Of a DNA stretch of 64,000 nt, positions 1-64,000 are shown one piece after another. A program made the translations under genes and the position numbers. Position 1 is the first letter of the stretch; each line of letters opens with the position of its first letter. The notes under the pieces were generated by a model. It worked only from the letters and a program-made list of their open reading frames with translations, was not told the origin of the DNA and searched no databases. Origin of the DNA: Lepidodermella squamata (taxonomy: Eukaryota; Animalia; Gastrotricha); assembly GCA_047495785.1 (NCBI GenBank), contig JBLDXI010000017.1, positions 1,550,001 to 1,614,000 on the forward strand, in the 5' to 3' direction.

Positions 1-188
1 TTTCTGGTTTTTTATTGTAGTATTATTTGTTTCACTCTGCAGCTGGTATGAAATGTATTACTTTTTAATGAAAGCGTTTTATACTTGATATCATAACCTT
101 ATCACGCAGTAAAAAACGCAGGCGCAGAGTACTAATATATTTGCGTTATTTTCGCTCGCTCTCAACGGTATACACAATACCCGAGCGA

Positions 189-344
189 TGAATCATGGCG
201 CAGAGAAGCTCGCGTGCGCCAGCACAAAAAACTACTATATAGAGCGAGTACTAGGGCGCGTAGTGTGAGCGCATGATTCACGCTGCACAGCAACGTCACA
301 AAACATGAGTCAGTGGGGGTGCAGAGTTGCAATAAAACTATAAG
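189..344 (+). promoter_or_regulatory. AP-1/CRE-like site cluster and TATA-like element upstream of the bZIP gene
   Basis: Perfect AP-1 site TGAGTCA at 306-312, variants TGAATCA 189-195 and TGATTCA 274-280, half-CRE ACGTCA 293-298, TATAAG 339-344. Confidence 0.5.
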
Positions 345-642
345 AGAACCGCGCTAATATGCGGACCCTCGCCGAAATCCTGGTTATGAAATCATGAAAC
401 CCAAATATAATTTTTCATTTTTTTACACATGTCTTAGGTCGGTATGTGTAGGCCATTTAATTATACAGCACGAATCTACTAACGGATTAATGCTAATGTT
501 GACACCTTATCATTTAATAGCAATGTAACTTTTCTTATAGAAATGAATCACTCCGCCTTGAAATAATATTCACTTCAATTTAACTTTTCAATTAACCCGC
601 TATATTTTTAGACATTTTATCAAATTATAACATGCAGCAAGA

Positions 643-1655
643 ATGATTATGGCAGAGTTTCCACCACCGACGTCTGGTCCTTACCAGCCTGTCTACCAGC
701 AACAGTCATCGACTGTAGTTGGAGATTATGCTGGTGATTCGAATTCCAATTCGAATTTTATTACTAATTACTACCCATTGGAAAATAATAATCAATATCA
801 AGGCAATCAGCCATGGCAACAATCGTCATTTCCGATTTATGCCGATCAACAGCAGCAACAATACGTTCAACCTCATCCTCATCATCAGGCCGAGTCTCAT
901 TTAGATGCTTTCGAACAACCGCCGTATTACGTTTACCACGGCGGCTATGAACCTATTGCTCCAAATTCCGCGTGTTCGGCCGACGCCAACATGGTCGAAT
1001 TTTTTGCTAGTAACAACGAAGAAGTGTCTCAATTAGCCGCGAACTGTAATCATAATGCCAATTACGATCTATCATCAACCACCGGTGCTCAGCATTTATT
1101 ACAACCACCGCAGTCTTATATTGTTAGTAATCCCATGGCTCAGGCGGCCGTACCGTCATCATCGATCTTGGTCAACGCGAGCTTGTCATCACCTCCACCG
1201 CCGCTATCTCACTTCCCTCGAACCTCTGCTGATGTTAATATTAATTCACCGCCAGTGTTATTCGCACAGGGCGTTAAATCTCATGTGGCCCATCATCGGA
1301 ATAGTAACAGTTCGAACAGCAATAATAGTAGCGGTGGGATTTTCGACAATCCTATCAAACTGAGCCGGCTTGAAGCCAGGCGAAAACGAAACCGTGAAGC
1401 AGCCCAGCGCTGCCGAACCAATCGTATTGAAACAATCAAACGGCTTGAACAGGTTAGAAAATCCTTCTTAATTGTCTAAATAATCTATAAATGCCTTAAT
1501 TTTTCTAGGATAAAGCCGAATTAGCAGCCGAAATTGAAGGTTTGCGCGCTATTATTGCCAAGCTGGATCCTCAAGTCAAGCAGCTCGGTGAGACTTGCTC
1601 GCAAGTTATGTCTGATGACGCTCATTCATGCGTTGTTCCATTTTCTAAACACTGA
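643..1655 (+). CDS. Jun/AP-1-like bZIP transcription factor (exons 643-1452, 1509-1655)
   Basis: Q/P/Y-rich N-terminus; basic region RLEARRKRNREAAQRCRTNRIETIKRLEQ; phase-0 56-nt GT-AG intron continues into the zipper DKAELAAEIEGLRAIIAKL...QVMSDDAHSC, resembling the Jun C-terminus. Confidence 0.75.
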
Positions 1656-2361
1656 AGTCATCATTATTGAAGTCCATTACTTATTTTTCAAACACTGCTA
1701 TCTTCGCCCATCTTTGTGTCTCGGTTATTTTTCTTCCGAAAAAAATCTGAATAATTTTTCTACTTTAAATATGTGTATTTTGTTGCGATTATTTTTTCGC
1801 TCTATCAGTCATTGCCGGTGGCCGTCACAATAAATTCAAAGAAAAACCATGTTTTCATCTTCGAAAGTCTATTGCCTTTCATTCATTCTATTCAAAAAAA
1901 TTTATTAATCGCATCAACTATAAAATGTTGTTGTACTTAATTGAAAGGTATTTTCTTCTGAAAATGCATCGCTTATTACTTATTTCTGGATGTGAAAAAT
2001 GTGTTCTAATCTAAACTCTATTTTTAGAGTAGCTAATTTTCATGCCTCCAAATGTAATACTTTCTCTTCATCATATTGCCGGGTGTTTGATTTCACGAAA
2101 AAATGCTCTACTATATATGTCGCCGCTCCACATTTGTATATATGATTCATGTGGCAGCCGAAATCAATAATTGCATACAAATATAGAGACCTCCTGGATC
2201 ATTATTACTTCACGGGGAAACTTCAACTGTATATATATATTAGGCTGCGCGGAGAGAAAACAAGTCCGAACGTGCTTTTTTTACTACAAAACTTTTTATA
2301 CCTATCAATTATCGGAATAAAAAAGATGATGAATAATAATTGGTAAATTCTTAAGCGATGA

Positions 2362-3779
2362 CTAATGATCGTGACCTCGGTCAACCGCGGTTGCAAGTTG
2401 ATACCCCAGCGACACAAGTTGGTCAATTTGCGGATTACTCTTTTTCGACTCCGTCCTGTTTTGACCAGCCTGATTAGCGTTATTCGGCCTTGGTCGAAAT
2501 GAAAATGAAAACGATCGACCACCCTTACCGCCCCTCAGGACCGTCCTGGGCGCGTGGTGGTACCCAGCTGGAGTTGGCTGGCTTGGATTGTTGTTATTGC
2601 TACCAGTGGGGTGATGAAAACCCCGTTTAGGTGTAACCATAGAGCCGGCTAATCGCTCCATTAGTGCCTTAACACTTTTCGCCTTTGAATGATAATAAGC
2701 GGAACTCGCGACTGAATTGCCGAGCGTAGTCGCAGTTTCCCCATAAGTCAAGCCGGACATGTTTCGCGTTGACATAGAGCTGGTTAGACCTTCTGACGTT
2801 GACAGGGTAAGCGGAACTGTGAATCTAAGGTGTCCGGAAGTAGTCGATCCAGTATCATCCTCAGTCGCCCTATTCGCCGAGGTCATTAGTGAGCTATTAG
2901 TCTCACTCAGGCTAGTATGACGTCGCCTTTGCCCATCAGTTTCTTCCTCATCCAAATTATCGGTAAAGTAAACCCGTCCAGGGTGGCTTTTCGGCAGAAA
3001 AATTCCATACTCGCGAAAAAGTAGGTCATCAAATGTATCAAAACGATTGTAACGTCCGCCGACCATGAACGTGTGATAGGTATACCCCTGTGGCGACCAT
3101 GTGTCTTCAATATTGGAGCCTTCGAGAGGTTCCTCGAGTAGAGTTTTCATTGGCAACATTGGCGCTTTCAGGCGTTTCCCGTTTTCTCCAAAAACCAGGC
3201 CAGCTCTTTTCCGTTCCAGCTCATCCAAGGCGTGCTCTTCCCCGGCGCCGTACAGGACATTGGCGCCTTTTATCTCCGTGCTTTTGCGGAAGTCGAAATA
3301 GTTGACGTTTCCGTCGAAAGGGATAGCCGGGTTGCGCTCTTCGAAGGTAACAGTTTTACGCTGTTTCCCACCATGCTGCTGACGATTCATTATCCCGGCG
3401 TCAATTTCGTCCCCACTTTGGGCCGTAGGCTCTGCGGATAATTTACGCACCGGGGTGTTCCATTTTGGTAGTTGTTTCATAATCGGCTTAGCCGACTGGT
3501 GAATAAAATAAAATAAAAAATGCTTTACATTTTCCAATTTTTCTCACATTTTTCAGCTCCATGAGATCAGCGCTTTTAATCAATTGCCTTGTAGCTGGAT
3601 CGATAAGGTGGTGGGGTAGTTGTGTCAGTGGGTGGCCGCGCCCTGTCCATACTCGATCGTGGACCTACAAACACGTGAGATGATTTTTAGCATATAAATC
3701 ACAGCGTAAATCCCACCTTTTTGTGCAAATCGTCCCAGTCCCCTGGGAAAAAGACTTTGTACGGCGTCAAGGGCAGCAT
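2362..3779 (-). CDS. Uncharacterised ~440 aa protein (exons 3779-3717, 3664-3548, 3495-2362)
   Basis: 391-codon ORF extended in frame by two phase-0 52-nt GT-AG introns; S/T- and G/N-rich low-complexity C-terminus; no recognisable domain; start uncertain. Confidence 0.6.
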
Positions 3780-4130
3780 GTGGCTTCGATCGGGCGGAAA
3801 AGGTGTGTTCTGTTTAGAAAATTAAATGAGATAATTTATAGAAATTTCACCATAATCGCAATACAAATTGCGAGAAAGCGATTTCGATGTACGTATAATA
3901 AACACTAAATAGCAGCAGGTGAGCAGCATAGACGCTGAACTGGTCGTCAAGGAAGTGCTTTCGTAATGGAAAATTTGTTAAAAATTTATTTGGCTATTTA
4001 GCAACTAAGAGTTGAGGGTATGAGGAAGTCGCACGTATAGCGCTAAAGTTTTTTCTGCGCCTATTTTTTTGATTGCCGCACAAGAAGCCCTCAAAAACGG
4101 GAAATACGGTGAGCGAAAAGGTATACAGTC

Positions 4131-5497
4131 ATGGTAATTATTAATGGCTTTAAATAATTATAATAAAATTAAAAGATGCCATCTCATTGGACGAATTTCA
4201 CGACAATGGTATGGCAATGTTTCACGCCTAGGAGACATCAGTGGCGAAATCCTCAAAGCATTCGACAAACGATTCATGATAACATTCTAGCTGAGCTATC
4301 GGTAATATTATTCGCCCAATTGAACATAGAAAACTCACCCGAAAGAGAATGCTTTGAAAATCAACGGTCGGCATTTTTCCGATTTCTATATAATATAAAC
4401 TCGCCTATATCCGAGAAAAATCATCATCACAAGAAACCGGTTATCTTGTTCTGCTGTAGTAGACGCTAGTATTTTACTAATATTAATAAATTATTAATTA
4501 TATTAATATTTGTATGGGAGCAAAATATGAATCATTCAATTCTTCGTGATTTCAATAGCAGCCGAAGTTGCGCTCAAAATTTAATGTAGCATGTCAGAAA
4601 GCTGCTCTATTGAAAATGATCGCGTTAAATCGTGCGTTTTATTACTTCGTGCAGGAGAATAAATTGTCTGCCGAGCAAATCGAAGGTAAAACACGAATTG
4701 CATGACTGCCGTTGTCAGCTGCAATTATCATTATTCTAGTCAATAATTGTAAACTCTGGAGAATTTCTACCATTTTTTCACCTATAACCATATTCCGTTG
4801 GCTACGCCATTCCGCTGTTCATAAAACATTCAAGAATCGAAAAATGCCATGACATTTTTATTGATTGATTGCTTTAGAGCTGGAGGAAGCTTTCAATTTA
4901 TTTGACAAGGACGGCGATGGCACAATTACGACCAAGGAACTTGGGACAGTCATGCGATCCATGGGGCAAAATCCTTCGGAGAAAGACCTTCATGACATGA
5001 TTAATGAAGTCGATATTGACGGTTAGAATCAGCGTTACCTCTAGCGCAATTTAACTTGCTTTATAGGCAGTGGAACCTTGGATTTCATCGAATTTGTTCA
5101 GATGATGACTAAGCAGGCACTGCAAACCGACCCAAACAAAGAGGTTTACTTCATGAATGTTTCGCGATATTTTTTCTGACTTTTTTCGAATTTCGTAGGC
5201 AAAGGAAGCCTTTCGAGTATTTGACCGAGAGAACACCGGAAAAATCGCTGTCAAAGATATCGAAGAAGTTCTTATTACCATTGGTAATTCAATCTCAAAT
5301 TATTGCTAACCATCTGTTATGGTTATTTTCCAAGGGGTGTCGACTGCTGAAGCTGCTGAAATTGTGGCAGAAGCCGATTTCAACCGCGACGGTTACATCG
5401 ACTTCGAGGGTATTCCCATTTTCGTTATTCATTTTCAAATATTTCTAGCGATTTGTTGTCAGAATTCGAGCAGATGCTTACTCCTCTTACTAAGTGA
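4131..5497 (+). CDS. Calmodulin-like EF-hand protein (exons 4131-4133, 4655-4685, 4878-5021, 5067-5143, 5199-5283, 5335-5409, 5463-5497)
   Basis: Spliced product [69 protein letters not shown]...; ATG-only first exon as in calmodulin genes; too divergent to be canonical CaM. Confidence 0.85.
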
Positions 5498-7149
5498 CAA
5501 AACATTCGCTGCTGGTACTTATGGAAACTGCTTTTCGATGTTGGCGTGATTTTTCCTTGTTTATCTGCTAAAATACATTATGGCTGTAACCAGTTAACAT
5601 TGCCGTTATGATCGTAAAATTTACGCATCAGCGGTTTGCTGAGATTGATTAATGCAAATGCGCGTCGCTCCATTCATGTTATTCTCATTTTCTGACAACA
5701 TTTTATTGCCTCGAGATTCTGCGATATCACTGATCCGTGATCACCTTGTTGTCTGGTTGAATAAAACCCATATCCATCGGATTGATAACGAATGGGATTG
5801 ATCAATTTTCTTGATGGGCTTTCAGGGTCGAAGTGATGCTTTTCATCTCATTACAAATATTATTTCGCCGCGAGATACATATTAGGCGTACGAGAGTTCC
5901 GCGGTCGGGGGAATTTTTTGCCATCGTTCCGGTGCAATTATTCAAGAAATTCGCACGTTTTTTCTCATCTGGACATGTTTACGCTGCCTGCATCTCATTT
6001 TGCCGGTTTATGAATTCTGTACCAACACACTCGCCCCACGAGGAGCTGAGGCTGCTGAATTACATTTGCGTTAATGAATCCTATAATATTGTTGTGTTCT
6101 CGTCATCGGCAGGCGGGGCCGATCGCTTGATTGATTGATCCCCTCTTCTAGTCAGGACTTGTCGAAATGAGAAAAACGGCGAAGTTGCGCAGTCTATAGA
6201 CGCCACTCGTATCTCTGCGCTAATTCGGTACAATTGTCAAAAACAACTGAAATCTCGTCTTCGCGACATTAGCAATTTTTATTGCTAGCAATGTATAACT
6301 CGCATGCATTATAATCTGATAAATTATTCATTTTTTTCAAGATAACAACTATATGATTTACAGTGATTTTATATTATTCAATTTTCTCTCGATGCCGAGT
6401 AAGAAGGAAGCCACGTGATACCATCTCCCGTTTCTCTAGCAAGTGTAGGAGATAGCAGGCTTTAAATCGTTGTTTATGTAGAAGTGAGAGACATACAAAA
6501 AGCTCGTCAACAAATAAGAAGTAAACAAATAGAGATTATCCTCATCATCAAAGCTACCCGCTGCTATTGACGACGGCGGCGGCGAAACACGGGAAAAAAT
6601 CGATTGTTTCAATTTCAAAAGTGAGGATTGTGTTCTTCGATGATTAAATTAGAGCGCGAGAAAATTGCGATCAAAAGACAAAAACAATAAAGCCGAGATT
6701 TTAAGGTAGATTTTTCAAAACGAATAAATCAGCACCAGAAAATAGTTGCTAGCTGTGTTTTTTCCGCCACAGAAAAAAAGATAAACAATTTCAACCGAGA
6801 ATATCTCTATTATTTAGAGTGGGCGTGAAATTGATTGCGGTTGATTATTATTTTGACACTGCTTGTCATGCGAGCTTATAATACTGTCGAGGCTTATGTG
6901 GTAGCAGTTTTTCAGCTTAATGGACAACAAAACAAGACACGAGAGTCGCAGATAGAGAATGAGAGGCAGCGACGCAAAGCTGCGTAGATCTATCTATGCA
7001 TTTCACTGCAACTAATTTATTATCGTCATTTAACAACAGCGTAGAATACACTCTGCATTATTCGTGTGAGATCATTGAGATTCATCTTTTGCGCATCCAT
7101 ACTACCAAAAACAGCCTGCTATAAGGCGTGAGCGGCTCCGCAGGCTTCG

Positions 7150-9032
7150 TCAATATCGATCCGGAACATATGGGCAATATAATGATGAGTTGAAAGAAAG
7201 CAAGCAAGTAGTTGTTTCTGGTTGTTGTCCTTGATTCAGACTCTGGGGTTTTCCTTCGCACAAAGCACTGCGGATTAGGGAACGCGAAAAAACTGTAATG
7301 AAATTTATGGAAAACAGCTGCAGAAACAGACCTGTCAATATATATTCTGTTAATAATGTTGGCACAGCTGGACTATCGTCGAGCATCGCTTGAAGAACTA
7401 AAATGAAAAGACGAAAATTGAACATATTTTAAGGCGGAGGGTGGCTGCTTACTTTTAGCTAAAACTCGCAATTCTTCTAGAGGTAGAGGACCGGCATCGG
7501 GGTTGAAAGGAATGACAGTGGTTACAAATGGCGAATTGCGTTTCTTTTCTCCGCCCTGCACTTGAGCCATATTTAGCGATATATTCGATGCAGATTGGGT
7601 TGACGATGACATGGATGTTGATGTGAGATCGCGCACCCGCCGTTGCACCGACATGACGAGCCCGACAAAGTGATCTCGCGTTTCTTTCAGGTCGACCTGC
7701 TCGTCACGCGTCGCTAGCTCATCAACTAGAACGTCAGAGTATTTTCGAATCGCAACTTCTAACCGCTCCGCATGCTTCTCCAACTCTTGTAACGACATTT
7801 CAGCAAGCGCTAAAAAAATAAAATATCCTAGAATTATTTTTTTCTTATTTTCAATTTTCCTTACTTTCCGCCAAAAATAACTGAACGACATCTTCGTCTG
7901 AATGTTGAGGTGACTGGGCGACGAATTTTCCATCTGCCGTGAAGTTGGAGCACGCAAAACTCGACCCATTTATTGGTAAAGGCTTCAATTTCGCCGTTAA
8001 GTTGAAATTGAAACTAGTATCATCGCCATTTCCGTTGTTTGGGAGTACTGATAGCGCTGATGATGTCATGCTAATATCGTATCCTGAGTCCACAGTCGCC
8101 GCAGCGTCATCAATCATCGCTATCATTTCATTAGATGACCCGGCGGTGTGGACTGGGTAGAAAGAGTCGCAATCAAAACCAGCGCCGTCAACGCAGTCGC
8201 CGGCTTCTTCTTGCGCGCGCATCATTTCCTCTATTTCGTTGATAACGTCGTCGGCCGAAACGATCGGGTGTGGTTCGTTGAAGTCTGCTTCTGCTACGGA
8301 CGAAACCATCAAAGCGTGCAGATCGCCGTCGATTGGTGCTTCCGCGACGCTTAACGATGGTGTTTCGCTCGTTTCAGACCGACTGTCGTTGTTTTCGTCA
8401 TCTTCATTATTATCACCCAGGGATGATGTTCTACTTCGATTTTTGGACTGTTTCACTCGATGTTTGGGTGAGGGTAAAGACTCTTCTTTGGCATTCCCGC
8501 GTAACCGAGAATACATAGAATCGACAAATAGAGCGCGTGTCCGCGACTCAGACCATTTAACATTAGCAAGTCGTTCGAGGTAATTTGGCGTCAAAAATGC
8601 TGAGAAATAGCTGTTCCTACAGGAAATAAAATATACAAATATTTTAGCAAATGAAAAATGGAAAATAAAAATTGATAATTTAAATAATAATAACTATATT
8701 TACCCGCATTCTTCCTCCACCAAATCATCTAGATGGCGAATTCGAGGAGCAGGTACGATACCGTCGAGAGAGATGGATGTCCGAAGGCATTTGGCGACAA
8801 CTTTGTCAAATGATGAAACGAGGTCTTCGAGTGATTCGGCCGATAATTTGAAAGACTCAGCACTGAGACGATCGAGAGAGGAGCTAGCGGTGGCTTTTCC
8901 GCCGTTTTGTTCAGAATTTACATCGTTACTGCTGTGATTATGATTGTTTAAAACCTGCGATGACGAGAAGTCACACCAGTCATCGCCGTCTTCACCCCGC
9001 TCACTATCGGCAAGCGGCGCATCACACAGCAT
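7150..9032 (-). CDS. unc-76: FEZ1/FEZ2/UNC-76 kinesin adaptor (exons 9032-8704, 8616-7865, 7809-7453, 7397-7332, 7267-7150)
   Basis: Family motifs ESLEDLVSSFDKVVAKCL, SADDVINEIEEMM, YSDVLVDELATRDE and the C-terminal VPTLLTEYILT-VLC; all junctions GT-AG and in frame. Confidence 0.9.
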
Positions 9033-10186
9033 TTAAAACCCTATTACCAACAAACAAATATTGAATAAGTAAATAAAATCAGCTGTTAGAGTCCACCGAT
9101 CAGGGTCGAGTCCGGCACAAGCATTAAAAACTATTAAACATCTCTCATTCAGGTAATAAGTTGAGTATATGAAAAATGCAGGTAATAATTGAAGTGGCAA
9201 GTTATTATCTTATGAAACTAGACCTCATCACTCATTTTTGGCATTAGAACTGAAGCATGTGAGTCGGGCGTCAGGCGCAAGTCACCTCATCAACCAACCG
9301 AGGATCCGTAGCCAAGCGTAGAAAATTGCCCGACATCCGAGATCAAGTTAGCCACATTTATGCCGAAAATTAAGCTAATTAAGCAGAAAGTGTTCAGCTG
9401 TGGGCGGCGGGGAAGGGGAGACAGAAACTGACGATGAATATGCTGAGCATTGAATACCTAATTCCTAACTGTAAACATGATAGTATGACACAAAAATGCG
9501 AATAAATACCATGGATTATGGAGCTAAATCCACGAAAACATTGTTCGAACTACCTTCCAGCTATGTCGCCTATATTTTCATTAAAAGCGCTAATGTGGGA
9601 TCTCATAGAGCTCAGGCGTACAGCAAATTACGAAGCGAATAACTAGTAACCTGACAGGATATGATGCAAAAAGATACAAACCGATACAAACTACAACGAT
9701 ACAATATACAAAATAATGAAATAGATATCATGACCGATGACCGAGGTCACCCTCAAACAATTTCTCAACACAAAAATGAGAAAAATGCATTATATGCTTG
9801 ATGCTCGAGTCCTAAGTCTTGGGAATTGCCAATCAATGGAAAGCAGCCAACGCGTGACGCCAACGTCACAACCGCAACGTTTGCGCGAAACGGTTCCGCT
9901 GCTTTTTTGGAAACAACCGGATTTCCCCAAGTTTCTGAGGAAAACAGTTTTTCACCGATGAAACTCATGAAGTCAGTAACATTAGTTTTCACATTTTTTA
10001 ATTAATATTTGTAATTAAAAGTTATTGCAAAGTTGTGAAGTAGCGCGTCCACGCGGTCGGGCTGGCCTCATTCTGGCAGTTGTTTAAGTTGTGTTGAGAA
10101 GGGTCACCTCGTTGTGCTTGTGTCTGATGTAACCGTGCTTTTCTCGAAGCAAAACTTTCATCACTCAGAGTGTTAGCTGTGAAACA

Positions 10187-11098
10187 ATGAAGTCATCCTT
10201 TGCTGTGAGCATCTCCAAGGCGTATTTAAGGCGATTTGTTAGCAGTGCTAATGTGCAACGCTTTCCTGCGAATTGCAGATCGTTGTCATCTGCATCGAAT
10301 GATGAATTCAACGTCAGAACTCTCGATGGAGAAAACAAAGGCATTGTGACATTCACATTTAATCGTCCTCAGACGAAGAATGCCCTTGGTAAAGCTGTCA
10401 TTTCGAAGTTCGCAGAGGCTGTGGATGCTGTTCGCTATGACAGAGCTGCGCGCGTTCTTATCTTGGGATCTGAAGTTAAGGGAGCCTTTTGCTCCGGCGC
10501 TGATTTGAAAGAACGAGCTACGATGAAAGTGCATGAAGTTGCACCTTTTGTCGCAAAATTGAGAGCTATGCTACGCCATCTTGAATTGCTGCCTCTTCCC
10601 GTTATCGCAGCTCTCGACGGCGTTGCTCTTGGAGGAGGATTAGAAATCGCGCTCAGCTGTGATATTCGCGTCGCTTCTCATGATGCCAAAATGGGGCTTG
10701 TTGAAACTAGAATCGCTAACGTTCCTGGCGGTGGTGGAACGCAGCGCCTCTCCCGTGCGGTCGGCCTAGCTAAAGCTAAGGAACTCATCTTTACTGCACG
10801 CATGATTGATGGTAAAGAAGCCGAGCGTATTGGACTTGTACAGCGATGTGTTCAGCAAAATGCCGATGGCAATGCCGCTTTCTTGGCAGCACTGGCTTTG
10901 GCTCGCGAGATTACCCCTAACGGACCTTTTGCTATCAAGGCTGCAAAGTACGCGGTTGATCGAGGATATCAAGTCGACATTGAAAGTGGGCTTGCTATTG
11001 AAGAATTGGCTTACAATACTAATGTTCCAACCAAGGACCGTTTGGAAGGTCTTGCAGCTTTCCGCGACAAGCGCAAGCCTGTTTACACCGGCGAATAA
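10187..11098 (+). CDS. AUH: Methylglutaconyl-CoA hydratase, mitochondrial (crotonase family), intronless
   Basis: Mitochondrial-type presequence; FCSGADLKER, ALGGGLEIALSCD, MGLVET, PGGGGTQRL, TKDRLEGLAAF..KRKPVYTGE. Confidence 0.92.
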   Translation: MKSSFAVSISKAYLRRFVSSANVQRFPANCRSLSSASNDEFNVRTLDGENKGIVTFTFNRPQTKNALGKAVISKFAEAVDAVRYDRAARVLILGSEVKGAFCSGADLKERATMKVHEVAPFVAKLRAMLRHLELLPLPVIAALDGVALGGGLEIALSCDIRVASHDAKMGLVETRIANVPGGGGTQRLSRAVGLAKAKELIFTARMIDGKEAERIGLVQRCVQQNADGNAAFLAALALAREITPNGPFAIKAAKYAVDRGYQVDIESGLAIEELAYNTNVPTKDRLEGLAAFRDKRKPVYTGE

Positions 11099-11243
11099 GA
11101 AGCTCACTTACTTTCTCATCCTATCGAATCTGTGTGCTATCACTATTGGTTTCTCTGAGAGACTTTGCTTGACTGCTGTTTTTTTGCTTGATTAAATTAT
11201 GTAACGTGATGCAACTATTTTTATAGATTTTAATTGTATAGCT

Positions 11244-11597
11244 ATGAGCAAAGTTGTCCAATCCGCGGCTCGTGCTGCCGGTCGAGCTGTTTCCGCCCCC
11301 AGGAGACAATCCGGTCCTTCAGTTGTCCTTTATGTCGGCAATCTGCCTTGGACTGTTTCTCGCCGTGAACTTCGGGAACATTTCCAGTCTTTCGGAGAAA
11401 TTCGCGCCTGCAAAGTCGCTTTCAATTACGAAACTGGACTGTCGCGTGGCTATGGATTTGTTTGCTACCAAGATAATGGTGCTGCTCAAGCTGCTCTCGA
11501 GAAACAACCTCACGTTATCGACGGCAATACTCTGAATATCAGCAAAAGCTTCAGTGCAAACTTGCGAAGCTTCAACACCGATTTTACTGCCAAATAA
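11244..11597 (+). CDS. SLIRP: Single-RRM protein, SLIRP-like (probably mitochondrial)
   Basis: Arg/Ala-rich leader; RNP2 LYVGNLPWTV and RNP1 RGYGFVCY; ELREHFQSFG and HVIDG segments; 117 aa. Confidence 0.65.
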   Translation: MSKVVQSAARAAGRAVSAPRRQSGPSVVLYVGNLPWTVSRRELREHFQSFGEIRACKVAFNYETGLSRGYGFVCYQDNGAAQAALEKQPHVIDGNTLNISKSFSANLRSFNTDFTAK

Positions 11598-11725
11598 CTA
11601 AACCTATCTTAGCGGCCTTATTTAACAAAGCGTCATTCAATATTTTTTTCATTCAATATAGATGTTTTAAAAATCAATAATATTCATGTGACCAGACTTG
11701 GTTAATAATCAAACTGCTTGAAGAA

Positions 11726-14700
11726 ATGACCGACGTTGAGAAGGCCTGGACATCTGTTTGTGAGCTAATATACGCTCACAACAACTTCAGTGAGCCGTCG
11801 GCCACTCGGCAGCGTGCTCTCGAAGAACTCGAAAAATTCCGTGAACAATCGCCGTACGTTATCCAAGTTGGATTTTTACTTGCCGGTGGGACGATACATG
11901 CAAACTGTCTTTCAACTCTGAAACTCCAATGCCAGCAATACGGTTTTTATTTACTCTCTGGATATATAATGTAAGTGATCCGTCGTGACAATATTTCTGA
12001 AATGATTTTCAATTCCTGTTTTAGTTCTCGATGGGAACAGACGAGTGTTCAAGATAAGAAGGCTGTTAAAGAGAGCTTGGTACAGTTGATGCAAGAGGTT
12101 AGTTTATGATAACTGTACAATTTCAAGTAATTTCGTTATCTTTCTAGAAACTGGACTCGTCATGGCCTCGTTTTATCAAAGACGCCTGCGCGAAAGTAGT
12201 CGTGGAATTGGCGAAACGAGAATGGCCCCAAGCCTGGCCCGATCTTGTCTCAATTTTGTATAACACCTCGAACCGATCAACGTCCCATCAGACCTTCGTT
12301 ATGCTCATCTACTTGCGGTTAGCCGAAGATATTTTCGAGCTCGATTCTCTGCTAACCCTCGAACGGCGCCGTGACTTGCGTTACAGCATCGTTCAAACCT
12401 TGGAGAATGGCTTCTTCGAGTTGATAATTAGTTGTTTTGAAAAACTGAATACAGCCTGTAAAATGGGCTCGCTTAAGGAGGATGAAAAAGAAATGTTGAA
12501 CTGCGTGATTGATGTGATGAATGAATTTTTGTCGTGGCTGCCTCATAACGTTATATTCGCTAAAAACGACCGGTTGATTCCGCTGATGCTCGACGCCATC
12601 ATCTCACACCCGCCTGCGATTAAAACACGAATCGTCAGCGCTCTCACTAACTTGTTCCACAATGAATCGTGCAAATGCAAACCGGCTGTTCTCGATTTTT
12701 TCACCGACTCTCTGTTTGAAACGTTCCAGAAGGCAGCGGCTACGGGCGATTACGAGTTTTTCAAGGCGGCTGGTCGATTTTTCTGCGCTCTCTCCCCTCA
12801 CATAATTTCGCAGTGGGATACTGTGAAAAACCGACAAAAGTTGGATATCGCTCTCAAATATTTTACGTTTCTACTAGAAATGACTCGGCACCCCTCTCAG
12901 GTTAGAAAAATCAATCCAATTTGAAATTGAGTTGTAATTTTTTGTTATTTCCAGTCAATCTCGGCGATGACTATGGACATGTGGATTCGCTTGTTGCGCC
13001 ATGTTTCAGTCAAAACGTCGGAGCCGATGAAGAAAATAATTCCAGAATTAGTCGCAGCTCTTCGCCTTCGTTTGCTCAAGGTCGGGCTGCCCTCGCTCAA
13101 CAACCACGTCGCATGCGCCTATGCTCGTCAGGATTTCACATCAGATGAAGAATTCTCCGCCTTTTTCAGCTGTACGTTTGAATCTCTTGGCTATTAAAAT
13201 TGATCCGATTGCGCACTCGACTCAGATTTCAAGACAACAGGTGGATGGATGTTAGCGATCAGTTTCCACTTTTTGTCGGAAGTTATTGATAGTGACTTCA
13301 AAATTCATAGTAAAATTTACGGAAATGAGTTTGAAATTTGAAACGAATTTCCGAAATCTAAGCCTAATTTTGGAAAAACAAAATGTTTCCTCGTGTCGGG
13401 TGCGCATATCGGTCTTCTCATTTTCAAATGATGGTAATATTCACTTTGACCTGAATCTTTTTGATGTCAATCAGAGAACTGATGATTCTAAATTAAAATT
13501 CAAAGAGCCACCTTAATTTTTTACCTATCGGAAAATTTCATTTTTTTATTCAATATTTTCCAGTGTACCGAAGTTTGATTCTGCAAATCATCATCTGCCT
13601 AGTGCCGCTAAGCCCCGATGACATCCTGCTGGCAATGCAACACTCGATTTCCGATTGTTGGACCCAGTTTGAGAAGGAACTCGGCCAGGGCGGTGGGGTA
13701 AAAGACTCAGAATCACTCCTAGCAGCCTACATCGATGGCGCTTCAATTCTGGTCGGCACTTGCGGAACCGTTCTACGTAACCACATCTCGAAGTTGACCG
13801 AAAAACTGCCGAGTGGTTTCGACGAAGTAGCCCTTGCAAGTTTCGCCTCGTCCGCTATCGTCTTACTACTGCGGTGCTCGACGAAAATCAAGGGCAAACT
13901 GAATCTTCAAGTCGGTTATCTCGATCTTCTCGTACGATTGACGCGCATGTGCGGCCCACCCAGTGCCCTGGGCGACCCGAACTACGCCGTCCTACTCGTT
14001 GCGGTTGAAGTCCTCGACAACCTGGAGCATTCGACTAACATGGCCCCGAACGAACGCCCGGTAGATTGGATGCGGCAGCGCTGTTTCATCGCTTCCTACC
14101 TGGTAGAACTAGCCTCGACGTGCGGAAAATACTTAGTCCCCCATTTTGCCTCGGTTTTCTACCCAAGGTTATGGCGTGAGCTCGATGTTGTCTCGCACAT
14201 ATTCAACAGCAATGCAATCGGCACTTTCCGGGCAGATATTTGCCTGCTATGCGAATCTCTCGTCCTATTAGGAAATCACCTGAGCTCCGATGATCGTGGT
14301 ATTTTGATTCGTGGCTTGATTGCGGTGGTCGAACGAATTTTTGCCGAGTTTGAGGAGAATTTCGTTTCCACATTTGCGTACTGTCGTTTTATCGGTCTTC
14401 AAGGCACCCAGCCGAATTCGTCGACGCAGATTAACGAATTCATCCACAGGCAGAATAATTTGCGATTCTCAGCCCGTCTCCTTGCCGGAATTCTACGGCG
14501 TTTCAGTGGCGATGTTGGCTCTGAGTTACACCCACTTCTCCAGCCGATTCTGCCCCGATTTCTCTCTGCAATTCGAGTTTCTATGGCAATCTGGGCCCCT
14601 GATGAGCGCGTTCGGGCTGGCGTGAAACCTGAGCTGATGGTCGTTTTCGATGTTAGCGAAAGTGACCGGAAGGCTCTGTTAGGTCTGCCGACTGTTTCAT

Positions 14701-16411
14701 CATGGGTGAGAAGTGCTGAGATGCAAGACGCGGATGATACTGTTGTGATGTTCTCGCAAGCAGCCTCCTTAACCGACCCGGCCGTCATGCAGAAGTACCG
14801 AAATTTCGTGACGTCATTCGCCGAGTTTTCTTTCCAATTGCTAGCTCATTTCGCCAAAATTTTTGGCACGTTGTTCTATTCGTCGCCGAATGTTGGCAGC
14901 GAACTAGCGGCGGTGTTGTTTACCGGTCTGCCGCAGTACCCTGTTCCGCTGCTGAAAACGTTCATCCGCGCTTTCCTTCGTCCTTTTGTGCTCAATTGTC
15001 CGGTGGCGGCGCATAACGACGCCGTTGTCCCGTTGCTGCGGCCTTTCGTCGCGCATCTCAATACGTTGCTCAAGCAGCGGTGGGCCGAGCTCGAGCGCAG
15101 CGCCGAGTCGAGTCAGAACGAGCAGGCTGAGATTGTCGAAACAGAAACCACGCGACAGCTCACGCAAGAATACATGTCATTCTGCTGTAAGTCCACCTTA
15201 AATTATGTCAAAATTTTGTTGTTTTTTTGCCTTGAAAATGTTAAGGGCACCGTGGTGTTAAAAGAGCTTGAGCTGAACATTAATGACAGGAAAAACGTGG
15301 CCTAATATCTTGACGTAGCGTAGAAATGGAAAAGAAAAAAGGGTAGAATTCGAATCAAATGTAAAATCAGAGAATTCAAAATATCTTTGCTATTTAAGTT
15401 AGCACACCGATGTATTTTGCTGAATATTTAAATTCCTGGCTCTAATTTGGAATAAAAATGTGCTAAAAATTATTTTATGGGGTAACATTTTAACGAATTT
15501 TTTCTTTTTTTTCAGTCGATCTTCTGGTCTTTAACCCCGCCAAAGGTCAGAAAAAGTCTGCCGGAAATCAAGATAGTGACGGTGTTTCGATGGACGACAG
15601 TCTGATAACGGAACACGATAGCGAAAACACTGCTGATGGAAATGCCGATGATTCTCAAAATAAGGAGGGTACTAACGGCGACTCGACGGCGAAAACCAAT
15701 AGTCAGGCAAATGACGGCCAACCCCCGCCCTTAGTCCTATCCGAAATCGGACGAATGCTGTTCGCATCAAACCTCGACATCGGAGCTGGTCTTTTAGAAA
15801 CCCTAGTGATGGCTGTAGGCTGGCCGGATACATGGTCGTGCAGCCGGTCAATGACTACGCTGAAAGTTCTTCTTCCAGTTGTGCTAAGCGAGTTACGGTT
15901 ATTCCCAGAACAAGGCCCCAGTGGTATTATGCTGTGTATAGCTCGAGGTTTTGCAATAAACGGCCAGCATGAGGAAATGCGGCCGGGTTTGATCAGCCTG
16001 GCCCTGGTCGCCTACGAATTTGCGAGCATAGGCGGCTATACAAGCCACAAATTGGCGTTGAAAGAACTCGCCGGTTGGGATGATAACCAGCTGGCTGCGT
16101 TCGAAAGCGACGTCTTCGCCCTGAGTGAGGCGTCGAAGGTGTCGAAAGTCACCCCGTCCACGCAGACGAATGGCAGCTCGAAGAAACCCCCGACTAAGAA
16201 AACCGTCCGCGATTTGAAGGGCCGTTTGGCCAATGTTTTGACCCCGTTAGTTGGCCGGCCGGCTTCGAAGCGATTCGCCCGCAGTGATGCTAAGGCTATT
16301 GCGACCCCGGTTGGCGCGGCGACGGTCGCCCCGGCTCCAGGTGCCATCGCTGAGGAGAAGGCGCGGCGCCGTGCCGAGCAAATGTTAGAACTCGATGCGT
16401 TGTTTACGTGA
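11726..16411 (+). CDS. XPO5: Exportin-5 (exons 11726-11970, 12025-12097, 12148-12900, 12955-13171, 13564-15186, 15516-16411)
   Basis: Importin-beta N-terminal and Xpo1 motifs (VELAKREWPQAWPD, LRLAED, RRRDL); XPO5-typical CAYARQDFTSDEEFSAFF, EQAEIVETETTRQLTQEY, WPDT, NGQHEE. Confidence 0.88.
13428..13482 (+). ncRNA. SNORD37: Intronic box C/D snoRNA, U37/SNORD37-like (guide to 28S rRNA GUCAAAGUGAA)
   Basis: Box C ATGATGG 13428, guide TTCACTTTGAC 13440-13450, D' CTGA 13451, C' TTGATGT 13461, D CTGA 13479, short TCA/TGA terminal stem; guide is the exact complement of a conserved LSU segment; lies ~80 nt upstream of the 3' splice site. Confidence 0.85.
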
Positions 16412-16531
16412 TACGAACACTAGCTATAAAAACTGATAGTAATTATTATTTCTGACCGACTGCTAAAACTGACTGATGTACAAAACGATATGAATTATTG
16501 TGAATAAAATTACGAAAAATCGAGCACATTA

Positions 16532-16560
<29 letters not shown>
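16532..16560. repeat. (TAT)n microsatellite
   Basis: About 10 perfect trinucleotide units downstream of XPO5. Confidence 0.9.
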
Positions 16561-16563
<3 letters not shown>

Positions 16564-17234
16564 AGTTCTATCATCTTCTTCTACCGCCTTCTTGCGCTGA
16601 CTTGTGAAGTTGTAATAATGATGATGATATGATATGGTGTTCATCGTTTGTCTTATCGAATCGAGTGCTATTCATTCGTTCGATGAGTGATAAAAAGCGT
16701 CTTTTGTTGCATTTCATTACATTTGCGATGCTCTTTCAAATAAAACGAGTCGTTGGGTTACTAATTCATGTCTTGATGAGTTGTTCAGAAGGATTGTTAA
16801 TATTTATAGATTTTCGGGAATCCAGTTCGAAATTGCCGAAATTGACGATGCAATATGCAATCAAACGGAAAATCTGCGCTGAAAGATTAATTTTTCCGAA
16901 TTTCTTGAATAAGTAAAGTACGGATTTTCAAATGGAGAATCGATGCACCATGTCCTTTTGTCGTGAACGCTCGCTTCCATTCATAGCAGTTCATTGAGTT
17001 ATATGTCATATAGGAAAACATTCTCATTCAATAAACCCATGAATATACTGTTCAAAAGTAGCGATGGCTACATTCAAATGTCGCTTTCCATTTACAGATT
17101 TTTACAAATCCTGGCCTCCAGAAAAACTTAACCTGGACTATAAGGCGGACCCAAGATATTATTTTGTCGCACCGGATTCGCACCAGTAAAATTAACTTTC
17201 TGACTTAAAATCTCTAGGTAGGTAGCTGTTTCTT

Positions 17235-18307
17235 ATGGCGGATGACCCGACAAATAATACCGAATGGGTCATTCTGGTGAGACATTTTAATCCTACAACC
17301 ACTGAATTTTCATATTTAATCCAAAAGGCTATATGTGGCGGCTTGGTAGTCATGACTGCCATTATATTGCTGGCAGTGTTTTGCTGTTGTGGAATTTGTA
17401 AGCAAAGAGGGATGTGCATGCCAGGAAGCGGCGGAATGTGTATGCCTCAGGGGCAACAAATAGTCTATCAGATTGGTAATTTTCCAGTTTCGTCTCTGAG
17501 TTCAGCTGATCAAACTTCGGATTTTCAGCTCCTGGGGGCCAGAATCCTCTACAGCCAGCGATGACGGGGGTTACTGCGGATGGAGGGGGCGGTGGGGCGA
17601 ACCCTGTACCAGACCCAACTTTCGTTTCGGACATAAACTCAGGCGGCAATCTGCAATTCAATAACCAGGGTCTTGGTGGCAAAACTGGAATGATGATGGG
17701 GAATAAACTTCAACTGGTCAAATTAAAAAATAGCGACCCTACTACTGCAGTTCGTGCTGTGGCTCGGCAATACTACAACGCCCCAGACCCTAATGAAGTG
17801 CCAGAAGAACCCGAACCTGAGCCGCCGATGCCAAATGAACCCTCTGGCCCAACGTTTGTGGTTCAAGACAGGTATAGTTTCATCATATATAAAATGCAAC
17901 GAAGGCATGTCCGAAATAGAGTGCATGGATGGTAAGGATGGGCATCTCTCTAGATGTTGCTGGTAACGATTTTTATTTACTGTATTACTGGTATACCAGG
18001 CGTAAGGACAAACCCGAAAGTAGCGCGCTTGCAAGTTTTCAAATTTCAAAATGTTAAGGGGGCTTGGAATTTTGTGAGGAATGTATTCCATTACGTTTCG
18101 ACTTTATTCAACTCGGCTATCGCAGTGATATTTATTCTTGTTTCAGCGGCTTCTCTCGGGGAAGGGCAGCACCTCCTTATCAAATCATCAGATCAAGGGA
18201 TCCAGACTTCGACAGGTATGCTCGAGTATATAATTACTGTAAATATCCAAATTTTTTGTTGTCATTTCAGAACACGGTGGGCACCGCCATGGCAACGAAG
18301 AAACTGA
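17235..18307 (+). CDS. Single-pass membrane protein with juxtamembrane Cys cluster and Pro/Gly-rich tail; exon structure partly uncertain
   Basis: TM AICGGLVVMTAIILLAVF followed by CCCGICK; short GT-AG introns at about 17277-17327, 17475-17528 and 18216-18270 link the ORFs; the 5' end and the 17870-18146 region are ambiguous. Confidence 0.5.
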
Positions 18308-18921
18308 AGCTGGATCGTAATTCAATATAGTTCTTACTCTCGTCTTTGAAAGAAAATAAAACATGAATTTGCACGATCCGCGACTGGCATTTTATTTTTT
18401 CAATACTAAAATTCGGATTTTTTTCACCCAAAATCCCCATAGTTGAAATCATCAAACGTGCGAAATCACAACAGTGAATAGCGCACTATCATTCAGAGTA
18501 ATAACACATAAGGGCAATATAAGTTAGCTCTCATAACGATCTGAGTAACCGAATTTTCAATAATTTATTTTTCTATAGACGCAAATACAAGTATAAACAA
18601 TCCAGTCCCACTGGCAATAAGATTATTTATTCCACATTAGTTATGATAATAATAATACATCTCTCAAGCATTCATAGTCTGTACAAGTAACGTTGCACGG
18701 TTTTTCACACAATTCATTTTGCAGCCGGTATTCAAATATAGCACATCGGCTCCCCGGGATGTTGAATGCACGGAAGGACACAACGCGTCACTCGAAGAAA
18801 GACGTAAACCCCAATAATATTAACGGAGAAGACACGGTCCAGCAGTTTCTCAGATTTGTCCATCATAATAAAGCAAGATTCGCAATATTAAATAATTTTC
18901 TATAGTTATATCGTCATTTTT

Positions 18922-21900
18922 TCAAGGTCCGAGACCTGGGTTCATTTGAGGTGGACGGTGTTGGTTTTGAGGCGGGGGCGGTCCAGGCGGGAACTGGCCT
19001 CGGAAATTAGAGGGTGACGGGCCCGGGAACGGGAAAGGCGGGACTGCTCCTCGAGGCGCACCAGGGGGCGGAAAAACGCCGGGCGGTGGCATTTGACCGG
19101 GGAAAAATTGACCTGGTGGTGGCATACCGGGCGGCGGAGGGTAAAAGCTGCCTGGAGGACCATTCGGAGGTAAAAATGGGGGTCGAGGCGGGAATTGAGG
19201 CGGCGGCGGAGGCCCACCGGCGGCTGCTAATGTCCGCAACTCCTCGTCTTCTGAGCCAGATGATGACCCAGTCTCGCCGTCAGACTCGGTTTCCTCATCT
19301 TCACCCTCAGGCTGGTATTCGTTCGACGGGTATGGATTATGGCCAGGGGCGATATGTCGCGGCATCTGACCTGGGAATGTCGCAACACCAGGTCGAGGTG
19401 GGAATGGCACCCTAAAATAAAATGATAAAATTTAAAATTTGAAGTCACCGAAGTTGATAATAGGCTGAAAAGACGTTGAAGCTTACCCGGGCCGAGCAGG
19501 GGGTGTGCTCATGAAGCCATGAGGCCCCACTGGAGGCATCGGTGGCATCGGTCCGCCTCGATTCATTGGTGGCATAGGAGGTCCACCCATCATCGGAGGG
19601 AAGGGAGGCACGCCGGGCGGCGGCATAGGCGGCTGGGCACGTTGCGGTGAGCTCTGGGTCAAACTGGCCATGGACGCATTTATATCGCCAGGCGACATGT
19701 CAGCGGGGCCGCGGGGTGAGCTTGCGCCTTGAGAAGATCGGTCTGAAATAATTTAAGATTATAAAATTTCGAAAAATCCGTCTTAAATTCGTAATTTCTT
19801 GATGTTTTTAAATGGAGGGGTTTCATTACCTGAGGGCGGCCGAAGAGCCCATGGAGGGGGCGGAGGATGAAGCAAATGAGGAGGCATCGGTGGGATGAGA
19901 CCAGGCGGTGGCGGGAAAATCGGGCCCGAACCAGCCGCTGTAGGGCCGCTTCGATTCGCTGCCGTAACAGCGTTAGTCAATTGCTGCCTCAGTGCCTCAG
20001 CTTCGGATTGCGACTCCTTCAGCTGCCGCTCGAGAGCACGAGCTGAAGCCCACGACTCAATGGCTCGCTTCTCTTCCCTCGCGATGGCAGCTTTATGCGT
20101 TTGCTCCACCATTTGCAACTCGTTTTTCAAATATTCGACCTGATCTTTATGAGCAGCGACTTCCGCTTCAAGGTTCATCACCTTCTTCGATAGAGTATCG
20201 GTTTGACTTTCGCCGTGTTTTCGCCAAACCGATTCTTCGCCAATTTGTTTCTGCAGCTCCAACTCTCGACTAGTGAAATACTCAGAAAGAACCGATAATT
20301 TAGTCTCGGCTTCTCGCTTCTCCTGAACCGCGGTCATTTGCGTCTGTTTCAATTCAGAATTTTCGTCCTGCAACTTGGTTAATTTCGCATCAAGGGAGGA
20401 AATCGAATTAGTTGCCTCCTCCAGCTTTTCCTTAAGTAGAGCAACGTTCGATTGAGCGGCATCCACTTCAGCTCGAAGTTTCGACGAATCAGCGACTCGT
20501 TTCAGAGTGTCTTCCAACGACTCATCGGCATTATCCGAGTGTTGCAAAATCTCAAGTTCCGAGAACGATTTATACAGAGCTTGGTATTCTCGCACCCGCT
20601 CTTCGCAATACGACTCCAATTCGGCGTATCGTGTTGAAATTTGTCCGACTTCTTCGTCACGTTGCGAAATTTGCTGTCGGAGGGCTTCATTCATCTGTAA
20701 TACTTCTTGATATTGCTCGTTCAGCGCATTGCCGGCCGCTTCGTATTGCTGTAATTGAGCTGTTAGCGAGGCGATTTGCTCATCACGAGCCGAGATCTGA
20801 AGCTCTAGCTCATTCGATTTCTCCTCAAAAGCCGATAAATTTTTGATTAATCTAGCATTTTCTTCACGAGAAATATGCAGAAGTTGAGAGACCTCGGCGT
20901 GCGCGATTTGAGAATTGCGCATATCCTCCTTAAATTTAGCGATTTCCGCCCAAAGAGCCGCTCGTTCATTTCGCAGCGCATCAATTTCTTTCTGTTTCTC
21001 CACAGCGGCAGCCCCGCCGCCAGCAACAAAATCCTCCTCTGACTTTTTGAGCTCTTTATACTCTTTTTCAAGAGCGAAATGTTTCGCCTCCAAATTGCGA
21101 ACGTATTCGAGATCAACATTTGGAGCAACTCGCTTCGGCCCGAATAATTGAGATGTGAAAATCGTAAAACTCGACCAAAGGAAAATAACGAAAGGTATCA
21201 ACGTAGCCATTAAGGCAGTTGAAACGCTCATGCCGAAAGGTTGGCCGAGATAGAACGTTTTAATAAATAGCGGCATGCTGTCCAAATAATGCTCGATAAT
21301 ATCGTCGAGAAGCGTATGAGATTTGTTTTCATTATGATGATGGCCATGACTGTGGCCGTGGTCTGGAAGCGATTCGACGTCATTATGGCTGTGTTCAATC
21401 GTCGGCTCGACCGAGTCTAAGTGTCGAACATCGCGGTCTTGAGTACCAAGAGGTTCGATTGGCTCGAAATTGCGGATGTTGTCAATTGGCGGCGCAAGAG
21501 TAGTAGTAGTCAGGGCTTCGTGTTTTTGCCTGAATTTTCCGATCAAGTCTTGCGGTTTCCGAATTTCGGCCACAGGCGGTTTCTTATCAGCGTCAATCTG
21601 TTCGTGGGAATGAGCTGGTCGTTCAGGGATCGGCTCGATATTAGGATTCATGCCCTGATTTCCGCCTGGCGACAACGGTGGCGGTTCAATAATCGGAGAT
21701 GTCGTTGTTGTTGGTACGACTTCAGGCCTGCTTTCAGATGTAGTGAAAACTACCGCTTCCGCCGTTGTAACTTCAACTGCAACTGTCGTGGTTTCAGGCA
21801 TCGGCGTAGTGGTCGTGGTCGTAGTCGTAGTAGTGGTAGTGGTTGAAGGTTCAGGTGGGATAACTTCAATCCTTTCCTCCTTAACAAGATGACGATGGGT

Positions 21901-22767
21901 TGGATTTTCAATCGGAGGAGTAACTTGCACTGCCTCAGTTGTAGTCGCGGGGGCTTCAGTAGTAGTAGTTGTTGGACTAGGCGTAGTTGAAGTAGTTGTC
22001 GTAGTTGTTGTCGCGGGCTCTTCAGTTGTCTCTTGAGCAGGCGGGGTTAATTGAGCAGCATCTTCATTCGTTACGGGAGGTTTGACCACGCGACGACCAA
22101 GCGATTCAATAAACGGTTCATGATCACCACTGTGATTAATTTCGTCGTCATGATCGTCGATCAACCTGTGGTCTCGATCCTCGTGATCGTGTTCGCCGTC
22201 ATCCTCATCCAGAGGCAAATTTTCGACTTTGTCGGCTGGAAGGGTAACAGAATGACGATGCGGCGGAGGAACAGTTGTAGTTGTCACGGGCGGTTCTTCA
22301 GGGGTAGCCGAAACATTTGCAGAGGCGTTTAACGCTGATGACTGCGAGTCCTGGCCAGTTTCGCTTGATGGAATTGGAGTTGTAGTACTTTCTAAGGTAG
22401 GAGGCGCTTTTGCTAGAAGTTGAGCAGCCTCCTCTTGCACAGGATCCGGGGCAGAAGCATTGTTAACCTCGGCTACAGAGCTAGCGTTATTCGTGTCACC
22501 ATCCGTTGCAATTGCTGATTCGGTTTTTGAAGAAACTACGCTTTCACTCACCGGTGCAGATGGTTCACTTTGACTGTCGGTGTCAGTCAATGTTTCACCA
22601 CGCAGCCTACTTGAATCAGATGCTGAGCTAGCAGATTGGGAATCTGTAGGGTGCACAAAGTTAGAGTAAGATTCAGCCCAACCAAATAAGTCTATTGTTG
22701 ACTTACATGCTACATTTGAAATCAGCAGGAAAATGAACAATACAATCCCAGTGTACTTTGAAAACAT
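18922..22767 (-). CDS. MIA3: TANGO1/MIA3/cTAGE5-family ER-exit-site protein (exons 22767-19830, 19742-19487, 19411-18922)
   Basis: Signal peptide, long lumenal region, TM, coiled coils with LSVLSEYFTSRELELQKQIG and EKRAIESWASARALER, PPP-rich tail containing a Ser/acidic motif. Confidence 0.82.
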
Positions 22768-22913
22768 TAAAATCTACGTAAATCCATAGCATAATTAAAA
22801 GCCAAGGTAAGTGGAATCATTCATTCTTTTATTCTTAAATTGAATCTGCACCAGCACAAGCTCAGCGAGCGTATGTACAAATAGCTCTCCTATCTCACCA
22901 ACAAATGGTAAGT

Positions 22914-23708
22914 TTACTCGTCATCGGCTTCGCTTCCGGCTTCTTCCTTATCACCGCTAGCGGCCTTCTTCAGGTTCCTTCTCTTAACGCGGCCGGGGCG
23001 ACCACCACCAAGAGGTGACTTCATGCTGAAATCGATATGCTTCTGGGCCTCAAGGCGGACCATGAAGGAGGGCACGTTGACGATCTGCTTGCGGACACGG
23101 ATGTGACGTTGGCGGATCAACACACGAGCGTGATGGATTGAGCGAGCCAAGCTCATTTTGAAGACCTGGGTTTGGAGGCGGCGTTCCAAGAAATCTTCGA
23201 TCTTCAAACCAAGGACGTAATCGAGCTTCATCTTGTCCTCGGCCAGGACACCCATCTTAACCAGACGGCGCAGAAGGGCGTTACCTTCGAAGAGACGCTT
23301 GGGGTCCTTCTCTTCCAGGGTGAGCAAAGTTCGGGCGGCGTGGCGAACTTTGGCGAGAGCGTATTTGACGCGCCAGAGCTCACGCTTGTTGCGGAGACCG
23401 TACTGGCCAATCAGCTTAAGCTCCTGGTCCAAGCGTTCCTTTTCCCAAGGACGACGGGGGGTAACGTAGACCTTGGAATAGATGAACCGCAAGCGGTGGT
23501 TATTCCGCTTCGGCCGCTTAATAGTGAAAACCATTGGCTGGCCTAAAGAAATGGAAATGAAAATTATAAAACCGCAAATATAAGTAGAGCCGAAGTGAAA
23601 AGTTAGGCGTAAAGTGCATAAAAACAGAGTGGAAAAGTGGATTCTTCAAAATTAGAAGCTATTTTTGTCCGGAATTAAAGCTAAAATAACGAGAACAGAC
23701 ATCACCAT
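22914..23708 (-). CDS. RPS9: 40S ribosomal protein S9 (uS4); probable ATG-only exon 23708-23706 spliced to 23537-22914
   Basis: [34 protein letters not shown]...GGRPGRVKR; upstream ATG|gt with acceptor cag|CCA gives the canonical M-P start; pyrimidine-rich (TOP-like) leader 23765-23709. Confidence 0.95.
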
Positions 23709-24574
23709 GGACTGTGGGTTAAAGGTTAAGTGAATGGGGAATGGGAGCTCAGGAGACGGATGAAAGTTGTACAACACTTGAACACCCCAGGAACGCTAGC
23801 TTAAAGATCAGCGTCAGCGCGAGACGCGAGACCGGCAAAAAACACGTTGCATATAATAAAATCATGATATTTTCAATAATTCAAGCTATTAAACAATTCT
23901 GGTTATTCATGAGAAATAAAATCGAAAAACAATTGAGGAAGGCCCGCGCTTGCTAATTTTTTTAGCTGATTTCCTGCGATTTTTCTTGCGTTTTGCGATG
24001 CAGGTATGGCTGTGATTGATGCTTAACGGTTAGCTACCAGTCCAGTCAGTCAGTAACCGATTGAGCTGTCTTTCAGTCGCAGAGTGCCCTAGTTTGCCGC
24101 TAAGTTGTGCTTTATTTCGATACTACCTATAACCTAAAAAAAAGTCGCAGCGTGGAAAATAGGAAAATAGGCGACGAATGTGCAATGTCATCTTCCTTCA
24201 GTACATCGTAGCTCGTCGTAGCTCATTGGAATAAGGCTGATTTTCGAAGAGTTTCTTGGAGGTAGTGCCCCTTGTCTGCAGCTCAAGTCTGCACATATAA
24301 TTGTGCCTAATCAAAGGATGTTACTGTCTGCTCCCGGTCTGCTAATTTGGAGAAGGTTTTTAATCTCACGGTTTAAACAGTTGTTAATCTCTCTTTACTT
24401 ATAGTCGTTCAAGATCCAATCGGGAATTCGTAGCGTCCTCATATCTCATATTGTCGCATCGAGATCTAACTTAGCAGTTTTCTACTTTCTACCCAAAAGC
24501 GTTGTTAACCTGAAACGTTCATGTTACGTTGTCTTTCTAGATATATTTATACGTCTTGAACTTCAGCTTCAGTA

Positions 24575-25804
24575 ATGCCAGTGCTGCCGCCAACGGAGGC
24601 TAGCGCAGCGGCATCAACTTCCGCGTCTGGTCTCGTTCTTGCTACCGGTGGTTACGATTTTTCTGTCCGATTATGGCAAGTTGCTACTGGTGCTTGCGCA
24701 AAAGTTTGTCAACATGCCGAGTCTCATGTCGTAGCTCTAGCTATCACACCTGACAGACGCACGGTTGCCGCTGCAGGCTTTCAAGGAATCAGGCTTTACG
24801 ACACCGTCGGATCAAGCCAGGCTCCTACAAATAGATTCGACCGCCTCCCGAAAAATGTTATGTGCGTTGGATTTAACAAAAGTGGCCAATGGATGTATTC
24901 GGGTGGCGAAGATGGATTCGCTCGAATTTTCGACTTGCGCGCTCGCCCTGGAGCAGCGCCTGCTGGCCATTGTTGCCTGAGAGTTGATCGTCCTGTAATG
25001 TCGATGGCACTTCATCCTACGAAACCCGAAATGTTTGTCGGAGTTCAGACTGGCGGTATTCACGTGATGGACTTGCGAACTCTGTGGAATGAGGAATGGT
25101 CGATCGAGGGTTCTGAAGTGGCTATTTTATCACTGTCGCCACATCCATCTGGTCAACTGTTGGCCGCTGCGACGAGTGGTGGCATGATTTACTTGTATAC
25201 AGTTGGCGATGCTCTTCCATCAGCCGTTCAGTCGCCTCGGGAAACTGCATTACCTGGCCAAGGGCAAAGCAGTGGAACAATAGGCTCTGTATCCCAACTT
25301 AGTGGCAGACCATTCGCTTTACAAGCTCACTCTCGGCACGTTCTGAAATGTGCTTTCAGTCCAGACGGTCGCTTCCTTGCTACAGTATCAGCAGATAAGA
25401 CTGCTAAAATCTGGCGAGTGTGGATGAGCAAATCCACCCCTTCAGCGGCGCAATGCGTCGACAGCAATGGCGATATTCCTCCTGTTCAAATCGGCGCAAA
25501 TTTTGTTTGTGAATTACCGCACCCAGCTCCAAGGATGTGGATTTGGGATTGTGCATGGGCAGCCGATTCGCAGCACATCTTTACAGCTTGTGCTGATAAT
25601 GTTGTTAGGCTTTGGGTTCTACCTCCAGAAGTTCTAAATGGAGTTGCATCGTCCCCACCTTCGCCATCGTCAGCATCACCATGTGCTACTCCGCCGAAAG
25701 GAGACTCAACAAATACACCAACTTCGGTTCCACGAGCCACGTTGGCGCTCGAGTATCACGGCCATCAAAAACCCGTTGTTGCTTTAGCATACGCCGATCA
25801 TTAA
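24575..25804 (+). CDS. MLST8: Target of rapamycin complex subunit LST8 (WD40), intronless
   Basis: LATGGYDFSVRLWQ...CQHAESHVVALAITPD, WMYSGGEDG, LKCAFSPD..LATVSAD, WIWDCAW, EYHGHQKPVVALAYAD. Confidence 0.92.
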   Translation: MPVLPPTEASAAASTSASGLVLATGGYDFSVRLWQVATGACAKVCQHAESHVVALAITPDRRTVAAAGFQGIRLYDTVGSSQAPTNRFDRLPKNVMCVGFNKSGQWMYSGGEDGFARIFDLRARPGAAPAGHCCLRVDRPVMSMALHPTKPEMFVGVQTGGIHVMDLRTLWNEEWSIEGSEVAILSLSPHPSGQLLAAATSGGMIYLYTVGDALPSAVQSPRETALPGQGQSSGTIGSVSQLSGRPFALQAHSRHVLKCAFSPDGRFLATVSADKTAKIWRVWMSKSTPSAAQCVDSNGDIPPVQIGANFVCELPHPAPRMWIWDCAWAADSQHIFTACADNVVRLWVLPPEVLNGVASSPPSPSSASPCATPPKGDSTNTPTSVPRATLALEYHGHQKPVVALAYADH

Positions 25805-26028
25805 TCACGCGCCAAATTGAATTGGAAAATAACTCGGTTCGTAAACTTAACAGTGGCTTACGCGTTTCCAATGAGATTTTGACGCCTGTAAGCTATTTCT
25901 ATTTGTATAAAACTGCACTTGGTGCTAATCTTCTTGCGATTGTCTAATCTTATATATCATCATTTGAGTATGAAACATATTTTTAACATTCATTTCTTTT
26001 CTAATAGCCGTTTTATTTTAAAATTATT

Positions 26029-29000
26029 ATGGTCGAAAAAGCCTTGACAGACTTGAATTCGCAACTATCGGTTGATTGCACAGACTTTTTAAATGTAAGT
26101 TTTTTTCATGATGTGCAACGCGCTAATAATTGAATGATTATTTAAACAGGAAAAATTTGACGTCGATGGCTTTATCGTGAAACATCGTCGGAAAGTTACC
26201 CTTGAGAGCTTGAAAAAGGATCTACAAGTCGTTTCAAAGTACCTCAAAAACGCGGTTGTCGAGACAGTGAACAACAACTACACAGAATATGTCAGTCTTT
26301 CGACGAACTTGGTCGGTCACGATAGAGATATCGCCTCGCTGAAAACATCTTTCTTCACACTATCAACTCGGTTCGATTCGGTGATCAAACGTGTCGATAA
26401 GTTGAACACCGACGTGGATGTTACTGCTCAGAAGTTGGACCGGCTTGCTAATTCGAAAGACAGGATTCGCAGATCGCGCCATATTTTGATCACGCTCGAC
26501 AAATTGGACTCCCTTCATTCCAGTCTGTTGACAGAAGGTCAGAATAGCCCGCAATACATTCACAATTTCGAACGTCTTTGCTGCAACTGGGCTGATTTGC
26601 AATGGCATCTAACAGTATACAGTGAATTACCTGTGGTTTCCGCTCAAAAAGACCGAATTTCGCGGATAGTTGACTCAATTCAAACTTACGTCGAACGTCT
26701 CGTTGTCAATTTCGTGCAATCTAATACGAACAGAGACTTATTTATAAGCTGCCTTCAAATTTTGGCGTTCTTCAACCGGAAGCGGTTCGTGGAAGACGTA
26801 ATCAGGCGAAGAATATGCAGACCATATCTCCGCGATGTGATGACTGAAGACCGTCTTCAATCTTCCAATTTAGAAGCTCTTTTCTCAGATCTACTCGACT
26901 TTGTTTCGGAAAACGTCATTCCGATCCACATTCTCGCTACCACAATCGATAATGCACCTAATGATTTCATTTCTCGGTCGTTTTGGCTGGAATTCGTATC
27001 GCAGCTGGATTCGCCCAATCTTCGAGGCCTTTTTACTGTAGCCGACCCTGCGATTTTTCATCGCAACTACAAACTAACCCTCAAATTCGTGAAACAAGTG
27101 GAAGATTGCTTGAATTCGAAAAGTTCGCATTCATCGGCAAAGTCGATGACCTCATTTCGCGATTCTCAATGCTACGAACAACTAATGTCGAAATGGAATC
27201 TAGCTGTCTATTACCAGTTGCGGTTTCAAGAAATTTGCGGGCGACTCGAGAGTGACCTTGCTGCGACTCAAACAACATTTGCGGCTGAAAATTCTAGCGA
27301 ATCTTTTTGGTTGGATGCGACAAAAGCTGTTAATACCGCACTTGACGAGTTATGGAATGAAGAAACCGTATTCATAGCAGCGCTGTCTCATCGGTTTTGG
27401 AAACTATCCCTGTTAGTCCTGCATCGTTTCGCCGCCTGGATTCAAAATCAGGTTTGAAAATTTCCCACCTTAATTTATCTAAGAAGAGTCACGGCAAAGT
27501 CGAACTTGGGAGTAATTCAGAAGGTTATGATGAGTTCAACCGCTACATTCGATCTATATGATACGATTTTAAAACTCTGAACCTGCGTTCCTTCATTTCC
27601 GACTTGCATAAAATATTTCTTCAATTTATTTAGTCTGTAGATTTTATTGAAAATGACAGCGACAGATGACGAGGTGAAAGAGGCCTTGAAGAAACTGCAA
27701 GAAAAGACGGAAACTCGCGTGCTCTTCCACAACCATCTTATTTCTGTCGCCCTTGCGATTTTTCTGGTAACAGTCGGGTTACCGGTATGGTGGAAAGCCA
27801 CTGAAACAAAACGAGCTCCGTTGCCTTATTCGGAAATTGAAACTTTATCTGGCTCAGTTTTACACGTGAATTTCACTGTCGAGATTCTGAATTTCGACAA
27901 TCTAGTCAAAGATAAATCCGATGCGTTGAAATCGCTCCTGTCATCATCTCTAGCAGCTAAATTTTCTTCGAGTAAAATAGAGTTCGAGCCCGTTGTGAAA
28001 ATCGATACTTTCATTGCTCGAATTCACGATCTGAGAACAATGCCCGATGCAAAAGAACTCGAAATCAGGTTTCCCGATAAGTTCAAGTCAAAACTTGACG
28101 GTTTCGGTATCAAAGTCATTCTGGGCGAGAAATCGTCTTTCCCGCAGTGGGCCTCGCATGAATTTGTGATCAATGATGCGATTTTCGTTGAAACAACTGT
28201 AAATATCGACGAGTTATCCAACCGAATCGTCACAGTTTTGGACAAAAATACCCTTGGTTTTGCGAATGTCCGAACTGCATTGGGTCTTTCCGGTGCCACG
28301 AATGGTTACGTTACGTATAAATCAAGTCCAGCCTACGATATTACACTGACACTTGCTGTTTGCGACCCATCTCGCGTTAAGGTCACCTGGGACTCGAACG
28401 AAGCGATTCGCCAATATTTGGACCCAATGCTTGCACCGTTGCGCAAATTTGTAACTATCAATGTCGCATCTCAATCGCTATTCTACATGGATCTTCAAAC
28501 CGGTTTCTTGACATCAGGCAAAAATTCGATGACTGTGGATAAATTACCGCTCGTTCGCAATCAAGTCGAAAGCCGTTTGTACTCATTTGTCTCGAACAAT
28601 CCGCAAATTCAATTGATCGCTTACGTGCCTTGTAATCCGGAAGTTCCGATTTCTCTGGAAGATGAAACTGGTAACAAGGTCGAATCGAACGCTTTTATTG
28701 CTCCTCGTTGGGGTGGTATTTTGTTCTACGACAAATTTGGTGCTAAAAAGGACGAGCTAACCATTGATAACGATGTGGTTATGCCTATTTTTGGCGTTCA
28801 ATTGCTTCAATTACTCGGACTTGACACAAAAACTGAAGAAAGTAACGCCATTCCACATATTCCACTTCAAAAATGGTTGTTCTGGCGAACTGCTGAAAAC
28901 ATCGCTACTTCATCTCAGACTTTGGTTTCCCTCATCGAGCTGCTGGAAAAAGTGAAAAACATGGTTATCAGTGAAGAAATTGCATTCCAGGTAAGTCAAA

Positions 29001-30639
29001 ATGTCCAACTATCATTTAATTACCGGCCTAAAATGATGAACAAAACCGCTACATTCGATTTAAATGATAAAATATCTAAGCACCTGAATTAAATTTTGAA
29101 GAAATCGTTTCCTAATTATTAGACTTGTTGATTAATTCGTCCATTCCATTTCAGGTTGCTCAATCGGTTGACTGCATTCACACGGCAATTGGTCACTTGA
29201 AAGAAGGCAACATTGAACAGGCGTTTGTTCAATCTCGTCAGGCCTTCGCCTTCTCTGAAAAAGCCTTCTTTGACCCTTCTCTTCTTGGTCTCCTCTACTT
29301 CCCTGACGATCAGAAATTCGCAATTTACATCCCACTGTTTTTACCTGTCGGCCTTCCTCTTGTGATGTCTGTGTTTGCTGCTTTTAAATGGTTCAAAGCT
29401 CAGAAAGAAAAAACGAAGACGGAATAACTCACTGCTGAAGGAACTTTAAAACCTAGCGTTTCATGTGTTTATCATAAAATTATTATTCTTACTTTTTCGT
29501 GTGACGAAAAAATCCCGACGTTCGACTTTGCTGTGACAATTTTCTCATCCAAAAACGAATTTGCAATACATTTTCTTTCGTTACAAATTTGTATTTTTAT
29601 GCTAGGCTGAAGCTGCGAAGAAAAATGGCTCCTCCTCCCCGTTTCTTATGCTCGCGACCTATTTACTGGCGGACTGGAGGTCATATCAACAAGTCGTGGA
29701 GAACACGTTGTTGGCGAAAATTTTCGCCCTCACCGATGCTTCCCCTGAGGGACGGCAAGTTTTGCGAAGCGCTCTCCGAATCGCCACTGGCCACATAAGC
29801 ACGGCAGTCTCTGCTTTTGTCAGTGCTATTGCAGCAAATCTAGCGAAAGAATGCGCCGTTCCTCTCAAGCACATTCAAGATATTCCTCGTTTCTACCGCA
29901 AGATGAATCGAGATGTAAAGTGCTAAATATTTTTGTGAATTCCTCCTTAATTGTTTTAATTTTCCAGGCTCCTACAAAGCCATCGCAGTATGTATCGCTC
30001 GTTATCAAGCCGCTGGAAGACTGGAATTCGAAAGCGAATTCGGTGCTAGATAGCTCAGAAATCGAATCGTTCCTCCAGAATGCAACTAACGCATTCCTTC
30101 CCGGGCTTTACTCATCAGTTAATGATCAAATGCAATCTGTTCGAGTTATGGAGGAAAGTCTACGTCGTCTTCAAAATCGCCGCGCCAAGCCTTCTACTAA
30201 CAATCTCCAGTCATCAGGCGCACTGAGTGATGACGATAAGATTCGACTCCAGCTTAAAATCGATGTTGAAATTCTATTTGAAAGGGTTAGAAATTCGAAA
30301 CTATGGAAATGAAATTTTTTTACCTATCGTTTTCAGCTCTCGGCTTTGAATATTAAGGTGGACTCGGAAGATGCGGTGCAAGTTTTACAGCTCTTTTCGA
30401 ATGTTAACAGCCAACAGTTTTCCAAAATTTCTGCCTCGGGAGCGGCAACTCCACCCCCTGATGGTGTTCTCATCAACAATAACCTCGTTAGCGCTCAGGA
30501 GAATGAATGGCGCGGTTCCAACTCGGATCTTCTATCGATGAATGTTCCCAACTCTAACGGCAATAACGGAGCCAGTGAATCGCCGAACGGGCATTCTAAC
30601 AGCAGTAATGACTTGACCGCCCTCAGTGTGAAACAGTGA
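26029..30639 (+). CDS. COG2: Conserved oligomeric Golgi complex subunit 2 (exons 26029-26094, 26150-27451, 29606-29914, 29968-30285, 30337-30639)
   Basis: FDVDGFI..RRKVTLESLKKDL, NNNYTEYVSLSTNLVG, KWNLAVYYQLRFQEI, HRFWKLSL, DIPRFYRKMNRD-APTKPSQYV, MEESLRRL, SDDDKIRLQL; ~765 aa when spliced across the 2154-nt intron. Confidence 0.92.
27527..27580 (+). ncRNA. Box C/D snoRNA copy A (orphan guide AACCGCTACAT)
   Basis: ATGATGA 27527, CTGA 27577, AGGT/ACCT terminal stem, internal D'/C'-like TCGA...ATGATA; paralogous to 29033-29087; 60 nt upstream of the AG at 27639-27640. Confidence 0.75.
27653..29427 (+). CDS. PIGS: GPI transamidase component PIG-S (exons 27653-28990, 29155-29427), nested on the same strand in COG2 intron 2
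   Basis: GLPVWWKATETKRAPLPY, NAFIAPRWGGI, TLVSLIELL, SEKAFFDPSLLGLLYFPDDQKFAIYIPLFLP, basic C-terminal tail. Confidence 0.93.
29033..29087 (+). ncRNA. Box C/D snoRNA copy B in the PIG-S intron
   Basis: ATGATGA 29033, CTGA 29084, shares AACCGCTACATTCGAT-TA-ATGATA with copy A; flanking ATTTAATT/AATTAAAT stem; 67 nt upstream of the 3' splice site. Confidence 0.75.
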
Positions 30640-31363
30640 TTATGGACTAATTCGTTGATTAAATTATTTAAAACGCCGTTCACTTGTTGTGCGTTCCTTA
30701 TAAAGTGTAATGACCACTACTGTTATAATTATACTATTGTTTCAGCTTGATACGATGTCACCTTCAAAAGCTGCGTTAAAAACCGCTGTTATTCTCGGCA
30801 ATGCTGCTGCTGTGTTTTCTTCTGTGATAATACTGACTGAATAGACAAATTTTGTGGCTTGTGGATGGATGATAAAATAATCTTATTATTCAACTGTCTC
30901 AGTGGCAACGATTTGTGGCAATTATTCTTGTGAAGATGGAAGCTACTAACGCACCGACACAAGGCGTTGTTTGCGTTGTGATTTATCGGCCATAATAACA
31001 ATTAACTAGGAATTAAGGTGTAACGGTTAAAGCGGCGTTTTCCTTCTTTATTGATGTTATAATGGGATAAATATATGGGTGAAATATATAATGTTTTGTC
31101 CGATGGATAAATCGGATGTTCGCTTCTTGAAGCATGCACTGCTTTCTAATTATATAAAAATATTAATATTGTGACTTGAAAGATGATGAAGAACACCATA
31201 AAATTACTTTTGACAAGAATACGTTTTTGTTTTCTTTAAAATTTGTAGGTGTTAAAAACAATTGTCAGCCCGAGCTGAGCGTTGAAGAGAAGAGTTGTCC
31301 GAGTGAAATTATCGAAGATTTTTTTCAGCTAGCTCAATTTTTTAATTTCTAGTTATTGATGCG

Positions 31364-33481
31364 ATGCCGAAACGTGCGTACAGCGTTATGGTCAATGACG
31401 AGCTGTATACGGTAGATTCGGGAGAAATTGAATTTCTCGGCTAAAAAGTGTTTCACAGGCTCTGACATGCAGTATCTGTCTTGACTTTTTCAAAAGCCCG
31501 AAGCAGCTACCGAGTTGCTCGCACACTTTTTGTGCCCCATGCCTTGAATCGCTTGTTTCGAGTTCTGCGAACGATATGTATTTTGACTGTCCTAACTGCC
31601 GAACTAGAAGTTTTATAGCTGCAGGTGGCGTGAAAGGTAAAAATTTCATATGCAATCAGCTGCTGTTCCAAAGGTGTAAAAACAGCTTTTCAGGCAAATA
31701 TTGTCGCCCAACAGTTGGTTGAAAAGTTGAACCTAGAAAGACTTGCTGAGGAAGAAAATAACAATTGCCAATCTTCATCGGATGACCCAAGTGAAACTTG
31801 CGTCCACTTATTCAATAACAGCCGCAAAAATTGCGCGCATTGCAATTATCGATTTTGCAATCTATGCATGTCTGGCCATTTGAAAAAAGTGCGGACCAAA
31901 CTCTTGGAAAGCGTCGCTGAGTTCGAAGCGAAACTATCAGCAGTTGATACTAAGCCGTTTCGAGACAGAACTGCTGAACAAATCCGGGCGTTGGAAGACG
32001 AGTTGGATGTTAGGCTAGCTGTTATCGAAACTGCCATGAAGGCAGAGAAAACGAGGATTCTAGCCGAGGCCAAGGCCCTGGTCAATCAGGAATATGACAA
32101 AGCAACAGCCTTTCTATCAGAGAATGGGGCTTACCAACGAAAATCTGCCGAGTTAAAGGAGAAACCAGAAAATCAACTTAGCTGTGAAGAATTGGCTGCC
32201 TTTCGAGCTGAATTCTTGAAACGAGAAAAATTGGTCTAGAAATATTTTGCAATATTATTAAAAAATATGCAGCGTGAATTTTATTTAGGTGGATGCAGCA
32301 ATGCTGAAATTGAACTCGGAAATCCCAGTCGAGCTCTCGTTGCAAAGTGATACTAGCTTTATTAGTACTGCTATGAGTAAATGGAAGGTTGCCGTGAAAT
32401 CAGAATCCGGGATAATGAATCCAGTCGTCGATTCAAACTCGGTCTCGGTCGTCAGTGAGGACGAAATGCCGTCATTAGACGTTTTAAACACCGGAATCAC
32501 GTCGAACCGAGCCGCTTTTTTCAGCTCGATGTCCATGGTTATCTCAGGCGCGACTAAAGATTCGTTTGGCGGGTCGATTCGACTGCCTAGGCGAGTTTGC
32601 GCGCTAACCGCCGATCGAGTGGCTGTTATTCATGAAGTTAACAGAATAAGCGTAAATTTTAAGGTGGACTTCTCAAGTTTTGTCTTAAATCAATCTGATA
32701 GATTTTTCAATGGAATGGCCGTATTGCCACAACGCTGAAGATTTACGACCCGCGGAAACCAAAAAGTGAACTATTTCTTCAAGACATCGCATTCGACCAA
32801 GTTGGGAGCTTATACGTCATCGGAGACGGCGGGGCAGTTATAGGGGTTATAACGCTGTCCGCTGTATGTTATCGAATGCCTGAATGCGTAGTGCCGACGA
32901 TTTTCGCGAAAAAATCTGTTCATAACTTCCATGGAATTGCAGTTTGTATACAAAAAGAGGAAGTTTATGTTGGCGAAGGTCCTGTGGTTTCTGTTTATAG
33001 CTTAAAGGAAAAAGTAAAACTTCAAGCTTTTGCCGTCAACGGAACTGAGCCCGCAGTTTTGGGCTGTGTTGGCGATCCGGCTGTCCGCATAATTTTTTCA
33101 ACTAACTCCGGTGATTGGCTGGGATATATCGAACGAAACGATCGTTCGGTGAAAGCAATCGCGACAAAAGGAGCCGGTTCGGGAGAAGTCCATGGTGTTT
33201 CCGGCGTTTGCTTCGACGAACTCGAAAATATGCTTGTTGCCGACGCGAAAAATTCTCGAATTCAAGCGTTTTCGTACAAATCTTTCATCCATTTAACTTC
33301 ATTTGGGTCAGATGTTGAGAATTCAACGCAAGCATCGCAAGGCACTCCTTCGAATAAGTCGAAGTTGAAACCCTTCGGAGTTGCCGTGATGCCGTCCAGC
33401 TCGAGCCAAACAATCCGAATTGTGGTGCCTGATTATGCCGGCCATCGAGTTTGCTTTTTCGAATCTAAAAAAGGGGACTGA
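31364..33481 (+). CDS. TRIM-NHL-like protein 1 (RING, B-box, coiled coil, NHL propeller)
   Basis: RING CSICLDFFKSPKQLPSCSHTFCAPC..CPNC; B-box CVH..CAHCNYRFCNLC..H; NHL GVCFDELENMLVADAKNSRIQAF; four short introns. Confidence 0.8.
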
Positions 33482-33642
33482 TGCAATCACTGATTATATA
33501 TTTGTTGCATCTCATTTTCATTGAAATCTCGACATTGTTTCAGACTTTGTACGTAAAAACTCGTTTGTTATTATAGTCGAAAAGCGATTTTATCAAACTC
33601 GAAGACATTGAGAATCGAAATTGTTGTATATTTTAGATATAA

Positions 33643-34798
33643 ATGATTATGAACAATAACGGCGCGCCTAACGAGCGCAATTTTGACCCATGTTACACGT
33701 TTGTCGGAGGTGCTCAGGTGGTCCCTCCACAAACGCCGAAAAACATTTCCGACTCAGTTGATATTTATTCGAGAATGGGAGTAGTTGCTGTTTATACCGG
33801 GAAACACCTGAGAGAAGGCGACATTCGCAAACCTATTTCAGCCGTTGCTATTCCAGAGCGAGATTTAATCGCAGTAATACACAATGGTCGCCTGATTAGC
33901 GTAAATTATCACCTTATGTTTAACATTTTTTGTGTAAAATATTGGTTGACAGATTTTCAATTGTACAACGTTTCAAATTGAAGAAACTTTCGTCGTTAAA
34001 GATCCGGTTGGTTTCCAGGCCACGAGAGGCCTTCGAGGCGAGCTGGTAGCCGATAATGCCGACTATTTATACGTAACAAGCGAGGGAGCTGTTTCGATTT
34101 TTCGCTTCAATTTCCGCCAAGTTCGCGACCCTGCTAATGTTCACCCTGCAATTTTTGCCTCAGTCCCTGAGAACACGTCACGTTTCTTCCGCGGAATGGC
34201 TATTTCGCTGTCTCGAAAGCTGTTTTTCACAGCGTATGGCAAGGAAATTTTCGCCTTCAACCTCGCAAATGGGAAACTGATGAATCGATGGGATTTAGCT
34301 GAAGAATTCACTAGCGCTTTGGTTCAAGCAGCTGTCGACATGCACCTAGGCCCTAATCTACCCCCTCGAGTATTTTTGGTCGCAACTGCCCTGGGTGGAA
34401 CTAAAATTTTCGGTAAAATCCTGAATTTTGAGGGTCAACCTGACAACACGCCTTGCCAAGTCATCGGCCGTGATTTAGTGGGTGGTCTCGGTCAAATACG
34501 CCACTGCGCTTTCGACGCAGTAGGTAACCTGATTTGCGCCGATTCAAAACGACGAGTAATTCACGTATTCCCTCCATCAATTTCCGGCTCGGTTGTTTCA
34601 TTCGCACCGCCTGAGGAGGATGAAAAGACCCTGGAATGGATTGTTGACTTGAAAAACGAAAGCATCGACCGAGTTTTCAACCCTTCATCAGTCGCTGTGT
34701 TGGTGGATCCGCTGTCGAGGCGAAGACAACCGCTGGTGGTAGCAACCGATTTTTCGCTTGACGCGCTTGTATTTTTTGCTCCTGAACCTGTTGAATGA
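33643..34798 (+). CDS. NHL-propeller-only paralog 2 (exons 33643-33900, 33953-34798)
   Basis: IRKPISAVAIP..AVIHNGRLIS|IF with the array's shared intron; AFDAVGNLICADS; no Zn-finger domains. Confidence 0.75.
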
Positions 34799-34898
34799 TT
34801 AATTTTTAGTAGTTACCTTCCGTTTTTTACTGAGATTAATTTCGAAATAATATCGTAATTTTTTTGAAATTTCTGGTTTTATAGTAATTTAGTTTAAA

Positions 34899-37052
34899 AT
34901 GAACGAACCACCGCCATCTGTTGATCCGTCGAATCCGCCGATTTTACAGGAGCTGATTTGCAAGGCTTGCAATAAAATTTATTTTCGACCCAGGCAGCTG
35001 AAATATTGCGGACATGTATTTTGCGCTGACTGCTTGACAGCTATTGCAAAACCAGCTCCTGTTGTAAAACCAGGCTCGCAACCAGTAACTATTGAGTGCC
35101 CTACTTGTAAAGTTATCAGCAACCTGGATCTGCCCCCTGAAAAAGGTTTCTAGTTGCCTTATTGATCAGGCGTTTATATGCCAGTTTTTAGGTCTTCGAA
35201 CTAACTTGCCGCTGCATAACATAGCTGAGATGATTCGAGCCTATGAAAAATGGTATGCTGGGGCGGAAAAGCGTCGAATTCCTCGTTCGCCGAAAAATTT
35301 GCCGATCTCGTTTCCGGAGAGGCCGTGTTGTCCGGATTCAGTCGAAAATCCGCCCCATGTCTTGTGTGATCACTGCAACGTTTTGCTTTGCTCACGTTGT
35401 GAGCTTCTTCACACGATCCAGCTTCGCGAGGAAGCTACTGACATCGGAAAATCTGTAAGCGGACTTACTCTCGTTAATTCGAATTTTATAAATTAATTTT
35501 TCAGCTTTTGGGCAGACTTGTAGATCTATGCAGGAAACTGGAGGATATCGACAAGAGAACTGGCTCGCTTGTAACTGCTGTTGATCATGGCCTCGAAAAT
35601 TTAACAAGAAACATTGCGAATTCCGTCTCGTCTTATTTCGAGATTGTCTCGCAAAACATTCAATCCGAAGCTTCTAATATCGTAGGCCAGGCGAGAAATG
35701 CAGCGAAGGAGCAATTGGAGCGCCTTCATAATACCCTTGAAAAATGGAAAGACAGCGATACGAGGAAAGAGAATCTAGTTCTGCTGAATGACGTCATCGA
35801 GGGTACTTACTCGAAAGATGTGACCGTAGTGTTAGCAGACCTTCAATCACTAGAAAAAGAAGTAGAGTTTTTACTCAATTTTGCCGGTCACAATGAGCCG
35901 AACTTTTCATTCTTCGTCAATCCTGACCTGGAGCAGACGTTGGATGAATTTTCTCAGAATTTACCGCTTGGATCGTTTGACTTTCATATGGCACCTCCTT
36001 CTCCTAGAGCGCCTCCTCCAATTACCTCGGTTAGCCAGGAAATGGCATTAAGTGCCAGTAGTGAGAGCTTGTCAAGCGGGGATCAAGGACCGATGACCCC
36101 GGAAATGACACCAATCGAACGACCGAATTTCGATGATTTATCGCCTTATAACACGTTATTTTATGAAAATCTAACTGCTTTCCGGGAGTTTTCCGGTGAT
36201 GATTTCCGTGGTAATGCCTTCAGAAGGCCTACTGCTTCATGCCTGGTAATCAGTAGATTTGTCGAACCAATGCTCGCTGTGATTCATAACAATCGTCGAA
36301 TCTCGCTATTCACCCCGGAAAATGTGGTCACTACCTTCGAAGTTCAGTTTCCCGGCCCCCAGTCGGTTTATCTCGGCTGGGATATAGCCTGTGACTTGGA
36401 CGGTTTCATGTTTGTAACTTGCCACAAGCGGACCCGTATCCTAACCTTCAAAATTTGCGATGCCGAAGTCGTTACGCCGAGTATTTTTGCTCAAATCGAG
36501 GAAAATTCCCCGAATCGTTTTCACGGCCTGGCTGTATCGAATGAGCGGCAAGAACTGTATACCGCGCTGAATACTGATGTCGCGGTTTTTGGTCTTCAAG
36601 ACGGCCAAGGGCGTTACTTAATCCCTTTTCCTACAGGAATTAGCGTCTGTCGAATATGCGGCCTATTTCCATATGAAAACATGATTAATATCGTCTTCTC
36701 GCACTCAAATGGGACGAAACTTCACTGTTTCTCTCTGCCTACAAATTACGAACTGAATGCTGACCATTTAGCTCAAACTGGGGAGAAATACACCGATTTA
36801 TCTCTGGAAGATGAATCTTTCTCAGCTATCACGCTCGATCCCAAGGGAAGTGCTGTGATTTATGAGCCTACTACGTCGCAACTTCAAGTATTCACTCGAT
36901 CTGGCTATCTCATGACGTCGTTGCCGTTTGATATCGAACCATCTAGCATCACGATTTTGCCGCCTCATCGCCCTAGAATCACCCCGATCCTTGTAATTAC
37001 GGAATCGCGTCGCAACAGCGTTACATTTTACGCTGTTAACAATTTGTATTAA
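34899..37052 (+). CDS. TRIM-NHL-like protein 3 (exons 34899-35145, 35192-35454, 35506-37052)
   Basis: RING CKACNKIYFRPRQLKYCGHVFCADC..CPTC; B-box CDHCNVLLCSRCELLH; coiled coil; NHL repeats. Confidence 0.8.
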
Positions 37053-37312
37053 CAATCTTTATTTACAAATCGTGAATCTTCATTCATAAAAATCTGCAAT
37101 ATTCATGTGGCGTCGTCACTTCTATTTTGTCGTCGCAGTTTTAACTTCGTTAATATTTTTTTGAATTTTGTTCGCTCGATATTAGCTAGCAACTCGCATC
37201 ATGCTCTTCGTCTTTTGTTATGATTCGCTCGTCAATGATTTTTCTTTCAGCTGAGCAGAAAAAAATAGTAGAATGGAAGAATTGTTTGTTGATTTTGTGA
37301 TAGGTTTTTTCA

Positions 37313-39707
37313 ATGGCGTGTAAGCGAAAACTGGAAGATTTCGACTTGGAGTATATTTTTCAGGTATACCTGCGTTATAATTACCACCCTAATGACCTAT
37401 TATAGGCATGTTTTGCTGAATTAGGAATTAATTAACACATAAGTGATTTTGCCTTATTTAAAAAATCAATAGTCAAGAAAAATATTGGTTTCAAAACTTC
37501 ATTTTTCAGAGTGTTCAATGCTCGATCTGTCACAATCTGCTGAATAACCCCAAGCAGCTTCCAGATTGCGGCCACTGTTTTTGCCTCAGATGCCTTATTG
37601 ACTTTCAAGCTCAGCATCACGGCAATACTAAAATCGCGATTAAGTGCCCCAATTGCCAGTTGATGAATGAGCTTGGACCGCGTGGTTTAGATGGTAAATA
37701 TTTATTTTATAATTTCAAAAAATTGATAATTTTTTGTTTCCAGCCATACCGACTAATGCGAACCTCTTAGCCTTGAGCCATCATTTCAGGCAGGTGAAGA
37801 AATACCCACCAGTGAAAACGCTCGAGTTGATGCCTCCATCAAACGGCAATTCAATATCAGTTGAGGCTATCCTCTCGCCCCGATGCGTAACCTCGGTTGG
37901 GTTTTTTGGCTCAAGCGTTACGTATGATATTCCCCGGTGCCGCTCGGTTGCTGAAGGTCGCTTAAAAGCACCTCAAGCGGATGCGAATAGCTGCTCAAAT
38001 TTGGACGCGACGAATCTGAAGGCGAAAATTTCCAATCTCACGAAACGCCTCATCCAACTGCCTGATTCGAACTCATTACTAAATGCCGCTAATGAAGTTT
38101 TCAACAAAATTTCCATCGACCTGGAGACGTTCGAACACAATGTTGCTCACTACGTCATGGAGTGCTATGGCCACATCTCAAAAGCGATGGAAATCGACGG
38201 CGAGAGGCTGGTTGAGGAGGCTCATGGCGTTGCGCACGGTGAGACGAAGCGCATCGAAGCGCTGATGCAAAAATGGGACGAAAATCATCGCATCGAAGTC
38301 ATTAAAAATATGGAGCAGCTGTATTTCGATTTGAAGAGGCGATTTGCGACCCAACAAAGCATCGAGATTGTTTCTGCTACACACGAATCTCTGACTCAGC
38401 TCGAACAGGACTTGAATTTCCTTGAGAATCTATGCAAACCTCTTCCGAACGATGCGATAATACAATTCAGACCCTCGGAAAATTTCTCATCGATGATCGG
38501 CACCATTGGCGATTCGTTGAAATTGGGTGACGTACTTTCGAAAATTTCGCTGGCTTCAGATGAAACTGTCAAAGTCCGAACGCCTTCTCCTGAACAAATA
38601 ATTTTGATCGAATCTGACCATCCTACTTCACCGGCCTCTATTCCATCGCCTATGCCGTCACCGCTACAAATTCCTTCGGAAATACCTGTTGACAGAAGAA
38701 AATTCGATAAAGACTTTTACTCGAAGTTAACCGAAACTAAGCTGATTACAGGTAATGACGCCATAGGTTGGGATATTCGTAAGCCTATGGCTGTATGCGC
38801 CATTCCTTCAACGCCTCCAATGGCCGCTGCAATTCACAACGGAACCAGGATATCGGTGAGTTTTCTTCAAAACAATTGAAGAAATGAAAAAATAACCGAA
38901 ATTTTTCAGATTATTTCGCTATCCGGTGAAATCACTGCGACTTACAGGGCTCGTTACCCGGCTACAATGCAAGAACATTGTTACCTGGGAAGCCAGATCT
39001 GCGCGTCCAGTGACGGTTGTCTATTCTTCACTTCATTTCGAGATGTCGAAATCTTGGCGTTGGAAACTTCGGGAAAAGTGTATGCAAAGAACGCTGTCGT
39101 CAAAATTTTGGTTGAAACCTCGGTCGAAATGCCATTTCGAGGTCTTGCGATTAATAACGACCGTAGCGAGCTGTACACGGCGACTCGAGATGCAATCAGC
39201 GCTTATTCTACTATCGATGGAGCCGTGAAATTCAGCTTTGCTCTAAGGGACCCGTTTCTCTTCGGATCCTCATTCGTTCACACGAGTTTTTCTACCGAAA
39301 ATCTAGTTTCGATTGTTTTCACGTCGGGTGATGGGAAATGTGCTAATATTTTGAAATTTCGTGACATCTCTGATCTGGCCGAAACAGATTTCAGCGTCGA
39401 AGTGTTGCCGCTTTCAAAGCAAGTTCGAGCAGTTGCGAAAAATCAATCATTCTTTGCCTCGTCGATATCTAATATAATCAAATCGATAACCGTTGACCCG
39501 GTTGGGCATTTTCTGGTTGCCTTCACTAATGTTTTGAAAGTTAAAGTTTTCGAGCGAAACGCCGAGGAGCCATTTGCCGAATTCGCCCCGCCCGACGTGA
39601 AAGCGTCATTCACTGCTACGTTGGTCGATGACGGTATCAAGCCGATAGTGCTCGCGGTTTTAACCGTGTCGAATTCAATCTCGTTGTTGAGTTACGGACA
39701 AAAATGA
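37313..39707 (+). CDS. TRIM-NHL-like protein 4 (RING, degenerate or absent B-box, coiled coil, NHL; exons 37313-37363, 37510-37693, 37744-38855, 38910-39707)
   Basis: RING CSICHNLLNNPKQLPDCGHCFCLRC..CPNC; closest paralog of protein 5 (shared LLALSHHFR and NNPKQLPDCGHCFC). Confidence 0.8.
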
Positions 39708-40091
39708 ATGCTTGTTCTTATTTTGCAAATTATATTCCTTTTGTTGTTGGCTTTTTAACATTTTGATTTGAATGTTTTTTACTACTTGCGTTGCTATATT
39801 CCACAGATTTTGTCTTGCTCATTCCGATATATACTGCTTACCATACAACGAATTGACATTGCTTGGTCTTACTGATTTAATATTGAGATGATTTTAGAAC
39901 GGTGAATAAAGGTCATTTTTATTTATTTTGTGTTTGTAGATATTTTATGACATATATTGTGACATTTAACCAGGAAGAGCTTTCATTGCCTTTTTCACGG
40001 CTTCTGTGCGCGCTGATGGCTTTCCATGGGAATTAGGACATTTTAGTGTTTTTCAGTTTATCTTGCTCATTTTGTTAGTATTTAATTTTCT

Positions 40092-43000
40092 ATGGCAAGT
40101 AAACGCAAATTCGACACTGACGAAGAAGAATTTATATTTCACGTTCGTTTTCATTATTCCGACTAATATACCCTGAATCTGCGGATATTTTCATTTTTGC
40201 AGGCCCTCCAATGCTCGCTGTGCAAGCGGTTGATCAACAACCCTAAACAACTACCCGATTGCGGGCACTGTTTTTGCTACATCTGCCTGCTTGATTTTGT
40301 TAATAATCGAAATTCCTTAGTTATTTCATGTCCGGACTGCCACCTTAACAACGATCTCAGTTCTCATTCGATTGACGGTATGTGATAACTGGGTTTTTTC
40401 CTCGATTTTTCTACTTTTCTCCGCATAGATCTGCCAACAAATGTGCCCCTACTTGCTCTCAGCCATCATTTCCGCAAGAAGTTTTCGGCTGGAACGAATA
40501 ATTTTACGGAAAACGTCGCAGTTAAGAGCGAGCCATGTTCATCCAATGGACCTATAATAGCGGCAAAACTGACAAAAATCGAACATATCATAAGTTCACC
40601 TCAGACGTTGATCTCCCCTAAAATGTCAACTGGCTTGACATTTATTGTAAAATCACCCCCGATAGCAACGCCATCTCCAGTTCCATCGGCTACTGAACTG
40701 AAATGCTGCTCATCAGTCGACCCTGCGTTTCAAACCGCGGCATATTGCAAGCATTGCAAGCAAAGCTTTTGTAAGCGTTGCGAACTCGTTCATCTCGAAA
40801 GTGTTCGAGCTCAAATTCTCGATATGGGAAAATTGCTGGCGAATCGAATATCGACCCTGCCCGGCATCGACGTGATCTCACAATCTGCTAATGATCTATT
40901 CAACAAATTGACGGCAGACCTTGAGCATGTTGAATTTTCAATTCAAAACAACGTTGTTGATATTTATGCGAAAATTTCGAAGGCCTTGCAAGACAATGCC
41001 GAACGATTGGTCGAAGAATCGAACGGTTTGATTCACGCCGAGACTCAACGAATCGAAAAATTGCTTGAGAAATGGTGTCGTGAGGAGCGGAAGAATGAAA
41101 TAATTAAGCAATTGACTGATGCTTGCCATGATATAAAGTCGAAACCGCTTCTTCAACATAGCCTTGAAACTATATCACCGATTTATGGCTACCTCACTAA
41201 ATTAAGCAGCGATATCTCCGAGGTCGAAAATTTGTGCCTACCCATTTCGCCTGAACCTCAATTGGCTGTTGTTGTTTCACCGGAATTTTCGGCCACTATC
41301 GATTCGCTTGGAAATAAGTTGCCCCTGGGCTCAATCGTCAGTATGATTAATCATTCGATACCTGAGATCTCTGCTTCGGCGATTCCAGAACCACCTCAAA
41401 CTACTCCATCTCCCACACCTGGCGGTAGTTATGATAAAACTTTCTATGAAAGTCTTCGGCTAACTGCGACGATCAAAGATGTTTGCAAATTGGGCTGGTC
41501 AATGAAAAAACCATCAGGTAATTTCAGTCCGTATAGACATTGAAGAGATCATTAAACAGACAATGAAATGTGGAAAACTAGTTCTTCGTAGGATATATCT
41601 AGAAACGAATAAGGTAATGAAGTTGCAAGCGACATGGCGTATCTAATCGTAAGGCGCGTGTACTTGGATCTTTACGCACAGGGCGTATTACAGGGCGTTC
41701 GCATAGTAATACTCTCCTAGCTTGTAAAAATAGCTTTGCTACTATTTGCATTCATTTCAGTTATTTGTAGCTACCAATTTTTAGCTCACTCGGAGTATTA
41801 ATGCGCAAACGCCCTTGTGCATGCGGTTAGTGAGCGCGCTTTTACAAATTAGTTGTATTGTTCCGGGAGTTTTCTTGCAAAAATCATGGATGATATTTCT
41901 ATGCAATATCAAATATTGAGCATAGGCGTTGGGAAGTTCTTGTTGTTCTTAAGACTCGCAGTCGCAGATGATTTCAAAGAAAAAAACGGTACTGCGATTC
42001 GGTACTATATTTTTACCGGCCTTGAGGCAACTGCAGTTTTAGACATGATTTTCTTTGGTGAATCCGAATTTTATAAATAACAGCGATTTTAAAACGTATA
42101 AAAACTCCTCAATATTTTTGCAAAGGTTCCATCTCCATTGTTCTAGCCCGAAAATGCAACACTAGTGCGGTTTTAACTAAGATAGCAACAAAGTTTTTAG
42201 CTTTGTTAAGCAGTCATTTTCTACCTTGAAATTGCTCTCCAAAAAATTCTGGTCCATCCAATTTCTGATATGGATATTTTGCCATTGATATACTACCAAT
42301 CCAATTAGAAATGGGCGTAAAAGATAAGCATTCTAGCATGGTTATTTGTGTTTTTCCTGAAATTTGATTTCTTTTGAGATGGATGTGTAATAAATTTATT
42401 TTATTTCAGCCGTATGCGTGTTGCCGCTTCCAGAACCGCTCGCTGTTGTTTTACACAATGGAACTCGTCTGACAGTATGTTGAATGCCCAGCATGTTAAA
42501 ACACATCAACTGACTTCAAATTATGTTTCTAGTTCATCAACGCCGCCGGCGAAATGACTCGCACTTTTCGCATTCACTTGCATGCTGACGAGAAGGACAC
42601 ATGTTACCTGGGACAGACAGTTGCTGCGTCGGAAGACGGGTCCATTTTTTTGACTTGCCATCTTCAAAAACGAATCCTTAGGCTGAATTACCACGAAGTA
42701 GACCTGCCATCACATGTGAAGGCTCGAGTTTTCGCCCGGGCGTCTGATGATTCGACAACTTTCAACGCTCTCGGTTGTTGTTCGCAGCGGAGGGAGGTTT
42801 ACACGTCAACCCGAGACTCGATAATCGCGTATTCGATGCAAGATGGTCTTGAAACCTTCCGATGCGGGTTCAAAGATCCAACCCATATCGGAACTTCGCT
42901 TTTACGAACTGTTTACAACCACGAAGGTTTCACCAATTTGATCTACACATCTTTGAGCGGACGAACAGCTTACGGCATTCAGCTGCCAAGTTCTGGTGAA

Positions 43001-43294
43001 ATGAAAAATACCGAAACTACCGCGAAGTTACTACCACTTTCGAGACAGCTGGGCACGATAAGCTACATCGCAGCTGATCCGAGGGGAAACTTACTGGTTC
43101 ATCACTTCAGTGGCAAGATAATTCGAGTTTTCAGTCAATCTGAGAATGACCCGATCGCTGCGATCGGTTTGACTGGGCCGGAGGTTCAGTATTTTGACCC
43201 ATCGCGATTCGTCGTAATTCCAGGCCCTCGCCCAGCCGTTATTGTTCCATGTTTCAATTCGAGCGTTATCATGGTATTCACTCCAAACTGCTGA
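40092..43294 (+). CDS. TRIM-NHL-like protein 5 (exons 40092-40142, 40203-40377, 40429-41517, 42410-42474, 42533-43294)
   Basis: RING, B-box CKHCKQSFCKRCELVH, coiled coil, NHL; all junctions GT-AG in frame; one 892-nt intron. Confidence 0.82.
41650..41845. repeat. Foldback/MITE-like inverted repeat inside the 892-nt intron
   Basis: AGGGCGTTCGCATAGTAATACTC (41692-41714) pairs with GAGTATTAATGCGCAAACGCCCT (41793-41815), with outer arms AAGGCGCG / CGCGCTTT. Confidence 0.65.
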
Positions 43295-43490
43295 ATTTTT
43301 AGCATTGTTTGTGTTAGAACTGGAAACAGTTTTTTCATTCTCGTTGTATAATATAAGTGGTCAGTATATTTGAGATATTGTTTTGCCTAATTAAAACAGC
43401 ATCTAAAAAGCATTCATGTATGCTATGGATATTATGTATTTTTTTATTTAGAGAACTTTATTGCCAGCTGGTGGTTTCTGTTAGCCAGTC

Positions 43491-46400
43491 ATGTTTACCA
43501 ACAAACCTTCTGTAAGTCACTGAATTTTCCATTTTACTATTTATAATTGAATTTTTTCAGAGTTCAACTGGGTTTTTAACGCAACATCTCCACCCTAATT
43601 ATCAGCAGAACTTGTATCTCACCCCAGTTCGCAGTCCCACCACGACATCTGGGCAGGTGAATGGGGCAGTTGGTAGCAATCATCAGCTGGCTTGGACGGC
43701 CCGAGCGAACGGCGTTATCGGCAGCGGCTTGCTTTCAGCAGCGTCATCGATGAGCAAAGGTCCTGTTGTGAAAACGAGTGACGACGGCAAAGACCGGTGC
43801 GAACATCAGGCGAGCATGTACCGCCGTTTGCTGTGCGAACATTGCGGCGAAAAGTTTTGCGATAGCTGTGAAATTACGCACAAGGAGAAGATTAAGGTGG
43901 AGATTTTGAAAATGGGCCAAGCTGTAAGTCAATTTTAAGTTTATTTATTTTAGAGCACAAACCACAATGATGAGAACGTTTCATTTATTTACCACAGCCC
44001 ATCAGGTTGACAATTTCAAGATTAACAGATATACATGGAAAAAAGAACACACACAAGTTATAGCAATGAAAATAAATTACAATTACAATTAAAACCTGTT
44101 AATCACGTGATCAATTTACTTCTTATTTATTTTTTCGACTTCTCTCAACCATAAGATCAAAATATTTAATTCATTTGTGAATTTGAAGTTAGTATAGAAG
44201 AAAATATTTTCGAAATAGTTATATGCATTCAGAGGTATCATAGTTCTTTTCAACTTAGTGGATGATTTAGCTTGATTACAACAAGAAAGATAATGTATTA
44301 ATATATGCCAACTGTCGCGAGAAGGTTCGACAGGTGCTGTACATTTCGGACACTGACCTGGTAATTTATACAAAACTGGTTTAAAAGTGGAATTGCATCT
44401 GATTCGTAGTAGTTTTATAGCAAGTTGGCTATTGATGTCTTCGACACAAGGGCAACATCATAAGGTGAGCAAGAGATATGGAGGCCTAATCTATCATGCG
44501 TCGACAGGCGAGCTCGTTCGAATAGACGTCTTTTGACCATATCCATTTTTATATTTAAAGGGCACGCAGAATTTAGCAGATGAGAACTAATTTGAGATAA
44601 AAAAATTTAGCATATAATTATGTCAATTCTATCCTTTTCGGCATCAGTATAACAGTACTCAATAGAAAGATTAAACCAAAACGTCAGGTTTTTCATATGG
44701 ATGTGGCCAAGCGTGACGTACAGAGGCAAAAGAGCCACCCAATCATATGTCTATTTTCTCGGACTCCTTTAAATTGCAGCAGGAGAAACTCTTTTTTTCC
44801 GGTTTCAATAACAGGTTTGAGAGCTTCGGATATTCCACTCAGGAGCAACTCGAAATTTTCATGGTGTATACAAACGCATACGTTCTCAGGTGTTTCGCAA
44901 GTTGACGTAAGGTTAGTGTAGCTCGTAATGTCGATTGATTACGAGCTACAGTCCTGAAGTTGATTGCCACTAGAAAGTCAACTCACGCTCAAGGTCGGCG
45001 ACATGCGTGATGTAGTCGTCTGGATTCGCGTTCTGGATGATCTCCACACGGTTGCGAACCAAAATCGTCAGCTGACGGTCGGTGGTGATAGTAGCTTTGA
45101 AGTGGGCGATCGTTTGAAGTATGACGAGCATTTTGTACATGTTGTCGCCCAGAAAAAACTTGACGCGTTCTGGTATTCATTTATCCTTAGAGGTCATTGA
45201 ACAATATATCTAACTTTGAGGCAAGAAATGTATGCAAATGCAATGACGAAGGTAAATGACGATATGGGAATAAAAAGCTATAGGTGTCATTTGAGTCCAT
45301 TTGTTCGAATATGTATTCACTGAATAAAAGGAAGGTATTCGAAAGCCTAACAAAATATCCCTGACATTAATGTTAAAGAAAAAGAAAGTAAAATGGTAAT
45401 AAAGCACGGCTAGTCGAGCGGAAAGTATATGGCCTTTCTCCAAATAAGAAATGATGGAGAAATATCGAATTTTTTAAGCGAGTTGAATGTGAATTTTTTT
45501 GCACATTTCAAGTCGTAAATAATATTGGAAAATCTGAGTTCACTATTCGTGGATGTGAGACCATACGATTATTACCTAGAACCCCAAAGCAATTAAAGTT
45601 GGCACTTGGCAGTAATATTCGCATATATTGCTCATATTTCAGAAATGAATTAAGTCGGATGTTTATTTTCTCTTCTTTATTCTTAGTTTCTCAGTCAAGA
45701 TTTCGCACTCGACCGTGAGGGAGTCGACGGTCGTGCTATCCAAGTTCGCGATCATTTGACCGTCTACGCCGAGATGGTTCGACGCAATGTCGAGTCTGAA
45801 ATCGCTAGCACGGAGCTTAAATTTCGAAACGCCGCAAACACGTTCCTTCACAAGTTGCGAACCGAAGCCGACTCTATCATTGCCCGAGCTTTCGAGCTGC
45901 GAGATGCTGAAATCGGCGATTTGGTGACTATTGGCAACGAAGCTGTTCGTTGCCTCGAGGACAAAGACCGCATTTCGCAGCTGGTTGAGCGGCTACGTAG
46001 CCAGCAGGTCTTTTTTGTCACATTGCGAGACATGTCGCTTCTTCACCGAGAGATAATCCGATATTATGGCATGAACTGCGCGGTTGACGCGTAAGTTTTT
46101 ATGTAATTTAGATGCACACTTTTTCAACCCTAAGTACACACGCTCAGGTTTATATTCCCAATTTGAGAGCCGCACATTGGAATATAATACATCGTACTTT
46201 AATGCGTTATTGCATTTATGCCTCATTTTTGAAGGATCTGTCTGCAATGATATCTGTCTGCCATAAACCATCATAGTTTTCGCGGGGAGCTATCTTTATT
46301 TGTTTATTCCTTTTCTATAACCTATACCTGATAGTCTTATATGATCAATCGTTTATCTAGGTTGCGGAACTGCTCGAATTTCTACGCCGATAAGATTTTG

Positions 46401-48044
46401 GAGTTCAATCGCCATCCTGGATTTGTACCTATGTTGGATCGCTGCCTGGAATTTTTCCACACCGTCCAACTAGGCTCAGTCAAATTCTCCTCGCCGATCA
46501 AGAAAATTCGCGAAATGCTGTCCGGTAAACAAAATTTCGACACCTCACCCTTCAAACCCTTGTTCACGAATTCGAGTCCAAATGACGGAGGCCGTCGATC
46601 TGAATTCATTGGAAAATCGTTCTACGATCGAATGGAAGTCGTTAACATCGTCTCTGGTAAAGATGCCGATGCTTGGGAAATTCGCAAGCCATTTGGTAAT
46701 TTTCAAGGTAGCTAAAAAATCCCCCTTAATTTTGCATATTTTAATCCAGGATTGGTTTGGTTGACAAATACTGAATATCTTGCCGTTGTCCACCGTCCTA
46801 AACGCATTACATTGATCACTGTCACTGGAGAAGTGAAAGCTACGTACAAATTTGCCGATCCTGACTGTCATCAAAGCGGCGGTTTGAATTTTCACGGCAA
46901 TTTGGCTGCAGATGACGAGTGGAAATTCTACTTCATCGACGAACCTGGTCTTCGTATTTTCTGTTTTGACGTCAAATCAACTCCGTTCAAAAATCGCAGC
47001 AGCGAATTGGCCATGCCGCGCGTTTTCACCCGTTTACATTCGTCTGGTGGTAGCCGCTCGGCTATTTCGCTGAATCAATTCTCGGAACCGAGTAATGACG
47101 TTGCTTTCTGTAATAAGATGAAATTTCACGGTTTAGCTGTTGGTCTCGCCCGCCGCGAGTTGTACACGGAAGCGGGCGATTCGATTGTTGCGTTCAGCCT
47201 TGCTGATGGCACACCGCGCTTTCGCTGTCTTCTCGAGCCTGCCCATCAATTTTCTTCCCACGTTCTCGGCGTTATCGATCGCCCGAATTCGATTTCATAT
47301 CTGATCTACTCAACTGCTCATGGCAATGTTTTGCACAAGAAAACGTTCCTGTCGAATGGTCTCTTGGAGGAAGGCAGCTCGGTTATTGCTTATCAGGGCT
47401 CGGATATGAATTGTGTTGCGGAAGTTCGTGGTGTTGCTAACGATCCGTCTGGAAATTTGCTCCTTGCCGACAGTAAAAATGGCTGCATCAAGGTAAAACT
47501 GAGTTGACAAACGATTTATCAAAACTCAAAATAAAAATTCCACCTTAAAATCAAGTTTTTTAAACCGATTGGAAAATTCGACTTTAAGGTGGAATTTTTT
47601 GTTTAAATTTGCGCGTGTTATTCATCCAAAGCCCATTTCCCAATCTCGCAATTATAGCAAGCAATTTGAGGGAAGACGTAACGATTTAGCTCATTTTGTT
47701 TTGTCACGCAATATTTTAGCGCGTTACGTGTTTGCGCCGCTTAGACCCTATAATTGGAGGAGTGTTTTCAATAAGGCAGCCAAATCACCTGCATTGATAG
47801 GTGTTAATGAGTTACTCACGCAATTTTTATTCCACTAGATAGGTTGCGCTAATTACTAAAATACTAAAATTCTTTCTTGCAGGTTTTCTCGGAGAATTTT
47901 CAAGTCTTCTCTTCGTTTGGATTTGGCGATCAATCCACATTCAATCCGTCAGCTGTTGCCGTTGCTTACCTAGCCAACGGCCAGCCGGTTGTGGTCGTCA
48001 CGGAGTTTTCGTCGCACCGCATCATTTTCTTCTCAGCCCAGTGA
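43491..48044 (+). CDS. RING-less B-box/coiled-coil/NHL protein 6 (exons 43491-43511, 43561-43923, 45687-46090, 46361-46695, 46750-47492, 47883-48044)
   Basis: B-box CEH..CEHCGEKFCDSCEITH; WEIRKPFG; GVANDPSGNLLLADSKNGCIK|VF; frame kept across all introns. Confidence 0.78.
44116..45450 (-). mobile_element. Degenerate non-LTR retrotransposon-like remnant in the 1.76-kb intron
   Basis: Minus-strand translation ends ...AIKLLRIRCNS..YKLPGQCPKCTAPVE..HILIHYLSCC, resembling the Cys/His C-terminal finger of LINE ORF2; upstream frames are broken by stops; no catalytic RT motif seen. Confidence 0.35.
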
Positions 48045-48736
48045 GAGTGAACAAAAATCAGAGAATCGAGCGCTGAAAATGACGCTTTTTAATCGGAAAT
48101 ATACTGGCTTGTTAAACATTTAGTGGTAAATTTACGGTGATTACGCTTATAAAACGACTAATTCCTCTATCTACTTGACAGTTTAATGCTCTAGACCCGT
48201 GCTATTTACTCATTACTCTATTTACTCATTTACATTCTATAACACGACTGTGCTAAAAATTCTTGAATTTTTCGTTTTAACACATTTTCTTCTTTCTTCA
48301 TCGAAAAAAACGATGTAAGTATTCATACTTGTGATGCTGTATCATAGCTTGTTCACAAAAGTTAAAAAGAGCATGTCTGTTCACTTCACGTGCTGCTGAT
48401 TTTATCTTTTCTCTTATTGAGAAGATTTGCTTGTTGCGCTTCGTATTGACAATATGATCATGATGTGTGCCTCACTTGTAAAGATGTACAGACAAAGCTT
48501 TTGTATCACTGTTTTACACTTGAACTTGCTCTTATGCTCAATTCCGGTTTTACTTTCGCGCTCTGTTTGCGCTTGCCTTGGTCAAACAAATATTATTAAT
48601 TTTTTTGTTTAGTTTCTCTTATTTTTTTCTGTTTCTTGGTCTTAACTCCTAGTCTAAAGCCAAATTATATCCGAATATAAGGCAAAATATATATTCATTG
48701 CATTATTGATTTTTTTCGAATTTTAGTAATTTTTTC

Positions 48737-50382
48737 ATGACATCGAAGAGACCGTTGGATTCTGTCGATGGGCCGCCTTCGATTCAAAATTTGGAGGAAT
48801 CGATAGATGATAAAATTACGGAGGTGGTGCAAAAGGTCCTAGTTCGCCTTCAATTCGAGCGAAATCGCCTCATTCAGTTCGCAACGGAAGAAATCGAAAA
48901 AATGACCGATGACCAGAAAAATTGCTCGACCATCGCATTCGAGGCTGAAAAGTTGTTCGAAATGGCGTTGGAAAATTTTCTCACCGCCCCGCTTGGGTAT
49001 ATCCAGTTCTCTGGCCCGTTAGCGGCATGTAAACTGCCGAAATTGACCGAAGGGAGTCCGAAAACGCCCTGCAGCGTCTCACTACCCACTCCGCCTCAAT
49101 CTCGGTCGAATTTAAGCACACCGATAAATACAACAAAAGAGGACCAAATTCTCGAGTTACCACCACCGCCTGTCAATTTGTTCAGCGGGGAAACTTACCG
49201 AAAAATGCGAGTTTTATCCGTATTATCCGGCAAAGACATGCTAGGCCGAAAAATTGAAAAACCGCATGGGATTATTTTGTTACCAGGCAGCGACACATTT
49301 GCCTTTCTCCACAACGCAAATCACATCAGTTTCGCGTCGAGCGATGCGCAAATTGTAGCGACTTACAAGCTTTGTTTACATCATCGGCCGAATACGGAAT
49401 TCTTGTTACGGCCATGGAATCTCAACGGTTTGGCAGCCGATGCTGCTCTCAACGAAATTTATTTTCTCGACGCATTTGCGAAAATTATGAAAATCAGACC
49501 AAGTGAAGCGGAATCTCGAGCCGAAAATCTAACACCAATGCCATTGATTGCGAGTCGTAAGATTTCTGGCATTGCGATCGCGTCAGAAAAACGGGTGGTA
49601 TATTCCGCGTATATAAGCGGTATTATTGCGTTTTCGCTCGATAATCGGCATCAAATTAGTGACGTGAGCATCCGGCGGGGCGATTACGACCCGGCTGTCT
49701 GCACTTGTACCGAATCTCACGTATATTTTAAAGTCAACAACGATACGGAGCTGCATCGAGTTGCTATTAAGGAGGACGGCTCGCTGAGCGAGACCACGAC
49801 CAAGTTTTGCGACGGCTTCAAGAAGATCAGCGGCGTCGCTGTCGATCCTGCCGGAAATTTGTTGATCATTGACAGCGGCCGGCGGCGCATTGAAGTTCTC
49901 GCCGCTAATGGCTCGTCTATTTGTTCTTTCATGCCTGAATTTCCTGCGAAAGAAAGCTTCTTCCCTTCAGGTAAACAAGCAATATTTTTTAATTGTATTA
50001 ACCTAATTTCACTTGGAAATTGAAAAAATCACTGATTTTTAAAATCGATACTTGTAATCGATATCGGCTCTGCAGGCTGAATTATAACTCGTAAATTGAT
50101 CGATTATACTGCAAAATCTGCGAAATCTATCGGTTAGATATATGATAATAAAAAGATATATTCTAGGAAAAACGTAAAATTTGAAATATTATATTTTGGG
50201 AATATTTTAAGCTGGAGCCCTTAATTTAGGAATTTGACTTGGCTCATTCAATGTTGACAGTTTTTTACTTAATTTTTATAGGTGCTGCTGTTCTGGAGGC
50301 ATCGAATGGTCTACCTCTTGTCGCCGTTACTGACTACTATGCGGATAGTATTTTGTTTTTCGCGCCGAAGCTAACGTCCTGA
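48737..50382 (+). CDS. Short coiled coil plus NHL protein 7, no RING or B-box (exons 48737-49970, 50282-50382)
   Basis: GKDMLGRKIEKPHG..FLHNANHIS; ISGVAVDPAGNLLIIDSGRRRIEV; FFPSG|AAV. Confidence 0.78.
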
Positions 50383-50574
50383 TGGAAACGGTGTTTTTGT
50401 TCTTGATTTATTCAATCTCTCTCGTTTTATCGGGTTTTCTATTTCAACCCGCATCCACCGCTTTATCGTTGGAACTGATGCGATTGCTCTTTCAACCATG
50501 CATATAAAATATCATCGAAAATTTGCAAGAAATCCTCTTGTTTTTTTTAGACGCTGATTACATTTTGATGAGCT

Positions 50575-50963
50575 ATGGTTAACGATGTGATCGACTCGTT
50601 TGATGATTTCGTGGACGTAAGATTAAAGCTGGCTATAGGAAGCTAAACAAATTATTTTGTCTATATTAAAGGCGAGTCAAGATATATTGTGTCGAATATG
50701 CCTAGGCAATCTTTTCGAGCCGAGGCACCTGCCTAATTGCCTCCACATCTTCTGCCGGAGTTGTCTAGACAATCATCCTAGGTTGGTTATAATGGCCGTT
50801 GGTCTCGTGATGATCGAATGCCCAATATGCAGCAAACTAAGTCAAATCGGCCCGAACGGTATCGAAGGTACGCCTTGAAGTTTCGCAAATATTTGAAATT
50901 ATTGGAATTTTTTCAGCTTTTCCTGCCGCCAAGTCTGTCAAAAGTTTCGGCGAGCTCTACTAA
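50575..50963 (+). CDS. RING-only ~94 aa gene 8 (exons 50575-50616, 50672-50867, 50917-50963)
   Basis: CRICLGNLFEPRHLPNCLHIFCRSC..ECPIC with the same two flanking intron positions as the full-length paralogs; stop 15 codons into exon 3. Confidence 0.7.
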
Positions 50964-51259
50964 CAATTTATATAATCAGCGTCTCAGTTTTAGTTTTTTT
51001 AAAGATTTTCCAAATATGTGTAACAATCAGAATTAAGCTGCTCATCATAGAACTTTTGATTTGTTGTTGGCTATCGAATGCTTTCATTTTCCTCTTCTAC
51101 GTTGTTTATGTCTTTTATACCGCAGTGTTATGTATAATATCAAAGGAATAATGTAATTTTTGCACTGAACAATCAAGTCACCAATAAGTACCAGTTAATA
51201 AATAATTGATTTGACCTGATTTCATTGCACTCAGTATTATTGCTCGATTTAGGTGTAAA

Positions 51260-53865
51260 ATGTCGTTTTCAAGTTTTGACCCTCTTGGCCTTCGAGATGA
51301 AAATTTCTCGCCGAATTACCGTATCCCGATGAAGAAGAAAAGCCTTCCTGATAACCCAAATTACATCGCGTTTTCACCGCTTGAAGTCAATGAAAGGTCG
51401 ATGACATCAGAAGTTCGAAGAGCGATTGAAACGGTCCGCAAAATTATCATAATTTTTATCGTAGTTTATTCATTTTTTTCACAGATTGAAAGCAAGACTG
51501 AAATTTTGAAACATTTGCCCAGCTATTTTGAATCAGATTTCGGTGAGGAGGACGAGAAAGCTCGAATTTCTCTCGACAGTTATCGAATTGCTGAAGAGAC
51601 AACCACCCTTGCCTGTTTCCTGACGAAAAAAGTCGCGGATTGGCTCGATTCAGAGCGAGGCCGACTCAGAAAAGACCTTGAAGCGAAAAACCGAGTAATA
51701 AAAGCCGCAATCAGGAATTTCATGGTGCAGCAGAATCTGAATGAGAGATTTCCACCGCAAGAAATTGCTCAGATACTTGCAGAATTGAATTTTGAAGGGG
51801 CCTACTTTTTCTCTAACCGCTCGAATCAGTTCACGAGTTTGGCCGAAATGGCTCGCCTCCACGACACTTTGATTTACGAATTTTTGAAGGTTTCTCTCAA
51901 CATTTTTGAGGTGGATTTTTATTTCATCTGTTTTTTTCAGTTTGCCGCTGGTGATTCTTGTCCCTTGATTGAATTCAAGCCTGGCGATAGCTTCAGCCAT
52001 CTGCCCAGTGTTTTCGATAAGCTCGGCGATATTGTTGTCAAGCCGTTACTCGAAATGGATTTTTTGGCTTCGAAAATTCGATTACTTGAAAGTTCAGCGG
52101 CGGAACCTTCGAGCTTCAGCAATGCAGAGCCTACGGTGCCTATTTGTGCCCACACCGAAGTCCTAAGGGCGGTTTGCCCCCACTGCCAGCGCAAGTTTTG
52201 CCTGGACTGCGCAACTTCTCATTATGCCGAATTGAAGGCTCAAGTGATTGAAATGGCGCATCAGGTTTAGATTTTGCATATTAAGCTGGCTATAATAATT
52301 CAATTTTGTTTCAGCTATTCGAGTTGGCTAGAAAACACCAACCCTCGAAATTAGTGTTGTATTCAGAAGTCGAAAAACAGCTGAATTCAGCTGTCGAATC
52401 TCTCAGCAGTGACATCGACTTGGCAGCAGATGATTTGATGGCTATGTTCATGAAATTGATGAAAATTGAAATTTCCAAACTCGTTCGCAAAACAAATGAA
52501 GTATCAACTGAGCTGTTGAAATCGTACCACATCGATTTCGCAAGAGTTTTACGGATTACATCGGAAAAACTACCGCCAATTTGCGATTTTGTCGAAAAAT
52601 CGAAGAGCAAACTATACGGGATTGAGGATCGCAGTTCGGTGGTTATGGAAAATTTGAGCGACTCGGCGAAAAAGTTGAAAATTGAGGTATAAAAATGGAT
52701 ATTTAGAAAGTAGTTCTTAATGTAATTTTTTACAGATTGTTAATCTCGAAAATTACGTTTTTCGGAAGCTGTCGGCTTTTACAAAGAAGTCGCTGAGTTT
52801 CAGTTTTGACGATTCGATCCTATCTGATATGGATAATTTCCTGCAAAATGAAGCCTCTCTTGGTTCCATCACTGGTCCATTTTATGAAATTTTACCCGAG
52901 ACCCTGCCCAGCGACCGGGCTGAGCTGGAGCAACAACAGCCAGCCCTCATTCCCATTGGAAAAATTGGCATTCACGACTGTTTTGGCGATAAAGTGGAAT
53001 CACCTCGTGCCCTCACCATCATCAATTTGACGAGCAAAATTGCATTTGTCGCACTGTTTCATTCGCAAAATCGAATCAGCGTTAGTTTTGAATTTTTTCG
53101 ATTTTCTTCGTCATTTTTTCCAATTTTTCACAGCTGATTACACCTGATGGAACTTTCGCCCATACCTTCGTCCTGCATTCGCACTCGACTGACGATGTGA
53201 CCATCGCAGGTAGTGAGCAGATGGTGGCTGATGACAAAAATGCCTATCTGATTTTCACGACCTTCAATTCCATTACATATTTCGAGTTGTCGAGCATTTC
53301 TGACCTGAATGACAAAGCGGCTTGTAAAAAAGCCGAGGTGCGGCGGTTCAAACGATTGGAGGCTAGCTGCTCGGGCCTGGCGAAGTGTGAAGAGAAACGG
53401 GAATTGTACGTGATGGTCAGCAATTTTGTCCGGGTGTTTTCAATGGATAGCGGAAAATTCAAGGCATCCTGGACCAATTCGCCGATAAAACTTTCGTTGC
53501 AATGTGTGCAGAAAACAATTTCGAGCCGGGTTAATTTGGTTTTCATGTCAATTGGCGAGCTACACTACATCAACGTGAAGGATGTGGCATTTTTATCCCG
53601 ACCTGGGAAGTGCCAGCGGCTGAACAGCGAAAACTTATCGAGACATGCGACCATGGCCTGTGATAGCAAGGGCAATTTTATTGTATGCAAGGGTAAGCAT
53701 GGAATGATTGTTTTCAACTCTGATGGCGATTTTGTCACTGCAATCAAACCTGGCCAACTCAGGGGCGAGCCGTTTTTCCACCCTCGATCGGTCGCTACCC
53801 TCGGAAAATTAGTTTTTGTTGCGGATTCTGCTAGCGAGCGTATTTTCATTTTCGAACTCAATTGA
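51260..53865 (+). CDS. RING-less protein 9 (coiled coil, B-box, coiled coil, NHL)
   Basis: B-box CAH..CPHCQRKFCLDCATSH preceded by an extra coiled-coil block; introns 51434-51484, 51890-51940, 52265-52314, 52688-52735, 53081-53133; NHL ACDSKGNFIVC. Confidence 0.75.
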
Positions 53866-54421
53866 CATTAATTTGATCACCTAATTTACATTGTTGAAAT
53901 GGCGTGATTTTTCGTTGTGATTTGTTTCAAAACGTAATTTTTCAATTTTTACACACGTTGGCTTTTTTCGCATTTTTACAGTTCACATATTTTGTAATAA
54001 AATATTGTGAATTGATTGAGTTTGCGTTTTGCTGATAATGAGAGGTCGGCCCGCGCGTATCTAACGAAGTTTCAATCGCGGCAAGCCCATCGAACCGGTT
54101 CACAGTCTATTTCGGAAATGAGAGGGTTCGTTTGTAACGTAAATCCTATCCTCATATATAGCATTTCTGCGCTCAATTTGACCAGTTTTACGGATTTATT
54201 GGCAACCTTGTCCCAGGCTGTAATATCGATAAATTGCGTTATTATCGAATTTTAGTCGTCTGATACAGTTTAAATTTATCGCTGTAACCCTGATTTCGTC
54301 CCACTAAAAGCCGCACATAAGCGCGACTTTTAAGCTGCTTTATTTCGCGTAATATCTATTGTCCTGTTTACGCAAATGCACAATATAAACGATTTTTAAG
54401 GCAGAATATTTTCCAGTAAAA

Positions 54422-55826
54422 ATGTTTTGTAAGGAAAACACAACTTCAATCGAAGCCATAAATTCTTCGTGGATATGCATCGCCTATCCAGAACGCGGAT
54501 GGCTCAACCCCGAATGTTTTTTTATGTACCTGCAACAATTTCGACCCGCTGGCTCTACCTGTGCCGTAACCGAAGCAGCCATAATTGCCTGTCTCTGCCT
54601 AGCCAGCCTGCCATGCAACGTAGTTAGCATCGTCAACTTCCACCTTAAAAGTATAACTCGCCCGTTTTCGGTGCTTGTAACTGTCCTAGCTATCTGCAAT
54701 GTTATCGTAGCTTCATTAGGCTTAATGACAGCAACTTCACGGTAAAATTAGGCAGTTAAAAACTCGCAAATTTTAAGGCGGAACTTTCTGATTTTTTAGC
54801 CTTACCGAAGACTGGCTGTTCGGCGATTTTGCGTGCCCAATGTTTTTCGGCGGAACTACAGCCGTTATGTCCATGTCAGTTTGGATGACCGCGCTCATAT
54901 CTTTCGAGCGATATTACTGCCTTCGTTCCCACGAATTAGGCGGCCATTTAACTGTCAGCACTATTGTAACACTTACAGTCGTTTTGCTCGGTTCAAATGC
55001 CGCTATTTGGTGGTACCCATACGTTACATTGGAACTAGCTCAAGTTCGATCAGTTTTGATCGACGGGGTTAGAAACGGCACGGAACCAGTAAGGATCTGT
55101 ACGATATTCTCGTATCGCATACCCAGCGGTGAATTCGCCCAGTCGATGGTCGGTTTTATGATTTCATTCGCAGTCCCAATATGCGTGGCCCTATCCAATT
55201 ATTGGCGAATAAGTCGCTACTCCAGAGATCTCGAAGAAAAGTTGACATTACCTCCGCCCTCACCAGTGTCCGTAACCCCTTCCGCTAGTCAGTTGAACAG
55301 GATTTGCTCCTACGCAGAATCTGCCTTGGTCACAGACCGCTTCAAGCAATTCGCAATGTTGCGCCAAAACACGAGAAACACCCACCTGGCGCGTTTGATG
55401 CTGGTCTCAGTCATTTTCACGATAATCCTCCACGCGCCCTTTCATTTATTCAGGGCTTATTTGACGAAAACCGGGGATGTAACCATGGAGTCGTCGTTCT
55501 ACGTTGCGACCCTGGCGCTTGTTTACCTAAACGCCACGATTAACCCGTTTGTTCACAGTTTTGGCTCACGTGCCTCGCTATTGAGTGGCGGCGCTTCGAA
55601 CGGGCTCGTCGTCAAGGTGACAGCTTGTAAAACCCCGAGCGGAGGCGTTATTGCCGTTACCACAGTAGATGACGGCGATATGAATGACGAGGAGGTTATG
55701 ACGATTGAGGAACAGCAAGAGGTAAGCCCTCCGGGGCACGGCCCGTTGCGAATGTCAGTCTCTAAAATCAACCGATTTGATATGGAGGCTGTTGAGGAGT
55801 CGGAAAATGACGCCGAAGATGTGTAA
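54422..55826 (+). CDS. Rhodopsin-class GPCR 1, FFAR4-like (exons 54422-54741, 54800-55826)
   Basis: Seven hydrophobic segments; R|LTEDWLFGDFAC, ISFERY, LNATINPFVH; N-terminal Cys motif. Confidence 0.85.
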
Positions 55827-55880
55827 AAAATGAACAATTATCGTGGATAATAATGTATATTTATTGCATGTTAAAATAAA

Positions 55881-57377
55881 CTATAATTTTGAAATCGCAA
55901 GTTCCGCCCTAATTTTATCAATAGCAGAGCAGGATTCTGACTTATCGATGTCTGACTGCAAATCTCGCGCTATAGCAGTGGTTGGCATATCTTTTTCAAA
56001 GCCTCGACTTGCAGCTGATTTTACGGGCGAGGATCTCATAGGGCTGCTGTGATACTGCTTTTGACGTGGCAGCCCGGCCCGTTTTAGCCACAGACTTTGC
56101 ATTATCGGGTTCAAGGTAGCGTCTAGGTAGATGAAGAACGAACAGGCGAACACTTGAGATGACTGTATTCTTCTTTCGTTCTTTTCATCCTGCGTCAGGA
56201 AGGCAGTAATGATATGCATGGGCAGGTTGGCGGCGAGAAACATGCCAAGCGAGGCTGTCATTAACCAAGCCAGCAACATTTCGCGCTTCCTTTTTCGCAG
56301 ACGCAACTTCTGCCAGCCATTTATTTCCGCCGCGTGGTTCAACGCGCCTTTCCTCTCAGTTTTCGATCCATTAGGCGTTTGATTAGTCGATTGATTGCCT
56401 CGTTGATGCGCGGCGTGGACAAATCTGAAAATTGACCTGTTCGGGCACGATGTAAACAAGACTCAATTAAAGTATTAGATTATCTTACACATAATTGCAG
56501 GATATCAGCAAAAGGGGGATGAAAAATGACGTCAGGAAAAAGAAGCTGCCAAAAATCCTTGTTTGTCGTGGGTCTTGTATAATAGCGCAGGCGAAGGGTC
56601 CAAAATGTCCTTCCCAGGTTTCGGTGGCGTTATCGCTCATATTAGCCATTAATTCACTGGTTTGAATAGGCTGTAGAGTAGAGTCTAGTGGGACAAGCTG
56701 AGCAACTTGAAGGTAGAAGAAAGGATATCCCCAAAACAGGAAATTGAACACGACCATGAAAATTACAATCGCAAATATCTGACCAACATTCAGCCCATTT
56801 CCTGAAAAAGCCATGTACAGGAAAGCACGATTAGCTGGAAAATTCTTACCTGAGCCCATCACGCTAAGGCGCCGTTCAAAGCTAATAGCTGTCATAGTCC
56901 ATATTGACATATTAAGCAGCAAAAGCCCACCCGCATTCAACCATTTGCAACCAAACTCCCCGAACAACCAATCATCACTCAGTCTAGGCAGTAACGTCCT
57001 CTCATGATTTACAGTATATTTATGAAATTTGCAAACCTTTGTAACCCCCGGAGAGCTCCCAACGTTGTGAATAGGATGTTACAGCTGACTAGAACTAGTA
57101 TAAGACATAGGAATTGCCTGCGAACCCCGCGCTCGTGAAAATTAATAGCCGCGGTGATGTTTGCTGGGAAACTGCAAAGCCAAACCGTTAGCATAACAGC
57201 GGCCTCGATTGCTCCGCAAAACATTGATTTGCGCCCAAACTGCTGGTGATAGAGAAAGAAGCAGTCGATTTCTCCGGCCGATGAGTTGCTGAGGTTTTCT
57301 AGAGCTTGTTGCGGTCTTAGGCATATCCACGACTCGTTGACCGCGGTTGGGCTTCCACTTCGCAGACAATACATCAT
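55881..57377 (-). CDS. Rhodopsin-class GPCR 2, FFAR4-like (3-4 exons)
   Basis: MYC..VNESWIC..DCFF..QQFGR..CGAIE; R|LSDDWLFGEFGC; ISFERR; LDATLNPIM; probable 48-nt in-frame intron near 56802-56849. Confidence 0.82.
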
Positions 57378-58409
57378 TTTGTCTTTGATACTCGTGAGCG
57401 CGACTTATTTTAAGTCCGTGAAGATATAGGGTAAAACTAATTTCCCGTACATCGGCCATCTAGTGCCACGCCCAAAATTGCAAATCTTATTAAATTTTGA
57501 TGATTCACGCGCGTGTGGAGTAATGATAGTTTTGATCAACCGATCTTATTTTTAGCCTTATTTCGCATAATGATTGGTAACCGCTGGGGATCGTCTAGCG
57601 GCAACTCCAACTCGAAATTTTTAAATTGCGCTCAAGTCTCATTTTACGCTCAAAGACCTGGCAGATGCGGAATATTTTCGTCACAATTACGAGGAAGCAG
57701 AGAAAAGGCGAAGTAATTGTCGCCAAACAATGTTGTGATTTTGGGTTGACAGTTGACAACAGAGCATGAAGCATAGTTGAGCAAACCCCGCAAATGCGCG
57801 TTCAGGTGCATATTACATGCTTCCATTTTTATCTTTTTCTTATGTTTACTTAGGGACGTTTTCAGTTCTTCAACTGATGACGCTTGCGCAGTGAAAAACA
57901 AAAACAAGGGGTACTATAGAAATTTTTATTAGCCTGCCATCTCTACATGTTGTAGTTCAAACAGGCGGATTGTCCTAATTTTGCGATGCCGAGGCAGCAG
58001 TGGTGTAATCAGAGGATTGCTGCAATACACACGTCAACACTGACAACTTAGCTAAAAAAGCTTAGCTCTGAAATCGATGAGTCTAATTTGCCACTGTGTG
58101 GAAAAGATGCACTCTTTCAAAACACATCATAACGCCTCCATGTAATATAGGACTCAGATTATAACTGTGGATTGTTTTTTTACGAGGGCCTACCGCTGTA
58201 AACGTGATCTTTATGCGCAAAAAACACAGGTAGTGCTGGCGTGTTTGTCCTTCCGGGATGCACCCTTTCCGGTAAATACTTTGTTGTCATTGATCAAGTG
58301 AATTTAAAAACCCCGGTAGATGCGTAGATATTTCTCACATTTTAACCTGAGTTTCAAACACTGTGTCACCTTCCGGTTGTTTTCATAGAAATATTTCAAT
58401 TCGTTTCAC

Positions 58410-59728
58410 ATGAATACCTGCTATGACTTCCATGGAGCAAGTTCCATCAACAAATCGTGGATATGCTTAAAAACTGGCGAAGATTCATCGGGTGAGGATT
58501 GCTTCTTCCTTCAGAATCAGCAACTTGGTCGCCCTTTCTGGTACTGCGGGGCTTTCGAAACAGCTGTGATGATCATTTTATGCTTCATTTGCTGCCCTGC
58601 GAATATCATCGCCATTCGAAATTTCGCCAGAATTCAAGTCAGTCGAGAGTATCTTTTCTTGATTACAGTCATCTGCTTCTCAAATGTTTGCTTGGCGTCT
58701 ATTGGTATCCTTCAGTCTATCGCTAGGTATAATAAGGAACTTCACAATTGAGAAAATGACTTTAATCACTTTTTATTATATAGGTCAACTGAGTCTTGGT
58801 TATTTGGCGCCCTCGGATGTGCAGCTACAACTGCTGGACCTGGTTTCTTTCTAACCCTGAAGCTGTGGACCTATGCTGTGATGAGCTTTGAGAGGTACAT
58901 TGGAATCTCATTTAAGCCATCCGCAGCCAGGAAACAGCCAACTGACCGCTTGGCGATCTTTGTTGGCGTCACTTTGCTCATCGTCGCCTTCAATGCAGCC
59001 ATTTGGATCTACCCGATAAGCTTCACCGAAGTTGTACAATTTGCTGTCGGCTCAACAGCCACACGACCAATCTACCTATGCGGTGTCATGACGTTCAAAA
59101 TGCCGCCAAACGATTTCTCTGTGAAGCTGATGTGCATGATAGTAATGTTCTCCACGCCAATTTTCCTCAGCATTATTAATTTCTCGTAAGTTTTAAGAAA
59201 TTTCTCAAGTCACCTATACTATAATTTACTCATCTGTTAAGGCGGATTGCGGTGATAATCTTTCGCGCAATGGATCCTGTGAGTAAGCGAGTGCTATCTC
59301 GATATAGCCCGGGGAAAATGTTGTTGAAAGACAGCCTGAGAATGAAGTCCCACCCATATTCTTGCTTCAAACGTCGTTGGGAATCACACCTGTCATTGCT
59401 GTCAGTTTTAGCCCTCATCGAATTCTGTCTATGCTGCATTCCATTGCTCGTTGCTCATGGCTTCGTGCGTTACGATCAAAACCGAACGATGCAATCGTCT
59501 ACGCTATTCGCTGCTAATTGCCTCGCCATCCTGAATGCGATTGCGTGCCCATTAAGCAAAAGCCTGGTCGTCAGGAATCTAACGAAATACGGGAATCGAG
59601 AGAAAAATGCCAAACTGCGTCGTCAGCAAGAGATCTTGTTTCAGCAAGCGCCCTTCGGTGACCCTTTCTATTATGAATCATCGCCACCTTATTCCCTGAA
59701 AGTTGCTGCGGTAGCAACGAAATCGTGA
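58410..59728 (+). CDS. Rhodopsin-class GPCR 3, FFAR4-like (3 exons)
   Basis: INKSWIC..DCFFLQNQQLGRPFWYCGAFE; R|STESWLFGALGC; MSFERY; TM7 LNAIACPL. Confidence 0.82.
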
Positions 59729-60140
59729 TAGAATGAGCATTCCATGCTCCTGAAAAACTATGCTGTCTTTCATATCAAATTCATCATTGAACGTGAAAAA
59801 ATCTCGGTTAACATGAACGTTGTATTATCGTTGTACTTTCTTGAAAAGAAGCTAACACGCTTACATTTGAATAAAAATTATCTTGCTGTAAACACTTTGT
59901 TATGGAGAAAGGGCAACTTGGTATAGAGAGTTTTCTGAACTTAGCTTAAGACAGACACATCTATCGCGAGATAACACGCATAAAATTGAGATTGAAAGCT
60001 TGTGTAAACACCATATGAGACTGTGATTACGATACGTTATCTTATCAAAAAGGCTTAAGGGCTCTGGAGGTTTCTAGATCATGTTTTAATAAGCTGCTCC
60101 GCTTGAGGTTTTGGATTTTTGTTACAATTTTCTGATCAAC

Positions 60141-61180
60141 ATGAAGCTGCCCGGTAATTTCAAGGAAGAGTATGAGAAGAATGGCTCTGCAGTGATTCCC
60201 GACTTCATCACAGCGGAAGAGTGCGATTCGCTGCAGAAAGATATTCATGATCTCATCGAAAAATTTGATTTCTCCTCGCATTTGAAGACATTTGATGGCG
60301 ACCATTCAACGGACGGAAACTACTTTCTGGACAGCGCTGATGGACTCGGCTTCTTCCTGGAGAAGGAAGCCCTAGTCGACGGCAAACTCACGGTGGATCG
60401 GCACAAGTCAATCAACAAAATCGGTCATGCCCTGCACGCTTTCAGGTCAGCATTCCGAAAAATTACTTTCAATGATCACAGCAAGGTAAGAATATGGATC
60501 CCATACATACCGCTTAATCAGGTCTTTGAGTTAGGAAGTTTTGCGAGCTTTGGGCTTCAAGCAGCCGGCGGTTGCTCAGACCATGTATATCTTCAAGCAA
60601 CCCAGGATTGGTGACCCGGTTGATTCGCATGTTGACACAACGTACTTGTACGTAGATCCACCAGAAAAACTGCTTGGAATCTGGATTGCGTTGGAGGATG
60701 CTACAATTGAGAATGGATGCTTATGGTATGTTCCCGGTTCCCATAAAGGTAAGAATTTTCGTCTCATGCGATCAGTTTTTCACCTTGAGTCGTTTAGGTG
60801 GTATTCGAGGCAATGCTCGACTGGTCCGTAAAATCGACCCCGATACTGGAAAAGTCTCTACCGAGCTGATTAAGACGGGAGATCACAGTCAGGTGGTACC
60901 GAAAGAGGGCGAAGAATGGATTCCTCTCGAGGTGAAGAAAGGATCCGCTGTGCTAATTCATGGAACTTTACTCCACAAGAGCGAGGCAAACAGGTCTCAA
61001 AAGCAGCGTCCAATTTTCACGTGGCATCTATACGAACAAGATGGCGGTGTTTGGGACAAGCAAAACTGGCTGCAAACTAAGCGGGGACCATTCTGGCCCG
61101 CTTACGATACCGATCCGAATGGGAATGACCTGCCAGCTGGTTGGAACTTTCTCCCTGGCGATGAAGTTTACCTCGGCTGA
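60141..61180 (+). CDS. PHYHD1: Phytanoyl-CoA dioxygenase domain-containing protein 1 (exons 60141-60485, 60535-60748, 60798-61180)
   Basis: YFLDSAD..FFLEKEA, SINKIGHALH, QTMYIFKQPRIG, H-x-D (SHVDTTYL), GIWIALEDATIENGCLW, HKSEANRS, NWLQ. Confidence 0.92.
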
Positions 61181-61734
61181 TGTGTTCCGCTGTAATAGTT
61201 AATTAGGTAACAACAATATTATAACGCTGTGACGATTCTATTGATAGCTGGCCATTGATTGCCACATTGTGAATGTAAAGGCTAAGCCATAGTAAAATGA
61301 GATATTCAAAGTTGACTCTTCTCAATTAGTATTTTCTTCCTGCCGGGGGAATAATGAGCCGCTGAGCAAAGAGTCTATTCCTTAATCCTATTTTTAATCC
61401 AGTATAAGGAAAACCGAATTTATCATTGCATTATTTCATGTGGCGAACACGTGGCCATGAAAAGTTCGATTCCAGTAATATAAATTTATCAGCTGACTGC
61501 CGAACAAGGACACCCCGCGGGATTAGCATGATTTTTTTACGGCTCAATTCACTTCTACGCCAGTATTTTTCACCGCTAATAATCGATTCAGTAACACAAA
61601 AAACGTTTTTAGCGTCTGTTTCCTGGCAGTGCTAGCCAATTATTTTCTAAAACGTCACATTGAATGCAAAATTGATGGTGTTTTACTTTCGATCTGTCCC
61701 AGATTCAAGATTAATTCTCTAAAAAGGAGAACAG

Positions 61735-62898
61735 ATGGAACTGTCGAAATGCTTCAATTTTATTGGTGAAACATCGACGATTAACCAGTCATGGTTTTGC
61801 ACGGAAAATGGAACGGAATGTGGTTTCCTCTACGATCAGCAGTACAACCGACCTGAAGCAGCATGCGGCTTGCTCGAAGCTATCATCATCATGAGTATCA
61901 GCGCGATGGGCATTCCGCTTAACCTCATTGGCTACTTCAATTTTCGAGGTCGTCGGGTAAAGCCCGAGTTAACGTTTCTCATTGGCGTTCACTGCTTTTT
62001 CAACTGCATTTTGCTTTCAATTATCGGACCGATGAAAGGTCTTGCGCGATATATGGACAGCATGCCATTTGGCGCGGCTGGTTGCTATGTATCCCTTCTT
62101 GGCGGGACGGTCATAATGTCGTCCTCCTTGATGATCCTGGCGCTCATCAGTGTCGAGAGGAGACTATGCACAACGACTAGCAACCGTACAGTTCGCGGGT
62201 CTCGTTTGATTTGGTACGCCATTGCCGTAGTTGGAGTCACTGTGTTCAGTTTTCTTACATGGCTCGCTGTTTTCTATGGACTAGACGTCATAGAGCCGAT
62301 GAATGTTTTGACGGTAAAGGGCCGGGTTACCGCATGTGTTGTCTTCACCAATCGCTTGTCAAGACTTGGCGCCGTCGAACTCATTTTCTTCATTTTAACT
62401 TTCATTATACCCCTAGGAATAACTGTGGCAAACTATGGGTAAAATACTTATGCTAATTTGACAAGAACCAATAATGTTGTATCGTTTTTTCTTTTAAGGA
62501 TGCTTTGGCGTTACGTCAGAGGCGCGCACACAGCTACAAACTACCCAAGCGAATCAAATGACGACTCGTCCTCAAAAGCGTCCCTAGCAACCAGAAGAAA
62601 ATCGTCTAGCAGGGCAGTCAGTTTCAAACATCAAACTAAACGCGAAACTTTTCTCAGTCTCTTGATGGCGCTGTCAGTTGTAGAATATCTACTGCTTATA
62701 ATGCCTTTAGAAATTGTTGTTGCAATTGTATGGCTTGATGAGCGTCAAGGACGCGTTTTGAATTCCAATCTGTCATTTGCTGGCTATGTGATGGTTATCA
62801 TTGAAGCCTCCTTAAACCCGTTCTTACCAAGTTTCATCAGGCACAGAGCTAATGTGCGCCGGAGCCGTTCCAAAACGGACTCTGGCAGTGAGGCATAG
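61735..62898 (+). CDS. Rhodopsin-class GPCR 4, FFAR4-like (2 exons, intron ~62439-62498)
   Basis: INQSWFC..ECGFLYDQQYNRP..CGLLE; LARYMDSMPFGAAGC; ISVERR; IEASLNPFL. Confidence 0.82.
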
Positions 62899-63556
62899 AT
62901 GAAGATTGATATTAAAATGACGATATTCTTACGAAGCATTTGAAATCTCTAATTGATACCCAGGTATTTTTTAGATGCGCTCCAGGCTATAATGTAGCAG
63001 ATGACCTTGCCAGTGTGAAAACACGCGACTATTTCCCACACCAGGTAGGATATTGTATGCAGTGCCCACTTGCCTGAGGAAGTATTTTTCTTCGCGGCCC
63101 GTAAGTGCATGAAGCCGTGCAAATTATTGGGTGAAGATGCGTATAATAGACCATAGCGTAGCAGTAAAAGAAAACACCCAAGTGCATGCATCGTGAAATA
63201 ATAAAGAGTGATTCTCGCGTACTTATATTCGTCGCGCTGGTGGCTACTATACCGGCTATAAAGTGCGAGCGAAAAAGCTACGAATATATTGAATTTCCAC
63301 TAATACATACGGCCACTGGGCAGCGTTTTTTGTATAGTTGACCATCATCCGGTCGGCAGGCATTCAGTGCTAACAGCCGCCGCCCATAACTACACACTGT
63401 TTTTCGCTCAAATTGTGACATAATAGCGCGCAGAACACGAGCCATTTAAAATATACGCAAACATCGCATATTATATATCAGTCCTCTAAAATAATCGACA
63501 CATTCCGCGATCAAATGACATGCATTGCAATTTTGAAAAATATTGATAGATAGAAG

Positions 63557-64000
63557 ATGGATTTGTTGAAGTGTTTTACATACCTCGAACCTGAGTCTTC
63601 AATTAACAAGTCTTGGCACTGTCGAACCAATGCCGTCAGCAACACTTCATCAGACTGCGGATTTCTCATCGACCAGCAATTCAATCGCCCACCCAATTGC
63701 GGATATTACGAGGCCGGTCTCATTATTTTCGTTAGCCTCATGGCGTTTCCATGTAATATGGTTGGATACTGGAACTTTTTGAACCGCCAACTGCATCCAG
63801 ATTTACTATTCCTGCTCGGAATTCAGTGTATCTGCAATGTAATGACAGCTTTTATTGGAATATTAAAAGGCTTGGCAAGATCTATGGATTCCTATCCTCT
63901 CGGCTCTCTTGGGTGTTACTTCGCGAATATCGGCGGAGCTTCCCTCTTAACGGCATCGCTTATGGTATTCGCTCTGATAAGCTTCGAACGGCGCCGTAGT
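63557..64000 (+). CDS. Rhodopsin-class GPCR 5 (5' part; runs off the window end; absent from the ORF track)
   Basis: ATG at 63557, open to the end: MDLLKCF..INKSWHC..DCGFLIDQQFNRPPNCGYYE...LARSMDSYPLGSLGC..ISFERRR. Confidence 0.85.
   Translation, partial: MDLLKCFTYLEPESSINKSWHCRTNAVSNTSSDCGFLIDQQFNRPPNCGYYEAGLIIFVSLMAFPCNMVGYWNFLNRQLHPDLLFLLGIQCICNVMTAFIGILKGLARSMDSYPLGSLGCYFANIGGASLLTASLMVFALISFERRRS

What the first reader, a model, noticed from the sequence alone, without database searches (positions are those of the whole stretch)
27452..29605. An RNA 'staple' that would loop an entire same-strand nested gene (PIG-S) out of the COG2 pre-mRNA
Seen: a complete two-exon PIG-S gene sits on the same strand inside COG2 intron 2 (2154 nt, where introns are otherwise ~50 nt). 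A GC-rich 24-mer 36 nt after the COG2 donor (27488-27511) is complementary to 29513-29537, 68 nt before the COG2 acceptor (24 bp, one bulge, two G-U pairs). Both non-Watson-Crick pairs are G-U wobbles on the sense strand, which points to pairing at the RNA level. Inference: the duplex brings donor and distal acceptor to ~104 nt effective distance and hides the PIG-S splice sites and 3' end. That would make it a switch deciding whether a transcript yields COG2 or PIG-S, two conserved secretory-pathway genes. Long-range duplexes that control exon skipping are known, but I am not aware of one bracketing a whole nested housekeeping gene.
Basis: partly seen in the sequence, partly recalled or inferred. 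Interest (0 to 1): 0.92.

Follow-up and report, generated by a model that had tools for sequence, protein, structure and literature searches.

The report
RNA helix closing a gene-bearing intron
A 30-base-pair RNA helix joins the two ends of a 2.1-kb COG2 intron that holds the whole PIG-S gene; RNA data show this intron is spliced out exactly, and the only known related species has an unrelated-sequence helix in the same place, so the helix is probably a selected aid to host-gene splicing.

Summary
COG2 intron 2 (27452-29605, 2154 nt) contains a complete two-exon PIG-S gene on the same strand. It is the best compact long-range duplex on either strand of the 64-kb window, and no shuffle of 20,000 reached it. 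An RNA-run contig carries the predicted 27451-29606 GT..AG junction. The only relative in public data (58% PIG-S identity, ENA metagenome contigs) has the same nesting at the same codon. Its intron flanks do not align with the window's, yet it has its own terminal duplex (3169-3197 / 4989-5022, about -35 kcal/mol, 4 of 20,000 shuffles). In full-intron folding both helices have pairing probability near 1. The arms are not repeated in the window and differ between species, so they are not transposon ends. I read this as a selected intron-closing helix, akin to yeast zipper stems and the Drosophila Nmnat loop-out stem, here bracketing a whole gene. The "COG2-or-PIG-S switch" is untested, because the ends of the PIG-S mRNA are not defined. 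It is a new variant of a known kind.

The parts
26029..26094 (+). COG2 exon 1 (start codon 26029)
   Evidence: Reading. RNA contig joint 26094->26150, GT..AG.
26150..27451 (+). COG2 exon 2 (COG2_N plus the first part of COG2_C)
   Evidence: Pfam PF06148 1.3e-16 and PF12022 positions 1-86, 7.7e-23.
27452..29605 (+). COG2 intron 2, 2154 nt, GT..AG, holding the whole PIG-S gene
   Evidence: RNA contig of 886 nt, depth 112, skips exactly these 2154 nt.
27482..27511 (+). Left arm of the long-range helix, 30 nt after the COG2 donor and 142 nt before the PIG-S ATG
   Evidence: Pairing probability to the right arm is 0.72-1.00 in a fold of the full intron.
27522..27587 (+). C/D-box snoRNA-like element 1: C box 27527-27533, D box 27579-27582, 5-bp terminal stem AGGTT/AACCT
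   Evidence: Direct repeat with 29033-29069. Ten of the 12 sub-threshold Rfam matches are C/D-box families, nine of them over the full model length. Below the gathering score.
27626..27640 (+). Unpaired acceptor-like motifs (tttatttag, tctgtag) 13-20 nt before the PIG-S ATG; candidate trans-splice or alternative cis acceptor
   Evidence: Sequence reading. Function not tested.
27653..28990 (+). PIG-S exon 1
   Evidence: Pfam PF10510 positions 3-429, 8.9e-62. RNA contigs at depth 127-147.
28991..29154 (+). PIG-S intron (164 nt), holding snoRNA-like element 2 (about 29028-29090)
   Evidence: Loose end of the RNA contig at 28992 matches the start of exon 2..
29155..29427 (+). PIG-S exon 2 with stop codon
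   Evidence: Pfam PF10510 positions 432-513, 2e-32.
29513..29545 (+). Right arm of the helix, 86 nt after the PIG-S stop and 60 nt before the COG2 acceptor
   Evidence: An RNA contig at mRNA-like depth (119.6) runs 29375-29536 and stops inside this arm.
29606..29914 (+). COG2 exon 3
   Evidence: Pfam PF12022 positions 106-202. Junction contig.
29968..30285 (+). COG2 exon 4
   Evidence: Pfam PF12022 positions 204-300, 4.2e-22.
30337..30639 (+). COG2 exon 5 with stop codon
   Evidence: RNA contig joint 30285->30337.

Best explanation
The two arms form a selected long-range RNA helix in the COG2 pre-mRNA. The helix closes the 2.1-kb gene-bearing intron into a loop.

Shown:
- The helix is thermodynamically dominant.
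- The intron is removed precisely.
- The arrangement, with a helix of unrelated sequence, recurs in the one related species available.

Inferred: in a genome whose spliceosome normally handles introns of about 50 nt, the helix puts the COG2 donor and acceptor about 90-100 nt apart in a fixed geometry. It places the PIG-S acceptor-like site, coding exons and 3' end inside or at the base of the loop. That favours donor-to-distal-acceptor splicing over use of the nested gene's signals on any transcript that still carries the left arm.

More weakly inferred:
- The right arm overlaps or abuts the PIG-S mRNA 3' end, so pairing would also mask that processing site.
- PIG-S mRNA would then come from RNA lacking the left arm, either through its own start or through spliced-leader trans-splicing at the unpaired acceptor at 27633/27640.
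For: - Duplex statistics.
- Single copy in the window.
- Full-intron folding puts the helix in the MFE structure with pair probabilities near 1 in both species.
- An RNA contig carries the 27451-29606 joint at depth 112, similar to the PIG-S exons at 127-147.
- L001 and L002 show LST8-like, COG2, PIG-S, COG2 in the same order. The intron sits at the same codon (exon ends ...CAG in both) and is 2048 nt long.
- L001 has its own duplex at 3169-3197 / 4989-5022 (11 bp, a 5-nt bulge, 10 bp, a U-U mismatch, 5 bp). Its energy is -34 to -37 kcal/mol; 4 of 20,000 shuffles reach it; RNAduplex z = -3.5.
- The intron flanks of the two species do not align, so complementarity persisted or re-arose while the sequence randomised.
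- Sense-strand G-U pairs and a 6.8 kcal/mol sense advantage in the window.
- The arms are 50% GC in 33% GC non-coding flanks.
- The RNA contig 29375-29536 ends inside the right arm. In L001 an ATTAAA lies 10 nt before the right arm.
- Precedents: the Nmnat stem (PMC2724269) and yeast zipper stems (PMC12350175; PMC2536676).
Against: - Only two species exist in public data. Because the arms cannot be aligned, there is no base-by-base covariation.
- The L001 duplex is less extreme: it ranks third among compact duplexes in its own 10.6-kb locus and shows no strand asymmetry.
- Shuffled introns also fold with their ends close in MFE structures, graph distance 2-49.
- The linkers in L001 (73 + 121 nt) are longer than those of yeast zipper stems.
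- There is no in vivo structure data.
- The RNA evidence is assembled contigs of a slightly different strain, not reads.
- There is no RNA coverage at all over 27450-27807, so the left arm's fate and the PIG-S 5' end are unknown.
- No canonical AAUAAA is found near the right arm in the window.
Confidence: 0.6

Rival explanations
1. Tether model. PIG-S mRNA is cut out of the same precursor, by trans-splicing at its 5' acceptor and by cleavage/polyadenylation at its 3' end. The helix then holds the two remaining COG2 halves together, so the COG2 donor can still be spliced to the COG2 acceptor across the broken backbone. One transcript would yield both mRNAs.
For: - The left arm lies between the COG2 donor and the PIG-S acceptor-like site. 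The right arm lies after the PIG-S stop and before the COG2 acceptor. This holds in both species.
- A TTTAAA/ATTAAA hexamer 17-22 nt after the stop recurs in PIG-S and COG2 of both species. In the window this would put cleavage before the right arm.
- COG2 and PIG-S contigs have similar depth in the RNA run.
- The same idea was proposed for human introns as a hypothesis (PMC8052449, Fig. 7).
- First-stage notes report operon and trans-splicing signatures in this genome (unchecked).
Against: - The RNA contig at mRNA-like depth runs through most of the right arm, to 29536. That places the arm inside the PIG-S transcript rather than downstream of its cleavage site.
- In L001 the hexamer would put cleavage inside the arm.
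- Trans-splicing in this organism was not verified here.
- Bimolecular cis-type splicing of this kind has no natural precedent that I verified.
Confidence: 0.1
2. The complementarity has no function. It is chance, or a decaying scar of the event that placed PIG-S in the intron, such as an inverted duplication at the insertion borders.
For: Only two species are available. There are no compensatory substitutions at aligned positions. The L001 duplex is moderately significant and contains a TGA/TCA trinucleotide run. Shuffled introns also bring their ends together in MFE folds.
Against: - The window duplex ranks first in 64 kb on both strands, with p about 4e-7.
- The pre-specified test in L001 gives 4 of 20,000, and its 11-bp perfect block is not low-complexity.
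- The insertion is ancestral: same codon, 58% PIG-S identity, unalignable flanks. A neutral scar should have decayed in both lineages.
- The non-Watson-Crick pairs in the window are all sense-strand G-U.
Confidence: 0.12
3. The helix serves PIG-S or the intronic snoRNA-like element rather than COG2 splicing. Examples: defining PIG-S 3'-end formation or termination, binding a dsRNA-binding protein, or helping release of the snoRNA next to the left arm.
For: The right arm lies in or at the end of the PIG-S 3' region. The left arm ends 10 nt before snoRNA-like element 1.
Against: L001 has the helix but no recognisable snoRNA in the corresponding segment. The left arm lies upstream of the likely PIG-S 5' processing site, so a mature PIG-S mRNA would lack it. 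The arms hug the COG2 splice sites in both species.
Confidence: 0.08
4. It is a DNA-level element: terminal inverted repeats of a transposon that carried PIG-S, or recombination sites for inverting the segment.
For: Inverted repeats flank a 2-kb gene-sized segment.
Against: There are no other copies in the window. No target-site duplication flanks the arms. The arms have different sequences in the two species although the insertion site is identical. The arms are imperfect and bulged, and the G-U pairs favour the sense RNA. Copy number genome-wide could not be tested.
Confidence: 0.03

Closest known systems
Drosophila Nmnat intron 4 box1/box2 stem (Raker et al. 2009, PMC2724269)
   Same: Two complementary intronic boxes loop out a proximal acceptor with its terminal exon and poly(A) site, and bring a distal acceptor close to the donor. 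The paper proposes a dual action, approximation plus reduced competitiveness of the looped-out site. Complementarity is conserved across species.
   Different: In Nmnat the looped-out unit is an alternative last exon of the same gene, about 350 nt. Here it is an independent, complete, two-exon housekeeping gene of about 2 kb with its own start codon. The Nmnat stem was proven by compensatory mutagenesis; this one was not.
[quoted passage not shown]
   Same: A stable stem starts a few tens of nt after the donor and shortens the effective donor-to-branch-point distance in unusually long introns of a short-intron genome. The structure is enriched across species without sequence conservation.
   Different: Yeast loops are a few hundred nt of non-coding RNA, and the published linker window is 42-85 nt. 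Here the loop is 2 kb and encodes a gene. The window may fit that linker range (about 67 nt if the branch point is about 22 nt upstream of the AG). L001 does not (more than 160 nt).
Hypothesis that long-range pairing rescues introns from internal cleavage/polyadenylation (Kalmykova et al. 2021, PMC8052449, Fig. 7)
   Same: Conserved complementary regions enclose transcript 3' ends within introns. The structure is proposed to suppress premature polyadenylation or to hold the RNA together.
   Different: That is a statistical association in human genes with a hypothetical mechanism. This is one concrete locus with an entire same-strand gene, in a compact genome with 50-nt introns.
Host/nested gene conflict through transcriptional interference and intronic polyadenylation (e.g. 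H13/Mcts2, PMC13309782; PMC3192792)
   Same: A same-locus nested gene whose processing signals can truncate the host transcript.
   Different: Those systems are described at the level of promoter activity, DNA methylation and polyadenylation choice. No RNA duplex bracketing the nested gene is part of them, as far as my library searches showed.

Membership tests
Long-range intronic loop-out / approximation stem (Nmnat type) | Two complementary boxes inside one intron, near the donor and before the distal acceptor | tested here: met
   Window: 30 nt after the donor and 60 nt before the acceptor. L001: 73 and 121 nt.
Long-range intronic loop-out / approximation stem (Nmnat type) | The distal junction is really used | tested here: met
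   RNA contig with the joint 27451-29606, GT..AG, 117 nt on the shorter side.
Long-range intronic loop-out / approximation stem (Nmnat type) | Complementarity kept across species | tested here: met
   Both species have a terminal duplex with unrelated sequences. Only two species exist, and there is no column-wise covariation.
Long-range intronic loop-out / approximation stem (Nmnat type) | The stem encloses a competing acceptor and poly(A) site | tested here: inconclusive
   The acceptor-like motifs and the whole PIG-S ORF lie inside the loop. The PIG-S 3' end appears to lie at or in the right arm (the RNA contig ends at 29536), but the poly(A) site is not mapped.
Long-range intronic loop-out / approximation stem (Nmnat type) | Disruption changes splicing and a compensatory change restores it | not testable with these tools
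   Needs a minigene or genome editing.
Yeast-type zipper stem (criteria of PMC12350175) | [quoted passage not shown] | tested here: met
   30 nt and 73 nt from the donor; 30 bp and 26 bp; pair probability near 1.
Yeast-type zipper stem (criteria of PMC12350175) | Total linker from 5' splice site to stem to branch point of 42-85 nt | tested here: inconclusive
   Window: 30 nt plus about 37 nt if the branch point is about 22 nt upstream of the AG (not mapped). L001: 73 nt plus about 95 nt, which exceeds the range.
Terminal inverted repeats of a DNA transposon | Arms belong to a multi-copy family and are flanked by target-site duplications | tested here: not met
   There are no other copies in 64 kb and no duplication flanks the arms. 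The arms differ between species at an identical insertion site. Genome-wide copy number could not be tested.
Box C/D snoRNA (elements at 27522-27587 and about 29028-29090) | C box, D box, terminal stem, intronic location, and a match to a curated family | tested here: inconclusive
   The boxes and a 5-bp terminal stem can be read in copy 1. The two copies share 16 nt after the C box. Rfam gives only sub-threshold C/D-box matches. The target RNA was not identified.
Spliced-leader trans-spliced downstream gene | A spliced leader on the mRNA 5' end at an unpaired acceptor | not testable with these tools
   Acceptor-like motifs lie before the ATGs of LST8-like, COG2, PIG-S and the next gene. There is no RNA coverage of the PIG-S 5' end.

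The most novel reading that the evidence does not exclude
The helix is a molecular tether in a nested operon. PIG-S mRNA is excised from the polycistronic precursor by trans-splicing and polyadenylation. The two orphaned COG2 halves stay base-paired through the 30-bp helix and are then spliced to each other across the gap. One transcript would therefore deliver both secretory-pathway mRNAs.
Probability: 0.1. Interest if true: 0.85.

Novelty: new variant of a known kind. Interest (0 to 1): 0.64.

Why it matters
Same-strand nested genes pose a processing conflict. The host transcript must read through the guest's acceptor, exons and 3'-end signals, and then find an acceptor 40 times further away than usual for this genome. 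Known answers involve promoter silencing or polyadenylation choice. This locus suggests an RNA-structural answer, and it is compact enough to test directly with two 30-nt arms, one junction and two housekeeping mRNAs as read-outs. The helix recurs with a different sequence in the only known relative, so it is likely to be under selection. First-stage notes list other same-strand nested genes in this genome, so a genome-wide rule (gene-bearing introns carry terminal helices) can be tested at once.

Tried and rejected
- **Rfam.** Region and whole window gave no family at gathering score. Small-range scans gave only sub-threshold C/D-box matches.
- **More species.**
  - An exhaustive HMMER search of 1.84 billion representatives found one close cluster only, P0001.
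  - The word-index search gave the same result.
  - The JGI metagenome scan found nothing.
  - The window's own PIG-S ORF is not on record.
- **Organism identity.** The upstream WD40 gene is LST8-like, but only 35% identical to named LST8 proteins and 70% to the L002 protein. The organism is a fast-evolving metazoan, shown by a rhodopsin-type GPCR, and could not be named.
- **A first, lenient duplex score.** It was dominated by long gappy alignments in GC-rich coding DNA. I replaced it with a strict score.
- **Other strong inverted repeats in the window.** 57315-57341 / 58446-58472 comes from two head-to-head paralogous genes. 34243 / 38017 lies in coding sequence of TRIM/NHL-like paralogues. 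Neither is an intron staple.
- **COG2(N)-PIG-S chimera (note s1-379799).** It is in frame in the window only through the second AG (27451->27641). It is stopped by a TAA in L001, and no such joint appears in the RNA contigs. It is therefore not a conserved product.
- **End-to-end distance in MFE folds.** It does not discriminate real introns from shuffled ones.
Full report
**1. The observation**

Reading the region and scanning each exon against Pfam confirms the gene models. COG2 runs 26029-26094, 26150-27451, 29606-29914, 29968-30285 and 30337-30636. The COG2_C profile is interrupted between positions 86 and 106 by a 2154-nt GT..AG intron (27452-29605).

That intron holds a complete PIG-S gene on the same strand: 27653-28990 and 29155-29424, stop at 29425. 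It covers PF10510 positions 3-513 of 514. The other COG2 introns are 55, 53 and 51 nt.

The inverted repeat is the longest in the region, at 27488-27510 / 29515-29537. RNAduplex extends the pairing across a 2-nt bulge to 30 bp, 27482-27511 / 29513-29545. This has 27 Watson-Crick pairs and 3 G-U pairs, at -44.7 to -46.5 kcal/mol.

**2. Is it more than chance?**

- The arm sequence has no other copy in the window at up to 3 mismatches; 0 are expected.
- I used a strict pairing score (GC 3, AU 2, GU 0.5, mismatch -7, gap -8/-2). The duplex between the two non-coding flanks scores 50.5. The shuffle mean is 20.6 and the shuffle maximum 39.0. None of 20,000 dinucleotide shuffles reaches it, and the Gumbel tail is about 4e-7.
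- Among 69,198 pairs of 200-nt tiles 0.2-6 kb apart on both strands of the 64-kb window, it is the top hit.
- The runner-up (57315 / 58446) comes from two head-to-head paralogous genes.
- A first, lenient score was unusable because long gappy alignments in GC-rich coding DNA dominated it.
- RNAduplex energies give z = -5.4 to -5.5.
- In a fold of the whole intron with 60-nt flanks, the helix is in the MFE structure and its pairs have probabilities of 0.72-1.00.

**3. RNA evidence**

One run behaves as RNA: its contigs carry three GT..AG joints. It holds an 886-nt contig at depth 112 that joins 27451 to 29606 and skips exactly 2154 nt. It also shows 26094->26150 and 30285->30337.

PIG-S exons are present at depth 127-147, and a loose end shows that the PIG-S intron is spliced.

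A contig at depth 119.6 runs from the PIG-S coding end through the 3' region to 29536 and stops inside the right arm. Nothing covers 29537-29603. This suggests, but does not prove, that the PIG-S mRNA ends at the right arm.

There is no RNA coverage of 27450-27807, so the PIG-S 5' end and the fate of the left arm are unknown. The second run is DNA-like and has no joints.

The reads are assembled contigs of a strain about 1% different from the window. That strain shows no difference in 29513-29536 and three differences in 29490-29506. The numbers are too small to weigh.

**4. Related sequence**

Two searches found a single close relative of the PIG-S exon: P0001, at 58% identity. It sits on two ENA metagenome contigs, L001 and L002, which are identical over the intron. 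A JGI metagenome scan found nothing.

L001 has the same order: LST8-like WD40 gene, COG2, PIG-S, COG2. Its COG2 intron sits at the same codon and phase (3096-5143, 2048 nt). PIG-S occupies 3279-4613 and 4677-4949.

The intron flanks of the two species do not align. Even so, L001 has its own terminal duplex at 3169-3197 / 4989-5022. It consists of an 11-bp perfect block, a 5-nt bulge, 10 bp, one U-U mismatch and 5 bp, at -34 to -37 kcal/mol.

For this pre-specified flank pair, 4 of 20,000 shuffles reach the score (Gumbel 5.6e-5). RNAduplex gives z = -3.5, with 1 of 700 shuffles as low. Pair probabilities in the full-intron fold are mostly 0.8-1.0.

The nesting is therefore ancestral. The neutral sequence has randomised, yet end-to-end complementarity is present in both lineages. 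This is the main argument for selection on the RNA structure. It also excludes transposon ends and a passive insertion scar as likely readings.

**5. Caveats that I tested**

- Strand asymmetry is clear in the window (sense -44.7, antisense -37.9) but absent in L001 (-34.0 vs -33.3).
- The L001 duplex ranks only third among compact duplexes in its 10.6-kb locus.
- MFE folds of shuffled introns also bring the two ends within 2-49 graph steps. Predicted proximity is thus generic for long RNAs. What is special here is one dominant, stable helix rather than proximity as such.
- No canonical AAUAAA lies near the right arm. A TTTAAA/ATTAAA hexamer 17-22 nt after the stop recurs in PIG-S and COG2 of both species. 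In the window this would put cleavage before the arm, which conflicts with the contig that reaches 29536.
- For these reasons the relation of the arm to the poly(A) site remains open.

**6. Mechanism**

Most likely (0.6), this is an intron-closing helix of the zipper-stem / loop-out kind. It fixes the COG2 donor and acceptor about 90-100 nt apart in the window. It puts the PIG-S acceptor-like motifs (27626-27640), exons and probably the 3'-end region in or at the base of the loop. That favours host splicing on transcripts that keep the left arm.

PIG-S mRNA would then derive from RNA without the left arm. First-stage notes on this genome report acceptors just before most ATGs, and operon-like spacing. 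I saw such motifs before four ATGs here, but I could not verify trans-splicing.

Rivals:

- A tether that lets both mRNAs come from one precursor (0.1). A similar idea was proposed for human introns in PMC8052449.
- No function (0.12).
- A role for PIG-S or the snoRNA-like element (0.08).
- A DNA-level element (0.03).

**7. Comparison with what is known**

The Drosophila Nmnat stem loops out a terminal exon with its poly(A) site and approximates the distal acceptor. It was proven by compensatory mutants (PMC2724269).

Yeast zipper stems shorten long introns in a short-intron genome, and published positional criteria exist for them (PMC12350175; PMC2536676). The window may meet the linker criterion; L001 does not.

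Two library searches for a duplex bracketing a complete same-strand nested gene found none. This is a limited search, not proof of absence.

I file the finding as a new variant of a known kind.

**8. Verdict**

The looping interpretation is supported by the junction and by the second species. The switch claim is untested.

Noticed in passing
window 27522-27587 and about 29028-29090: Two paralogous box C/D snoRNA-like elements on the + strand. One sits just after the left arm in the COG2 intron. The other is in the PIG-S intron, which is 164 nt instead of about 50. They share the C box plus 16 identical nt (AACCGCTACATTCGAT). Rfam gives only sub-threshold C/D-box matches, and no counterpart was found in L001. 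The target RNA is unknown.
   Followed up: partly
window 27451 / 27634-27655; L001 3254-3281: The COG2 donor would be in frame with the PIG-S ATG only through the second AG (exon start 27641). Through the first AG (27634) a stop follows after 11 codons. In L001 the equivalent read-through hits a TAA. A COG2(N)-PIG-S fusion is therefore not conserved, and no such joint was seen in the RNA contigs.
   Followed up: partly
window 24575-30800; L001 393-6099: Conserved same-strand cluster: LST8-like WD40 gene, COG2 with nested PIG-S, then the next gene about 125 nt after the COG2 stop. Acceptor-like motifs lie shortly before each ATG. One RNA contig runs from COG2 exon 5 into the next gene. The layout is operon-like, but trans-splicing was not verified.
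   Followed up: partly
window 27463-27512, also 28147-28200, 28528-28585, 29721-29780: Both public runs hold a second sequence version at about half depth, with up to 10% differences in short patches, mostly at third codon positions. The DNA-run contigs break on both sides of the left arm. This points to a second haplotype or copy that could give a covariation test.
   Followed up: no
window 57121-57460 (-) and 58410-58751 (+): Two head-to-head paralogous genes with similar N-termini, about 1 kb apart. They produce the second-strongest inverted repeat of the window (57315-57341 / 58446-58472).
   Followed up: partly
window 34243-34259 and 38017-38033: A perfect 17-bp inverted repeat, 3.7 kb apart, inside coding ORFs of a cluster of RING / coiled-coil / NHL-like paralogues (about 33.6-39.7 kb). 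About 0.02 such matches are expected by chance. It is unexplained and possibly related to the paralogy.
   Followed up: partly
window 24575-25801: The LST8-like protein is only 35% identical to named LST8 proteins, and PIG-S only about 30% to named PIG-S. The single close relative of either comes from two ENA metagenome contigs. The source is a fast-evolving metazoan lineage with almost no public relatives.
   Followed up: partly
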